Assembly (NCBI GenBank): GCA_902588785.1
Contig: CACIQL010000004.1
Coordinates: 9,726-73,725, forward strand
DNA: 64,000 nucleotides
Source: an uncultured Pelagibacteraceae bacterium
Lineage (GTDB): Bacteria; Pseudomonadota; Alphaproteobacteria; Pelagibacterales; AG-422-B15
Direction of reading: 5' to 3'
Below the pieces are notes generated by a model, which searched no databases, was not told where the DNA came from, and was given only the letters and a program-made list of their open reading frames with translations. Positions 1-64,000 of this stretch are shown here, one piece after another; within the stretch, counting starts at the first letter, position 1, and every line of letters starts with the position of its first letter. The position numbers and the translations under genes were made by a program.

Positions 1-1598
1 TCTGTTTTTAAACTAGTTTTTTGAATGATTATAACAGAAATTGTTGGTACCAAAAGAGTGAGAAGAGTTACAACAATCAATAAAATACCAAGGTCAGAAT
101 AATCAGCTATGGAGAGTATCTCATTTGTGACCTTATCCTTGACTTCCCTCGTTACTTCGTAAATTTGATTGAGATACTTTGTAAGCAACGCACTTGCGGA
201 TAGAGCTAAATTTGTGAACGATGCAAATACAGCAAAAAATGTAGCCTTTAGATGAGCTGGAGCATTTCTTGCGATCCACGCAAGAAGTGGAATCATTGAA
301 ACTTGTCCCAAGGGTGATTCTAAAGCTGTATTAAATATTGCGATAAACCGTGCATCTACAACATCGTTTGTTAATGATGAAGTCCATTCATGAAATCCAT
401 AATACATGCCAATACTTGGCAAAAATAATATTGCTCCAGCAATTGATAATATCACTATAATTTTTGCAATTGAGTTGTTGACCATAAAAGGCCTTAAAAT
501 AATGATGCCAAGTAAAGTCAAACAGGAGGCAAGAAGAGAAAGGACAGAAAAGAACTGCTCATCAAATCCTAAATTATCAATCTCAAACCAGGTAAGTCCT
601 GGTCCTGGGCCTGGCATGGCTCTGAAAATAAATATTATAATTGCAGTTCCCAAAATTGTGAGTCGCATCGACTCAGGAAGTTCATGCATTAGTTTAGCCA
701 TCAGAAAAAATATAATACTTACTGATCCAAAGAATACGATCTCTTGTGCATAAGGAAGATTAAATCCTCCCACGCTAAGTGTAAAAATTACAAAAACGAG
801 AGAGCCTCCAAGTATCCACCAATCAACCTTAGTTTTTTCAATTTCGATTTGATGATCTATTCCCAACTTAGAAAGTTGATCGTTTTTTTTCTTTTTTAAA
901 TAAATTGAAAGCAATACCCCTAATACTGATATGATCGGAATGATCAATGCGAAAAGATAAATATTCCCGTACAAAATTATTTTTTCTTGTTCTGTTTCAG
1001 CCTCAACACTACTGAAAATAACAACATTAATTAATGCAACAATTACTGTACCACCAATAATAGCAAATCTACCAAGTGTCTGCATGGTGGTATGCATATT
1101 TTTTATTACATCAGTTGAGTATTGGTTTCCTTTAGGATCTATGCTTGGAACTGCTTCAACCGTCATTGCATCAGCAACAACGTCTTGAACCACATAACCT
1201 ATTGGGGCTAAGAGAACGCTAATAACATACCAAGTTTCAACACTTAAGTACCTTACCATGAAGTCAGTATGAATAATAAGGCTGTACATGATAGCAAGAC
1301 TTAAAGCAATGAGTGATGCGCCCACATAAACAAGATAATTTTTTCTTTCCCAGATTATGTCAACTAAATGACCAAGTGGCATCTTTAATGCCCATGGAAT
1401 TCCTGCCCAAAAACCAAGCCCTGCTAAAAAAGCAGCCGAAAGATTTAGATAATCTTTTACAAAAAAGGTTCCAACGATTCCGGTTAAACCTGAAACTCCA
1501 GCAGCAACATATATCATCAAAGGCGGTAGATAACTTAATTTAAATTGCCTTCCTAAATCAATAAATGTGCTGTCTATGAACGCATAAAATTTACTCAT
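1..1598 (-). CDS. BT1-family (folate/biopterin transporter-like) MFS permease, 3' end runs off the window
   Basis: Not in the ORF track. ATG at 1598, reads MSKFYAFIDSTFIDLGRQFKLSYLPPLMIYVAAG...PWALKMPLGHLVD...QDVVADAMTVE with many hydrophobic segments; the same frame reads ...IIQKTSLKT at the window edge. Motifs resemble the BT1 family. Confidence 0.7.
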   Translation of the reverse strand, partial: MSKFYAFIDSTFIDLGRQFKLSYLPPLMIYVAAGVSGLTGIVGTFFVKDYLNLSAAFLAGLGFWAGIPWALKMPLGHLVDIIWERKNYLVYVGASLIALSLAIMYSLIIHTDFMVRYLSVETWYVISVLLAPIGYVVQDVVADAMTVEAVPSIDPKGNQYSTDVIKNMHTTMQTLGRFAIIGGTVIVALINVVIFSSVEAETEQEKIILYGNIYLFALIIPIISVLGVLLSIYLKKKKNDQLSKLGIDHQIEIEKTKVDWWILGGSLVFVIFTLSVGGFNLPYAQEIVFFGSVSIIFFLMAKLMHELPESMRLTILGTAIIIFIFRAMPGPGPGLTWFEIDNLGFDEQFFSVLSLLASCLTLLGIIILRPFMVNNSIAKIIVILSIAGAILFLPSIGMYYGFHEWTSSLTNDVVDARFIAIFNTALESPLGQVSMIPLLAWIARNAPAHLKATFFAVFASFTNLALSASALLTKYLNQIYEVTREVKDKVTNEILSIADYSDLGILLIVVTLLTLLVPTISVIIIQKTSLKT

Positions 1599-1614
1599 TC
1601 TGTAATTATACAGA

Positions 1615-2175
1615 TTAAGATTTTTCTAACAACTCAGGGCTATTGTTACGAGGACTATTAACATTTTTTGAGACTTCATAAACTTGAACTTGATCGTCTT
1701 TTTTTCTCTCAATTTTATGCTTTCCTTCTATCCATTCAGTTATTTGAGATTCGTCTAAGAGCAAAGGTTGTCTATGATGTACATGAGAAACAGCTTCACT
1801 TGACTGACAAGTTACGACTGCACATCCACTATTCAAATTATAAATACCAGCAAAATATAGTAATTCTTTTTCAATATAATGGAAAAAAGGGGTTTTAGAG
1901 TTATTTTGCCTCTGCCATTCATACCAACCATTTGCAAGAAAAACACATCTAAGTGATCCCTTAAAAGAAGGCTTTTCTAATAATGTTTCGTGACGACAAT
2001 TAATCAAGTTCATATCGTCTTTCCATTTTGGTGAATATGACCATTTCATAAAAGTAGGATCTGGTTTTATAACCAATACATCTTGTGACGGAGCTATGTT
2101 ATATGAAGGCGATAATTCAATATTAAATTTTTCTTTAATAACTTTTTTGTCGGAGAGAACGAAACGCCCACACAT
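1615..2175 (-). CDS. SOS response-associated peptidase (SRAP/HMCES/YedK family, abasic-site protection)
   Basis: N-terminal MCGRF, YNIAPSQ, GWYEW, HHRQP and VNSPRN motifs. Confidence 0.92.
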   Translation of the reverse strand: MCGRFVLSDKKVIKEKFNIELSPSYNIAPSQDVLVIKPDPTFMKWSYSPKWKDDMNLINCRHETLLEKPSFKGSLRCVFLANGWYEWQRQNNSKTPFFHYIEKELLYFAGIYNLNSGCAVVTCQSSEAVSHVHHRQPLLLDESQITEWIEGKHKIERKKDDQVQVYEVSKNVNSPRNNSPELLEKS

Positions 2176-2177
2176 CG

Positions 2178-2723
2178 TTAAACAATGAGTTCGTTAATTA
2201 ATTTGAGTCGGTCTTGAGATTTTTTACTTGTTGGAATAATTTCTAGAATTCTTTTATAAGTTGCTGCAGCTCCCAAAAGATCATCTTGAATTAAATAGAT
2301 TTCTGCAAGACCATCAAGTGCTCCAAAGTGTCTTGGTTCTAATTCAAGAGTTTTTTGGATATCAGAAATTGAAGCCTCTAAATCACCTTTTAAAAAAAGA
2401 ACAGTAGCTCTTTTGTTCCAACCTTCTGCAAAATCAGGTTTAAGATCAATTACCTGTGTAAACAAAGTCATTGCTTCTTCTAAACTTCCACGATCCATCA
2501 TGCTGTTGCCTTCATCGAATATTTTTTGTGCTTCAACATTTTCTGCAATAGACCATATATCCCAAATGTCAGCTAAGATAGTGCTGGCTTGCATATTGTC
2601 ATTACTTAAAAATAACTCATCAAACAAACTGTTCAGTCGGCTATCTTTTTGATCAGCCAATACAAAAGATGAACTTAAAAGCAACAGTATAAAAATAATT
2701 TTTTTCAATCTAAATCTTTCCAA
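2178..2723 (-). CDS. Exported TPR-repeat protein (probable true start is TTG at 2708)
   Basis: Signal-like KKIIFILLLLSSSFVLA; TPR motifs PDFAEGWNKRATV and LEPRHFGALDGLA. Confidence 0.85.
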   Translation of the reverse strand: MERFRLKKIIFILLLLSSSFVLADQKDSRLNSLFDELFLSNDNMQASTILADIWDIWSIAENVEAQKIFDEGNSMMDRGSLEEAMTLFTQVIDLKPDFAEGWNKRATVLFLKGDLEASISDIQKTLELEPRHFGALDGLAEIYLIQDDLLGAAATYKRILEIIPTSKKSQDRLKLINELIV

Positions 2724-4018
2724 AAGGCTTTATATTTTTTGCTATTAGCAGAGTCGTCTCTAAAATGATCGAGAAATGCTTTAAAAAGTCCAAGCTTTGT
2801 ATCAACCTCATTACCGTCAGCGATTTTTAATATTTGTCGATAACACCAATAAACTTGAGCAGCTTTATTATTAGATCGCATAAGTGATATCGGGCTATTT
2901 AAGCCAAGAATCCACGGACCAAATTCCAACATGTTTTCATATAGAGTTGCTGATTTTTTTTCACCATTTATTAATTCATTTACAATATCAGGCTCAGAGC
3001 AAAGTGGTCTTCCCAAACCAATTACATCACAAGCACCACTTTGAAGAGCATGATTCATCCCCTCAGTAGAACGAAATCCCCCAGTGACTGCCAGGGGAAT
3101 TGATATAACTTCTTTTATTGCTTCAGCATATTTCAAGAAATAAGCTTCTCTTACTTTTGTGCTGCGCTGAGGTTTGATTGTTTTTGCTTTTTTAAGGTTC
3201 AATGAGTCAATTTCTAAGGCAGTAAAATTTTCATAAGTTCCACCTGAAATCTCAAGTAAATCTAATGATGTATTATTTAATATTTTAGCAACTTCAATAC
3301 TTTCTTCGTGAGAAAATCCCCCTTTTTGAAAATCACTTGAATTAAGTTTTATTGAAATAGGAAAATTGCTTCCAACTTTTTCTCGGATAGCCTCGATTGT
3401 AGTTATAAGTAATTTTGATCTATTTTCTATACTGCCTCCCCACTCATCAGTTCGTTGATTAACGTTTGGTGATAAAAATTCTGAAAGAAGATAACCGTGA
3501 GCTGAATGAAGTTGAACACCAGTGAACCCTGTTTGCTTTGCAACCTCAGCCGCATTAACAAACTGATCAACTATTTTTAAAATTTCGGAATGGCTAAGCT
3601 CTTTTGGTACTCCAAATTTTAGTATTCCTCCCAGTGTTGGCAAAGGTTGAACTGAGGGTGCCCTACTCTCTTTGTTAATACTAAATGGCGTCTGCCTACC
3701 GGCATGGCTTAATTGCATCCATAGGTGAGTGTTATTTTGAGTTCCAGACTTAGACCAGTCTGCTAAAGCTGCCAAACTTTCATTAGATTGCTTTCCTTCA
3801 ATTACAACATTGCCAGCTCGTTCAATATATCGATGATCAACTTGAACATTTCCTGTAACTGATATTCCTATTCCTCCCCTAGCCCATCTAGAATAAAGCC
3901 TGTTATGTCTTTTATTTGCAATCGCGTCACTATCAGCAAGTCCTTCTGTCATGGCTGATTTTAGAAATCTATTTTTTATTTCCACTCCACAAGGTAGAGA
4001 TAATTTTTGATCAATCAT
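2705..4018 (-). CDS. NADH:flavin oxidoreductase / old yellow enzyme family
   Basis: KNRFLKSAMTE, QLSHAGRQ, GVQLHSAHGYLLSEFLSP, NQRTDEWGGS, TGGFR and GLGRP motifs. Confidence 0.92.
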   Translation of the reverse strand: MIDQKLSLPCGVEIKNRFLKSAMTEGLADSDAIANKRHNRLYSRWARGGIGISVTGNVQVDHRYIERAGNVVIEGKQSNESLAALADWSKSGTQNNTHLWMQLSHAGRQTPFSINKESRAPSVQPLPTLGGILKFGVPKELSHSEILKIVDQFVNAAEVAKQTGFTGVQLHSAHGYLLSEFLSPNVNQRTDEWGGSIENRSKLLITTIEAIREKVGSNFPISIKLNSSDFQKGGFSHEESIEVAKILNNTSLDLLEISGGTYENFTALEIDSLNLKKAKTIKPQRSTKVREAYFLKYAEAIKEVISIPLAVTGGFRSTEGMNHALQSGACDVIGLGRPLCSEPDIVNELINGEKKSATLYENMLEFGPWILGLNSPISLMRSNNKAAQVYWCYRQILKIADGNEVDTKLGLFKAFLDHFRDDSANSKKYKAFWKDLD

Positions 4019-4023
4019 TAGTT

Positions 4024-4872
4024 TTATACTCCATATGCTGCAATTGTCGTTCTGTGCAATAAGCGATCTTGACCTTCATAGCCGCCCGTTGCTCGGTGTA
4101 ATACACTTCTATTGTCCCACATAATCAACATATCTTTTTTCCATTTGTGCTGATAAACAAATTCATCTTTGCACTGCCATGCACTCAACTCCATAAGAAG
4201 TTTCATGGCTTCTTGATTTTCCATACCTTCAATTCCTATGATATAACCAATCGTCCCATAAATTCCTTCTTTTTTTGTTTCGGGATGCTCTTTAATAATT
4301 GGATGAACTTGCTTAGCGAACGCTTCCTCTGACGCTCTTATATCCATACTTCTACCCATTTCTCTATCCTTTTCGCCGTAACCACCTCCAGGTGAGTAAG
4401 GCACAAGCGCTGAATGAATTGCTTTCTTACCCTCTAACTTACTTCTTAACTCTGATGGCATTTTTTCTAATGCTAAATGTTGATTAGCAAATAACGTGTC
4501 ACCACCTTCATAAGGAATTATTTTTCCAAATAAACATGTGCCTGCAGGTGGGTTTTTTTGAAAACTCCAATCAGTATGCCAATTATCTGCAAAGATTGGA
4601 ACTTTTTCATCAGCTAATCTTTTTACAGCAATTATATTTTCTCTACCAGGAATCGGAGCAATAAATGGGTCATCGCCAAATGATCCAAAATTGAGAGTGA
4701 AACGCTCAAGATCATCATCACTCATAGGTTGATCTGGAAAACTTAATACATGGTGCAATAACCAAGCATCTCTAATCCACTTAACCTCTTTCTTAGATAA
4801 TTCTTTTGTTAAATCAACACCAGTAACTTCTGCTCCACAAGCCTGGTCAGAAATTTTTACATTAAATGCCAT
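4024..4872 (-). CDS. TauD/TfdA family Fe(II)/2-oxoglutarate dioxygenase
   Basis: GAEVTGVDL, WHTDWSF (HxD), GGDTLFAN, WDNRSVLHRA and LHRTT motifs. Confidence 0.92.
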   Translation of the reverse strand: MAFNVKISDQACGAEVTGVDLTKELSKKEVKWIRDAWLLHHVLSFPDQPMSDDDLERFTLNFGSFGDDPFIAPIPGRENIIAVKRLADEKVPIFADNWHTDWSFQKNPPAGTCLFGKIIPYEGGDTLFANQHLALEKMPSELRSKLEGKKAIHSALVPYSPGGGYGEKDREMGRSMDIRASEEAFAKQVHPIIKEHPETKKEGIYGTIGYIIGIEGMENQEAMKLLMELSAWQCKDEFVYQHKWKKDMLIMWDNRSVLHRATGGYEGQDRLLHRTTIAAYGV

Positions 4873-4916
4873 GGGATTATCGTATAGGAAAATTAAAAAG
4901 TAATTAATTAAAAAAA

Positions 4917-5888
4917 TTACTTAATAAAATCCCTCATATCTTTAGCTAATTGAGCTGGTATTTCCATAGGTGGCATGTGACCAACTTCAGGATAAGAAAT
5001 TAACTTTACATTCGGTATTTGTTCAACAAAGTGATCGGTAAATCTTATATCAACTAGATTGTCTTCTTCGCCGTGAAGTATTAAAGATGGAATAGAAATA
5101 TTTTTTAAATCAGAGGGATTTGCTATAAAATCATTTTCATGATCTTCTACAAGCATTCCAATTGCTAATCTTGTTCCTTCCATCAAAATAATATCATGAA
5201 ACTGATCAACAAGTTCATCTGTAACTATTGATTGATCGTAAACTGTTTTTGACACACCTTCTTTAACAAGCAAACGTGGAGTGACATATTCTAATGCTCT
5301 TCTAAAAAATTTTGACTCAATAATTTCAAATGCGGCTGGCGGAGCATTAACAGACTGAAAATCCTTATACTCTTCCTCATTAGCTATAAATGGTGAACCA
5401 ATGATGATAAGACCGTTTAATTGGTCTAAATGCTCTAACGCATATCTCCATGCAATCATTCCACCCATCGAGTGACCAACAAAGTAGAATTTATTAACTC
5501 CTAATAACTGCACTACCTCACGTATAACTTTTTCAAAGCCTTCGTGAGAGTATAGATCTGACTTGACTGCCCCAGTAAGTCCATGAGCTGGAAGATCTAG
5601 TGAAATAACTCTGTAGTTATCGGTTAAGAATGGGACCATAGGTTCATAATTAAATAATGATCCATTAAAACCATGTATGAGAAGGATAACCTTACCTTTT
5701 TTATTTCCCTCATCTCTGTAATGAATCAAGGAACCATCTGAAAGTCTCAGAAATTCTGAGGCTTCATTTGAATGCTTTGAAATAATTTTTTCTTTTGGAA
5801 TATCAAAATATACTGAGTTGTAAGATACAATAAATATTAATAATAAAAAAAATAAACTAAAATATTTAAAAAATTTTCTCAAAAGCAT
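4917..5888 (-). CDS. Membrane-anchored alpha/beta hydrolase (lipase/esterase-like)
   Basis: N-terminal hydrophobic anchor, HGF oxyanion motif, GHSMGG nucleophile elbow, GEED and GHMP catalytic Asp/His regions. Confidence 0.9.
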   Translation of the reverse strand: MLLRKFFKYFSLFFLLLIFIVSYNSVYFDIPKEKIISKHSNEASEFLRLSDGSLIHYRDEGNKKGKVILLIHGFNGSLFNYEPMVPFLTDNYRVISLDLPAHGLTGAVKSDLYSHEGFEKVIREVVQLLGVNKFYFVGHSMGGMIAWRYALEHLDQLNGLIIIGSPFIANEEEYKDFQSVNAPPAAFEIIESKFFRRALEYVTPRLLVKEGVSKTVYDQSIVTDELVDQFHDIILMEGTRLAIGMLVEDHENDFIANPSDLKNISIPSLILHGEEDNLVDIRFTDHFVEQIPNVKLISYPEVGHMPPMEIPAQLAKDMRDFIK

Positions 5889-5918
5889 ATCATTTTATCA
5901 AATATATATTTTATCAAC

Positions 5919-7241
5919 TTAACAACCCAGTAAAGAAATTAATTGTTCTGCTCTAGCCTCAGCTACATTTAAATAAGTTGCATTAGTATTATAATTTAAT
6001 CCTGATAAACCATACTCACGAAGCATTGAAATCATTTCAGTATATATACTATTTAAATTTGGATCAGGGTTAAGTAAAAAGCAAGATTTTGCATAGCTCA
6101 CTCTATCCAACGCATTATCAACTTGAGAGTTGCTCATGCCATCCAATGCATCGTAATTAGACTCACGCTCAGCTCTTTTTTTACGCTCATTCTCTCTTTT
6201 AGCTACCTGCTCAGGAGAATTATACCATAAATTGTATTTTTCCTGTTCTTCGTTATTTTTTAATTCATCAAGTTTGGCTTCATACGATTTTTTTAGCATC
6301 TTAATACTCAATTCATTTTCATCATTAATGATGGCTTGTTTATTTTCTAATTTTTCAATTATTTGTAATTTTTTAGATATCTCTGCATTTATTTTATCAA
6401 TTTTACTCTCAACTGTATTTCTGATTCCTTTATTGATAGAGTCAACAATTTGTTCCTGCAAGTTAAATAATTCTTTGTACTTATCCATTTTTAATTCAAT
6501 TGCAAACCTGTTACTTTCGTAACATTCGTTACTTTCAAATAAAATATTATTTCTAAATTTACTCCAAACTTCTCCATTATTTCTATTAATTTTATACGTT
6601 ATTTCATTATTCAAATAAAATTGAAATTCATCGATTGTATTTTTCAGTTTTAATTTAGTTTGAAATATTGCATTTCTTTCTCCAGAATATTTTTTATCAA
6701 AACGTTTGTCCTTAAAAAGAGGTCCTGTAACATAAGTATATATTGCCTCACTTGATGATAGAAACTCAAAAGATGATGCTGTCACTAAAACTATCGGCTC
6801 TTTGCTTCCATTTATTGTAATTTGTCCATCCTTAATTAGACCACGACAGACAATTGCGAATTCGTTTGGATACGAGTCATAGTAAGTGTCAATTCTCGGA
6901 CTTTCTTTATTGATTGGACGTAACTCACCTTTTTTTACAAAAGTTTTTTGTTCATTTTCAATATTTAAATCTGATTTTTGTTTCTTTAAATTTTCTATTC
7001 TATTTTCTTCGTATTCATATTCTTCACCATTTAAAAGTAGTAAATTCATTGAGTTTGAATTTGTTCTTTCTATTGAACTTGCATACCAGTTTAATAATTC
7101 CATCTCTTTTACTGCATATTTTTCGGTGATACTAGCAAGTCCTTCTTCCAAGGATGTATCGGCGTTGCTAATGCATGTGAGTAGTATATAGATTAAGACA
7201 TATCTAACCGTCTTACATATGAAATTAAAGCATTTTGACAT
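5919..7241 (-). CDS. Hypothetical exported protein with long coiled-coil segments
   Basis: 440-aa ORF, signal-peptide-like N-terminus, E/K-rich helical stretches, no motif recognised. Confidence 0.7.
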   Translation of the reverse strand: MSKCFNFICKTVRYVLIYILLTCISNADTSLEEGLASITEKYAVKEMELLNWYASSIERTNSNSMNLLLLNGEEYEYEENRIENLKKQKSDLNIENEQKTFVKKGELRPINKESPRIDTYYDSYPNEFAIVCRGLIKDGQITINGSKEPIVLVTASSFEFLSSSEAIYTYVTGPLFKDKRFDKKYSGERNAIFQTKLKLKNTIDEFQFYLNNEITYKINRNNGEVWSKFRNNILFESNECYESNRFAIELKMDKYKELFNLQEQIVDSINKGIRNTVESKIDKINAEISKKLQIIEKLENKQAIINDENELSIKMLKKSYEAKLDELKNNEEQEKYNLWYNSPEQVAKRENERKKRAERESNYDALDGMSNSQVDNALDRVSYAKSCFLLNPDPNLNSIYTEMISMLREYGLSGLNYNTNATYLNVAEARAEQLISLLGC

Positions 7242-7257
7242 AAAAGTTTATTAACTT

Positions 7258-7303
7258 TGGTGGGCCCACTAGGACTCGAACCTAGGACAACTCCGTTATG
7301 AGC
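7258..7303 (-). repeat. Duplicated 3' half of tRNA(CAT), att-like direct repeat
   Basis: TGGTGGGCCCACTAGGACTCGAACCTAGGACAACTCCGTTATGAGC is identical to 8479-8524 (48 bp with flanking TT). Identity begins at the anticodon loop and includes the CCA end. Confidence 0.97.
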
Positions 7304-7374
7304 TATGAGCTTTAACCTTTAAGTTAGGTTATGTAACAAATTTTATTCTGTAAATATATAGTTTTAGACAATAA

Positions 7375-7392
7375 ATACGACATAATGACGAC
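7375..7392 (+). repeat. Arm-type-like repeats, left end of cassette
   Basis: ATACGAC at 7375-7381 and TAATGACGAC at 7383-7392; the same words recur at 8401-8461. Confidence 0.55.
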
Positions 7393-7451
7393 AAATATTA
7401 ATATCTTTTTTTCCTTAATTTTGGCTTAGTATTAAAAAAAAGGAGATTAAT

Positions 7452-8387
7452 ATGAAAAGAAATTTATGTATGATTGTATTATTTTTATCTTTTACGATCA
7501 CTGTTTCAAAAGCTACTACACTAATTGAAATTAATGCTAATGGTGATGATTGGGATATAAATCAAGTAAATATAACGACTGATGTAAAAACACTTTTAGG
7601 TTCAGGAACTTGCGTATCTGGTGTTCAACCTGGTAACTCGTTTATCGATAATTATACGAATGAAGTATTCATAAGTTGCGGTGACAATAGTTTCAGGAAA
7701 TTTAATTTAGGCAATAATTCTGAAGAAACTGTAGCAATAAATACTTCCGACTCGAGCGCCACAATTGTTGCATCATCGTGGGATGGTGAAACTACAATAA
7801 GAAAGGAAAGTGATGGAAGCGTGCATATAGGTGAAAATTCTCTAGTTACTAGGGAAGTAGGTGGGCGACAACTATTATACGCCACTAACTCAAGCGGAAA
7901 TAGAATTGATATCAATATTCCATCTGGAACGAATCTATTGATAGATGGAGAAGATGTAATGGGAAAAATCGATAGTTCAGTTGCACTGGGCGCTGCATTT
8001 GCTTCACTTCCAACAGGAGCTGAAGGTGCAGGCTATACGTGTGGACTTGGAACTGGATTTCATGACAGTGCATCTGCAATTTCTGGTGGATGCGGTTTTG
8101 ATTTTGCCAACTATTCATTTGTCGACTCTATGCCTAAATTGTTTCAGAAGGCATCATTTAACTTTGGCGCAGCATCAGTCGTTTACGGAGAAGGTGACGA
8201 CGCAACTCTTAAAGCTGGCATAACATTTAAGTTCGGAGCTCCAAAGCCTGTTAGAGAAGCTAAAGATAACAACTTATTACTAGAGAATAAAATTGATGCA
8301 GTGATGGCTGAAAATGATTTATTGAAAGCTCAAATAGCAGAAATCAATACGCAGCTTAAGACGTTAAATATGTTGGCAATGAATTAA
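7452..8387 (+). CDS. Secreted protein with YadA-like (trimeric autotransporter) anchor and C-terminal coiled coil
   Basis: AGGAG RBS at 7441; signal peptide; IDSSVALGAAFASLP...GLGTGFHDSASAISGG...LKAGITFKF resembles a YadA anchor; heptad tail LENKIDAVMAENDLLKAQIAEINTQL. Confidence 0.65.
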   Translation: MKRNLCMIVLFLSFTITVSKATTLIEINANGDDWDINQVNITTDVKTLLGSGTCVSGVQPGNSFIDNYTNEVFISCGDNSFRKFNLGNNSEETVAINTSDSSATIVASSWDGETTIRKESDGSVHIGENSLVTREVGGRQLLYATNSSGNRIDINIPSGTNLLIDGEDVMGKIDSSVALGAAFASLPTGAEGAGYTCGLGTGFHDSASAISGGCGFDFANYSFVDSMPKLFQKASFNFGAASVVYGEGDDATLKAGITFKFGAPKPVREAKDNNLLLENKIDAVMAENDLLKAQIAEINTQLKTLNMLAMN

Positions 8388-8400
8388 GTTTTTTCCTTTT

Positions 8401-8475
8401 TAATGACGACCAGATGACGATGTGATCTCGTTTCGAAAGATAAAAGTTGAGAATATACGACTTAAGTCATTGAAT
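8401..8475 (+). repeat. Arm-type-like repeats and IHF-like site, right end of cassette
   Basis: TAATGACGAC 8401-8410, ATGACGA 8414-8420, ATACGAC 8455-8461. The reverse strand of 8463-8475 reads ATTCAATGACTTA, one mismatch to WATCAAN4TTR. Confidence 0.55.
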
Positions 8476-8478
8476 TTT

Positions 8479-8555
8479 TGGTGGGCCCACTAGGACTCGA
8501 ACCTAGGACAACTCCGTTATGAGCGGAGGGCTCTAACCAACTGAGCTATGGGCCC
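8479..8555 (-). tRNA. tRNA with CAT anticodon, most likely tRNA-Ile2 (lysidine type)
   Basis: GGGCCCATAGCTCAGTTGGTTAGAGCCCTCCGCTCATAACGGAGTTGTCCTAGGTTCGAGTCCTAGTGGGCCCACCA: full cloverleaf, encoded CCA, no fMet features, and located after rpoD like E. coli ileX. Confidence 0.93.
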
Positions 8556-8565
8556 TTACAAAACT

Positions 8566-8594
8566 TTTATACACAGAGAATTGTAGTCTTACAA
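8566..8594 (-). promoter_or_regulatory. Sigma70-type promoter for the CAT tRNA
   Basis: Minus strand TTGTAA-17 bp-TATAAA with TGTG before the -10, about 10 bp upstream of the tRNA. Confidence 0.6.
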
Positions 8595-8595
8595 A

Positions 8596-10611
8596 CTAGT
8601 TTTTATCAAGGAAGCTTTTTAAAAGCTTTGCTCGAGTTGGATGCTTTAGTTTTCTGAGCGCTTTTGCTTCAATCTGTCTAATTCTCTCCCTAGTAACTGA
8701 AAATTGTTGCCCAACTTCCTCAAGTGTATGGTCAGAATTCATACCAATACCAAATCTCATTCTCAATACTCTTTCTTCGCGAGGGGTTAAAGACGATAAT
8801 ATTTTGGTAGTAGTTTGTCTCAAATTAGAGTGAATCGCTGCATCGATTGGAATTACAGCATTCTCATCTTGTATAAAGTCACCTAAGTGACTATCTTCTT
8901 CATCGCCAACTGGAGTTTCAAGGCTTACAGGCTCTTTTGCTATTTTTAAAACTTTTCTGACTTTCTCAAGAGGCATATTTAATTTTGTAGATATTTCTTC
9001 AGGTGTTGGTTCCCTTCCTATTTCATTTAAAAGCAACCTTTGTGTTCTTACAATCTTATTGATTGTTTCTATCATATGCACCGGTATACGAATAGTTCTA
9101 GCTTGGTCCGCTATTGATCTAGTAATTGCCTGCCTGATCCACCAAGTTGCATAAGTTGAAAATTTGTAACCTCGTCTATATTCAAATTTATCTACCGCTT
9201 TCATTAAACCGATATTACCCTCTTGTATTAAGTCTAAAAATTGTAAACCTCTATTCGTATATTTTTTTGCGATAGAAATTACTAATCTTAGGTTGGCTTC
9301 AATCATTTCTTTTTTAGCAATGCTTGACTCTCTTTCACCTTTTTGTACATTGCTTACAATTCTTTTAAATTCATTAAGCGTTAAACCTATATTACTTGCA
9401 GCGGCTCTAACCTCGTTCATTATATTTTTAATATTATTTTTTTCCTCTTTAACAAATTTTTCCCACCCAGAAAGTCTAGTAATCTTTCTTAACCAATAGG
9501 GATTATTCTCGTTTCCGATGTATTTATCTAAGAATTCGTCTCTTGAGATCTTATATTGGACTGCAAGTCTTAATAATTTACCTTCCAGAGATACTATGCT
9601 TTTATTAATTACGTATAACTTATTAATTAACTCTTCAATTTTATTTGTATTGATTTGCAAGCCTTTAATCAATTCAACAACAACAGCCTTTGAAGTCTGA
9701 TAGCTTTTTTCAGATCTTGCAGGAAATTCTTTGCCCTTTTCCTGAAATGCAATTTTATCCTTTTGTAGCTTTTGTAACTTTTTAAAACTTTTATTTAATT
9801 TTTTAAATGTTTCAAGGATCTGAGGCTTGAGCTCTTCTTCCATTATTGCAATTGAAACATTTAATTCATCATCAGCATCTTCGTATTCCTCAATTACTTG
9901 ATCTGAGGAAGTTTCAATCATTGGCTCTGTATCATCACCGTAAGTAGACGATTTCTTTTCAGCCTCTTTTCTTTTTCTAATTTCTTCTTTTTCTTCTTGT
10001 TCTTTTCTTTTTTTTGCTTCTTTTATTTTCTTACTCAGTTCTTTTTTATTTGGAGACTCCTCAAACAATGACTCAAGATCAATAACTTCTCTTAACGTTA
10101 TTTTTTCAGCAATTATATCATCCCTCCAATCAAGTATCGCTTGCAGCGTGAGTGGACTTTCACATAATCCAGAGATCATTGCTTCTTGGCCAGCTTCAAT
10201 TCTTTTAGCTATTGCAATTTCGCCCTCACGAGATAGTAAATCAACTGTTCCCATTTCTCTGAGATATAATTTAACTGGATCATCTGTTTTTTCTGTCCCT
10301 GATTTTGCTGAAGGCGACTCGTCATCTTTATCGTCATCATTATCGGAGTCGTCAGAGTCAATAATATCAAACCCGACTTGAGACAGCTTAGTTGTATATT
10401 GTTCAATCTGTTCAGAGGTAAATTTATCCTCTGGAAAAGATTTTTTAATTAATTCGTGGGTGAGATAACCGTCTTTTTTACCTTGCTTAATAAGCTTTTT
10501 TATTATGGATTTTTCTAGATCGAGGACAGGACCATCTTGATCATTTGCTTGTGCCTGTAAGCTTTCAGCTTCAGCTTTGACCTGCTTTTTTTTTCTACCT
10601 CTTTTCTTCAT
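8596..10611 (-). CDS. rpoD: RNA polymerase sigma factor RpoD (sigma70)
   Basis: [58 protein letters not shown] and [24 protein letters not shown]. Confidence 0.99.
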
Positions 10612-10612
10612 T

Positions 10613-12418
10613 TTAGTTTTTACTTATGCTTTCTTTCTTTATTCTCATAAAATTTTCAAAACTTTTTTCGTCCATTTTTTCCTCTAGATCATTTAAAGCA
10701 ATGTCTAGGTCACTTTCTTCAATTAAATTTTTATGTAAGTCTAACAGACTGATAAAGCTTCTTTCAACCTCTACCTTTTCATTCTTAATTATAGAGCTAT
10801 AAGTGCTTATTAGCTTTGGTTGAAATATATATGTAATCTCCTGATTTAATCCCCTATCGATTAAATAAGACTTAAAATCAAAGTTTTCAAGCTCTTTATC
10901 AACATTAGAAGCTGAGAATTCAAGGATTACAGATACCAATGATGACAAATTAAGATCATTAAAGCGAATTTTTCCTAGTTCTTCTGAGTACTTCGCAATT
11001 AAGAACGGATTCTCAATTAAGCAGATTAATATGATTTTCTCACGAACAACAGATTCATGGCTTTGCTTTTTAACTCTATCGCTGGCAAGCATTTCACTAG
11101 AAATCATATTTTTTTTTCTTTGATAATTTACATCGTAAGAAATTTTTCTATTAAATTTTAGTTCACTTAATTTATCATTAAAAAATTTGTTATAGTATTC
11201 ACGTACTGTTTTGTTATTTATTTTGTTTGTAAGTATTCTTATCCTTTTTTCAAAACCAGCTTTTTTCTCAGGTATGGAAATATCTTCTTTTTCAAGTTCT
11301 GTAGCCCAGATAAATTCAGATAATGATAGAGAGTTATCAATTACATCTTGCAAACTTGATGGGCTATTCTTATTTAAATAATCATCTGGATCATAATCTT
11401 TTGGTAATAAACAAAATCGAAGGGAATGGTCAGGTAATAAATTGTTCAATGCAAGTAATGCAACTCTCTGTGCTGCTTTTTGACCAGCTTCATCTCCATC
11501 AAACATAATTATAGGGTTTTGACAAACTTTCCAAGCTCGTTCAAGTTGGTAACTTGTAAGCGCTGTACCTAATGGTGCTACAGATGATTTAAAGTTATTT
11601 TGATATAGAGTAATAACATCCATATATCCTTCAACAATAATTAAATTTCTTGGTTTTCTATTTTCTTCAATTGCAAGATTTAAATTATAAAGTTGAAAAC
11701 TTTTTTTGAAAATTGGACTATCTGATGAATTTATATATTTTATATTGGAGTTATCTAGGGCTCTTCCTCCAAATGCAATTATGTTTGATTTATAATCTTT
11801 GATTGGAAACATAAATCGATTACGAAAGAAATCGTAAAATTCATCTTTTTTCTTATTTGATTTTTTAATTAGACCGATAGAGATTGCGTCATCAATGTTC
11901 GATCCTATTTTTTTTAAATGGTTATATAAATTATCATTGCCATTGCCAGAATAGCCTAATTCAAATTTTTGAATTATATTCTCATCAATTGATCTTTTAT
12001 CAATATACTTTTGAGCTACTGAACTAGCTTTTAATTGGTCCTTGAAATAATTGTTTGCTTCATTAATTATTTTTTTTAAGCTTGAAAAATCTTTTTCTAC
12101 ATAATTTGGATCTCGAATGATACCAGTTTCAGGATTCAAACCTGCTTGGTTAGCTAAATATTCAATTGACTCCGGATAAGACATATTTTTATGTTTCATT
12201 AAAAAAGAGAATATATCGCCATGTTCAGCGCTACTGAAACAATGAAAGAATTCTTTTTCATCGTTGACAGTGAATGAAGGTGTTTTTTCATTTTTGAAAG
12301 GACTTAGCCCAACAAACTCGTTTCCTCTTTGAGTAAGTTTTACAAACTTTCCAACAACATCTGAAACACGTAATCTTGTTTTAATTTCTCCAATAAACTC
12401 TTTTGAATATCTAGGCAT
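10613..12418 (-). CDS. dnaG: DNA primase
   Basis: [11 protein letters not shown] zinc-binding-type region, [34 protein letters not shown] and DPDD motifs. Confidence 0.98.
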
Positions 12419-12465
12419 AAATAAAATATATTACTTGAACATAGTTAGCTATAACTACCAAGTAT

Positions 12466-12924
12466 CTATAAATTTTGAAGTTTTTCCTTTATAATTTTAC
12501 TTGCTAAAGAAATGTCAAGAGCTGGTGAGCTATTTTCCTTCAAATACTTTATCACTTTTCCTATTTCCTTTAGTGATTTTGCCTCAGTTGCACCAATCGC
12601 TTCTTCGCAAGCTATCACGGTCTCTTCCTCACCAAGTTGCTTTGGAAGAAACTCACTAATAATATCTATCTCGCTATTTTCTTTCTGAACAAGTTCATCT
12701 CGTCCAGCTTTTTTAAACATATCAATCGAATCATTTCTTTGCTTTACCATTTTTTTGAGAAGACTAATAACCGTATCATCTGAAATGGTAGAATCTTCCC
12801 CTGAGGATCGACTTGCAATTTCTTTATCTTTAATAGCAGCTAGTACTAGTCTTAATGTATGGATTCTCTCTTTATCCCCATTTTTGAGAGCATTAGATAA
12901 TTCGGTTGTGATGTTTTCTTTCAT
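12466..12924 (-). CDS. GatB/YqeY domain protein
   Basis: TLRLVLAAIKDKEI, KMVKQRNDSI and EFLPKQL; conserved position before dnaG. Confidence 0.93.
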   Translation of the reverse strand: MKENITTELSNALKNGDKERIHTLRLVLAAIKDKEIASRSSGEDSTISDDTVISLLKKMVKQRNDSIDMFKKAGRDELVQKENSEIDIISEFLPKQLGEEETVIACEEAIGATEAKSLKEIGKVIKYLKENSSPALDISLASKIIKEKLQNL

Positions 12925-13002
12925 TTGAGATAAACATAAAATCTACATCATCAGATATATTGTGGCAATAATAGATCTAATATTTATTATCTTATCTAAC
13001 TA

Positions 13003-13031
13003 TTGCATGAATTCCCCATTTGCACTAAATT
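13003..13031 (+). promoter_or_regulatory. Candidate sigma70 promoter of carAB
   Basis: TTGCAT-17 bp-TAAATT about 25 bp upstream of the carA ATG. Confidence 0.4.
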
Positions 13032-13055
13032 TCTATAAATCTAGAATCACTACAT

Positions 13056-14204
13056 ATGGTTAATACGAATAGGTTGAAAAAAGATCTCTCATCAACTCGA
13101 CCTAAACCTATTGAAGGTCAACTTATTCTAGAAGATGGCTCCCGATATAATGGACTAAAAATTGGCTCTCCTAATATGGAAATAGGAGAAGTTTGTTTTA
13201 ATACCTCAATGACAGGTTATCAAGAAATAATAACTGACCCCTCTTATGCAGGACAAATAATCAATTTTACTTTTCCTCACATTGGCAATGTAGGTACAAA
13301 TCTTGATGATAACGAATCTAGTAAACCGTATGCAAAAGGAGTCATAATTAATTGTGATATTTCTGATCCATCAAACTATAGATCCATCCTTCATCTTGAT
13401 GCGTGGCTTAAAAAAAACAACGTACCAGGTATTTGTAATATTGATACCAGACTAATTACAAATAGAATCCGTTCTAAAGGTGCGCCGAAAGGTGGTATTA
13501 TCGAAGGTCCAATAAACAATAAAAAAACTGCATCCTTTTTAAAAGAAATAAAAAAATGGAAAGGGCTTAATGGACTTGATCTGGCTATCGATGTTTCACG
13601 CAAAGATGTAAAAATTTATAAAACTAAAAAAAGTTCAAAACTAAAAGTAGTAGCAATAGATTATGGAATTAAGCAAAATATATTAAATTGCTTATTAGAT
13701 CTAAATCTAGAGGTTATTTTAGTTCCTGCTAAAACTTCCGTAGATAAGATTCTTTCTTATAGTCCTAATGGTATTTTTCTTTCGAATGGTCCAGGTGATC
13801 CGAAAGCAACAGGAAAATACGCTATTCCAATTATAAAAAAACTAATCAAATCAGGGATCCCATTATTTGGAATATGTCTTGGTCATCAACTTATTTCTCT
13901 AGCATTAGGGGCAAAGACAAAAAAAATGTTTCAAGGTCACAGAGGGGCTAATCATCCCGTAAAAAATCTTGAAACAGAAAAAGTAGAAATCACATCTCAA
14001 AATCATGGTTTTGAGGTAACTGAAAAATCTATTCCAAAAGATGTAAAAATAACTCATAAATCATTATTCGATGGAAGTGTTGAAGGTATAAGAAAAGGAA
14101 GAAATATATTTGCAGTTCAATATCATCCAGAAGCAAGTCCTGGACCACACGATAGTCATTATCTTTTTCAAGAATTTAAAAAAATGATTAAAAAAAATGC
14201 CTAA
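13056..14204 (+). CDS. carA: Carbamoyl-phosphate synthase small subunit
   Basis: [36 protein letters not shown] and [12 protein letters not shown]. Confidence 0.99.
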
Positions 14205-17200
14205 GAGAAAAGATATAAAATCTATTTTAATTGTTGGAGCTGGTCCAATAATAATCGGACAAGCATGCGAGTTCGATTATTCAGGAACACAGGCATGTAA
14301 GGCATTACGAGAAGAGGGTTATAGAGTAATTCTAATTAATTCTAATCCTGCAACTATAATGACTGACCCTGACACTGCTGATGTAGTGTACATCGAACCA
14401 ATCACTCCTGAGATTGTTGCAAAAATAATTAAGAAAGAAAAACCCGATGTACTTCTGCCAACAATGGGTGGTCAGACAGCATTAAACATTGCAATTGAAC
14501 TTTCCAAAAATGGAACATTAAAAAAATATAAAGTTGAGTTAATTGGTGCAAATCTTAAAGCAATCAAAAAGGCAGAGGAAAGGGAAAGTTTTTATAAAGC
14601 CATGACAAAGATTGGTTTGGAATGCCCAAGAGCAGAGATTGCAAGAAATTTTAAAGACGCAAAAAAAGCTCTAAAGAAAATTGGATTGCCTGTCATCATA
14701 AGACCATCTTTTACACTTGGAGGTACGGGTGGAGGGATCGCAACTACCGATAAGCAGTTCGAAGAAATCGCGAATTCTGGACTTTATAATTCACCGATAA
14801 ATGAAATTTTAATTGAAGAGTCTGTAGCTGGGTGGAAAGAATTCGAAATGGAAGTTGTGAGAGACAAAAATGATAATTGTATAATCATATGCTCAATTGA
14901 AAACGTAGACCCTATGGGGGTGCATACGGGTGACTCAATAACAATAGCTCCTGCACTTACTTTAACTGATAAAGAATATCAAATTATGAGAAACGCATCC
15001 ATTGCATGTCTTAGAGAAATTGGCGTTGAAACTGGAGGCTCTAATGTTCAATTTGCTGTTAATCCAAAAAATGGAAGGCTTGTAATTATTGAAATGAACC
15101 CAAGGGTTTCTAGATCATCTGCTTTAGCTTCAAAGGCAACAGGTTTTCCAATTGCCAAAGTTGCTGCTAAACTGGCAGTGGGGTACACATTAGATGAACT
15201 AACTAACGAAATTACGAAAGTTACACCAGCATCGTTTGAGCCAACAATTGACTATGTGGTTACAAAAATTCCAAGATTTACTTTTGAAAAATTTCAATTA
15301 ACGCAACCCTTACTGTCGAGTTCAATGAAATCTGTTGGCGAAGTCATGGCTATTGGAAGGTCATTTCCAGAGTCATTGCAAAAAGCAATGAGGTCGCTTG
15401 AAACAGGTTTGAATGGCTTAGACGAAGTAACTGTTAGTATGAATAAAAAAAAGCTCACAAAGAAAAATATTTTATCTGAACTTAAGAAACCTCTAGCAGA
15501 TAAACTATTATTAGTAGCTCAGGCACTACGTTTTGGATTAGATATAGATCAAATTCATAAATCCTCAAAAGTTGATCCATGGTTTATTGGTCAAATAAAG
15601 AGGATAGTTGATACGGAAAAAATCTTAAAGAAAGGATTGCCACGAAACGCTAGAGAACTGCTTAGAATAAAATCTTTGGGGTTTTCAGACAAAAAAATAT
15701 CACAGCTCTGCAATACGCAGGAAGAGAAAATTTTTAATATGCGTGTCAAAAACAAAATTTTTCCTGACTTTAAAAGAATAGATACCTGTGCTGCCGAGTT
15801 TGAAGCTAAGACCCCATACATGTACTCAACTTACTCAAAAAATTCTTTAAATAGTGATGCATGTGAATCCAGTCCAACAAGTAAAAAAAAGGTGGTTATT
15901 CTTGGAAGTGGTCCAAATCGAATTGGACAGGGTGTTGAATTTGATTATTGCTGCTGTCACGCATCATTTGCCCTTAAAGAATTAAAATATGAAACAATCA
16001 TGATTAACTGTAATCCGGAAACAGTTTCTACCGATCCAGATACCAGTGACAGACTTTATTTTGAACCACTTACTAATGAAAATGTATTTGAAATTATTAG
16101 AAAGGAAAAAAACAATGGAGAGCTTTTAGGGGTTATTGTTCAGTTCGGCGGTCAGACGCCTCTTAAGTTGTCTGATTATTTAAATAAAATGAATATACCA
16201 ATTTTGGGCACTTCGACTGAGTCGATCGATACTGCTGAAGATAGAGAAAAATTTAAAAAGATTTCTGAAGACTTAAATCTATTGCAACCAGCAAATGGTA
16301 TCGCATATTCTGAAAAAGAAGCTAACTCAGTAATTAAGAAAATAGGTTTTCCAGCAGTGATAAGGCCATCATATGTTTTAGGTGGAAGAGCTATGGAAAT
16401 TGTTCACAATGAAGATGAATTAAAAAAATACTTTAAAGAAGCTGTTGTAGTCAGTGGTAAAAGCCCTGTTCTAATTGATCACTATTTGAAAGACTCCATT
16501 GAAGTAGATGTCGATGCTGTGTCTGATGGCAAAAAAGTCATCATTGCGGGTATTATGGAACATATTGAGGAAGCAGGAATCCATTCTGGTGACTCGACAT
16601 GTACGTTGCCTCCTTACTCATTGTCAGAAAAAATCATTAAGGACATAGAAAAGCAAACCAAAAAATTAGCAATTGCGCTGAATGTGAAGGGCTTGCTGAA
16701 TATACAATTTGCAATTCAAAATAATAATATATTCCTGCTTGAAGTTAATCCTAGAAGCAGTCGAACTGTGCCATTTGTAGCTAAAGCTACAGGTAATCCA
16801 ATTGTTAAGATAGCACTAAGTGCAGCAATGGGAAAACCTTTGAATAAACATGAATTTAAAATTCGTAAGACTAATTGTATCTCAATTAAAGAACCTGTAT
16901 TTCCTTTTAAACGCTTTCCTAATGTTGATACCATCTTAGGCCCTGAAATGAAATCTACTGGTGAAGTAATGGCAATTGACATGTCATTTGAGTCAGCGTT
17001 TATAAAATGTCAATTAGCTTCATCAAACCCACTTCCAAAAAATGGTTCTTTATTCGTATCTGTAAAGGACTCTGATAAGCCAAAAATACTTCCAATTATA
17101 AGATCCTTTCAAAAATTAGGATTTCAAGTGAATGCTACTGCAGGAACAGCTGATTATTTGATGGAGGGTGGTGTTAAGGTTAAGAAAATTAATAAGGTTT

Positions 17201-17433
17201 CTCAAGGATCACCTCATATTGTTGAAGAGTTAATTAATGATAAAGTTGATATTATAATTAATACAACTGAAGGAAGAAAATCAATAAATGATTCCTTTGG
17301 TATAAGAAGAACTGCTCTAATGAAAAGTTTGCCGTACTTTCTTACAGTATCTGGTGCAAGGGCCGCTATTAATTCTATTAAAGAATTAAGAAATAATGAG
17401 CTGGAAGTTAACCCTATAACTAAATTTCATTAA
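14197..17433 (+). CDS. carB: Carbamoyl-phosphate synthase large subunit
   Basis: [30 protein letters not shown], two ATP-grasp halves, C-terminal MGS domain. Confidence 0.99.
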
Positions 17434-17915
17434 TCTAGAGGAACAGTACCCAGTTTCTTTGTATTTTTAATTACAAAAGCTGTTTTGACACTCAAAATAT
17501 TTTCACTTGAAGTCATATGTGTTGTTAAAAAATTATTAAATTCATTCATATTTTTCACTACACATTTAAGAATAAAGTCTATTTCACCATTTAACATAAA
17601 GCACTCTCTTATAGGTTCCAGGCCCCAAACCAGCTTTTCAAAAGACCCCAAGCTTTCTTCATTTTGATTTTTTAAACTTACAAATATCCATGCTACTAAG
17701 TCATATCCAAGCTTTGATGGATCTAGATTAGCACGAAAACCATCAATATACCCATTATCTTCTAAGTCTCTAACTCTTCTTAGTGTAGGCGGTGGAGACA
17801 TTTCAATTTTCTTAGATAGATCTAGATTTGAAATTCTTCCTTCATCTTGAAGTATTCGAAGTATTTTTAGATCAACACTATCTATTTCTTTTTTTACCAT
17901 CAGTCTACTGGCCAC
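17430..17915 (-). CDS. Lrp/AsnC family transcriptional regulator (probable start at 17900)
   Basis: [20 protein letters not shown]...[16 protein letters not shown] and a C-terminal RAM-type domain. Confidence 0.93.
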
Positions 17916-18526
17916 TCTGTTTCAAAAGTAACATAATTTAATTGCAAGCAGCGTCTTTCTTTTTTAATTTTTTTCTTTTCAAGTCCGTGCCAAGAGTTTT
18001 CTTCTGAAGTAAAAATATACCCTGTATTATTTTTATAAGGTAGAGTTTTAGCAACTTTCAAATCTGGAGTATAAAAGTCTGTTCCTAAATTTTCATTTTC
18101 TCCGTATCTGTTTACAAACAAAATTGATGACATCAATTTTTCCTTGATGTCACAGTGAGGTTCAAGCCAAAATCCATCTCGATCGGCAATGACTTCTAAT
18201 CTAACATAAGAATTTTTTAGATCTTTATTGATCAGATTAGAAATGAAGTCAGTACATTCTTTTGATTGCATTTCTTTTACTAGCCCAGATAATTCAGAAT
18301 ATTCCTCTGCATTATCTTTATTGATAAATACTCTTAACTTACTAAGTAAGTTATCCCCTGTTTTATCTCCTGCTCTTGTACCATCAAAAATAACTTTACC
18401 TTCAGGAAAATTAATAGAATAAATTTCATCTATTGCTTTTTCTGAAAGAGGATTATTAATTATCCAATGATTAAAAGGTACATTGGAATGTGATAAATTA
18501 TTTTTCAAAGCATTGATTAATGTCAT
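17900..18526 (-). CDS. 2OG-Fe(II) oxygenase superfamily protein
   Basis: WLEPHCD (HxD), SWHG and RRCLQLNY jelly-roll motifs. Confidence 0.8.
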   Translation of the reverse strand: MTLINALKNNLSHSNVPFNHWIINNPLSEKAIDEIYSINFPEGKVIFDGTRAGDKTGDNLLSKLRVFINKDNAEEYSELSGLVKEMQSKECTDFISNLINKDLKNSYVRLEVIADRDGFWLEPHCDIKEKLMSSILFVNRYGENENLGTDFYTPDLKVAKTLPYKNNTGYIFTSEENSWHGLEKKKIKKERRCLQLNYVTFETEWPVD

Positions 18527-19497
18527 GCTTTTTTATTATACCTTTCTTCAATCATTCTGGCTACTTGGAAGGTCTCATTTTCATATGAATTTGTAAAGTC
18601 TTCGAGTTTTTCTCCTAAAAGCCTTGCGTAATTTTTTTGCAACAGCATCGTAATAAATTTATCTATTCTGTTATTTTTTTTTAAGCTTGGAAGTTTAAAA
18701 ATATATACTGGTTTAGTTGAAGATATAGATTCTGAAATTATTGAAACAGAGTCAGCTGTACAAATAAGATATTTAGAAAACTTCATTAAGGCTAAATAAG
18801 GATTACCTTCGCCGTTCCAAATAATATTCTGATCCAAAAAGCGTTCTTTCAAGTATTCGATAATAAATTGATCAGTTCTTCTTGAAAATAAAATGTATAA
18901 CTGAATATCATTATTTTTAATAATTTTATCAACTTGATCAGCTAATACCTTAACAACAGAGATATCGAAGCGATAGTTTCTGTTTTGACCACCTAAGAAA
19001 ATTGCACAAATAGGTTTTTCTATTTTTGAGAATTGAGCTGCGTAAAGCTCAGCCTCTTTGCTCAGTAGACTTTTATTTATATGATTAAGTGCCAAATCAG
19101 TTTTAAGCACGTTTTTACCTTTTAAATCATCATGCGCTGGAGCGACAACCAAATCAAAATGAGCTGGGTTGATTTTTGGATTTTGTATATGAATTGAAAA
19201 GACTTTATTTTTTAGGGATTTTTTGAGATGTAAAGATGCATAAATAGACCTCTTGCCACATGATATAATAATATCTGGAGGAATATTACTTTCTAAGCTT
19301 ATTTGTCTGTAATTATTAAATATAATTTTAGATGGTGGCAAAATTCCCACTGGAAGCTTATTCCAAGGAAATTTTAAATCTATTGTCTTTTGTTCAAAAT
19401 TTAAATTAAGAGCATCTGCAAGGCCTTTGACCTGACTGATCATTCCTGCTGATCCATCTGTTAGGCACCACGCTCTCAAATTCTTGAAATTGGTCAT
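18523..19497 (-). CDS. ELM1/GtrOC1 family putative glycosyltransferase-like protein
   Basis: LTDGSAGMISQVKGLA, PDIIISCG, IQNPK, APAHD, NPYLALM and TADSVS motifs. Confidence 0.88.
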   Translation of the reverse strand: MTNFKNLRAWCLTDGSAGMISQVKGLADALNLNFEQKTIDLKFPWNKLPVGILPPSKIIFNNYRQISLESNIPPDIIISCGKRSIYASLHLKKSLKNKVFSIHIQNPKINPAHFDLVVAPAHDDLKGKNVLKTDLALNHINKSLLSKEAELYAAQFSKIEKPICAIFLGGQNRNYRFDISVVKVLADQVDKIIKNNDIQLYILFSRRTDQFIIEYLKERFLDQNIIWNGEGNPYLALMKFSKYLICTADSVSIISESISSTKPVYIFKLPSLKKNNRIDKFITMLLQKNYARLLGEKLEDFTNSYENETFQVARMIEERYNKKA

Positions 19498-19569
19498 TTA
19501 ATAACTATCTATGTTGAATACAAAAGTTCTTTAATTACTAGAAGATAATATATAGATTATAAAAATTAA

Positions 19570-20502
19570 ATGCATTCAAAAGTTCTAATAATAGGATCAG
19601 GTCCCGCAGGATATACTGCTGCAATATATGCGGCAAGAGCAATGCTCGAGCCAACTTTAGTCCAAGGTTTACAGCCAGGTGGGCAACTTACAATAACAAC
19701 TGATGTCGAAAATTATCCTGGATACGGGGATGTAATACAAGGTCCATGGCTAATGGAACAAATGCAAGAACAAGCAAAAAATGTTGGAACAAATATTATA
19801 AATGACATTATAAAAAGTGTAGACTTTAAATGTAAGCCATTTAAGGCTATTAGCGAGTCGGGAACTGAGTATACTGCGGACTCAGTGATTATCTCAACAG
19901 GAGCTCAAGCAAGATGGCTTGGATTAGACTCTGAAAAAAAATTTCAAGGATATGGTGTTTCAGCTTGTGCAACTTGTGATGGCTTCTTTTTTAAGGAAAA
20001 AAAGGTAGCAGTCATCGGCGGTGGTAATTCAGCTGTTGAGGAAGCTTTATATTTAACAAACTTTGCATCTAAAGTGTACCTTGTTCATAGGCGTGATGAA
20101 CTTCGAGCAGAAAAAATTCTTCAAGATAGATTGTTTAAAAATGAAAAGGTTGAATGTGTGTGGGATAGTGAACTAAAAGAAATAGTTGGCGATGAAGATC
20201 CTCTAAATGTAAAAAGTATAAACATTAAAAATACAAAAACTAACGAAACCAGTAGTATCGAGCTAGACGGTGTCTTTGTTGCTATAGGGCATGATCCAGC
20301 TACTCAAATTTTTAGGGACCAAGTCGAGATGGATGAAGATGGATATATAATTACAAAACCTGATTCAACACTTACAAACGTTGAAGGTGTATATGCAGCA
20401 GGAGATGTGAAGGATAAAATTTATCGTCAGGCGGTTACTGCAGCTGGTATGGGTTGCATGGCAGCGCTAGAGGCAGAAAAATACCTAGCTGAATTATCTT
20501 AA
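19570..20502 (+). CDS. trxB: Thioredoxin reductase
   Basis: IIGSGPAGYTAAIYAARA, GVSACATCDG, GGGNSAVEEA and YRQAVTAAGMG. Confidence 0.99.
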   Translation: MHSKVLIIGSGPAGYTAAIYAARAMLEPTLVQGLQPGGQLTITTDVENYPGYGDVIQGPWLMEQMQEQAKNVGTNIINDIIKSVDFKCKPFKAISESGTEYTADSVIISTGAQARWLGLDSEKKFQGYGVSACATCDGFFFKEKKVAVIGGGNSAVEEALYLTNFASKVYLVHRRDELRAEKILQDRLFKNEKVECVWDSELKEIVGDEDPLNVKSINIKNTKTNETSSIELDGVFVAIGHDPATQIFRDQVEMDEDGYIITKPDSTLTNVEGVYAAGDVKDKIYRQAVTAAGMGCMAALEAEKYLAELS

Positions 20503-21696
20503 TTTATTAAGAAAACCTCTCATACGAACGCATGCATTTTTTAAGTTTTCGTCTGAAGTTGCATAAGAAATTCTAAAATAGCCTTCCAGACCAAAAGCTG
20601 AACCTTGAACAACAGCAACTCCTGCATGCTCTAATAATGATGTCGTAAATTCTTCATCATTTGTAATTTTGTTATTCGACTCATCAACTTTACCAATTAC
20701 TCCTTTACATGATGGAAAAACATAAAATGCACCTTCAGGTACTCTACAAGTAATTCCATTCATACTAGTAAATTCATTGATTAGAAAATCACGTCTACCT
20801 TTAAATACTTTGGCTCTTTCGGCAATAAATGAATTATCTCCATTTAAGGCTTCAACTGCTGCAGCTTGACTGATAGATGTTGGATTGCTTGTTGATTGAG
20901 ACTGAAGCTTGCCCATGGCTTTAATTAAGCTGACATTTCCTCCCGCATAACCAATTCTCCAACCTGTCATAGCATATGCCTTACTGACTCCGTTCAATGT
21001 TAATATTCTTTCTTTAAGTTCTGGAGCAATGCTTGCAAAAGTATGAAATTCATTATCATCGTATATAAGATGTTCATATAAATCGTCTGTCATTATGTTC
21101 ACGTGTGGATATTTTTTCAAAACATTTGCAAGTTCTAAAAGTTCATTCTTTGTATAACAGGAACCTGTAGGATTTGAGGGTGAATTAAGAATAAACCATT
21201 TGGTTGATTGATTGATTGTGTTTTCAAGTTGTCGTGGGGTTATTTTAAATCCTGACTCTTCACCACATTGAACAAAAATAGGTTTTGCATTGAAATAATT
21301 AACGACGTCAGGGTAAGTTACCCAATAAGGAGCTGGAATAATTACTTCATCTGACTCATTTAAGGAGACAGCAAATGCATTAAAAATAATTTGTTTTCCT
21401 CCTGTACCAACAGAGATTTCATCAAGCTCGTAATCTAAGTTATTTTCTCTTTTAAATTTTGCTTTGATTGCTTTCTTCAGTTCTGGAGTTCCATCAACAG
21501 GGGTATATTTAGTATCTCCATCGTTTATCGCTTGAATGGCAGCATTTTTAATATTTTCTGGAGTATCAAAATCAGGTTCGCCCGCTCCTAGCCCTATAAT
21601 ATCCTTTCCAGCAGCCTTTAATTCACGAGCTTTTTGGGTCACTGCCATGGTGGCCGATGGCTTAATTCTTTTTATACTGTGTGATAGTTCTACCAC
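20494..21696 (-). CDS. Aspartate aminotransferase (class I/II PLP-dependent)
   Basis: GAGEPDF, NSPSNPTG, DDLYEH, NGVSKAYAMTGWRIGY and RISYA. Confidence 0.95.
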   Translation of the reverse strand: MVELSHSIKRIKPSATMAVTQKARELKAAGKDIIGLGAGEPDFDTPENIKNAAIQAINDGDTKYTPVDGTPELKKAIKAKFKRENNLDYELDEISVGTGGKQIIFNAFAVSLNESDEVIIPAPYWVTYPDVVNYFNAKPIFVQCGEESGFKITPRQLENTINQSTKWFILNSPSNPTGSCYTKNELLELANVLKKYPHVNIMTDDLYEHLIYDDNEFHTFASIAPELKERILTLNGVSKAYAMTGWRIGYAGGNVSLIKAMGKLQSQSTSNPTSISQAAAVEALNGDNSFIAERAKVFKGRRDFLINEFTSMNGITCRVPEGAFYVFPSCKGVIGKVDESNNKITNDEEFTTSLLEHAGVAVVQGSAFGLEGYFRISYATSDENLKNACVRMRGFLNKLR

Positions 21697-21787
21697 TGCT
21701 TATCCCCAGAATTTGTTATTTATACAATCAGCTATTATATTAAATTAGATTAATACACAATTTATATTCTAACTAATTAATAAATTA

Positions 21788-23842
21788 ATGCCAAATTCTG
21801 AAGTTCTTAAAGTCACATCTGAATACAAACCTGCTGGAGATCAGCCTCAAGCAATTGAAGAAATTGTTAAAAGCATTAAAGGCGATGAGATGGAACAAGT
21901 TTTGCTTGGAGTAACTGGATCAGGCAAAACATTCACGATGGCTAAAATTATAGAAAAACTTCAAAGGCCAACTCTAATACTTGCTCCAAATAAAACTTTA
22001 GCAGCTCAATTGTATGGTGAAATGAAGTCATTCTTTCCAGATAACGCCGTTGAATATTTTGTATCTTATTATGACTATTATATACCTGAAGCATACGTAC
22101 CGAGGTCAAATACTTACATAGAAAAAGAAGCATCGATAAATGAACAAATCGATCGAATGAGACACTCAGCAACTCAATCCTTACTTGAGAGAAAAGATGT
22201 TGTAATTGTTGCAAGTGTTTCATGTATTTATGGAATAGGTTCTGTTGAAACGTATAGATCAATGACTATTCGTTTAGAAAAAAATCAAAAGATTGGAAGA
22301 AATGAAATTATTCAAAAACTCATCACGCTTCAATATAACCGAAACGACACAGATTTTCATAGAGGCACATTTAGAGTGCGTGGCGACTTGATTGAGGTTT
22401 TTCCATCCCATTACGAAGACCGCGCGTGGAAATTATCGTTATTCGGAGATGATCTCGAGTCGATAAGTGAATTTGATCCATTGACTGGAAAAAAGACAGC
22501 TGAGTTAGAAACTATAAAAATTTATGCAAACAGTCACTACGTCACTCCAAGGCCAACACTTGATACTGCCATAAAACAAATACGAAAAGATTTAGAAGTA
22601 AGGATTCCTGAATTTAAAAAAGAAAATAAATTAATAGAGGCTCAACGAATAGAAGAAAGAACAAGGTTTGATTTAGAAATGATTGAGGCAACGGGTAGTT
22701 GTCCAGGCATTGAGAATTATTCAAGATATCTCTCTGGAAGAAATCCAGGCGAACCGCCTCCAACACTTTTTGAATACTTGCCTGACAATGCACTCCTTTT
22801 TGTTGATGAAAGTCATGTCACAGTTCCTCAATTAGAAGGTATGTATAAAGGTGACCGAAGCAGAAAAACAACACTGTCAGAATATGGCTTTAGATTACCA
22901 TCTTGTTTAGATAACAGACCATTAAAATTTGAGGAATGGGAAATGATGCGCCCTCAAAGTTTATTCATTTCTGCTACTCCAGGACCATGGGAAATGCAAA
23001 AAACTCAAGGGGTATTTACTGAACAAATAATAAGGCCAACAGGGTTGATTGATCCAGAGGTTGAAATAAGGCCTGCGAAAACTCAAGTTGAAGATTTAAT
23101 ATCAGAATGTAAAAAAATTATTGATCTTAAATACCGAGTATTAGTGACAACACTCACTAAACGCATGGCTGAGGACTTGTCAGAGTATATGCATGAAAAC
23201 GGAATAAAAGTAAAATATATGCATTCAGATATTGATACATTAGAGAGAATTGAAATTATCCGCGATCTCAGAAAGGGATTGTTTGACGTGTTAGTGGGTA
23301 TCAATTTACTTAGAGAAGGTTTGGATATACCTGAATGTGCTTTAGTCGCAATATTAGATGCTGATAAAGAAGGCTTCTTAAGATCGGAGAGGTCATTGGT
23401 ACAGACGATCGGTAGAGCAGCAAGGAATGTAGATGGAAGAGTAATACTGTATGCTGATAAAGAAACAGAAAGTATAAAAAAAGCAATAAGTGAGACTGAC
23501 AGAAGAAGAGATATACAAAAGAAATACAACAAAGAAAATAATATTACACCTGAAACTATTAAGAGGGATATTAGTGATATTCTTGAAAGTATTTATGAAA
23601 ATGATCGTGTAAATGTTGATTTGAAGAGTACAGAAAAACATCTCGTCGGAAATAATCTAAAAAAACATCTTGAGGAACTTAAGAAAAATATGATGGATTT
23701 TGCTGATGATCTCAATTTTGAAGAAGCTGCTAAGTTAAGAGATGAGATAAAAAGGCTTGAGAATAATGAATTAGAGTTACCATCCAATAGCAATATAGTT
23801 TATAAAAAAAATAAAAGGAAAAAAAGAAAGTACTTTACTTAA
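21788..23842 (+). CDS. uvrB: Excinuclease ABC subunit B
   Basis: [41 protein letters not shown] and a C-terminal UVR domain. Confidence 0.99.
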
Positions 23843-24777
23843 TGTTTATAGATTTCTGCATACTGTTAATAGGATTATCTCTTCTTTTATACAGTGCAGA
23901 TAAAATGATTGAGTCGGCTGACGCAATTGCTAAAAAGTTCAATTTATCCCCAGTATTAATAGGTTTAACAATTGTAGCGTTTGGTACATCGGCACCTGAA
24001 CTAGTTATAACTCTATTTGCTGCAACAAAGATCGTTCCAGCTACTGATGCTATTACCGGAAATATAATAGGATCTAATATTGCAAATATTTTATTAATTT
24101 TAGGAACCTCAGCATTTTTTTTCAAAATTAATCTAGATAAATTAGGTACTAAGGATATTATTTTTTTACTTCTAATATCTTTGTACTTCGCGCTCTTATT
24201 TTATATTAGCCAAACAGTCACTCTCATTCACACAATCGGCTATTTAGTTTTAACTTTGTTCTTTATCAATTTTCTTCGTAATTATAAATCCTCAGATCAA
24301 AATGAAGAACATAAAATTTTTGGAAGATACACTTATTTAATTTTACTGAGTGCCTTTATAGGCATTTTTATCGGTGGGAAAATTTTTTTAGACAGCTCAC
24401 TGAATATTTTTCAAACGTTAGGAGTTAACGAGGTACTAATAGGTATTTTTGTTCTGGCCATTGGAACATCCTTACCTGAATTGATAACTGTTATTATTTC
24501 TTACTTAAAAAAGAAGGGCTCTATAGGTATTGGTAATGTTATTGGTAGCAACATTATGAACATACTGTTTGTTTTCTTACCAGGGGTTATAATTGTTCAA
24601 CTTAGAGGGCTTGAATATTCTCTAAAAAATATAGATGTATTTCACATATATATTTTAATATTAGTAACTTTAATGATAGCTCTTATGGCAATTTTAAGAA
24701 TTCAAATGAGAAAAATACATTCTGCTTTTTTCTTGATTAGTTATTTTTTATATCTTGGGTATTCTTTTATATTATGA
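23842..24777 (+). CDS. Calcium/sodium antiporter (YrbG/CaCA family)
   Basis: Two alpha-repeats: GTSAPEL...GSNIAN and GTSLPEL...GSNIMN. Confidence 0.93.
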   Translation: MFIDFCILLIGLSLLLYSADKMIESADAIAKKFNLSPVLIGLTIVAFGTSAPELVITLFAATKIVPATDAITGNIIGSNIANILLILGTSAFFFKINLDKLGTKDIIFLLLISLYFALLFYISQTVTLIHTIGYLVLTLFFINFLRNYKSSDQNEEHKIFGRYTYLILLSAFIGIFIGGKIFLDSSLNIFQTLGVNEVLIGIFVLAIGTSLPELITVIISYLKKKGSIGIGNVIGSNIMNILFVFLPGVIIVQLRGLEYSLKNIDVFHIYILILVTLMIALMAILRIQMRKIHSAFFLISYFLYLGYSFIL

Positions 24778-25496
24778 AAAAAACAATATTAATTACAGGC
24801 GGTTCCCAAAGAATTGGTAGATCAATTGCACTATTTCTCAAAGATTCTAATTATAATTTTATAATACACTATAATAAGTCTACAAAAGCAGCCAGAGAGT
24901 TGAAAAATATTATTAATGGTCACGGGCGCGATTGCGAGATAGTGAAAACCGATTTGTCTAAAATATCTGATGTAAAAAATATAATTAAAAGAAGTAAAAA
25001 ATTTTTTGGACCAATATATGCAATTGTTAATAATGCCTCCTTATTCATCAATGATAATATAGAAAATTTAAATGATAAACTTTGGTATGATCATATGAAT
25101 ATAAACTTATATGCTCCTCTAATAATATCTAAAGAATTTAATAAACAACTTCCAAAAAAGAGCTTAGGGCATATTATAAATATATTGGATCAAAATGTAG
25201 TCAATCCAGATACATCGTTTTTTTCCTACTCCATTTCAAAATCTGCTTTACTATCTGCAACTACAATCATGGCCAAATCATTTGCTCCTAACATTAGGGT
25301 TAATGCAATTGGCCCAGGCCCGACACTTAAAAATATTCATCAATCAAAAAAACACTTTGATAAATCGATCAAAAATACTTTACTTAAAATAGGTTCACCG
25401 CCGGAGGAGATTGCCAGAACAGTTAAATTTCTTCTTGAATCAAAATCAATTACAGGTCAATTTATAGCTGTAGATGGTGGGGAACATTTATCATGA
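24774..25496 (+). CDS. SDR oxidoreductase (pteridine reductase/FolM-like)
   Basis: TGGSQRIG, NNAS, YSISK, RVNAIGPG; adjacent to folB. Confidence 0.85.
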   Translation: MKKTILITGGSQRIGRSIALFLKDSNYNFIIHYNKSTKAARELKNIINGHGRDCEIVKTDLSKISDVKNIIKRSKKFFGPIYAIVNNASLFINDNIENLNDKLWYDHMNINLYAPLIISKEFNKQLPKKSLGHIINILDQNVVNPDTSFFSYSISKSALLSATTIMAKSFAPNIRVNAIGPGPTLKNIHQSKKHFDKSIKNTLLKIGSPPEEIARTVKFLLESKSITGQFIAVDGGEHLS

Positions 25497-25921
25497 CAGC
25501 AAGGAATATACTTAAATTAAGCGAATTAAGGTCAGAAACAGACTTGATTAATCCAAATTCTGGATACGATTTAATATTTTTAAATGATTTTATGATCGAT
25601 GCAAACATCGGAGTATACAAACACGAGAAAACAAAGAGCCAACCACTCCGCATAAATATAATTGCTAAAGTTAAAAATCCGAAAAAAATAAATGATGATA
25701 AATTGTACAGTGTTGTTTGTTATAATCAGATTTCAAAAAAAATTAAAAAAATTATTAAATCTGGTCATACAATTTTACTAGAAAAACTTGCTGAAAAAAT
25801 ATTTCAGGAGTGCTTTAAAAACAAAAGAATTCAAACTATGAAGATAAGACTTGAAAAACTTGATGCAATTCAAGAAGCTGAAAGTGCAGGAATTGAAGTT
25901 GAACGCTCTCGTTCAAAATAA
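25493..25921 (+). CDS. folB: Dihydroneopterin aldolase
   Basis: IGVYKHEK...Q, CYNQI, LLEKLAE and EKLDA. Confidence 0.88.
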   Translation: MTARNILKLSELRSETDLINPNSGYDLIFLNDFMIDANIGVYKHEKTKSQPLRINIIAKVKNPKKINDDKLYSVVCYNQISKKIKKIIKSGHTILLEKLAEKIFQECFKNKRIQTMKIRLEKLDAIQEAESAGIEVERSRSK

Positions 25922-27753
25922 TGAATAATCTTGAGAATATTAAAGAAATAATTGACCAATCCCCCTCTTCGTCCGGTATTTATAAAATGCTTAATGAAAA
26001 AGAAGAGATTATGTATGTTGGTAAAGCAAAAAATCTCCAAAATAGACTTAAAAGCTATCTAAACACTAACAATCTCTCAAATCGAATCAGAAGGATGGTT
26101 AGTAGAATATCAAATATTGAAGTAATTATTACAGAGACAGAAAAAGAAGCTTTGTTGCTTGAGGCAAATTTAATAAAAAAACTTAAACCTCCTTTCAATA
26201 TACTTTTACGAGATGATAAATCATTTCCTTATATTTTTATTAATCATGAACAAGAATTTCCACAAATTTCAAAACATAGAGGAAAACAAAAATATAAGGG
26301 GAAATATTTTGGTCCGTTCGCAACAATTAATTCACTAAATTATACTCTAAAAATATTACAGAAAGTTTTTCTACTAAGGTCGTGTGATGATACTATTTTT
26401 CAAAATAGATCTAAACCATGTCTTCTTTATCAAATTGAAAGGTGCAGCGGTCCCTGTGTTGATTATACATTAAGTAAAAAAGAGTATTTACAAAGTGTTA
26501 AGAATGCTGAGCACTTTCTTTCAGGTCAACATAGCAATTTACAAGAGGAGTTATCTTCTAAAATGGATGAAGAAAGTAAAAGTCTTAATTATGAAAAAGC
26601 AGCTAGCTATAGAGATAAGATAGTTGCACTAACACAGATTCAAAGTCAGCAAAACATAAATCTTTACGATGTAAAAAATACTGACGTGATTTCAATTTCA
26701 AGAAAAGGCAATAAATCATGTGTTCAAGTATTTATTTATAGGTCAGGTCAAAATTGGGGAAATAGATCTTATTTTCCAAAACACAGCGATGAAGTAGAAA
26801 CTTATGAGATCCTAGAGCGTTTTATTGTTGATTTCTATACAAGATATTCCCCTCCAAAAAATGTATTGTTAAACTTACCTATAAAAAATTCTTCTCTTAT
26901 CGAAACATCTCTTAAATCCATTTATAATTACAAGACATCTTTTTTTGTCCCTAAAAAAGGAAAAAAATTAGATATAGTGAATTATGCGAGAAGAAACTCA
27001 GAACTAGCACTTAAAAATCACATTGCGCAGTCTCACTCTGACAAAGAGAATCTGAGCCAACTTTCAAAAGTACTCAATATAACTAAAAAAATAAAAAGAG
27101 TTGAAGCCTATGACAACAGTCATCTATCGGGCAAAAATGCAGTTGGTGCAATGATTGTTTACTCTGAAGAAGGGTTTGAAAAAAAATCATATAGAAAATT
27201 TAATATAGACTCATCAAAAGTAAAACTAGGTGATGATTACGGAATGATGAGACACGTCCTTGAGAGAAGATTTTCAAAAGAAGCAATCAAAAATTCTAAG
27301 AAATATGAAAAATTGCCTGATTTATTGGTTATAGATGGAGGTAAAGGCCACTACGATTTAGCTAAAGAAATCTTAGAAACTAAAGGTTTAAATGAAATTA
27401 AACTAATATCAATATTTAAGGGTGAGGGAAGAAAAGAGTCATTAGATCAAATAATATATAAAAACAAAAAAAACTTTATCGACAAAAATACTCCCTCCTT
27501 TTTCTTTATTCAGAGAATTAGAGATGAGTCACATCGCTACGCAATCGGGGCTCATAAAGCGAAAAGAAAGAGGGAAATGCATGCCTCAGAACTAGAACCG
27601 ATAGAGGGTTTAGGACGAAGCAGAAGAAAATTACTTTTGAATCATTTTGGATCAGTTAAAAATATTAAAAATGCCTCAGCTCAGGATATAATGAAAGTTA
27701 GAGGAATTAGTAAGTTGCTTTCAGAAAAAATATATGCATATTTTAATGGATAA
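25921..27753 (+). CDS. uvrC: Excinuclease ABC subunit C
   Basis: GIY-YIG (GIYKM...YVGKAKNL), DDKSFPY, EAYDNSH, IDGGKG, RDESHR and a C-terminal HhH. Confidence 0.99.
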   Translation: MNNLENIKEIIDQSPSSSGIYKMLNEKEEIMYVGKAKNLQNRLKSYLNTNNLSNRIRRMVSRISNIEVIITETEKEALLLEANLIKKLKPPFNILLRDDKSFPYIFINHEQEFPQISKHRGKQKYKGKYFGPFATINSLNYTLKILQKVFLLRSCDDTIFQNRSKPCLLYQIERCSGPCVDYTLSKKEYLQSVKNAEHFLSGQHSNLQEELSSKMDEESKSLNYEKAASYRDKIVALTQIQSQQNINLYDVKNTDVISISRKGNKSCVQVFIYRSGQNWGNRSYFPKHSDEVETYEILERFIVDFYTRYSPPKNVLLNLPIKNSSLIETSLKSIYNYKTSFFVPKKGKKLDIVNYARRNSELALKNHIAQSHSDKENLSQLSKVLNITKKIKRVEAYDNSHLSGKNAVGAMIVYSEEGFEKKSYRKFNIDSSKVKLGDDYGMMRHVLERRFSKEAIKNSKKYEKLPDLLVIDGGKGHYDLAKEILETKGLNEIKLISIFKGEGRKESLDQIIYKNKKNFIDKNTPSFFFIQRIRDESHRYAIGAHKAKRKREMHASELEPIEGLGRSRRKLLLNHFGSVKNIKNASAQDIMKVRGISKLLSEKIYAYFNG

Positions 27754-28295
27754 TGTCTAAGTTACCAAATTTTCTCACTCTACTTAGAATTTTTTTATTA
27801 CCATTATTAATATATTTAATCATAGATAGTGATAGCTCATTTAATTTGGCAATTCTTATTTTGTTTATTGTTATTGCATTGTCAGATTATTTTGATGGGA
27901 TAATTGCAAGAAAAACTAATAGTACATCTGAATTTGGTAAAATGTTAGATCCTATTGCAGATAAGTTATTTGTCGTACTGTTAATAATTACATTTATCTA
28001 TAATGACTATATCAATGAGATTAATTTAATTCCAGCCTACTTAATAATATTTAGAGAAATTTTTATCTCTGGTCTAAGAGAGTATGCATCTAATTTACCA
28101 GAAGTAAAAAAAATAGATGTTTCTATATTAGGGAAATATAAAACTGCTTTTCAAATTTTGAGTTTATTTTTGATCTTAATAGGAAGCATCTACATAGATT
28201 TGAAGCCTTTATTAAACATAGGTATCTATCTGTTCTGGCTGTCAACTATAATCACGCTGATCAGCGCTTATCAATATTACAAAAGTATATTTTAA
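27753..28295 (+). CDS. pgsA: CDP-diacylglycerol--glycerol-3-phosphate 3-phosphatidyltransferase
   Basis: LPNFLTLLR, DYFDGIIAR...GKMLDPIADK; follows uvrC. Confidence 0.96.
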   Translation: MSKLPNFLTLLRIFLLPLLIYLIIDSDSSFNLAILILFIVIALSDYFDGIIARKTNSTSEFGKMLDPIADKLFVVLLIITFIYNDYINEINLIPAYLIIFREIFISGLREYASNLPEVKKIDVSILGKYKTAFQILSLFLILIGSIYIDLKPLLNIGIYLFWLSTIITLISAYQYYKSIF

Positions 28296-28296
28296 G

Positions 28297-29178
28297 TTAA
28301 GATCTCACGATTTCGTGATAATCCTGCATAAACTTAAAATTTTGGGTATTGTCTCCAGTATTGAATTTAATATCGTCAATAGACTGAATTGGAGTAATCT
28401 CTGCCGCGGTACCTGTTAGAAAGGCCTCATCAAAATTACTAATATCTTCTGGCTTTATATGACGCTCAGTAATATTAAAGCCTTGCTCTTTAACCATTTC
28501 AATAACAGTTTGCCTAGTTATACCATTAAGAAAACAATCAGGAATTGGAGTATGAATTTCTTTTCCTTTAATAAAGAAAATATTTGCTCCAGTACCTTCA
28601 GCAACATAGCCCCTATAGTCCAACATTAGGGCATCATGGTATCCTTTTTCCTCCGCAAATTCTTTTGACATTGTACAAATAACGTAAGGACCAGATGCCT
28701 TTGCTTCGCATGGTGCCGTATCAGGTGATGGCCGTTTCCATGGTGAAGTTATTAATCGTAGGCCAGCTTTTCGATCCTCGATTTTAAAATATGATGCCCA
28801 ATCGTTCCACACTGCAATTGCAACATTAATATCAGATTTAGCAGTTGAAATTCCCATTTGCTGAGATCCTCTCCATGCAATTGGCCTAACATAACAATCT
28901 TCAAAATTCATTTTTTTAATGAGTTCATCTTTGGCCTCATTAATTTGGGACTGACTATAAGGAATTTTTATGCCTACAATTTCCGCTGATCTAAATAGCC
29001 TTTTCGTGTGTTCTTCAGATTTAAAAATCTTCCCTTTATAGGCTCTTTCCCCTTCAAACACAGCACTAGCATAGTGAAGACCCTGAGTAATAATATGACA
29101 TTTTGCATCATTCCATTTGATAAACTCTCCGTTCATCCAAATAAAACCCTCTCGATTATCAAATGGTGCTATTTCCAT
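28297..29178 (-). CDS. ilvE: Branched-chain amino acid aminotransferase
   Basis: LHYASAVFEGER, YVRP, AKASG, EGTGANIF, LNGITR and TGTAAE. Confidence 0.96.
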   Translation of the reverse strand: MEIAPFDNREGFIWMNGEFIKWNDAKCHIITQGLHYASAVFEGERAYKGKIFKSEEHTKRLFRSAEIVGIKIPYSQSQINEAKDELIKKMNFEDCYVRPIAWRGSQQMGISTAKSDINVAIAVWNDWASYFKIEDRKAGLRLITSPWKRPSPDTAPCEAKASGPYVICTMSKEFAEEKGYHDALMLDYRGYVAEGTGANIFFIKGKEIHTPIPDCFLNGITRQTVIEMVKEQGFNITERHIKPEDISNFDEAFLTGTAAEITPIQSIDDIKFNTGDNTQNFKFMQDYHEIVRS

Positions 29179-29223
29179 GTAAATTACTCTAATAAATTAA
29201 AAGTTTAATAACAGATAAATGGC

Positions 29224-29730
29224 TTGATTAATATATATTTTTCAGATTATTATGTCATAGTGGCTGACTTAAATACAATATCAAATAAATCTGCATCTCT
29301 ACTTTATCTGCGTGAAGATAGAATCAAAAATTCATTAAATAGTTTTTTTGAAGCTGCAAAAATTCTGGAAAAAGAAATTTTAGCAAGCCTTGATGATAAA
29401 AAATTGGGCATAGCCGATATTAGATGTCTTTTGATAATTAATATTAAGCCTGGAATAACATTTAATGAACTACTGAAGAAATTGGATATAAGGAAACAAA
29501 GCCTTAATCGTGTACTCAGAGTTCTAATCAAAGAGAACTTAATTATTCAAAAAATAAACAATGATGATGCAAGAAAAAAAAATTTGTTTATGACAGATAA
29601 TGCAAACAAGGCTTTAAACGAGGCAATAAAACCCATTATCAATTCACTTTCAAAAGCCTATGTTAAGTCTGGGGCTGGTTCAGTGCAAGGATTTAATCAA
29701 GTAATAAGCTCATTTATAGAGGAACATTGA
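29224..29730 (+). CDS. MarR family transcriptional regulator (PetP-like)
   Basis: wHTH PGITFNELLKKLDIRKQSLNRVLRVL...DARKK; position between ilvE and the OmpR-type regulator. Confidence 0.85.
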   Translation: MINIYFSDYYVIVADLNTISNKSASLLYLREDRIKNSLNSFFEAAKILEKEILASLDDKKLGIADIRCLLIINIKPGITFNELLKKLDIRKQSLNRVLRVLIKENLIIQKINNDDARKKNLFMTDNANKALNEAIKPIINSLSKAYVKSGAGSVQGFNQVISSFIEEH

Positions 29731-30407
29731 TGAGTGAAAATAATCTACATATTCTTTTAGTTGATGATGATGATAAGATTAGAGAATTATTAAAGACATT
29801 TTTAGTTGATAATAAGTACCTTGTATCAACAGCAAGTAATGCCACTGAAGCAAAAGAGATACTAAAATATATTACATTTGATTTACTTGTTATTGACATA
29901 ATGATGCCAGGACAAAATGGTTATGAATTAACAAAAGAAATTCGTGAAAAATCCCTAATACCTATAATCCATTTAACTGCAATGGGAGAGACTGAAGACA
30001 GGGTCCATGGATTAGAAATTGGAGCAGATGATTATTTGGGAAAACCTTTTGAACCAAAAGAATTACTTTTACGCATAAATAATATCTTAAATAAAACTTC
30101 TATAAAAAAAGAAACTAAACAAATTCAACTTGATAATATTATAGTTGATTTAAAAAGTGGCGTGATCAAAGGAAAATCAACTGAACTGTCTCTTAATGAG
30201 AACGAATTAAAAATATTGCGAATTTTATCAAAATTTCCTGGTAAGTCATTTTCAAGAGAGGAGCTAATTACATCACTTAATTTTAATCAAGAAAGAACAC
30301 TAGACGTATGTATAAATAGACTAAGAAAAAAAATTGAAAAAGACCCGAAGATTCCAAAATTTCTTAAAACTAAAAGAGGTTCTGGTTATGAGCTATGGAT
30401 TGACTAA
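29727..30407 (+). CDS. OmpR-family response regulator (PetR-like)
   Basis: LVDDD, IDIMMPG, GADDYLGKPF and the wHTH DVCINRLRKKIE...RGSGY. Confidence 0.95.
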   Translation: MMSENNLHILLVDDDDKIRELLKTFLVDNKYLVSTASNATEAKEILKYITFDLLVIDIMMPGQNGYELTKEIREKSLIPIIHLTAMGETEDRVHGLEIGADDYLGKPFEPKELLLRINNILNKTSIKKETKQIQLDNIIVDLKSGVIKGKSTELSLNENELKILRILSKFPGKSFSREELITSLNFNQERTLDVCINRLRKKIEKDPKIPKFLKTKRGSGYELWID

Positions 30408-31712
30408 ATGATTAAAAAAATTCTACCAACGAGTCTTTTAGGAAGAACAGTGTTAATTGTTCTATTCCCAATAATTATGTTTCAATTAATAATTCTATCA
30501 TATTACTATAATAGCTTGTGGGAACGCACCCTCAACCGCCTATCAAGATCTGTTGCTATGGAAATAGAATTAATTTCTGACAGAATGCTCTCTAGTGAAA
30601 TCAGGTTAGATCAGTATCAAGCCAAGAGTCAATTTGGTGATTACTTTCTAATGAATATCCAAGAATTGAGCAAATATGATTTGAACCAATTAAATACCAA
30701 ACAAAACGATAATCAAGTACTTGTCAGTTTAAAAAATGAATTGAGCACCAGAATTAAACATAAATTTTTTGTCATTGAACAAGATAACGAAACAGTCGAT
30801 GTTATGATAAGCGCTTCAGAAAAAGTAATACATTTTAACTTCCCAATTCATCGTATTACAACCTCAAGAAACCATATATTTTTAGGGTGGCAGATTATTT
30901 CATCATTTGTCCTTATTTTGATAGCGTATTTATTTTTGAAAAATCAAGTTAAACCAATTTCGAATTTGGCTAAGGCAGCAGAACAATTTGGCAAAGGGCA
31001 AGAAGTAAATAATTTTAAAGTATCAGGTGCTCTAGAAGTAAGACAGGCAAGTTTGGAATTTTTAAAAATGAAAAATCGAATATCAAGACAAATTGAACAA
31101 CGATCTCTTATGTTAGCAGGAGTGAGTCATGACTTAAAAACTCCTCTCACAAGAATGAAGTTACTTCTTGAGTCAATAAAAGATAATAAAATTAAAAATG
31201 AACTTAATTTAGAAATAAATCAGATGAATGAGATGCTAGTAGAATATTTAGATTTTGCAGCTATAAATGAGTCAAGAGATAAATCTACAATTAATCCTAT
31301 TGAGGCAATAATAAATATTAAGAATGATATACATTTTACAAAACATGAAATTAATCTTGAAATCATTAATGATGAAGAAGTTTTTGTAAATGAGAATATT
31401 TTTTCTCGTTCAATTACAAATGTATTAAATAATGCGATTGTACATTCAAATAAAATAATAATTAAAGCAGATATAAACAAAAACCTAATTAAAATAAACA
31501 TTCATGACAATGGAATTGGTATTCCTGATAGAGAAAAAAATAATGTATTTAAACCTTTCTATAGAGTAGACCAAAGTAGAAATCAGAATGTCTCAAACTC
31601 TGGATTAGGTCTAGCTACTACTAAATCCTTATTGAATTCAATAAATGGAAAAATATCACTGCACGACAGTTATTTAGGAGGTCTAGAGGTTGCGATCGAA
31701 ATACCAAACTAA
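30408..31712 (+). CDS. EnvZ-like sensor histidine kinase
   Basis: Two TM segments, HAMP, SHDLKTPLTRM H-box, DNGIGI and SGLGL. Confidence 0.95.
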   Translation: MIKKILPTSLLGRTVLIVLFPIIMFQLIILSYYYNSLWERTLNRLSRSVAMEIELISDRMLSSEIRLDQYQAKSQFGDYFLMNIQELSKYDLNQLNTKQNDNQVLVSLKNELSTRIKHKFFVIEQDNETVDVMISASEKVIHFNFPIHRITTSRNHIFLGWQIISSFVLILIAYLFLKNQVKPISNLAKAAEQFGKGQEVNNFKVSGALEVRQASLEFLKMKNRISRQIEQRSLMLAGVSHDLKTPLTRMKLLLESIKDNKIKNELNLEINQMNEMLVEYLDFAAINESRDKSTINPIEAIINIKNDIHFTKHEINLEIINDEEVFVNENIFSRSITNVLNNAIVHSNKIIIKADINKNLIKINIHDNGIGIPDREKNNVFKPFYRVDQSRNQNVSNSGLGLATTKSLLNSINGKISLHDSYLGGLEVAIEIPN

Positions 31713-32560
31713 CAAATTTTACTCAATTCTCTAGATCTTTTTGTTGCCTTGTTTACAGCTCTTTTAAGAAGACTTTTTAATCCTTTATTGGAAGCAAGGA
31801 TACTCAGCGCTGCTTCAGTGGTGCCTCCCTTACTTGTCACCTTTTTCTGTAAATCAGATGGCTTTTTTTGCCCGCTTAATAAAAGTAATATTGATCCTAA
31901 GAAAGTCTGTAAAACCATACTGTCCGAATTTTTAAACCCTGATTTATTAGCTATCTCAATGAGAGAATTTATAAAAAGATATATGTATGCTGGACCACTT
32001 CCAAAAATTGCAGTGAAATCATCAATTAAATCTTCTTTTTTGGTTTCACTGACTTGCCCCAATAAGGACATGAAATCAAAAATAGGTTTTTTTTGTTTTG
32101 TTTTTATTTTTCTCTCAAAATGTACAATTGTGGTACCCATATTAACAGATACAGGAGTATTAGTCATAGCTCTTACAATACCTGATGTTTTTTTGAAGAC
32201 TTTATTTAAATCTTTTATTTTTTTACCAGCAACTATGGAAACTATAATTGAATTACCAAGTCTATTATCTTTATCTAATCCATTTAGTGTTTTTAATTGA
32301 TTAGGCTTAACAGCAATAAGTGTGATTGTAGGTTGATAAAGATTATTAATTTTATCTATGCTATTTTTTATTTCAAAATTATTTAATCTTTTTAATTTTT
32401 TCAATTCACTTGACTGATTCTTTTCAATTACCACAATTTTTTTTGAGGAAATTCGGTGGTTAAATAATGACTTGATCACAGCAATCCCCATATTACCAGC
32501 ACCAATTATTAAAAATTTTTCTTTATTTAAACTACTTGCAGTGTTTTTTTTCTTCGGCAT
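31709..32560 (-). CDS. proC: Pyrroline-5-carboxylate reductase
   Basis: IGAGNMG, AVKP, RAMTNTP, GSGPAY and VTSKGGTT. Confidence 0.96.
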   Translation of the reverse strand: MPKKKNTASSLNKEKFLIIGAGNMGIAVIKSLFNHRISSKKIVVIEKNQSSELKKLKRLNNFEIKNSIDKINNLYQPTITLIAVKPNQLKTLNGLDKDNRLGNSIIVSIVAGKKIKDLNKVFKKTSGIVRAMTNTPVSVNMGTTIVHFERKIKTKQKKPIFDFMSLLGQVSETKKEDLIDDFTAIFGSGPAYIYLFINSLIEIANKSGFKNSDSMVLQTFLGSILLLLSGQKKPSDLQKKVTSKGGTTEAALSILASNKGLKSLLKRAVNKATKRSRELSKIC

Positions 32561-32681
32561 TATTTCTATCTTTTTTAAACTTTTTTATTGTTTTGTATTC
32601 ATCATCGATCGCTTGCGAAAGCTTAAAGCCTTGTGTAACAAAGTTAACAAATTTATTAATTAAAACTTTCCTTGTGATCAT
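32532..32681 (-). CDS. Putative 49-aa small protein upstream of proC
   Basis: ATG at 32681 to TAG at 32532: MITRKVLINKFVNFVTQGFKLSQAIDDEYKTIKKFKKDRNNAEEKKHCK. Fills the proC-lgt gap. Confidence 0.45.
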   Translation of the reverse strand: MITRKVLINKFVNFVTQGFKLSQAIDDEYKTIKKFKKDRNNAEEKKHCK

Positions 32682-32722
32682 AATTAGTGATAAGTATATT
32701 TTAAATATTATTCAAAATTAAC

Positions 32723-33535
32723 GTGATTTATCTTAGTTTTCCATCTATTAGTCCAGTTTTTTTTTCGATTGGTCCTCTTGATATCCGTTGGTACTCACTT
32801 GCGTATATTGTAGGATTTATATTTGCTTGGAGATACATTAAATATCTCGCTTCAAATAAAGCAGTTTCTCATAGTAATAGCATCAATGAAAAACTAATTG
32901 ATGATCTGATTTTTTATTCAATAATTGGATTAATTATAGGAGCACGATTGGGATATGTGATTTTCTATAATTATGATTATTACTCTGAAAATCTAATTGA
33001 GATATTACATCTTTGGCAAGGAGGTTTATCCTTTCACGGAGGTTTGCTTGGTATTGTTACAGCTGCCATAATAATTTCAAAGCTCTATAAAACCACTTTT
33101 TTTGAAATAAGCGATTTGATATGCGTATCAGCTCCTGTTGGAATATTTTTTGGCAGAATATCTAATTTTATAAATGGCGAATTATTTGGTAGACCTTCAA
33201 ATTTTCTTATTGGAATGAAATTTCCAAACGCTGACAACCAGTATCGTCATCCAAGTCAATTATATGAAGCTTTTTTAGAAGGACTTTTATTATTTATAAT
33301 TTTAAATTTTTTAATTTTTAAATTTAAAAAACTTAAAAACCCTGGAATAATTTCAGGCGTCTTTCTGATGCTTTATGGATTATTTCGATTTATTGTTGAA
33401 TTTACACGCGAGCCCGATATTCAATTAGGATTTGTATATCATTTTCTTACAATGGGCATGATATTATCTTTACCAATGTTTCTTGCTGGAATTTTAATTT
33501 TAGTAATTAAAAGCATTAAAAATGATACGAGATAA
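32723..33535 (+). CDS. lgt: Prolipoprotein diacylglyceryl transferase
   Basis: IRWYSLAY, GARLGYV, GGLSFHGG, GRISNFINGE, RHPSQLYE and EFTREPD. Confidence 0.98.
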   Translation: MIYLSFPSISPVFFSIGPLDIRWYSLAYIVGFIFAWRYIKYLASNKAVSHSNSINEKLIDDLIFYSIIGLIIGARLGYVIFYNYDYYSENLIEILHLWQGGLSFHGGLLGIVTAAIIISKLYKTTFFEISDLICVSAPVGIFFGRISNFINGELFGRPSNFLIGMKFPNADNQYRHPSQLYEAFLEGLLLFIILNFLIFKFKKLKNPGIISGVFLMLYGLFRFIVEFTREPDIQLGFVYHFLTMGMILSLPMFLAGILILVIKSIKNDTR

Positions 33536-34550
33536 AATTTACGATGCTTTAAAAGAAAGTGCATTTCTCTATCTAGATGATTTTATGAATATTTCATTAA
33601 GAGATGAAGAGTATGGATACTATACGTCTAACAAAGCTATAGGCAAAGATGGAGATTTTGTTACTGCACCTGAAATATCTCAAATGTTTGGTGAAATAAT
33701 TGCTGTAAAAATATTAAACCTCATTCATGCAAGAAAAATAAAAAAATTTAATTTAATTGAACTTGGACCAGGAAGAGGTGCTCTGATAAACGATATTACT
33801 AGAGTGCTCAATGCTTTATTAGATAAAGATGTCGAGTATACAATTCACTTTAATGAAATTAATAAATTCTATATTCAAAATCTAAAAAATAACTATCCCA
33901 ATTGTAAGATACATAAAAATTTCAATTCATATCCCAATGAATTTTCAGTAATAATTGCAAATGAGTTTTTTGATGCGATACCTACGCGCCAATTAATGAG
34001 TAGGAACGGAAATATTTATGAAACGGTTATTAAATTGGACCAAAAGGATAGCTTAAGATTTGACTTTATTGAGCCGAGACCAGATATTTCTAAATTTGTA
34101 AAAAATATGCAAGACCTTAAACATCTTGAGGTAATTGAATTTTCTCCTGAGACTAATTTAATCTTTCGGGAATTGATCAATTTCTTGCTTATGAATAATG
34201 GTTTTTTCTTACTAATTGATTATGGATATATTAATCTACCTAAGATAAGCACACTTCAGTCAATTAAATCAAATAAAAAAACTGATTTTCTTGATAACCC
34301 AGGTAATCAAGATATCACATATCATGTAGACTTTAATAACCTGCAAAATATTTTAGAAGAAAATGAAATTGATGACTTTATAATAAATACTCAATCAAAT
34401 TTCCTTCGGCAGAATGGAATTTTAGATCGAGCTAATATCTTAATTAAGAAAAACCCAAAGAAAGAAAAACAAATAAACGAACAGTTGGCAATACTTACCA
34501 AAAGAGAATATATGGGAAATTTATTTAAAGTTTTGGAAATTAATTTTTAA
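33522..34550 (+). CDS. SAM-dependent methyltransferase, MidA/NDUFAF7 family
   Basis: GYY...GDFVTAPEISQMFGE, ELGPGRG, ANEFFDA, IDYG and DITYHVDF. Confidence 0.93.
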   Translation: MIRDKIYDALKESAFLYLDDFMNISLRDEEYGYYTSNKAIGKDGDFVTAPEISQMFGEIIAVKILNLIHARKIKKFNLIELGPGRGALINDITRVLNALLDKDVEYTIHFNEINKFYIQNLKNNYPNCKIHKNFNSYPNEFSVIIANEFFDAIPTRQLMSRNGNIYETVIKLDQKDSLRFDFIEPRPDISKFVKNMQDLKHLEVIEFSPETNLIFRELINFLLMNNGFFLLIDYGYINLPKISTLQSIKSNKKTDFLDNPGNQDITYHVDFNNLQNILEENEIDDFIINTQSNFLRQNGILDRANILIKKNPKKEKQINEQLAILTKREYMGNLFKVLEINF

Positions 34551-35305
34551 TGTTTTTTACAAAAAATCTCTCAAATATAGATCATTGTTTTTTTTCAAGA
34601 TTGGGTGGTGTTTCACAAGGAAGATATAAATCATTAAATTGTGGAAAAGGATCAAAAGATGAGAATGGTGCTATTGAAGAAAATTTAGTCACTATTTCTA
34701 GATATTACGGTTTAAAAAAGTCTGATATTATTACTATGCATCAAACACACTCTTCTAATGCAATAGTTTTAGATAGCAGCAATAAGTCTGAAATTTTAAA
34801 ATGTGACGGGATTGTAACTAAAGAAAATAATAAAATCTTATCAGTATTAACGGCTGATTGTGCTCCATTATTATTTTATGAAGTGAAAAATCAAATAATA
34901 GGAGCTTGTCATGCAGGGTGGAAAGGTGCCTTGAATGGTATAATTCAAAATACAATTTTGCAAATAACCAAGCTGGGCGGAAAGAGAGATAATATACGCT
35001 GCAGTATTGGCCCATGTATAAAACAAAAATCCTATGAGGTAAGATTACCTTTTTACAAAAATTTTATTAAACAAGATCGAGATAATGCAAGATTTTTTCA
35101 AAAAAATCATAATAATAGATATCTGTTTTCGCTTACTGAATTCATTCTCAAGATACTTTCTGATGAGCAAATTACTAACCACGAGATTGTTGATGTCGAT
35201 ACTTTTAGCGAAGAAACATTATGTTTTAGCTATCGAAGAAACTATAAAAAAAATATAACCGATTATGGTAGAATGATTTCAACAATTGTTATAAAAGACA
35301 GATAA
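34550..35305 (+). CDS. pgeF: YfiH/PgeF family purine nucleoside phosphorylase-like / peptidoglycan editing factor
   Basis: SRLGGVS, QTHS, TADCAP, HAGWKG, IGPCI and FSYRR. Confidence 0.93.
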   Translation: MFFTKNLSNIDHCFFSRLGGVSQGRYKSLNCGKGSKDENGAIEENLVTISRYYGLKKSDIITMHQTHSSNAIVLDSSNKSEILKCDGIVTKENNKILSVLTADCAPLLFYEVKNQIIGACHAGWKGALNGIIQNTILQITKLGGKRDNIRCSIGPCIKQKSYEVRLPFYKNFIKQDRDNARFFQKNHNNRYLFSLTEFILKILSDEQITNHEIVDVDTFSEETLCFSYRRNYKKNITDYGRMISTIVIKDR

Positions 35306-35308
35306 ATT

Positions 35309-36244
35309 ATGAGAATTATTGCAGGAAACAGCAATTTACCTTTATCTAAGAGCGTCGCAGAATATCTTGGCGAAAACCTTACAAATGCTTCTATTACAAG
35401 ATTTGCTGATGATGAAGTTTATGTAGAAATTAAAGAGAACATTCGTGGTGAGGATGTATTTGTAATGGAGTCACTATCTTACCCAGCGAATGACAATATA
35501 ATGGAACTATTGGTGATGATAGATGCGCTGAAAAGAGCTTCAGCAAAAAGAATTACTGCTGTGATCCCTTATTATGGATATGCACGTCAAGATAGAAAAC
35601 CAGGGCCAAGAACCCCTATCTCTGCAAAATTAGTTGCGAATTTAATAACAACTGCTGGAGCAGATAGAGTACTTACTTTAGATCTTCATGCTGAACAGAT
35701 ACAGGGATTTTTTGACATACCAACAGATAATTTATTTGCAGGTCCAGTATTTTCAAAAGACATAAAAGAAAAATATGAAATTAGTAATCTAGTTGCAGTT
35801 TCTCCTGATATTGGTGGAGTTGTGAGGGCGAGAGCGATTGCAAACAAGATCGGAGCCTCAATTGCTATTGTTGATAAAAGAAGACCCAGAGCAGGTGAAA
35901 GTGAGGTAATGAATATAATTGGAGACGTAAAAGGAAAGGATTGTATTATTCTAGATGATATCATTGACTCAGCAGGAACAATTTGTAACGCAGCTGACAA
36001 AATTATAGATTTAGGAGCTAATAGTATCACTTCTTATGTTACTCACGGAGTTTTAACAGGTAAGGCCTTAGAAAAAATTAGTGCATCAAAATTGACTGAA
36101 CTAGTAATTACAGATTCAATCAATAATCAGGAAAAATTAAAAGCTTGTGAGAAAATTAGGTCGATTAGTATCTCAGATTTATTGGGCGAGGCAATTAAGA
36201 GGATATCCGAGGCGAGCTCAGTATCAAGTCTATTTGAATTTTAA
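35309..36244 (+). CDS. prs: Ribose-phosphate pyrophosphokinase
   Basis: [27 protein letters not shown] and DDIIDSAGT. Confidence 0.99.
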
Positions 36245-36295
36245 TTTATATACTTGCCATATAGGTAATTTTAATTTAATACCAACTTCATCGTT

Positions 36296-36997
36296 ATGAG
36301 CAAAGAAAGTAATTTAAACGCTGAAATCAGGGATGGATCTGGTAAATCCGCTGTAAAAAAAGTACTAGCTGCAGGTAAGATTCCTTCAGTTATGTATGGT
36401 TTAGGTGAAAACCCTGTAAATATTTCATTAGATAAGATTACAGTTCAAAAAGAGATCAATTCTGGTGGTTTCCTAACTAGAATATTTTCACTTAACATTG
36501 ATGGAAAGAAAAGCTTAGCAATTCCAAGAGAGGTTCAATTTGATCCACTTTCCGATCAACCTATACACATTGATTTTTTAAGACTAGCTGCAGACTCAAA
36601 AATTACTCTAGACATTCCTACTAGGTTTATAAATGAAGAGTTATCACCTGGATTAAAACGAGGCGGTGTTCTAAATGTTAATAGACGTACTGTTCAACTA
36701 AGTTGCCCTGCTAATAATATACCTGAAGAGATAGTTTTCGATCTAGAGGGTTTAGAAATAGGTGACACAATCAGAATTTCGGCAGCAAATTTAGGTGATG
36801 GAATTTCTCCAACAATTAGTGATAGAGATTTCACTGTAGCGTCTGTTGCCGCACCTACTGTTGTAAAAGAACCTGAAGCCCCTGCAGAAGGTGAGGCTGC
36901 TGAAGGTGAAGCTACCGAGGGCGGTGCCGCAGCTGAAGATAAAAAAGATGCAGCTCCAGAGGCTGATAACAAAGAAGAAAACAAAGATAAAGAATAA
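36296..36997 (+). CDS. rplY: 50S ribosomal protein L25 / Ctc
   Basis: GKIPSVMYG, HIDFLR, SPGLKRGG and an acidic Ala/Glu tail. Confidence 0.97.
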   Translation: MSKESNLNAEIRDGSGKSAVKKVLAAGKIPSVMYGLGENPVNISLDKITVQKEINSGGFLTRIFSLNIDGKKSLAIPREVQFDPLSDQPIHIDFLRLAADSKITLDIPTRFINEELSPGLKRGGVLNVNRRTVQLSCPANNIPEEIVFDLEGLEIGDTIRISAANLGDGISPTISDRDFTVASVAAPTVVKEPEAPAEGEAAEGEATEGGAAAEDKKDAAPEADNKEENKDKE

Positions 36998-37042
36998 CAC
37001 TTTTTCTTTTACCTATTTTGATATTTATATATCTTCAATCAT

Positions 37043-37597
37043 ATGATTGCATTAATCGGATTAGGGAATCCTGGTACAAAGCATAAAAATAATAGACATA
37101 ATGTGGGCTATTTATTTATCGATCAACTTTTACAAGATAATGATGATGTAATGAGAGAAAAGAAATTTGATGGGGAGTTGGCATCGTTTCTTATTGGAAA
37201 GAAAAAAATATACACCTTTAAATCTAATGATTATATGAATGAGTGTGGTAAAAGTATTGCAACTTTCTTAAACTTTTTCAAAATTAAATCAAATTTAACT
37301 TATGTTATTCATGATGATCTAGATATCACTTTAGGAAAAATAAAAATCAAGTTGGGGGGTTCTTCCGCAGGTCATAATGGGCTCAAATCAATAGATAGTA
37401 AAATTGGAAAAAATTATAATAGAATAAGAATAGGTATAAATCATCCGGGTAATAAAGAAATGGTTAATAAGCATGTATTAAGTAATTTTAAAAAAAATGA
37501 GTTAGAAGTTATTAATGAATTAAATATAAAAATGTCTGAAAATATAAAAATATTAATGGATGGAGAAAAATCCAAATTTATTAATAATTTAAAATAA
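37043..37597 (+). CDS. pth: Peptidyl-tRNA hydrolase
   Basis: GLGNPG, NRHNVG, YMNECG, HDDLD and GHNGLKS. Confidence 0.98.
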   Translation: MIALIGLGNPGTKHKNNRHNVGYLFIDQLLQDNDDVMREKKFDGELASFLIGKKKIYTFKSNDYMNECGKSIATFLNFFKIKSNLTYVIHDDLDITLGKIKIKLGGSSAGHNGLKSIDSKIGKNYNRIRIGINHPGNKEMVNKHVLSNFKKNELEVINELNIKMSENIKILMDGEKSKFINNLK

Positions 37598-37603
37598 TCG
37601 ATC

Positions 37604-38692
37604 ATGGGATTTAAGTGTGGAATTGTTGGATTGCCAAATGTTGGGAAATCAACATTGTTCAATGCATTAACAAAGAAAATAGCCGCTGAAGCAGCAAACT
37701 ACCCTTTTTGTACCATTGAACCAAATGAGGGTACTGTAATAGTGCCTGATACAAGAGTAGAAATTCTATCAAATTTAGCAAAATCAAAAAAAACAATACC
37801 AACATCTCTTAGTTTTTACGATATAGCGGGTTTAGTTAAAGGTGCCTCTAAAGGAGAGGGACTCGGAAATAAATTTTTATCTCATATTAGAGAAGTAGAT
37901 GCAGTTATCCATGTAGTTCGCTGTTTTGAAGATACTAATATTACTCATGTAAACAATAAAATAGATCCTGTTGATGATATCGAAACGATAAATACTGAAT
38001 TAGTTCTATCCGACATCGAACAACTCGAAAAAATAAATAAAGGACTAGAAAAACTAGTAAAAAAAGGTGATAAAGAAGCTAAATTAAAAACAGAGGCTTT
38101 GAACCTTCTACTTAAACACTTGGAGTCAGGTCAGCCTGCTATTTTAATGCAGAATTTAAATGAAATCTTTATGCATATAAAAGAGTTCAACTTAATAACA
38201 ATCAAGCCAACAATTTACGTATGTAATGTTGATGAAAATTCAATAATTGACGGTAATGAACTAACTTTAAAAATTGAAAATTTTCTGAATTCTAAATTAA
38301 TTAAGATTTCAGCAGAAATTGAATCACAAATCTCGTCTTTAAATGAAGACGATCAAAAAGATTATCTTGAAAGTCTAGGATTAGATGAATCTGGATTGAA
38401 TAAGGTTATAAAAGCTGGATATTCGACTCTTAACTTAATTACTTATTTCACAGCTGGCGAACAAGAAACAAGGGCATGGACAATTGAAAATGGCACTACT
38501 GCACCAAAAGCAGCCGCAAAAATTCACACAGACTTTGAGAAAGGCTTCATTAGAGCTGAAACTATCTCATATAAAGATTATTTAGACTGTGAAGGAGAGT
38601 TAAAAGCGAAAGAACTTGGAAAGATGCGTAGCGAAGGTAAGGATTATATAGTACAAGATGGTGACGTAATGCATTTTTTATTTAATAATTAA
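37604..38692 (+). CDS. ychF: Ribosome-binding ATPase YchF
   Basis: GIVGLPNVGKST, NYPFCTIEPN, DIAGLV and IHTDFEKGFIRAE. Confidence 0.99.
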   Translation: MGFKCGIVGLPNVGKSTLFNALTKKIAAEAANYPFCTIEPNEGTVIVPDTRVEILSNLAKSKKTIPTSLSFYDIAGLVKGASKGEGLGNKFLSHIREVDAVIHVVRCFEDTNITHVNNKIDPVDDIETINTELVLSDIEQLEKINKGLEKLVKKGDKEAKLKTEALNLLLKHLESGQPAILMQNLNEIFMHIKEFNLITIKPTIYVCNVDENSIIDGNELTLKIENFLNSKLIKISAEIESQISSLNEDDQKDYLESLGLDESGLNKVIKAGYSTLNLITYFTAGEQETRAWTIENGTTAPKAAAKIHTDFEKGFIRAETISYKDYLDCEGELKAKELGKMRSEGKDYIVQDGDVMHFLFNN

Positions 38693-38694
38693 CC

Positions 38695-39141
38695 ATGGAC
38701 CATAAACTAGAATTTCCTACATATGAAGAAATGCATGAAAAAGCGGTTAAGCTTGCACATCTCATAAAAGAAAAAAATATTAAATTTGATAAAATGGTTG
38801 TTGTCTCTCGAGGTGGATTTGTACCTGCTTCAGTTGTCGCTTACACACTTGGAATTCAGGACGTAGATATTGTTTCCATACAAAGTTATATTCATAGAGA
38901 GGCTGGAAAAACAATTGTTCACAGAGCTCCAAAAACTGACGAGGTTGTGCTCGTCATAGATGATATTGTTGATAAAGGTGGTACCGCTAAAGCGCTAAAG
39001 GAGTACATGCCTAATATGCACTTAGCTGTAATATATGCGAAACCAAGAGGTTTGCCTCTAGCTGATACGTATGTCGAGGAAATTACACAAGAAACTTGGC
39101 CTGTCTTCCCCTGGGATGAGGAAGACAAAGCCAATCATTAA
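38695..39141 (+). CDS. gpt: Xanthine/guanine phosphoribosyltransferase-like
   Basis: VSRGG, VLVIDDIVDKGGTA PRPP motif, YAKP and WPVFPWD. Confidence 0.85.
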   Translation: MDHKLEFPTYEEMHEKAVKLAHLIKEKNIKFDKMVVVSRGGFVPASVVAYTLGIQDVDIVSIQSYIHREAGKTIVHRAPKTDEVVLVIDDIVDKGGTAKALKEYMPNMHLAVIYAKPRGLPLADTYVEEITQETWPVFPWDEEDKANH

Positions 39142-39146
39142 CTAAA

Positions 39147-40436
39147 CTAGAAGATAAAGTATAGTACCGATAATACTCCAATTACTATCGAACCAGCATT
39201 CAGGTCCTCATGTCTACCACTTAGTGCTTTAATTACAACATAAGCTATAAAACCAAGTGCAATCCCATGAGCAATACTAAATGTAAGAGGCATCAAAACT
39301 GCCGCTAATACTGCCGGAGCATATTCACTGACATCATCCCATTCTATATCCCTTAGGTTTTTCAAAAAGAATGTTGCAACAAACACTAGAGCTGGAGCAG
39401 TTGCAAATGCAGGAATACTTTGAGCTAATGGTGCTAAAAATAAACAGATTGCAAAAAGAACTGCCACAGCAACTGCTGTAAGTCCTGTTCGCCCACCTTC
39501 TTTAACGCCTGCTCCAGATTCAATGTATGATGTAGTATTGGAAGTTCCAACTAATGCACCTATTGTTGTAGCGGTGGAGTCTGCTAAAACTGCTCTGCCT
39601 ATCCCATCAACATTTCCGTCTTGGTCAACTTTACCAGTTAAATTAGCAACTGAAGTAAGAGTTCCGGCGGTATCGAAAAAGTCTACAAAAAGAAAAGCAA
39701 ATGCTACACCAATAAAACCTGCCGTTGCTACAAGGCTAAAGTCCATTGAGAACGCATGAACAGCTGGTGGGACTGATCCCACAACTCCATCAATTGCACT
39801 CACACCGCTTACCCAAGCAATAATACTTACTGCAAGTATACCTATGATGATCGATCCTGGAACACCGCGCTTATCTAAAATTGCCATAATTGCGAATCCG
39901 ACGGCAGCTAATATTACAGGCATTGAACTTACATCACCTAAACCAACTAAAGTTGCGGGATTATCAACAACCACACCAGCATTTTTTAATCCTATAATTG
40001 CTAAGAACAAGCCTATGCCCGCCCCTACACCAAACTTCATACTTTTTGGTATGCTATTTATTATCCACTGACGCGCTGGTGTTACAGATAAAATTAAAAA
40101 TACTATCCCTGCAATAAACACTGCGGCAAGAGCCTGCTGGTAAGTATAACCCATCCCAAATACAACTCCAAAAGCAAAGAAAGCGTTTAAGCCCATACCA
40201 GGCGCTAGGGCAATTGGCCAATTAGCCCATAGGCCCATTATTAAACAGCCAACTACAGCAGCAATGATTGTGGCAACAAATACACCGCCAAAATCCATAC
40301 CAGTTCCCTCAGTGGATAAGATGGCTGGATTAACGACAATAATATATGCCATTGTTAAGAACGTGGCTAAACCTGCCAGTAACTCAGTTTTTACACTGGT
40401 ACCGTTCTCTTTTAATTTAAAAATATTTTCTAACAT
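39147..40436 (-). CDS. NCS2-family purine permease (AzgA/PbuG-like)
   Basis: TFLTMAYIIVVNP, APGMGLNAFF, DFFDTAGT, YIESGAG and GGRTGL. Confidence 0.95.
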   Translation of the reverse strand: MLENIFKLKENGTSVKTELLAGLATFLTMAYIIVVNPAILSTEGTGMDFGGVFVATIIAAVVGCLIMGLWANWPIALAPGMGLNAFFAFGVVFGMGYTYQQALAAVFIAGIVFLILSVTPARQWIINSIPKSMKFGVGAGIGLFLAIIGLKNAGVVVDNPATLVGLGDVSSMPVILAAVGFAIMAILDKRGVPGSIIIGILAVSIIAWVSGVSAIDGVVGSVPPAVHAFSMDFSLVATAGFIGVAFAFLFVDFFDTAGTLTSVANLTGKVDQDGNVDGIGRAVLADSTATTIGALVGTSNTTSYIESGAGVKEGGRTGLTAVAVAVLFAICLFLAPLAQSIPAFATAPALVFVATFFLKNLRDIEWDDVSEYAPAVLAAVLMPLTFSIAHGIALGFIAYVVIKALSGRHEDLNAGSIVIGVLSVLYFIF

Positions 40437-40508
40437 TCAATTCCTCCGTTTAGTAAGAGTTTAATTTACATTACCAAAATGAAGTAATCGAGTTCGATAA
40501 AATGTTTC

Positions 40509-40517
40509 TGTGGATAA
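40509..40517 (-). promoter_or_regulatory. Perfect DnaA box (TTATCCACA)
   Basis: TGTGGATAA on the + strand in the petC-permease intergenic region. Confidence 0.45.
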
Positions 40518-40550
40518 GGATATTAATAATTTACTTAAAATTATTTTTTT

Positions 40551-40573
40551 AAATAATTGAAAATCAATTATTT
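40551..40573 (-). terminator. Inverted repeat after petC, possible terminator
   Basis: AAATAATTGA-AAA-TCAATTATTT, 12 bp past the petC stop. AT-rich and weak. Confidence 0.4.
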
Positions 40574-40585
40574 TTAGGAAATCGA

Positions 40586-41362
40586 CTAATGTGTATCTTT
40601 CCAAATTTGTCTATTAGTGAAGTAGAGCAATACAGAAAGAATTAATAAGTATGAAATTACCTTGAATCCGATTCTTTTTCTCGCCTCTAGCTTTGGTTCT
40701 GCTGCCCATGTAAGAAACATTGTAACGTCACGTGCCATTTGTTCTGGCGATGCAGTTGTTCCATCTGTGTAAACTACAGCATCCTCATACAATACTTGAG
40801 GCATCGCTATTTTTTGGCCTTTTGCATACTCGTTGTAATAAACACCATCATCGAGTTTAATATCACTTGGCGCATCAACATAACCCAACAATAAAGAGTA
40901 CAAATAGTCTGCTCCACCATGTCGTGCTTTAACCATTACAGATAAATCTGGCGGATAAGCTCCGCCGTTTGCAGCTCTTCCTTGTTGTTCATTCTCATAT
41001 GGGCTAACAAACTTGTCAGATAATATTGCAGGACGCATTTCAACTTCTCCATCGGCATTTGGAGCAGCTTTTACTTCAAATGCTGCAGCCATTGCTTTAG
41101 CTTGAGACTCGCTGAATTCAGGGCCACCCTCTTCTATTAGATTTCTATAACTTAAAAGGTTCATTGAATGACATCCTGAACAGACTTCGGTATAGACTTG
41201 GTAACCTCTTTGAAGCGACGCTCTCTCAAATTTTCCTAATGGTCCTTCAAATGACCAATCAGGATGCATAGGCTCTTTCATTTCACCAGCAGCATGTAAT
41301 TGAGTGAAGCTAAAGCTCAGTAGCAATGAGAAAGATACAAATAAATTTATAATAAATTTCAT
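40586..41362 (-). CDS. petC: Cytochrome c1
   Basis: RGYQVYTEVCSGCHS (CxxCH), PPDLS, IAMP and a C-terminal TM helix. Confidence 0.98.
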   Translation of the reverse strand: MKFIINLFVSFSLLLSFSFTQLHAAGEMKEPMHPDWSFEGPLGKFERASLQRGYQVYTEVCSGCHSMNLLSYRNLIEEGGPEFSESQAKAMAAAFEVKAAPNADGEVEMRPAILSDKFVSPYENEQQGRAANGGAYPPDLSVMVKARHGGADYLYSLLLGYVDAPSDIKLDDGVYYNEYAKGQKIAMPQVLYEDAVVYTDGTTASPEQMARDVTMFLTWAAEPKLEARKRIGFKVISYLLILSVLLYFTNRQIWKDTH

Positions 41363-41372
41363 ATATCAATAG

Positions 41373-42632
41373 CTATGCACTGGCTCCAGAGGCAGCAGCC
41401 TTCATCTGTCTTTCCTCGGGAGAGAGAACAGGCTCACTCAAGCTCTTAGGCAAAGGTTTGGTTTTTTCAATATAGCCAAGTAGAGGTAAAATAATTATAA
41501 AATGAGCAAAATAATACGCGGTAGCAATTCGTCCAATAATCAGAAATAGACCATCAGCAGTCTGAGCACCCAGATAACCAAGCAATATTACATTAGCAAA
41601 GAAAAGCCATACAAACTGTCTATAGAGAGGTCTGTATTTTGCTGACCTAACTTTTGAAGTATCCAGCCAAGGTAAGAATGCTAAAATAGCAATTGCAGAA
41701 ACCATTAAAATTACTCCGCCGAGTTTATCTGGTACAGATCTCAAGATTGCATAGAATGGAAGAAAATACCATTCTGGGACAATATGTTCCGGAGTTTGCA
41801 AAGGATTAGCTTCAATATAATTGTCAGTATGTCCAAGTAAATTAGGGACAAAGAAAACAAAGCCCGCGAATACAACTAAGAACACAACAAGTGCAAACAT
41901 ATCTTTTACAACGTAATGAGGATGGAAAGGAACTGTATCTTGAGAACCTTGAACAACATTAATACCCTCAGGATTATTATTACCAGGTACATGTAGTGCC
42001 CAAACATGAAGTATGACGAGGGCAAAAATCAGGAAAGGCATCAGGTAATGTAATGTGAAAAACCTAGTTAACAGTGGGCTACCAACAGCATAACCTCCCC
42101 ACAACCAGTTAGTTACTGACTCACCTACCAAAGGAATTGCACTGAATAAATTTGTTATAACTGTAGCTCCCCAGAAACTCATTTGGCCCCACGGAAGCAC
42201 ATACCCCATAAAGGCAGTAGCAATCATGAGTAAAAATATAAACACACCAATAATCCAGATTAATTCTCTTGGTTCTTTATATGAGCCGTAAAATAGCGAT
42301 CTTGCCATATGAATATATACCGCCATAAAAAATAGTGATGCACCGTTTGCATGTATGTATCTTAATAACCACCCATAATTAACATCTCTCATAATATGCT
42401 CTACACTTGCAAAAGCTAAGTCGGCGTCAGCAACATAGTGCATTGCTAGGACAAGTCCTGTGATTATTTGGGTAACAAGACAAAAAGTTAAAATTCCACC
42501 AAATGTCCACCAATAATTTAAATTTTTCGGCGTTGGATATGGAAGTAAATGTCCATAAATTAAGTTTAAAAGTGGTAGACGGTCATTAAACCATCTTCCA
42601 ACAGCTGATTTAGGTGCATAATTTTCGCTCAT
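41373..42632 (-). CDS. petB: Cytochrome b
   Basis: [32 protein letters not shown] and PEWY. Confidence 0.99.
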
Positions 42633-42638
42633 ACTTTT

Positions 42639-43148
42639 TTATCCAATTTTAATAGTAGTTTCGTTTAAGAATACATAATCCGGAATCTCAAGATTTGTAG
42701 GTGCAGGTCCCTTTCTTATCCTACCTGATGTATCATAATGAGAACCATGACATGGACAAAACCAACCATTATAATCACCTTTTTGTCCAAGCGGCACACA
42801 TCCAAGATGGGTACAAATTCCAACCATAACAAGCCATTCAGGATTTTGTGCTCGATCGCTATCTTCCTCTGGGTGCGGTAAATCAGCTAAATTCACTTTC
42901 TTTGCCTCATCAATTTCAGCCTGTGTTCGCCTTCTAATAAATACCGGTTTACCCCTCCACATCACAGTAATGCTTTGTCCAGGTATTATGGGCCTTAGAT
43001 CAATCTCAGTTGATGCTAACGCTTTAACTGATGCATCAGGGTTCATTTGGTCAACGAAAGGCCATGCTAATGAAGCGGCTCCCGCAGCTGCAAATGCACC
43101 TGTAGTGACATAAAGAAAATTTCTTCTTGTAACTTGTTTTTCTGACAA
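42639..43148 (-). CDS. petA: Rieske iron-sulfur protein of the bc1 complex
   Basis: Tat motif RRNFL; CTHLGC and CPCHGS. Confidence 0.99.
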
Positions 43149-43231
43149 CTTAATATCCTTGAGTTATATTGTTAATATACTTGTAAATCGTCGTTTTTTA
43201 AGGGAAAAAGGCAATCTAAAGTGCTAAAAAT

Positions 43232-43248
43232 TGTGTCATGATGACGCA
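43232..43248. promoter_or_regulatory. RegA/PrrA-like palindromic operator upstream of petABC
   Basis: TGTGTCATGATGACGCA, i.e. GTGTC-N5-GACGC, one mismatch to GCGNC-N5-GNCGC. Confidence 0.5.
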
Positions 43249-43284
43249 TATATTAGGATTAAAAACTTATAAAATATCAATTAG

Positions 43285-43728
43285 ATGAACTTAGCAATTT
43301 TTGAACCTGATATACCTCAAAATACTGGAGCAATGGTGAGGATTTGCTCTTGTTTCGGCGTCAATATTGATATCATTCATCCAGCCTCATTTGCAATGTC
43401 GGAAAAATCTCTAAGCAGAGTTGCAATGGACTATGGTAGAAATATTAATTTAACAGAGTTTGACGATTGGAAGCACTACGAGAAAAATAGAAAAGGAAGA
43501 AAAATACTGTTGTCTACAAAAGGAAAACTTAGTCACTATGATTTTGAGTTTAAGGGTAATGATAATTTAATTGTTGGAAGAGAAAGTGCGGGAGTACCAG
43601 ATTACGTTCACAAACAATCTGACCAAATAATAAGAATACCAATGAACAGTTCCGCAAGATCTTTAAATGTTGCCGTGTCTTCAGCTATAGTTATTTCTGA
43701 GGCAAACAGACAGCTAAAACTATTTTGA
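43285..43728 (+). CDS. trmL: tRNA (cytidine/uridine-34 2'-O)-methyltransferase (SPOUT)
   Basis: PDIPQNTG, GRESAGVP and RIPM...RSLNVA. Confidence 0.95.
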   Translation: MNLAIFEPDIPQNTGAMVRICSCFGVNIDIIHPASFAMSEKSLSRVAMDYGRNINLTEFDDWKHYEKNRKGRKILLSTKGKLSHYDFEFKGNDNLIVGRESAGVPDYVHKQSDQIIRIPMNSSARSLNVAVSSAIVISEANRQLKLF

Positions 43729-43729
43729 A

Positions 43730-44533
43730 ATGTTAAATAAAAAAAAGATAACTAAAGCATGGTTCAAGGGATTGCAGGATCTAATCTGTGAGACTGTACT
43801 TGAACTCGAAAAAAAAAATGGATCAAAAGCAAGGTTCAAAACTAATAAATGGAAAAAAGGTGAATATAGAATAATTAATGGAAATGTAATCGAAAAAGGC
43901 GGTATAGCATTTTCAAATGTAACAGGTACCTTTCCAAAAGAATTTGCAAAACAAATTCCAGGAACTGAAAAGAATAAAAAATTTTGGTCCACAGGAGTAT
44001 CTGTAGTGCTTCACCCAGCAAATCCAAAGGTACCTGCATTACATTTCAATACTCGGCACATAATAACGGGTAAAAATTGGTTTGGTGGCGGTATTGACGC
44101 CACTCCATGTTTTAAAGACGCTAAATTAAAGAAACAATTTCATAATAAATTAAAAACAATGTGTGAAAATCATAATAAATCTTATTACAAAAATTATAAA
44201 AAATGGTGTGATGAATATTTCTATTTACCCCACAGAAAAGAAATAAGAGGAATTGGCGGAATATTTTTTGACTATAAAATGGATGATTGGAAAAAAGATT
44301 TTGATTTTGTTAAGGACGTTGGCTTAACTTTTAATGATATTGTAAGAGAAATAATAAGCCAAAAAATGAATGAAAAGTTCACAAAAAAAGATAAAGAAAT
44401 TCAGTTATTGAAACGTGGGAGGTACGTGGAATATAATCTTTTATACGATCGAGGAACAAAATTTGGCTTAAACACCGGTGGTAATATTGATGCAATTTTA
44501 ATGTCAATGCCTCCTAATGCTAAATGGAAATAA
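43730..44533 (+). CDS. hemF: Oxygen-dependent coproporphyrinogen III oxidase
   Basis: [34 protein letters not shown] and [15 protein letters not shown]. Confidence 0.97.
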
Positions 44534-45015
44534 AAATGGAAACTGAACCAATTACATCAAATGGCGCAAAAAAACTTCAAGATGAATTAAGCGATTTGAT
44601 AAATAATAAAAGGCAAAAAGTAATTCAAGCCATTGCGGAGGCGAGAGAGCACGGCGATTTAAAGGAAAACGCAGAGTACCATGCGGCAAAAGAGGAGCAA
44701 GGTCACATTGAGGGTCGTATTCAGGAAATTCAATTACTATTAGCTAATGCAGAAATCATTGATATTTCAAATATTCCTAAAAATCAAAAAACTGTAGTCT
44801 TTGGTGCAACTGTTGAAGTTGAAGATATTGATAATGATACAAAGACAAAGTTTCAAATTGTTGGTGATGATGAAGCAGATATTGAATCGGGTCTGCTATC
44901 TTACAGATCACCTGTTGCTAAAGCATTAATTGGAAAAGAAAAAGGCGATTTCGTATCAGTTTCAACGCCAAAAGGAGAGAAAAACTACGAGATTAAGAAA
45001 ATTTTATATAAATAA
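44524..45015 (+). CDS. greA: Transcription elongation factor GreA
   Basis: [22 protein letters not shown] and [10 protein letters not shown]. Confidence 0.98.
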
Positions 45016-45021
45016 AAAAAA

Positions 45022-46254
45022 TTATTTTTTTGATTGAACGATTGCTTTAAGCCTCTCAATTAATGAAAACTTATCGTCAATAAAATCATTTTCTGCCCAC
45101 CAGTCTTCAACCTCTTTTAAGATGTCTCCAACCATTGGGCCTTGAGATATTCCCATGTTTATTACATCTTTGGCTGTTAGAGCAAAAGATGGCTTCTCCC
45201 AGCTTTGAGCAACTTCATATAGAGATCTCCAATTTACTTCATTTTTATTATTTGTATCCTTAGCCCAATTAACAAGTATTTGTTTTTGAAAACCGTCACG
45301 ACCTAATAGATAAAGTAAATATCTAACTTCTTTCATTGACATGTAAGAAACGATTTTTTTATTCAGTGTGCTTAATTTCAATAAGTCAGTAGAGTCTGAT
45401 TTTGATAAAGGTAATTTTTTTATGATAGTATTCGCTTTATCCAACGAGTTTTCAATTAGAGTACTTAATCTCAATATTGGATCAATTGAAAGGGATATTC
45501 TACTTTCTATTTCAATTAAATTTACAAATGCATCATTTATGCTAGTGCCATCAAAATAAACATCAAGCAAACCTATTTCACTCATTGCAGATATTGCATG
45601 ATTTGGAGCATTTAGACTTAGAATTGACTTTAGTTCATTCCATTGCCTTTCCTTAGAAACAACTGATAACTTATCAAGATTTGCTTTTATTGTTTTCATC
45701 ACCTCTGCGTCAGGAGATATATCGCCAAATAATGCTAAAAAACGAAAATACCTTAGTATTCTAAGGTAATCTTCTTTTATTCTTTCATCTGGATTTCCAA
45801 TGAAACGAACGACTCTGTTTTCTAAATCTGTTTTACCATCTTTAGGGTCTATTAAATTTCCACCCTTATCTAAATACATTGCATTTATGGTAAAATCTCT
45901 TCTTAAAGCATCTTCCTCTAAACTATTTGAGAATGAGACTTGAGCATGTCTTCCATCAGTAAAAATATCGTTTCTAAAAGTTGTAATTTCAAACTTTCTT
46001 TCATTAATTATTGCTGTAACCGTTCCATGATCTATTCCTACATCAATAAATTTAATATTTTCTTTATTGAGTATTTCGGTAATGGTCTTTGGCTTCAAAG
46101 AAGTAGCAAAATCAATATCTGTGATTTCCCTATTTAAAAGTGCGTCTCTGATAGAGCCCCCTACAACATAAATACTATTTTTTTGATAGGTTTCAAAAAG
46201 ATCAAAAACTTGCGCAACATCGTTTTGTTCTAGGATTGATGAAAATCTACTCAT
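45022..46254 (-). CDS. cca: CCA-adding tRNA nucleotidyltransferase
   Basis: VGGSIRD, DIDFAT, RRDFTINAM and EDYLRILRYFRF. Confidence 0.93.
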   Translation of the reverse strand: MSRFSSILEQNDVAQVFDLFETYQKNSIYVVGGSIRDALLNREITDIDFATSLKPKTITEILNKENIKFIDVGIDHGTVTAIINERKFEITTFRNDIFTDGRHAQVSFSNSLEEDALRRDFTINAMYLDKGGNLIDPKDGKTDLENRVVRFIGNPDERIKEDYLRILRYFRFLALFGDISPDAEVMKTIKANLDKLSVVSKERQWNELKSILSLNAPNHAISAMSEIGLLDVYFDGTSINDAFVNLIEIESRISLSIDPILRLSTLIENSLDKANTIIKKLPLSKSDSTDLLKLSTLNKKIVSYMSMKEVRYLLYLLGRDGFQKQILVNWAKDTNNKNEVNWRSLYEVAQSWEKPSFALTAKDVINMGISQGPMVGDILKEVEDWWAENDFIDDKFSLIERLKAIVQSKK

Positions 46255-46271
46255 AAGACAGATTATTTATA

Positions 46272-46910
46272 TTATTTTAGAATTTGATAAAGATTAATCA
46301 ACATTCCAGCAGTTGCTCCCCAGATATTGTAATCTTTATAAGGTAAAACGTAATAGTCATATTCATATTTTTTATTGTTTACCTCATATGTGGCACTTTC
46401 TTTCTTATGATTGTTTGAGTCCATTAAGAATTCTAAGGGGAGAAAAAATATTTCATCCACTTCATTTTGATTTGCCTTTAAATAGGAGTAATCAGATACT
46501 ATAGATACAATTGGCATGATCCTAAATCCTGTGCCAGTTATATATACATCAAGATTTCCTAACACATTTACATCATCAGACCTTAAACCAACTTCTTCGT
46601 TAGCCTCTCGTAAAGCAGTTTCTATTGGAGACATGTCATTTTTTTCAATTTTACCTCCAGGAAAACTAATTTGTCCTGCATGATCTTTTAAATTATCCAG
46701 TCTTTTAGTTAATAATATTTTTACTTCATTATTTGAATAACATATGGGTACAAGTACAGCTGATGGATTTAGTTTAGCTTTATCTTTTTCAGCTTTTGCC
46801 AGAGGGTGATGATGTCTTGTTAAAAAATCATTCGTAAGTATTTCAAAATACTCATGAGATATCTTCTCTGGACCATCAAATAAACCCCTCAATTTATCTA
46901 AAGGCATCAT
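46272..46910 (-). CDS. NUDIX CoA pyrophosphatase (NudL-like)
   Basis: LTKR...HAGQISFPGG, ALREANEEVG and IWGATA. Confidence 0.93.
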   Translation of the reverse strand: MMPLDKLRGLFDGPEKISHEYFEILTNDFLTRHHHPLAKAEKDKAKLNPSAVLVPICYSNNEVKILLTKRLDNLKDHAGQISFPGGKIEKNDMSPIETALREANEEVGLRSDDVNVLGNLDVYITGTGFRIMPIVSIVSDYSYLKANQNEVDEIFFLPLEFLMDSNNHKKESATYEVNNKKYEYDYYVLPYKDYNIWGATAGMLINLYQILK

Positions 46911-47488
46911 TCTTTTTCAACTTCATGAATGTTGAAACAATCACCCATACTTTCTATAACTAAGCATTTTTTATCATCAACTATCTTCTCCTCTGCAAGA
47001 TCCACTAATTCATAAAAAACTGATCTAGATAAAAGTGCATGGAGATTTTTTCTGATCAGGATATAAGGTGACGGTTCTGAATTTTCTCCAATTTTAATTG
47101 TTAATGGATTCTCTTTAGAGAGAAGAATTTCTTCATTGAGATTTGTTTTAAATAGATAACCAGTTTTACTACTTATCTTAACTTTATCAAGGGACACAGC
47201 AACAAACGGTGCATCTTCAACCTGAATTCTAACTTTCTCAACGGGTGTAACTAAGTAGTAGCATGCATCTTCATCTAATCTTAATATGCTTGAGAAAAGT
47301 TTAACCATCGCAGGTCTTTTTATTTCAGAGCCCATGTAAAACCATTTTCCATTTCTTAAAATCTTCATGTCAATATCACCACAAAATGGAGGGTTCCATT
47401 TTTCTACAGGCGGCAGTGATTGCTTATTTTTTTTGCTGAAACTATAAATTGTTTCTAGTCCTTTTAAATTTACTGGATTATCGTTCAT
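46907..47488 (-). CDS. DUF1285 domain protein
   Basis: PPVEKWNPPFCGDIDM, LVTPVEK and VEDAPF; usual partner of NudL and cca. Confidence 0.9.
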   Translation of the reverse strand: MNDNPVNLKGLETIYSFSKKNKQSLPPVEKWNPPFCGDIDMKILRNGKWFYMGSEIKRPAMVKLFSSILRLDEDACYYLVTPVEKVRIQVEDAPFVAVSLDKVKISSKTGYLFKTNLNEEILLSKENPLTIKIGENSEPSPYILIRKNLHALLSRSVFYELVDLAEEKIVDDKKCLVIESMGDCFNIHEVEKE

Positions 47489-47604
47489 GCTTCACTTAAA
47501 TTTATAATTAATGGATTTATCAATATTTTTCATTATAAAACTTCAATAATCTTTTTAATTAGATAATATTCTCAAGATATAATTAATAATTTTGGAGGTA
47601 TACT

Positions 47605-48060
47605 ATGCAAAGTGTGGATGTAAAGGATTTAGAAAATTATAAAGGTAAAGATATGGGGCATTCAGATTGGATGTCAATTGATCAAAATAGAATAAATTTA
47701 TTCGCCGATGCAACTGATGATCATCAGTGGATTCATGTTAATGAAGAAAAAGCCCAAAAAGAACTTCCTACTAAAAGCACAATTGCACATGGTTTCTTAA
47801 GCCTTTCTCTATCAGTACCGTTGGCTGGTAAAATCTGGACAGTTACAGGGGCCAAAATGATGATTAATTATGGCTTAAATAAAGTAAGATTTATTAATAT
47901 GGTTCCAGTTAATTCCCGTGTGAGAATGGGAATAAAAATTAAAGAAGTAAACAAATTGGATAACGGTGGAACGCAGGTCATCAGTGAGGCTACTCTCGAA
48001 ATTGAAGGACAAGACAAACCAGCGTATGTTGCAGAACAAATCATGGTAGCATTTCCTTAA
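47605..48060 (+). CDS. MaoC-like (R)-enoyl-CoA hydratase
   Basis: FADATDDHQWIH, TIAHGFLSLSL and NYGLNKVRF. Confidence 0.93.
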   Translation: MQSVDVKDLENYKGKDMGHSDWMSIDQNRINLFADATDDHQWIHVNEEKAQKELPTKSTIAHGFLSLSLSVPLAGKIWTVTGAKMMINYGLNKVRFINMVPVNSRVRMGIKIKEVNKLDNGGTQVISEATLEIEGQDKPAYVAEQIMVAFP

Positions 48061-48062
48061 AA

Positions 48063-48905
48063 ATGAGTGATAAATCATTTCCTGATCCAGATGCAAGTTC
48101 AATTGATTTAAACACTGAGATAATTAAGCTTTTAACCTGGAACGTATGGTGGAAATTTGAGAACTATAAGGAACGAGAAAATCTAATTATTTCTGAAATC
48201 AATAATTCTTGTCCAGATATTTTGTGTCTACAAGAAGTGTGGGAAGAAACTGATGAAAGTCAGGCTAAAATAATCGCAGATCAACTTGGGTATAACTATA
48301 TCTTTGAAAAATCATTTGAATTTGATGGTGTTGCGTTTGGAAATGCAATCATTACTAAATTCCCAATCAATTCGCACCATACTGTAATGTTTGAGACTGA
48401 AGCAGAGAAAGATGAAAAAAGATTTTTGCTTCATCTCTCATTAAAATATAAAAGTGAGACGATTAACGTTATTTGCACTCACCTTAATTATAAATATGAA
48501 CATCAGCAAGTAAGAGAAGGTCAAGTAAATCAAATAATAGAATACATTAGTAAATTAGAACAATCAAAATTCCCTATAATTTTGTGTGGAGATTTCAATG
48601 CGGATCCAGAAAGTGATGAAATTAGAAAGATTACTGGTTTAACTCAGCCAGTAAACGATATCGTTTTAAGAGATGTATGGAAATTAACAAATAGAGATGA
48701 TCCTGGTTACACTTGGTCAAACAGCAATGATTGGGCAAAAAAAACTTTAGAATATAATCGACGAATTGATTATATATTTTTAGGTAAACCTGGACCTAAT
48801 GGTCTGGGTCATCCAATTGAGTGCAACCTTGTCGGCACAGAAAAAAATAAATTTTTTCCAAGTGATCACTTTGGATTACTGGCTCATTTGGTCGGTATGA
48901 ACTGA
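48063..48905 (+). CDS. Endonuclease/exonuclease/phosphatase (EEP) family protein
   Basis: TWNV, LQE, THL, GDFN, RIDYIF and SDH. Confidence 0.92.
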   Translation: MSDKSFPDPDASSIDLNTEIIKLLTWNVWWKFENYKERENLIISEINNSCPDILCLQEVWEETDESQAKIIADQLGYNYIFEKSFEFDGVAFGNAIITKFPINSHHTVMFETEAEKDEKRFLLHLSLKYKSETINVICTHLNYKYEHQQVREGQVNQIIEYISKLEQSKFPIILCGDFNADPESDEIRKITGLTQPVNDIVLRDVWKLTNRDDPGYTWSNSNDWAKKTLEYNRRIDYIFLGKPGPNGLGHPIECNLVGTEKNKFFPSDHFGLLAHLVGMN

Positions 48906-49279
48906 TGAGTATTTTGTTATCCATTTTTTTAGGTGGAGGCGTCGGAGCTTTATTGCGTTTTCTTATAAGTGAACAGACTAATCGATTATTTTTAAGTTCA
49001 TTTCCATTTGGAACAATAGTTGTCAATGTTCTTGGGGCATTTTTGATGGGATTGGTCGTTAGTTATTTTGCAGACAAAGTTAATGTATCTCAAAATATAA
49101 AAATGTTTTTAACTATTGGTTTCCTCGGAGGTTTCACGACCTTTTCAACTTTTAATTTGGATTTTTATCAATTATTCAGCAACGGAGAAATTTTAGCCTC
49201 ACTTTTATATCTGTTTGTGACATTCACATTTACGGTTATAGCCTTTTATATTGGGTTAAGTTTATTCAAATTTCTTTAA
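48905..49279 (+). CDS. crcB: Fluoride channel Fluc/CrcB
   Basis: GGGVGALLR, PFGTIVVN and GFLGGFTTFSTF. Confidence 0.97.
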   Translation: MSILLSIFLGGGVGALLRFLISEQTNRLFLSSFPFGTIVVNVLGAFLMGLVVSYFADKVNVSQNIKMFLTIGFLGGFTTFSTFNLDFYQLFSNGEILASLLYLFVTFTFTVIAFYIGLSLFKFL

Positions 49280-49280
49280 A

Positions 49281-49832
49281 TTATTTATTACGTCTTCTTA
49301 ACATAAATTCAGCAAGCCCATCGTAACCTTTCTCAATCATCATTTTCGCTGATGCAACATTTTGAACTTGATCAAGAGGCTTTATTTGATGAGCAACAAC
49401 TGTGGTATTCATAAATTGTGCAGCAGAACAAATAGAGATAATTTCGGATATAACTTTTTCATCAAAGCCATATTCTAATATAGCAGTTACATCTTCTTCA
49501 GTAATTGAGCGAATGTCTTCATTTACTTTGTGAGATAATTTTAGAATTGGCTTATACTTAGCTTCTATTTGTGATTGTTCAATATCATTCATAAAATCTA
49601 GGTCATTCTTGTCACTTAAAATTTTCTTTGATATTTCAACGTGAATATTCTTGCAGTACCCGCAGCCGTTTAATCCTGAGACATAGGCGAATATCATCTC
49701 TTTAATATGCGTTGGTAATAGTGTTTCTTGTCTCATTAGAGACTCTAAATAAGCCACATAATGTTTCTGATAGCCCCAGTTATCTAAAAAGACATCATAT
49801 ACTGATTTATACTTACTTAAAAAATTACTCAT
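49281..49832 (-). CDS. AhpD-like / carboxymuconolactone decarboxylase family peroxidase-related protein
   Basis: EMIFAYVSGLNGCGYCKNIH (CxYC...H motif). Confidence 0.85.
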   Translation of the reverse strand: MSNFLSKYKSVYDVFLDNWGYQKHYVAYLESLMRQETLLPTHIKEMIFAYVSGLNGCGYCKNIHVEISKKILSDKNDLDFMNDIEQSQIEAKYKPILKLSHKVNEDIRSITEEDVTAILEYGFDEKVISEIISICSAAQFMNTTVVAHQIKPLDQVQNVASAKMMIEKGYDGLAEFMLRRRNK

Positions 49833-49847
49833 ATTTTTAATCCTAAT

Positions 49848-49922
49848 TGGCTGGGGCGGGAGGATTCGAACCTCCGAATGCCGCTACCAAAAAGCGGTGC
49901 CTTACCGCTTGGCCACGCCCCA
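49848..49922 (-). tRNA. tRNA-Gln (TTG)
   Basis: TGGGGCGTGGCCAAGCGGTAAGGCACCGCTTTTTGGTAGCGGCATTCGGAGGTTCGAATCCTCCCGCCCCAGCCA. Confidence 0.97.
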
Positions 49923-49965
49923 ACGCTATATAATTATTTAATTTAAGAAAAAGATTTTGCAATCT

Positions 49966-50799
49966 TTATATTAACCTCGTTAAATATGTCCACCAAATGG
50001 GGTGTTCTTCAGATATCCTCTGTATTGCTTCCTCCGCCTTTTGTTTATCTTCATAAACAGTAAAATATGCAGAGCCACTTCCTGTCATTCGTTCATACTT
50101 ACAATTTATATCATTATTTAAATATTCTCTTATTTTTTTCATTTCTTGATTAGCAAGAAGTGCAGTTTTTTCTAATTCATTTGATGTATCTTTTAAAATT
50201 CCATCTAAGTTAGTATCTTTATTGTATGAGAATTTTTCTCCGCTTAAATTAGAATGTTTATTAAAAATTTCCTTAGTACTATTTTGAACATTTGGAAATA
50301 CAATTAGAAAATGCTTATCCGAATTGATTTTTAACCTTTGATCAACATTCCCTTTTCCAGAAATCAGTGCAGATCCCTCGTCAATAAAAAATTCAATGTC
50401 TGACCCAAGATCTCTTGCAATTTCAGTTGAGCTTGAATTATCTAACAAATTGGATCTTATTAAATATTTAATTATTTCTGCGACATTTGATGAACCGCCA
50501 CCTAAACCCGATCCCACTGGTATATTTTTTACAACATGAATAGCAAATGATTTCTGCTTTAAATAATTCTTATCAATTAAATAATTAAATAATTTAGAAA
50601 CATGATCATTGGATCCCACTTGGTCTCCAAAAGGGCCATTATATGAGATACTAAATGACCTTTCATCTTTTATTCTAATCTCGTCATAAAGATCAATCCT
50701 TGATAACACTGAGTTTAATTCGTGAAAACCAGTATCAAGTTTTTTTAATACATTTAAGAAAAGATTTATTTTAGCGTAGGATTTTATGGTATTCAACAA
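49966..50799 (-). CDS. ispE: 4-diphosphocytidyl-2-C-methyl-D-erythritol kinase
   Basis: AKINLFL, KNIPVGSGLGGGSS, LGSD and MTGSGS. Confidence 0.96.
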   Translation of the reverse strand: MLNTIKSYAKINLFLNVLKKLDTGFHELNSVLSRIDLYDEIRIKDERSFSISYNGPFGDQVGSNDHVSKLFNYLIDKNYLKQKSFAIHVVKNIPVGSGLGGGSSNVAEIIKYLIRSNLLDNSSSTEIARDLGSDIEFFIDEGSALISGKGNVDQRLKINSDKHFLIVFPNVQNSTKEIFNKHSNLSGEKFSYNKDTNLDGILKDTSNELEKTALLANQEMKKIREYLNNDINCKYERMTGSGSAYFTVYEDKQKAEEAIQRISEEHPIWWTYLTRLI

Positions 50800-50804
50800 C
50801 TTAC

Positions 50805-52463
50805 TCAGATTCCTTTAAGTAGTTTAATTTTAACTTTATCCTCAAATATATTTTCCTGATCTAAATCTATGGCTTTCTGCCAATAAAAACGTGCTTCAAG
50901 TTCATTTCCTAGCTTCCAGAGCACATCACCATAATGATCATTTACAGTTGGATCGTATGGCATCATATCCATAGAAAACTCCAACAAAGACAGGGCTTCA
51001 TTATACTTACCAACTTTAAAATAATACCATGCAAGGCTATCAACTATGTATGGATCGTTTGGTTTCAATTCCATTGCTTGTTCTATCATAACTTTAGCCT
51101 CGGATATATTTTGATCCATATCGATATAAGAATATCCTAAATAATTGAGAACATCTGCTTGATCTTCAGATAGTTTCAATGATCTTTTTAAATTCTTTTC
51201 AGCTAACTTCCAATTTTTAGAACGTTCATGAACAATTCCAATATTAAAGTAAACTTCCCAAATGTTTTCTTTATCAAATTTTTTACCAAGCTTTAATGCA
51301 TAATCATAATTATCAATTGCATCAGACCAATTCTTCTCATAGCGGTGATAATTTCCAAGTGAAAGGTAAGCTTCAAAGCTATCATCAACCTCTACAAACG
51401 TATTTAAATTTTGAATTGCTTTATCGTTATTGCCCTCGTAGCTATATGCATCTGAAATTTGAATTGCAGCAAAATTTCCTAGATAATGCTTCTTTGGAAT
51501 ATAACTAAGCACCTCTCTTGCCTTATCATGATTCTCCAACTGGTTAAGAAAAGATGCAAATATATACTTTATCTCATGTAAATTAGGAGAGGTATCAATT
51601 GCTAGTTGATATAACATATGTGCAAGTTCTTCATTTAAATCTTCAATCAAAAGTTGTGAATTAAATAAAACCACTCCTATTCCTTGAAGAGGGTTTTGAA
51701 TAATCCTATTTTTATTTGAAGTTAAAAATTTATTTTTAAACTCTTCGTCGTACGAAGACAAAAACTCATCTGCAAAAGTATTTTTCTTCTCAGTCAAATT
51801 ATTTCGATGCAGAAAATTATAATATAGACGTAAAACGTATAAATCTCTTTGTACTGATAAAGATTGATCATAAAAAACCTCCGCCAATTCAATCTCATCA
51901 GCAAAGTCATAAATTAGAGCTTTATGCACAAGTGTTAGGTGTTGATGTTCACCTGTAGAAATTAAATCGATTAAGGCCATACTTTTGTCTATCGTATTAC
52001 TGTCGGCCCATACCCATGCTCTGAGTAGTCTTACAAACGTGCTATCGGATAAATTCCCTCTCCAAATACTAGCAAAACTTTGATCAGCAAAACCGGGCTT
52101 ATAAGAGTTTAAGTAAGAAATCCCATTAACAAGATGACCTTGTGGTGATTGATTATTCATGCAACATGAATTTACATTTTTATCACAGCCTGCTTTCGCT
52201 AGTTTAAAAGAGTAGTTATTTGCACTAAGTAAATCCCCATCCAGGATACTAAGCAACAACAATCTATCTAAAGCAAGTAAATCGTTTGGATTTGATCTAT
52301 GCAGCTTTTGATAATATCTCTTAGTTGTGCTGTAGTCATTTGAATCATTAGAAATTTTTGCAACCAAGTAATCGCCTACCTGAGGCGGAATAAATTGTGC
52401 TGCATAAAGATTAATGCTTGTAATATTAAATATTAGTAAAAATAAAATTGTTCTTATAAGCAT
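50805..52463 (-). CDS. Exported TPR-repeat protein
   Basis: Signal peptide, LNYLGYS, DSLAW and DHYGDVLW TPR motifs; usual neighbour of ispE. Confidence 0.9.
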   Translation of the reverse strand: MLIRTILFLLIFNITSINLYAAQFIPPQVGDYLVAKISNDSNDYSTTKRYYQKLHRSNPNDLLALDRLLLLSILDGDLLSANNYSFKLAKAGCDKNVNSCCMNNQSPQGHLVNGISYLNSYKPGFADQSFASIWRGNLSDSTFVRLLRAWVWADSNTIDKSMALIDLISTGEHQHLTLVHKALIYDFADEIELAEVFYDQSLSVQRDLYVLRLYYNFLHRNNLTEKKNTFADEFLSSYDEEFKNKFLTSNKNRIIQNPLQGIGVVLFNSQLLIEDLNEELAHMLYQLAIDTSPNLHEIKYIFASFLNQLENHDKAREVLSYIPKKHYLGNFAAIQISDAYSYEGNNDKAIQNLNTFVEVDDSFEAYLSLGNYHRYEKNWSDAIDNYDYALKLGKKFDKENIWEVYFNIGIVHERSKNWKLAEKNLKRSLKLSEDQADVLNYLGYSYIDMDQNISEAKVMIEQAMELKPNDPYIVDSLAWYYFKVGKYNEALSLLEFSMDMMPYDPTVNDHYGDVLWKLGNELEARFYWQKAIDLDQENIFEDKVKIKLLKGI

Positions 52464-52474
52464 AGACTTATGCT

Positions 52475-54121
52475 TTACATATTTGCATATTTTGGGCCGC
52501 CGCCACCCTCTGGTGTTACCCAGTTTATGTTTTGTGACGGTTCTTTAATATCGCATGTTTTGCAATGTATGCAGTTCTGACTATTAATTACAAATTTTGG
52601 ATCTGAACCATCATCATTTCTATGAACTTCATAAACACCTACTGGACAGTACCTTTGAGATGGCTCATCAAACTTTTCTAAAGTGTAACTAATTGGCAAT
52701 TCTTTATCCTTCAATTGGAGGTGAACAGGTTGATTTTCAGTATGATAAGTTCCAGTAAGAAATACCGAACTAGCCCTATCAAAAGTTAAAACGCCATCTG
52801 GTTTTGGATAATTTATTTTTTTTGCTTCTTTTGCATCTTCTAACATTTCATGATCAGCATGCTTATGCGATAGAGTAAAAGGAAGCTTTCCCATAAATAA
52901 CCACTGATCGATCCCTGTAAGTAAAATACCAAGGATATTTCCAAACCTTGTAAAGAAAGGTTTAACATTCCTAGCAGATTTTAATTCACTATAAACCCAA
53001 CTCTTTTTGAATAAAGCCTCGTAACAAGATAGATCATTCGACTTACCTGAAAGGAATTCATTAATAGCTTCAGCGGCAATCATTCCACTTTTCATGGCAG
53101 TATGAGTTCCTTTTATTTTTGGCATATTTAACGTACCGGCATCACAGCCTATTAATAATGCGCCCGGCATGTACATCTGAGGCAGACTTTGTATGCCGCC
53201 CTCAATCAATGCTCTGGCACCGTAGGATACTCTTTTCCCGCCACTTAACATTTTTTCTATTGCTGGATGTGTTTTAAACCTTTGAAATTCTTCAAAAGGT
53301 GACAAATAAGGATTCTTATAATCAAGTCCAACTACATACCCCAAAAATATTTGATTATTTTCTGCATGGTAAACAAAACTTCCTCCATAGGTTTTATTGT
53401 CTAAGGGCCAACCGGTTGAATGAAAGACTAAGCCTTCATCATGATTTTCTTCAGGTACCTCCCATATTTCTTTCAAACCAATTCCGTACTGTTGTGGGTC
53501 TGAATTTTTTGCGAGTTCAAACTTCTCTATTAATTGCTTACCTAAATGACCTCTACACCCCTCAGCAAATACTGTTGTTTTTGCGTGTAGCTCAATACCA
53601 GGCTCATAGGAGTCTTTTTTTTCATTATTTGCGTCCAGTCCCATGTCATTTGTGGCCACACCTCTTACTTTTCCATCTTCATCGTACAAAATTTCAGAAG
53701 CTGCAAAACCAGGATATATTTCAACTCCTAAGTTTTCAGCGATTTGTCCGAGCCATCTACACATGTTCGCAAGACTAGCAATGTAGTTTCCTTTATTGTG
53801 TTGAACGGGTGGTAATAAAAACGAGGGAACAGTAAAATGAGATTTTTCAAAAAGAAATAAAAACTTTTCTTTTGTGACTTTTGTTTTCAGAGGACAGCCG
53901 TCTATAGTTTTCCAATCTGGAAGAAGCTCATCAAGAGCTTTTGTTTCAAATACATTTCCACTTAATATATGGGCGCCAACCTCAGATGCTTTTTCTACAA
54001 TGCAGACATTAATTTCTGGGTTTATTTGTTTGAGTTTTATCGCGGTTGAAAGGCCTGAAGGACCTGCACCCACGATTACAACATCGTACTCCATTGATTC
54101 TCTTTGCTGAATAGTATCCAT
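52475..54121 (-). CDS. Electron transfer flavoprotein-ubiquinone oxidoreductase
   Basis: DVVIVGAGPSG, GAHILSG, KIKGTHTAM, YCPVGVYE and NCIHCKTCDIK. Confidence 0.97.
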   Translation of the reverse strand: MDTIQQRESMEYDVVIVGAGPSGLSTAIKLKQINPEINVCIVEKASEVGAHILSGNVFETKALDELLPDWKTIDGCPLKTKVTKEKFLFLFEKSHFTVPSFLLPPVQHNKGNYIASLANMCRWLGQIAENLGVEIYPGFAASEILYDEDGKVRGVATNDMGLDANNEKKDSYEPGIELHAKTTVFAEGCRGHLGKQLIEKFELAKNSDPQQYGIGLKEIWEVPEENHDEGLVFHSTGWPLDNKTYGGSFVYHAENNQIFLGYVVGLDYKNPYLSPFEEFQRFKTHPAIEKMLSGGKRVSYGARALIEGGIQSLPQMYMPGALLIGCDAGTLNMPKIKGTHTAMKSGMIAAEAINEFLSGKSNDLSCYEALFKKSWVYSELKSARNVKPFFTRFGNILGILLTGIDQWLFMGKLPFTLSHKHADHEMLEDAKEAKKINYPKPDGVLTFDRASSVFLTGTYHTENQPVHLQLKDKELPISYTLEKFDEPSQRYCPVGVYEVHRNDDGSDPKFVINSQNCIHCKTCDIKEPSQNINWVTPEGGGGPKYANM

Positions 54122-54161
54122 AATTAACTATATATTTAGTTTATAGCTATTATAATTCAAT

Positions 54162-54917
54162 TTGTTTATGACCGATGCAAAAGTTCAAAATACTCTAAAG
54201 CAGCTCAACCGCCTAAAGATGAGCGGGGTGAATGAAAACATTGGAAATACCCCAAAAAATCGCTACGGAACTAAAAAATCATTGAAATCAAAAACTAGTG
54301 ACAGCTCTATATCTGTTAATAACTCATCGATTGAGGATCAAAAAACTATCAACTCACTAGAATCATTAGATTTATTGAAAGACTTCATGGCAAATTATGA
54401 CAAATGTAAGCTTCACGAAAGTGCAACGAATATGGTGTTTTCTGATGGAAACCCAAAATCAGAAATTATGCTTATTGGTGAAGCTCCTGGCCATGATGAG
54501 GATATTCAAGGAAAACCCTTTGTTGGTAGAAGCGGTAAACTCTTAGATAAAATGCTTGAGGCGATAAACCTTAATCGAGAAAAGGTATATATTGCAAATA
54601 TTGTACCTTGGAGACCTCCTAATAACAGACGGCCAACAGATGAAGAAATAGATATGTGTCTGCCAATGATTAAGAAACATATAGAGTTGATTAATCCTAA
54701 AGCAATATTGCTATTAGGATCAACAGCGACTTATGCACTTATTAGAAATACTGAAGGAATAACAAAGATTAGGGGTAAATGGGTAAATATTGAAATTAAT
54801 AAAAAACAATATCCCACCCTGCCCACTTTTCACCCTGCTTTTTTATTAAGGCAACCTGGACAAAAAAAATATTCGTGGGAGGACTTAAAAAGTCTTAAGA
54901 AAAAAGTTGAGTCATAA
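54162..54917 (+). CDS. Uracil-DNA glycosylase, family 4 type
   Basis: IGEAPG, PFVGRSG, RPPNNR and TFHPAFLLR. Confidence 0.93.
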   Translation: MFMTDAKVQNTLKQLNRLKMSGVNENIGNTPKNRYGTKKSLKSKTSDSSISVNNSSIEDQKTINSLESLDLLKDFMANYDKCKLHESATNMVFSDGNPKSEIMLIGEAPGHDEDIQGKPFVGRSGKLLDKMLEAINLNREKVYIANIVPWRPPNNRRPTDEEIDMCLPMIKKHIELINPKAILLLGSTATYALIRNTEGITKIRGKWVNIEINKKQYPTLPTFHPAFLLRQPGQKKYSWEDLKSLKKKVES

Positions 54918-55521
54918 TTTTAACAATCAAATCAATTTGTTGGATTTTGAAAAAAATTTTAATTGTCCAGTTGCTGGTGTTGATGAGGTAGGACGTGGTC
55001 CTTTAGCCGGACCAGTAGTGGCAGCAGCAGTAATTTTGGATAAAAACAACCTTCCTGCAGGTATTAGAGATTCAAAAAAAATATCAAAAAATAAAAGAGA
55101 AATAATTGCAGAGAAAATTAAATTAAACAGTCATTATGCATATGGAGAGGCGTCAGTAGAAGAAATTGATAATTTAAATATTTTACAAGCTTCGTTACTT
55201 GCAATGAAAAGAGCTATTGAGTCTCTAAAAATAGTACCATCAATGTCTCTTATTGATGGAATATATACACCTAAAGTTGATTTAACATGCAAACCAATTG
55301 TTAAAGGTGACAGTAAATCAATTTCAATTGCTGCAGCTTCAATTCTAGCCAAAGTTTACAGAGATAAGATTATGACTAAGCTTGCTAAAAGATATCCTGA
55401 ATATTCACTTGAAAAAAATTCAGGATATGGAACAAAAGAGCACCTTTCGGCTCTGAAATCTCATGGAATTACCCCTATCCATCGAAAAAGTTTCAAACCC
55501 GTCTACAATATATTGAATTAA
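54907..55521 (+). CDS. rnhB: Ribonuclease HII
   Basis: GVDEVGRGPLAGPVV, DSKK, IDG, KGD and SIAAASILAKV. Confidence 0.98.
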   Translation: MSHNFNNQINLLDFEKNFNCPVAGVDEVGRGPLAGPVVAAAVILDKNNLPAGIRDSKKISKNKREIIAEKIKLNSHYAYGEASVEEIDNLNILQASLLAMKRAIESLKIVPSMSLIDGIYTPKVDLTCKPIVKGDSKSISIAAASILAKVYRDKIMTKLAKRYPEYSLEKNSGYGTKEHLSALKSHGITPIHRKSFKPVYNILN

Positions 55522-55540
55522 GAAAATAAATTAAGTTATT

Positions 55541-57736
<2,196 letters not shown>

Positions 57737-57757
57737 TTTCGTGTTACTTTATTTTTT

Positions 57758-58225
57758 ATGTTTCAAAAGAAATTAAAAGGCCCTCAAATATTATCAAATC
57801 TTCTTCCAGAAGAAGCAAAGAAAATCCTTAAATCAAGAGGTTTTTCAGAGTTAGAAGTCTTAGCAAATTGGGAGAGAATTGTAGGCAAAAAGTTTGCAAA
57901 ATTAACCATTCCATTACGGCTTAAAATAGGTAAGAGCAGTGAAAAAAATAATGGTAAATTAATTGTTAAAGTTGATAGAAGTGTGGCTTTTGCGTTTGAG
58001 CACGAGCGAGAGAAAATAATTAAAAAAATTAATCTTTTTTTTGGCTATGAAGTGATCAACAAAGTTGAAATAATACAAGAATCAATAAAGGTTAAAAAAA
58101 CAATTAAAATCAATAAATTAGAAAGTGATATTAAGAACCAAAGTAAGAATTATGATGAACTAAAAAAATATCCTGATCTTAGAAGAAACTTTGAAAAAAT
58201 CGCTTCAAAAATTTTAAAGTCCTAA
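57758..58225 (+). CDS. DciA / DUF721 family helicase-loading factor
   Basis: WERIVG...P...L...KINLFFG...I.Q pattern; conserved mutY/DUF721/DsbA/smc synteny. Confidence 0.8.
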   Translation: MFQKKLKGPQILSNLLPEEAKKILKSRGFSELEVLANWERIVGKKFAKLTIPLRLKIGKSSEKNNGKLIVKVDRSVAFAFEHEREKIIKKINLFFGYEVINKVEIIQESIKVKKTIKINKLESDIKNQSKNYDELKKYPDLRRNFEKIASKILKS

Positions 58226-58285
58226 TTCAAACAAAATTTTCTGCTACTCCAACAGAGTAATAAATCCTATTAAAATAAGGAAAAA

Positions 58286-58963
58286 TTGAGTATATTCAAC
58301 ATGTTGTATATATATAAAAAAAACAAGCAAAATATGGGTTTTAAATCTAATTTTTTATTCAGTACTAGTTTTATTGTATTTCTATTTGCGTTGATGTTTT
58401 CAATTAATGGATTGTATGCCAGCAGTACATTAAAGGGTATGCAGTTAGGTGATAGCGACGCACCAGTGAAAATTATTGAATATAGATCTCTCACTTGCAG
58501 TCATTGCGCAGACTTTAGTAATGACACCTTTGCAGAAATTAAAGAAAATTATATCGATAAAGGTAAAGTGAATTTTGAATTGAGACCTTTCGCTCTCAAT
58601 GCGATTGATCTTAACGCTTTTAAATTACTTCATTGTGTTGATGAAAATGATTTTTTTGCAATGGACAAAATTTTGTTTAAAGATCAAAAAAAATGGATTG
58701 TAACTAATCAGAGCGATAAAGTACTAGAAAACAGCACTAATGCACTTAAGAATTACGGGGCCCTATTCGGCGTATCTGAGGAGGCGTTTAATAGCTGTAT
58801 GGAAAATGAGAATATTACTGATTTTATACTGGAGCAGCGCATAGAGGGTGTTGAGGAGTATGATATATCTTCAACTCCAACTTTCATAATCAATGGTGAA
58901 ATTTATGCAGGTAATATGTCGATTAATGAATTTGATGAAATAATTGAAAAAGAAATTAATTAA
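58286..58963 (+). CDS. DsbA-family thiol-disulfide oxidoreductase (start probably downstream, about 58334)
   Basis: APVKIIEY...TCSHCADF (CxxC) and STPTFIING. Confidence 0.92.
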   Translation: MSIFNMLYIYKKNKQNMGFKSNFLFSTSFIVFLFALMFSINGLYASSTLKGMQLGDSDAPVKIIEYRSLTCSHCADFSNDTFAEIKENYIDKGKVNFELRPFALNAIDLNAFKLLHCVDENDFFAMDKILFKDQKKWIVTNQSDKVLENSTNALKNYGALFGVSEEAFNSCMENENITDFILEQRIEGVEEYDISSTPTFIINGEIYAGNMSINEFDEIIEKEIN

Positions 58964-61554
58964 TGAAATTTAAAAAAATAAAAATTTTAGGTTTTAAATC
59001 ATTTGTTGATCCTACTGAATTAGACATCGATGAGGGATTAACAGGCATAGTTGGTCCTAATGGATGTGGTAAATCAAATGTTGTTGAGTCCCTAAGATGG
59101 TGCATGGGAGAAACCTCTGCAAAAAGCATGAGGGGTTCAGGAATGGAAGATGTAATTTTTTCTGGTACATCAGATAGACCAGCAAGAAATAATGCTGAAG
59201 TAACAATCTATCTTGATAATGAGGAAAGAAACGCGCCGTCTGAATTTAATGATCAAAACGAAATTCAAGTTAAAAGAAAAATAGAAGTTGAAAAGGGATC
59301 AGATTATAAAATTAATGGTAAAGACGTTAGAGCCAGAGATGTACAAAGATTATTTGCAGATTTATCTACAGGAGCTCATTCTCCATCCTTGATCAGCCAA
59401 GGACGCGTAGGTTCATTAATAAATGCTAAACCTATAGATAGACGCTCGGTATTAGAAGAAGCGGCAGGAATATCTGGGTTACATTCGCGAAGACATGAAG
59501 CAGAGCTAAAATTGAAAGGCGCAGAAACTAATCTTCAAAGGGTTAAGGATTTGATGAAACAATTAAATAATCAAATCAATAGTCTTAAAAAACAAGCTGA
59601 ACAAGCTGAAACCTACCGCTCAGTATCGTCTGAAATTAACAAATTAGAGGGTATCGTTTTATTCCTAAAGTGGACATCTTTAAAAGAGTCTTATGAAAAG
59701 TCAGATGAGAATTTAAGATCAAGTGAGTCTCAAATCCAAAAATTTACGTTGCAGGTAACTCAGGCTACTAATGAACAATTAAGAGCCAATGAGAAAATTA
59801 AGCCTTTAAGAGATAAAGAGATTGAGTCTGCGGCAAAATTAAATCGTATTAATCTCGAGAGAGAGTCATTGGATCATGAGGAAGAACGAATAAAAGAAGA
59901 AAAAAGAAATCTTGAAAACGTGATACAACAAATAATCAGTGATAGTGAGAGGGAGCAGTTTCAACTGGAAGATGCTAAAAAAGACCTTGATTTACTTAAT
60001 GCAAGAAAAGATCTCTCTAATAACGAAGAGTTTCAAGAAATAAACAATGAAACAATTGATCAGCTTAAGTCAGAAAAGGATACTTTGGAAACAGAGATTT
60101 CAAATCTTGAGCAACAAATAGAACAATATAATCAGATTAAAAATTCTAAAAGAGATGATTGGCAAGACACTTTGATTAAAGCAGAAAATTTGAAATCAAG
60201 GCAATCAACTTTAAAAGACGTAGAAGGTTATGATGACCCTGAGAAATGGACAAATATATTTAAAGAAAAATTTTACAATGATCTTGGTGAAATCAGTGAG
60301 AAAGTGGATCAAGCAAGCAATATTTCAGATGAAGCTAAGGCAAATTATGACAGAGCAAGTAATGAGGCAAAAAATGCAGCAACATTATCAATGGAATTAA
60401 GAGAAAAACTCAGACAAAAAGACGTTGAACAAAAACAAAGTGATTGGACATATGAATTTCAGAGATTGAATAAAACAATTAAGTCATCTCAAGAACAAAT
60501 CGAAACATTGCAAAAAAGAAAAATAAAAACTGAGCAAGAGCTAGAGAAAATCTCTAATCGCCCAGAAGAAATTGCCCAGAGAAGAGGTCAATTAATTGAA
60601 ACAAAAGGCTTTGCAGAGACAGAAAGACAGTTTGCAGCTGATCGTTTAGCTGAAGCTGATAATGAATTAAAAAAAATTGAGACTAATTTAAGAAAAGCCC
60701 AAAATGATCTCGCTAACATAAGAGAGTCTAAAGGAAGAACAGAAGCAACAAAAGAATTAGCTGAATCAAGATTAAAAGAATTAGAATACGAGTCAAAAGA
60801 GAAATTTAACTGTATTCCTAGTGAAATTGTAAATTCTCTCTCTATATCAGATGATCTTGAAACTATGAGAGCTAACCTCGAAAGAACTGAGATGAGACTT
60901 GATCGACTTAAGCAGCAGCGTGAAACAATGGGTGCTGTGAATCTAAGGGCAGATTTGGAAACAAAAGAAATAGATGAAGAACTTGAAAAAATGACCACTG
61001 AAAAAGAAGATTTAGAAAACGCAATCAAAAAAATGAGGGAGTCTATAGAAGATTTAAATAAAGAAGGTAGAACAAGACTGCTTGGAGCGTTTAAAACTGT
61101 AAACACACATTTCAAAGAAGTTTTTGTAAAATTATTTAACGGTGGAAAAGCGCACCTTGAACTTATAGACTCTGATGATCCACTTGAAGCAGGGCTTGAA
61201 ATGATGGTAAGTCCACCAGGTAAAAAACTTCAGTCAATGTCATTGTTATCTGGTGGGGAACAGGCACTAACAGCATTATCTCTAATCTTCGCTGTATTTT
61301 TAACAAATCCTTCGCCAATTTGTGTACTTGATGAGGTTGATGCGCCGCTGGATGATGCAAACGTCGATAGATTTTGTGGTCTTTTAGATGACATTACAGA
61401 AAAAACGAATACCAAGTTCTTAATTATAACTCACCACGCGCTCACAATGTCGAGAATGGATAGATTGTTTGGAGTAACCATGGCTGAACGAGGCGTCAGT
61501 CAGATTGTCTCTGTAGATCTTAAAAAAGCTGAAGAGATTGGAGCTGTTGCCTAG
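58963..61554 (+). CDS. smc: Chromosome partition protein Smc, short form without a recognisable hinge
   Basis: GFKSF, GPNGCGKSN Walker A, SQG Q-loop, LSGGE signature, LDEVDAPLD and ITH; only 863 aa. Confidence 0.93.
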   Translation: MKFKKIKILGFKSFVDPTELDIDEGLTGIVGPNGCGKSNVVESLRWCMGETSAKSMRGSGMEDVIFSGTSDRPARNNAEVTIYLDNEERNAPSEFNDQNEIQVKRKIEVEKGSDYKINGKDVRARDVQRLFADLSTGAHSPSLISQGRVGSLINAKPIDRRSVLEEAAGISGLHSRRHEAELKLKGAETNLQRVKDLMKQLNNQINSLKKQAEQAETYRSVSSEINKLEGIVLFLKWTSLKESYEKSDENLRSSESQIQKFTLQVTQATNEQLRANEKIKPLRDKEIESAAKLNRINLERESLDHEEERIKEEKRNLENVIQQIISDSEREQFQLEDAKKDLDLLNARKDLSNNEEFQEINNETIDQLKSEKDTLETEISNLEQQIEQYNQIKNSKRDDWQDTLIKAENLKSRQSTLKDVEGYDDPEKWTNIFKEKFYNDLGEISEKVDQASNISDEAKANYDRASNEAKNAATLSMELREKLRQKDVEQKQSDWTYEFQRLNKTIKSSQEQIETLQKRKIKTEQELEKISNRPEEIAQRRGQLIETKGFAETERQFAADRLAEADNELKKIETNLRKAQNDLANIRESKGRTEATKELAESRLKELEYESKEKFNCIPSEIVNSLSISDDLETMRANLERTEMRLDRLKQQRETMGAVNLRADLETKEIDEELEKMTTEKEDLENAIKKMRESIEDLNKEGRTRLLGAFKTVNTHFKEVFVKLFNGGKAHLELIDSDDPLEAGLEMMVSPPGKKLQSMSLLSGGEQALTALSLIFAVFLTNPSPICVLDEVDAPLDDANVDRFCGLLDDITEKTNTKFLIITHHALTMSRMDRLFGVTMAERGVSQIVSVDLKKAEEIGAVA

Positions 61555-61837
61555 TATATTGAAGATGAATAATGATGCTAATTCTCTTGAAAATAGAATA
61601 AAAAAAGCAAAAGAAGGCCAGTCTATTAAAGAAGCTAAAGCCCCCAAACCATTCGGTAAAATCATGAAAGTAGTGGTTGAAATTGTCGCAGCAATGGCTG
61701 TTGGACTAGGAATTGGTTTGCTGATTGACAATTATTTTAATACAAGACCCATCTTCACATTAATTTTCTTTCTCTTAGGTAGTGCAGCAGGAATTCTTAA
61801 CGTTTTTAGGGTTGCAAAAAGTCTTCAAAATAACTAA
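61538..61837 (+). CDS. atpI: ATP synthase protein I (AtpZ/AtpI-type; probable start 61565)
   Basis: Two TM segments, IGLLIDNYFNTRP and LGSAAGILNV; first gene of the F0 operon. Confidence 0.88.
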   Translation: MELLPSILKMNNDANSLENRIKKAKEGQSIKEAKAPKPFGKIMKVVVEIVAAMAVGLGIGLLIDNYFNTRPIFTLIFFLLGSAAGILNVFRVAKSLQNN

Positions 61838-61848
61838 AAAATATATCG

Positions 61849-62840
<992 letters not shown>

Positions 62841-62845
62841 GAAAA

Positions 62846-63397
62846 GTGAAAATCTTATTAAAAGCTTTTCTATTAACTGCGCCAATTAATTTTGTATATG
62901 CTGCAGAGGGCCAGAAATCTGCTGGTCTTCCGCAGATGGATATTGCTACATTTCCATCTCAATTATTTTGGCTTGTAATTACGTTTTCACTTTTATACCT
63001 GTTTATGTGGAAATTTGTAATACCAAGGTTAGGCGCAACAATTGAAGAAAGAAGAGATAAGATTTCAAATGACATCAATGATGCTGATAATCTTAATACA
63101 GAAGCAACTGATATATTAAAAAAATATGATGAGCAAATGGCAAGTGCATCACAAGAATCAAATGAGATTATCACTAATTCTAAAAAAGCAATGCTTGATC
63201 ATTTAGAAACGCTTAAAAAAGAAAATGAAGAAAAAGTTAACTCCCTAATCTCTGAGTCTCAGGCTAAAATAAAAGCTCAAGAAGAAAAATCTAAGATTGA
63301 AATAAGAAATGCAACGTTAGATACCGTTAAAGCTATTGTATCAAGATATATTGAAAATATTCCTTCAGATGAGGAAATAAATAAGAAATTAAACTAA
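62846..63397 (+). CDS. ATP synthase F0 subunit b'
   Basis: GLPQMD...SQLFWL TM segment followed by a coiled coil. Confidence 0.93.
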   Translation: MKILLKAFLLTAPINFVYAAEGQKSAGLPQMDIATFPSQLFWLVITFSLLYLFMWKFVIPRLGATIEERRDKISNDINDADNLNTEATDILKKYDEQMASASQESNEIITNSKKAMLDHLETLKKENEEKVNSLISESQAKIKAQEEKSKIEIRNATLDTVKAIVSRYIENIPSDEEINKKLN

Positions 63398-63413
63398 TGC
63401 TAGGAACTATTTA

Positions 63414-63908
63414 ATGTCATCATTCTTTTCAGATCCATCGTCTTGGGTATTAGTAGCTTTTATAATATTTGTCATAATTGCGCTTGTAATTAAAGCGCCA
63501 TCAATGATTGCGAAACTTCTTGATGGTGAAATTGATAAAATCAAATCTGAGTTAGATAATGCCCGAAAATTAAAAGAAGAAGCGAATTCTCTTTTAGCCG
63601 ATTACGAGAGAAAGGTTCAGTCTGCTGATGAGGAAGCAAAAGCAATTATTGATCAAGCAAAGGAAATTGCAAAGAATCACGAAGAAGAGTCAAAATTAAA
63701 AGCAGAAGAATTTATCAAAAGAGCCGAGCAGCAAGCCATAGAAAAGATATCAAGGGCTGAAAAAATGGCTATATCAAAAGTTAATGACGAGATTGTAAAT
63801 AACTCAGTAAATATTGCTGAGAAAATTATCTTAGAAAACATCAACGACCAAAGTGCAGATAAGCTTGTAAAACAATCAATCGGTCAAATAAGTAAACTTA
63901 AGGTATAA
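63414..63908 (+). CDS. atpF: ATP synthase F0 subunit b
   Basis: WVLVAFIIF TM, LDGEIDKIKSELDNARKLKEEA coiled coil. Confidence 0.93.
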   Translation: MSSFFSDPSSWVLVAFIIFVIIALVIKAPSMIAKLLDGEIDKIKSELDNARKLKEEANSLLADYERKVQSADEEAKAIIDQAKEIAKNHEEESKLKAEEFIKRAEQQAIEKISRAEKMAISKVNDEIVNNSVNIAEKIILENINDQSADKLVKQSIGQISKLKV

Positions 63909-63948
63909 TTTATTATTTATATCTCTCTTTCTAAGCTATAAATAAATT

Positions 63949-64000
63949 ATGGCAGTCTATACGCACATATCTAGAGAAGAACTGGATCTTTTTACTGATC
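63949..64000 (+). CDS. thrB: Homoserine kinase (type II), 5' fragment at the window edge
   Basis: ATG at 63949 reads MAVYTHISREELDLFTD; the MAVYT start is typical of type II ThrB. Only 17 codons are visible. Confidence 0.6.
   Translation, partial: MAVYTHISREELDLFTD

Follow-up and report, generated by a model that had tools for sequence, protein, structure and literature searches.

An integrase-less, one-gene cassette with a complete attachment-site layout at tRNA(CAT) in a SAR11 genome

What kind of element is the 1,221-bp unit lodged at a tRNA(CAT) gene in a SAR11 genome, and how might it have come there? We favor, with a probability of roughly 0.6, the view that it is a non-autonomous integrative cassette, bounded by attachment (att) sites, that inserted into tRNA(CAT), belongs to a pool of such cassettes and was probably moved in trans by a heterobivalent tyrosine integrase. 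The route by which SAR11 bacteria gain genes is an open question because their flexible gene pools are very large whereas they contain almost no recognizable mobile elements. The locus and its relatives present a concrete and testable route of gene gain, with complete attachment sites, arm-site classes and named candidate relatives of the integrase.

Results

The tRNA-derived repeat encloses a single gene

The window, by which we mean the whole 64,000-nt stretch of DNA analyzed, lies on contig C4 of a single-cell SAR11 (Pelagibacterales) assembly of 1.15 Mb in 38 contigs that is 86% complete, and its GC content is about 26-41% in 1-kb steps. A 48-nt string occurs exactly twice on its plus strand (7256-7303 and 8477-8524), with 0 mismatches and with starts 1221 nt apart, and a match was found in 0 of 100 dinucleotide-preserving shuffles. 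Past this core the similarity extends further, at 92% over 62 nt. ARAGORN places a tRNA with the anticodon CAT at 8479-8555 on the minus strand, and Rfam places it at 8482-8555. The repeat takes in the T arm, the variable region, the 3' anticodon-stem strand and all 7 nt of the anticodon loop, with 2 nt beyond the CCA at one end and a single base of the 5' stem strand, its first, at the other; the two tRNA placements together with the repeat coordinates thus identify it as the tRNA 3' part, from past the CCA to the anticodon loop. That identity stops at the anticodon loop does not fix the crossover point, which may fall anywhere in the shared 46-48 nt, and in G031, which has a related cassette, the match to the tRNA extends 14 nt further than in the window unit. 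This tRNA may be an elongator Met or an Ile2 tRNA; the assembly has one other CAT tRNA only, which looks initiator-like.

Between the repeat copies there is one long ORF, P0001 (7452-8387, plus strand, 311 aa); the other two ORFs listed there (87 and 80 aa) are nested inside it in other frames. The initial annotation had described a perfect tRNA-derived direct repeat around one gene with no recombinase, and the 48-bp repeat bears out this picture of a discrete, att-bounded cassette (Table 1). The neighboring gene P0002 (5919-7241) may be an older cassette, but no second att copy or arm pair was found to its left.

Table 1. Features of the window unit and the adjoining tRNA gene
Feature	Position	Strand	Basis
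Distal att copy, displaced tRNA(CAT) 3' part (2 nt past CCA to anticodon loop)	7256..7303	-	Exact 48-nt repeat of 8477-8524
Decayed tRNA 5' half, pseudo-tRNA part of the putative attP of the element	7304..7334	-	62-nt repeat family at 92%; aligns with tRNA D-arm and acceptor part (by reading)
Conserved P-arm backbone, common to cassettes with unrelated cargo	7335..7375		Alignment of 16 cassette left ends, and raw ends
P-arm paired repeats TACGAC-N4-TGACGAC, period 11, class A, putative arm-type sites	7376..7392	+	Pair starts 73 nt from core; 71-75 in other cassettes
Cargo gene P0001, 311 aa	7452..8387	+	ORF list, protein comparisons
P'-arm paired repeats TGACGAC-N4-TGACGAT, period 11, class A	8404..8421	+	Pair starts 75-76 nt before core; -64 or -75 in other cassettes
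P' core-proximal module, GATCTCGTTTCGAAAG... and palindrome GACTTAAGTC at 8459-8468	8422..8478		Common to cassettes of all three arm classes; collinear with integrase-side arm of the G077 element
Intact tRNA(CAT), its 3' part (8479-8524) being the proximal att copy	8479..8555	-	ARAGORN; Rfam RF00005, 69.3 bits

P0001 begins with a signal-peptide-like N-terminus, followed by a variable N-terminal part, a conserved YadA-anchor-like part and a C-terminal coiled coil, so that a coiled coil comes after the anchor-like part rather than the anchor ending the protein. P0001 itself has no Pfam match; its relatives P0120 and P0121 score above the PF03895 cut-off of 22.7 bits (29.9 and 30.0 bits), and the part of them with this match is the one to which P0001 aligns (BLASTP E=1e-27). 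A surface protein, as the initial annotation had proposed, is therefore a plausible assignment for the cargo, which may be a trimeric autotransporter adhesin, a kind of protein with a YadA-like membrane anchor domain. The cargo profile found no match in PDB sequences or PADLOC, and no relatives of the cargo were found in viral contigs. The loci with cargo relatives are in Pelagibacteraceae in six of seven cases.

Cassettes stack at tRNA genes, and empty sites exist

The same ends were found with other cargo and in tandem arrays, as the initial annotation had suggested looking for. The tRNA core is present in 38 genomes of the genus, and 14 of these hold 2-4 core copies, i.e. one to three units each, with unit lengths from 147 to 3,531 nt; the same arrays occur on 8 metagenome contigs. 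A second site in the window's own genome, at tRNA-Lys, has the same arms and the same cargo family. Empty alleles, also anticipated, exist in relatives: in G029, G018 and G026 the start of TauD lies 48-54 nt from the tRNA end, and at the filled sites of G031, G001, G013 and G005 TauD is 54-57 nt away from the outermost att copy, with a flank homologous to that of the empty sites. Insertion of cassettes at tRNA(CAT) is precise. By reading, all 21 of the 21 non-P0001 cargo ORFs lie on the strand of the tRNA.

These comparisons also bear on whether the unit could be a mis-assembly of a single-cell genome or a local tandem duplication of the tRNA region, the former having been raised in the initial annotation as a finding that would overturn it. 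The assembly is fragmented and incomplete, and repeats can mislead assemblers. However, independent marine metagenome contigs begin within the distal att copy and reach into the cargo gene (7286-8018 and 7274-7925, with 1 difference each), homologous cassettes with the same junctions are present in 13 other genomes and on the 8 metagenome contigs, and the DNA between the repeat copies is unrelated to the flanks of the tRNA. As far as present data go, artefact and duplication are refuted. In Logan contigs from 4 metagenome runs the window cassette is present at low depth and various other sequences adjoin the tRNA end, one of them being the empty-site flank of G029 and G018. No circle or clean excision joint appeared in the Logan contigs of these 4 runs, which are too short to decide either way.

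The cassette ends have the layout of a lambda-type attP

In lambda-type (heterobivalent) tyrosine-integrase systems the attP core is flanked by arm-type sites, to which the N-terminal domain of the integrase binds. Most of the SAR11 units share one scaffold, in which a decayed tRNA 5' half is followed by pairs of 7-nt repeats that have a period of 11 nt and keep fixed distances from the core on either side. The first of the exactly repeated 6-mers, again with period 11, is found between +71 and +76, or between +103 and +107 in two units, and on the other side between -62 and -78. Three classes of arm repeat can be discerned, ACGAC, CTGCA and CCCGCAC, each found with several unrelated cargos, and they co-vary between the two ends: the class, assigned by reading, is concordant in 22 of the 25 cassettes classable at both ends and discordant in three. 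When the arms of 26 non-redundant cassettes were permuted, the common substring of a cassette's own pair of arms averaged 8.42 nt and that of cross pairs 6.33 nt; the observed sum was reached in 0 of 20,000 shuffles, a result that is inflated by cassettes related by descent. Recognizable arms are absent from three cassettes, the FkbM unit in G006 and in G021, and L065_c3. The pair NACGAY-N5-NACGAY occurs 6 times in the 1.15-Mb genome, and 4 of these occurrences are the arms of its two class-A cassettes.

The window unit is thus like a lambda-type attP in that its core is identical to attB and in that direct repeats distinct from the core stand at set, conserved distances in both arms; the difference is that no integrase gene accompanies the SAR11 cassette site and that the arm sites are putative here. 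Judged from their arrangement, the paired arm repeats probably bind an integrase. An internal copy of the pseudo-tRNA in G010 was scored as a tRNA by ARAGORN, and a promoter-like match in the P arm (7333-7362, plus strand) is weak (9/12) and no better than chance. The class-A arm string TGACGACCAGATGACGA occurs in 6 viral contigs, which we regard as coincidence, since all of the occurrences fall in one and the same coding region and the phages have 43-46% GC.

Integrase relatives reside in rare SAR11 elements

The window contains no integrase, as the initial annotation had stated: in its own genome, matches to Phage_integrase (PF00589) are on contigs C11 and C1 only, with none on contig C4, and there is no match to Resolvase (PF00239). 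Neither this genome nor the 46 other genomes of the genus, most of which are 51-94% complete, yielded a member of the SAR11 element integrase family. Where this family does occur, it adjoins a tRNA with paired repeats just upstream at 18 of 20 loci. Pairs of the TGACGACCTGATGACGA type mark both ends of the integrase-bearing SAR11 elements G087 (14.3 kb) and G156 (6.4 kb), and the G077 element has a P' arm collinear with that of the window cassette. Counting against the favored view, the class-A repeats of G087 have the opposite orientation relative to the tRNA. Elements G060, G087 and G077 encode an integrase and a primase-like gene. Recognizable conjugation genes were found neither in the examined ORFs of integrase-bearing SAR11 elements nor at the examined cassette loci.

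An integrase beside the same att core, which the initial annotation had proposed to seek elsewhere in the genome or in phages, did not turn up in the genus genomes, and no viral contig held the core. The 46-nt core and a 26-nt part of it had no exact match in IMG/VR, and the core with the P arm gave only tRNA-like matches of 47-62 nt in a blastn search of 50,697 phage records. Relatives of the SAR11 integrases on viral contigs are distant, with 34% identity at best among the 80 matches retained.

Two conserved chromosomal tyrosine recombinases, probably XerC and XerD, are the only recombinases found throughout nearly all genomes of the genus. Might this pair, or an unrecognized resident enzyme of another kind, mobilize the cassettes instead of an externally supplied lambda-type integrase? 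Elements that borrow Xer recombinases are known in other bacteria. To our knowledge, though, Xer-dependent elements have dif-like sites rather than tRNA cores with arm repeats, and the arm layout of the cassettes matches the arms that adjoin the dedicated integrase genes of the SAR11 elements. We regard a resident motor as very improbable.

Two cassettes have crossed species as att-delimited units

Between G027 and G070 the thioesterase cassette has 97.5% identity, compared with 80.5% on the rpoD side; for the FkbM cassette of G006 and G021 the corresponding values are 98.4% and 80.1%. In both, the identity steps fall at the att copies and do not tail into rpoD. Both have clearly passed from one species to another, each as a unit with the att sites as its limits. 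A counter-case is the cassette shared by G013 and G033, which at 89.3% is less conserved than the rpoD side (93.0%). The window cassette and its nearest relative share 85.6% identity, the rpoD side having 83.6%, and so there is no sign of recent transfer.

Such transfers could also be read without any integrase, the cassettes being the inert remains of a dead element that are gained, lost or exchanged only through RecA-type recombination on the 46-77 nt of tRNA/att identity and the conserved arms. In principle, direct repeats of 46-48 nt are enough for a deletion or for a circle to insert by a single crossover, and the missing element-family integrase in all 47 genus genomes fits such a scar. 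So do the two alternative core-proximal P' modules on the one thioesterase cassette (G027 versus G070) and the three cassettes with discordant arms, which indicate homologous exchange inside the arms. This account leaves unexplained, however, the 11-nt period, the fixed distances and the co-variation of the arms, which persist although the cargo-family proteins have diverged to 41-66% identity across cassettes, and it does not account for identity that falls exactly at the att copies. Nor does it explain why a dead element would have left no integrase fragments: a tblastn search of 31 cassettes (35.7 kb) with 4 integrases and 2 primases gave one match, at E=0.16. We consider an inert scar unlikely, although it is the most serious competitor to movement by an integrase. 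The intact, co-varying arm sites and the cassettes that are far more alike than their flanks suggest that excision and integration in trans still occur.

Discussion

How would an integrase supplied in trans have produced the present arrangement? The tRNA would have recombined site-specifically with an attP containing the pseudo-tRNA, and the unit would thereby have come to lie in the tRNA(CAT) gene. Insertion would have rebuilt the tRNA 3' part from the copy on the element, and the old 3' part of the host would have been displaced to the far end (7256-7303). The attachment apparatus appears to be complete, with a shared core and TGACGAC-class paired 7-nt arm-type repeats at fixed distances in both arms, and an integrase is what the unit does not have. 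In this SAR11 genus, a pool of mostly one-gene cassettes, the window unit among them, stacks at tRNA(CAT), tRNA-Lys(TTT) and tRNA-Ser(GGA) and crosses species boundaries as units cut at the att sites. The most likely motor would be a heterobivalent tyrosine integrase supplied in trans, from the family that the rare 6-14 kb SAR11 elements encode.

The initial annotation had presented the locus as the best candidate for an undescribed system, a claim that does not hold, because this kind of cassette is already in print in outline. SAR11 islands with an intact tRNA and a partial repeat of more than 90% identity, without canonical mobile-element genes, have been interpreted as gene-cassette insertions (PMC11796062). 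The window unit belongs to the same clade, its tRNA repeat is above that 90% limit (48 nt at 100%, 62 nt at 92%), and it has no integrase or other mobile-element gene. The consulted portions of that account do not give the anatomy of the ends (arm repeats, classes and pseudo-tRNA) or report one-gene arrays at tRNA(CAT) or transfer between species, which are described here. Integrase-less, att-flanked elements are also covered by the concept of CIMEs in streptococci, which have lost integration and transfer genes, keep attL and attR and are often in tandem at a tRNA 3' end (PMC5704250). Like CIMEs, the window unit keeps attL and attR, with core copies at both ends and arm repeats in both arms. 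CIMEs are described as products of ICE or IME decay, their movement depending on accretion with a conjugative element that comes in (PMC5704250), whereas the SAR11 units are 0.15-3.5 kb long, mostly consist of one gene and have no integrase or primase remnants, and conjugation genes were not seen at the examined loci.

Tycheposons and PICI-like satellites of marine bacteria target tRNAs, have partial tRNA repeats, integrate in tandem and leave degenerate remnants in islands (bioRxiv 10.1101/2020.12.28.424599). The SAR11 cassettes resemble the tycheposons so described in their tRNA target, partial tRNA repeats and tandem integration, and elements G060, G087 and G077 have a tycheposon-like make-up. 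Unlike tycheposons, the window unit has neither its own tyrosine recombinase nor replication genes. The comparison with integron cassettes in the initial annotation stands at the level of function, the SAR11 units being mostly single, promoter-poor genes that are arrayed at one platform and uniformly oriented. It fails at the level of parts: reading of the ends reveals no attC, boundaries are direct repeats of tRNA parts with arm sites, and there is no attI or IntI that, with Pc, would make up an integron platform.

A wider reading, which we put forward tentatively and with less confidence than the account of the cassette itself, is an integron-like cassette economy on tRNA genes. Each one-gene cassette would have a full attP with a pseudo-tRNA core, and the arm classes, which would be interchangeable, would be address labels for matching integrase lineages. 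Cells would not keep the integrases; rare satellite-like elements or phages would supply them in trans, inserting and stacking cassettes and passing them between species. If true, this economy would be a main route by which streamlined cells without resident mobile elements refresh their surface and defense genes. Among the cassette cargos are YadA-anchor-like surface proteins, which are hypervariable, acyl- and methyltransferases that modify glycans, and AIPR and caspase-domain proteins, a range that fits cassettes feeding the arms race with phages.

Results and discussion

The 1,221-bp unit at tRNA(CAT) is a cassette that lacks an integrase and keeps complete att sites, and it lies in a hot spot found across the population. 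It is bounded by a 48-nt perfect direct repeat that found no match in any of 100 shuffled sequences and whose similarity extends further, to 92% over 62 nt. From the placement of the tRNA by ARAGORN and Rfam it follows that the repeat is, as the initial annotation had claimed, the tRNA 3' part; it runs from 2 nt past the CCA through the anticodon loop. The extent of the repeat alone does not fix the exact crossover point. The claim of a single cargo gene without a recombinase also stands, as the 1,175 nt between the copies hold one credible gene, the own genome's only Phage_integrase matches sit on contigs other than the window's, and no Resolvase match was found in that genome. One flank of the unit is rpoD and dnaG, and the other is an orphan protein gene with genes for an alpha/beta hydrolase, a TauD-family dioxygenase and an OYE-type oxidoreductase.

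Features of the window cassette, its neighbourhood and two further units of the same genome (G000)
Feature	Position	Strand or site	Remark
TauD and alpha/beta-hydrolase genes	4024-5888		beside the hot spot
Orphan gene P0002	5919-7241	minus	440 aa
Distal repeat copy	7256-7303		48 nt, perfect
P-arm pair TACGAC/TGACGAC	7376-7392		ACGAC class
Cargo gene P0001	7452-8387	plus	311 aa; sole credible gene between the copies
P'-arm pair TGACGAC/TGACGAT	8404-8421		ACGAC class
tRNA-proximal repeat copy	8477-8524		48 nt, perfect
tRNA, anticodon CAT	8479-8555	minus	ARAGORN and Rfam
Second unit	G000:C10:15032-16533	tRNA-Lys(TTT)	45-nt direct repeat; outside the window
Third unit	G000:C3:8946-10076	tRNA-Ser(GGA)	58-nt direct repeat; outside the window

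The initial annotation had proposed looking for the same ends around other cargo or in tandem arrays, and for empty tRNA alleles, and relatives contain all of these. Both the repeat and the two cassette ends turned up in many additional copies in a DNA search of 60 relatives. The 46-nt core is present in 38 of 47 genus genomes (own genome counted), 14 of which have two to four copies separated by pieces of 147 to 3,531 nt; the four copies of G010 are spread over two contigs. In two sister genera, six genomes have the core, each in one copy. In the single-copy genomes G029, G018 and G026, 48-54 nt separate the tRNA end from the start of TauD; in G031, G001, G013 and G005 the distance from the outermost core copy to TauD is 54-57 nt. 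The short flank in G031 shares homology with its empty-site counterpart in G029 and G018. The cassettes are precise insertions into one same site. A metagenome scan with the core and the conserved left end found 8 contigs, five of them with two to four att copies, up to three cassettes being present in L065; among the 8 ORFs scanned on these contigs, none was integrase-sized with a Pfam integrase match. At one locus of G016 there is a 147-nt 'empty' cassette, a scaffold with a single CCCGCAC pair and no gene, whose att copies are 193 nt apart, start to start.

Core copies in one array can differ in compensatory T-stem alleles that are the tRNA alleles of other species in the genus, which fits cassettes that bring their own core. 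The T-stem pair is CCACTAGG..CCTAGG versus CCACCAGG..CCTGGG in loci of G024 (L016), G027 (L017) and G010 (L013), and one G010 core copy is a hybrid that breaks the compensatory pair. Within the own genome, the tRNA-Lys unit encodes a 381-aa P0001 paralogue and has TGACGAC arm pairs as in the window, but its core and core-proximal module differ; G034 carries two cassettes of this kind in tandem at tRNA-Lys. The tRNA-Ser unit encodes a 257-aa membrane protein with, as read by eye, a putative PLD-like HxK motif, and its arm pairs are TGGCACAC (GGCACAC class). Additional Lys-core copies occur in 4 of 35 genus genomes and additional Ser-core copies in 9 of 38.

Anatomy of the cassette ends

In the window's orientation, the first 30 nt or so of most cassettes are a decayed copy of the tRNA 5' half, and the next 40 nt or so are conserved. 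The P arm, beside the distal att copy, carries paired 7-nt direct repeats, period 11 nt, that start 71-76 nt from the core (about 103-107 nt in two units), and the P' arm carries a second pair 62-78 nt before the tRNA-proximal core, then one of a few alternative core-proximal modules. The pairs fall into ACGAC (class A), CTGCA and CCCGCAC classes, with GGCACAC in the Ser unit, and several unrelated cargos are found within each class. By eye, 25 of 31 cassettes could be classed at both ends, the class being equal on both sides in 22 and mixed in 3; the remaining six comprise the 147-nt single-pair unit and cassettes with no pair at one end or at both. After removal of five near-duplicate or overlapping rows, the mean longest common substring in 26 non-redundant cassettes was 8.42 nt for a cassette's own two arms versus 6.33 for arms of different cassettes, and the observed sum was reached in none of 20,000 permutations, a figure inflated by cassettes related by descent. 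Across the entire 1.15-Mb genome there are six NACGAY-N5-NACGAY pairs, of which the arms of the two class-A cassettes account for four. Phased repeats that co-vary and flank a core at fixed distances form the attachment-site layout of lambda-type tyrosine integrases, and by this analogy the cassette ends would constitute a complete attP.

Movement of the cassettes

How might a cassette without an integrase be moved? The best-supported mechanism, to which we assign a probability of roughly 0.6, is that an integrase of the SAR11 element family would act on it in trans. The complete Pelagibacter genome G060 has, at the same tRNA(CAT), a 9.4-kb element encoding a 315-aa integrase (PF00589, 2.6e-14) and an AAA_25 protein. 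Relatives of this integrase (E<=1e-20) occur in 25 of 401 genomes of the order, including 21 of 274 in the largest genus and one of five in a sister genus of the window's family, and in none of 46 in the window's genus; the own genome has none either. At all 20 loci inspected, a tRNA or tRNA part is recognisable by eye within 330 nt upstream of the integrase gene, and at 18 of the 20 an exact 6-mer is repeated at a period of 10-12 directly ahead of the start codon. The elements of G087 (14.3 kb) and G156 (6.4 kb), both at tRNA-Arg(TCT), have TGACGAC...TGACGA pairs near both ends, which are of the window's class but reversed relative to the tRNA. The G077 element at tRNA-Lys(TTT) has GGACGTCA pairs. 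The arm adjoining its integrase gene lines up collinearly with the window's P' arm; both have a T-rich stretch ahead of the repeats and a TTTCG(A/G)AAAG box behind them.

Four small SAR11 elements of 6.4-14.3 kb (L063, G060:C1:875000-890500; L093; L094; L095), located at tRNA(CAT), tRNA-Arg(TCT) and tRNA-Lys(TTT), combine an integrase with a primase-like or AAA_25 gene and resemble satellites in gene make-up; the G087 element additionally has several genes for small secreted proteins or lipoproteins in a row. A Pfam integrase search in the genus found two conserved copies per genome, presumably XerC and XerD. It also picked up a P4-like integrase in G035, with no tRNA nearby, and an integrase-bearing element at tRNA-Gly in G009. 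In a tblastn search of four integrases and two primase-like proteins against 31 cassettes (35.7 kb), the best and sole match had E=0.16, and the cassettes are therefore not freshly decayed elements. The ATCCCGCAC-NN-ATCCCGCAC pair of the class-C arm also occurs in 11 viral contig stretches (L052-L062), mostly of 55-67% GC, in several just past the apparent 3' end of a tyrosine integrase gene and in L054 twice, 194 nt apart; this could be a common arm-binding specificity or coincidence.

Cassettes cross species as units. The thioesterase cassettes of G027 and G070 are 97.5% identical over 709 nt versus 80.5% on the rpoD side (2 kb), and the FkbM methyltransferase cassettes of G006 and G021 are 98.4% identical over 740 nt versus 80.1%. 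Followed in 100-nt steps, the sequences cannot be aligned up to the distal att copy, reach 92-100% identity there and drop to 72-86% past the tRNA. The G013/G033 cassette is a counter-example (89.3% versus 93.0% on the rpoD side). The window's own cassette gives no sign of recent movement, being 85.6% identical over 609 nt to its nearest relative, in G031, versus 83.6% on the rpoD side. The chief alternative, which we consider less likely, is that the cassette is an inert scar and that homologous recombination does the shuffling. The core-proximal P' module of the thioesterase cassette differs between G027 and G070, which points to homologous exchange within the arms; the identity steps at the att copies count against this alternative.

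Comparison with known systems places the locus in an already known kind, and the proposal of an undescribed system was not borne out. Partial tRNA repeats mark gene-cassette insertions in SAR11 islands without mobile-element genes (PMC11796062), CIMEs by definition have lost integration and transfer genes and kept attL and attR (PMC5704250), and Prochlorococcus tycheposons show tandem integration and degenerate remnants with partial tRNAs (bioRxiv 10.1101/2020.12.28.424599). A literature search on SAR11 partial tRNA repeats and gene cassettes found no account of the cassette-end anatomy; the arm classes and the transfer of att-delimited units between species add detail not found in print, though the supplements of PMC11796062 may hold more.

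Cargo and neighboring genes

The P0001 product has no Pfam or PADLOC match, and its start looks signal-peptide-like by eye. Nine paralogues from cassettes have a common conserved C-terminal portion of about 190 aa and a widely divergent N-terminal part. A profile search scored 7,999 candidates and retrieved 136 protein clusters at E<=0.001, the listed sources including Tara, other metagenome collections and single-cell genome records. Two relatives score above the YadA_anchor cut-off, the matching stretch being the one aligned with P0001 (BLASTP E=1e-27), and two others have YadA head and stalk repeats; P0001 is therefore read as related to trimeric autotransporters. Most likely it would be a small surface protein of the outer membrane whose exposed part varies, in keeping with the surface-protein cargo first suggested, with a coiled coil placed, unusually, after the anchor-like part. 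Elsewhere, cargos include AT3-SGNH acyltransferase, TylF and FkbM methyltransferases, thioesterase, Sel1, AIPR, caspase-domain, DUF4379 and DUF805 proteins and small lipoproteins. By hand count, the 21 non-P0001 cargo ORFs enclosed by two att copies all share the tRNA's strand and the six P0001-family genes all lie opposite, with some cassettes counted in more than one genome. A 56%-identical relative of the SAR11 cargo protein lies on a 2.1-kb contig (L038) binned as Candidatus Uhrbacteria, probably a binning error.

The neighboring P0002 protein has a signal-like start and long coiled-coil stretches, without a Pfam or PADLOC match; none of the 20 related loci compared has a homologue. The distal att copy lies 17 nt from the start codon of P0002. 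The gene may represent an older cassette whose outer att has been lost, but no trace of such an att was found. The order and presence of the TauD and hydrolase genes differ among species; in G023, TauD was not found within the 9-kb locus, and a hydrolase 87% identical to the window's begins 8 nt from the tRNA.
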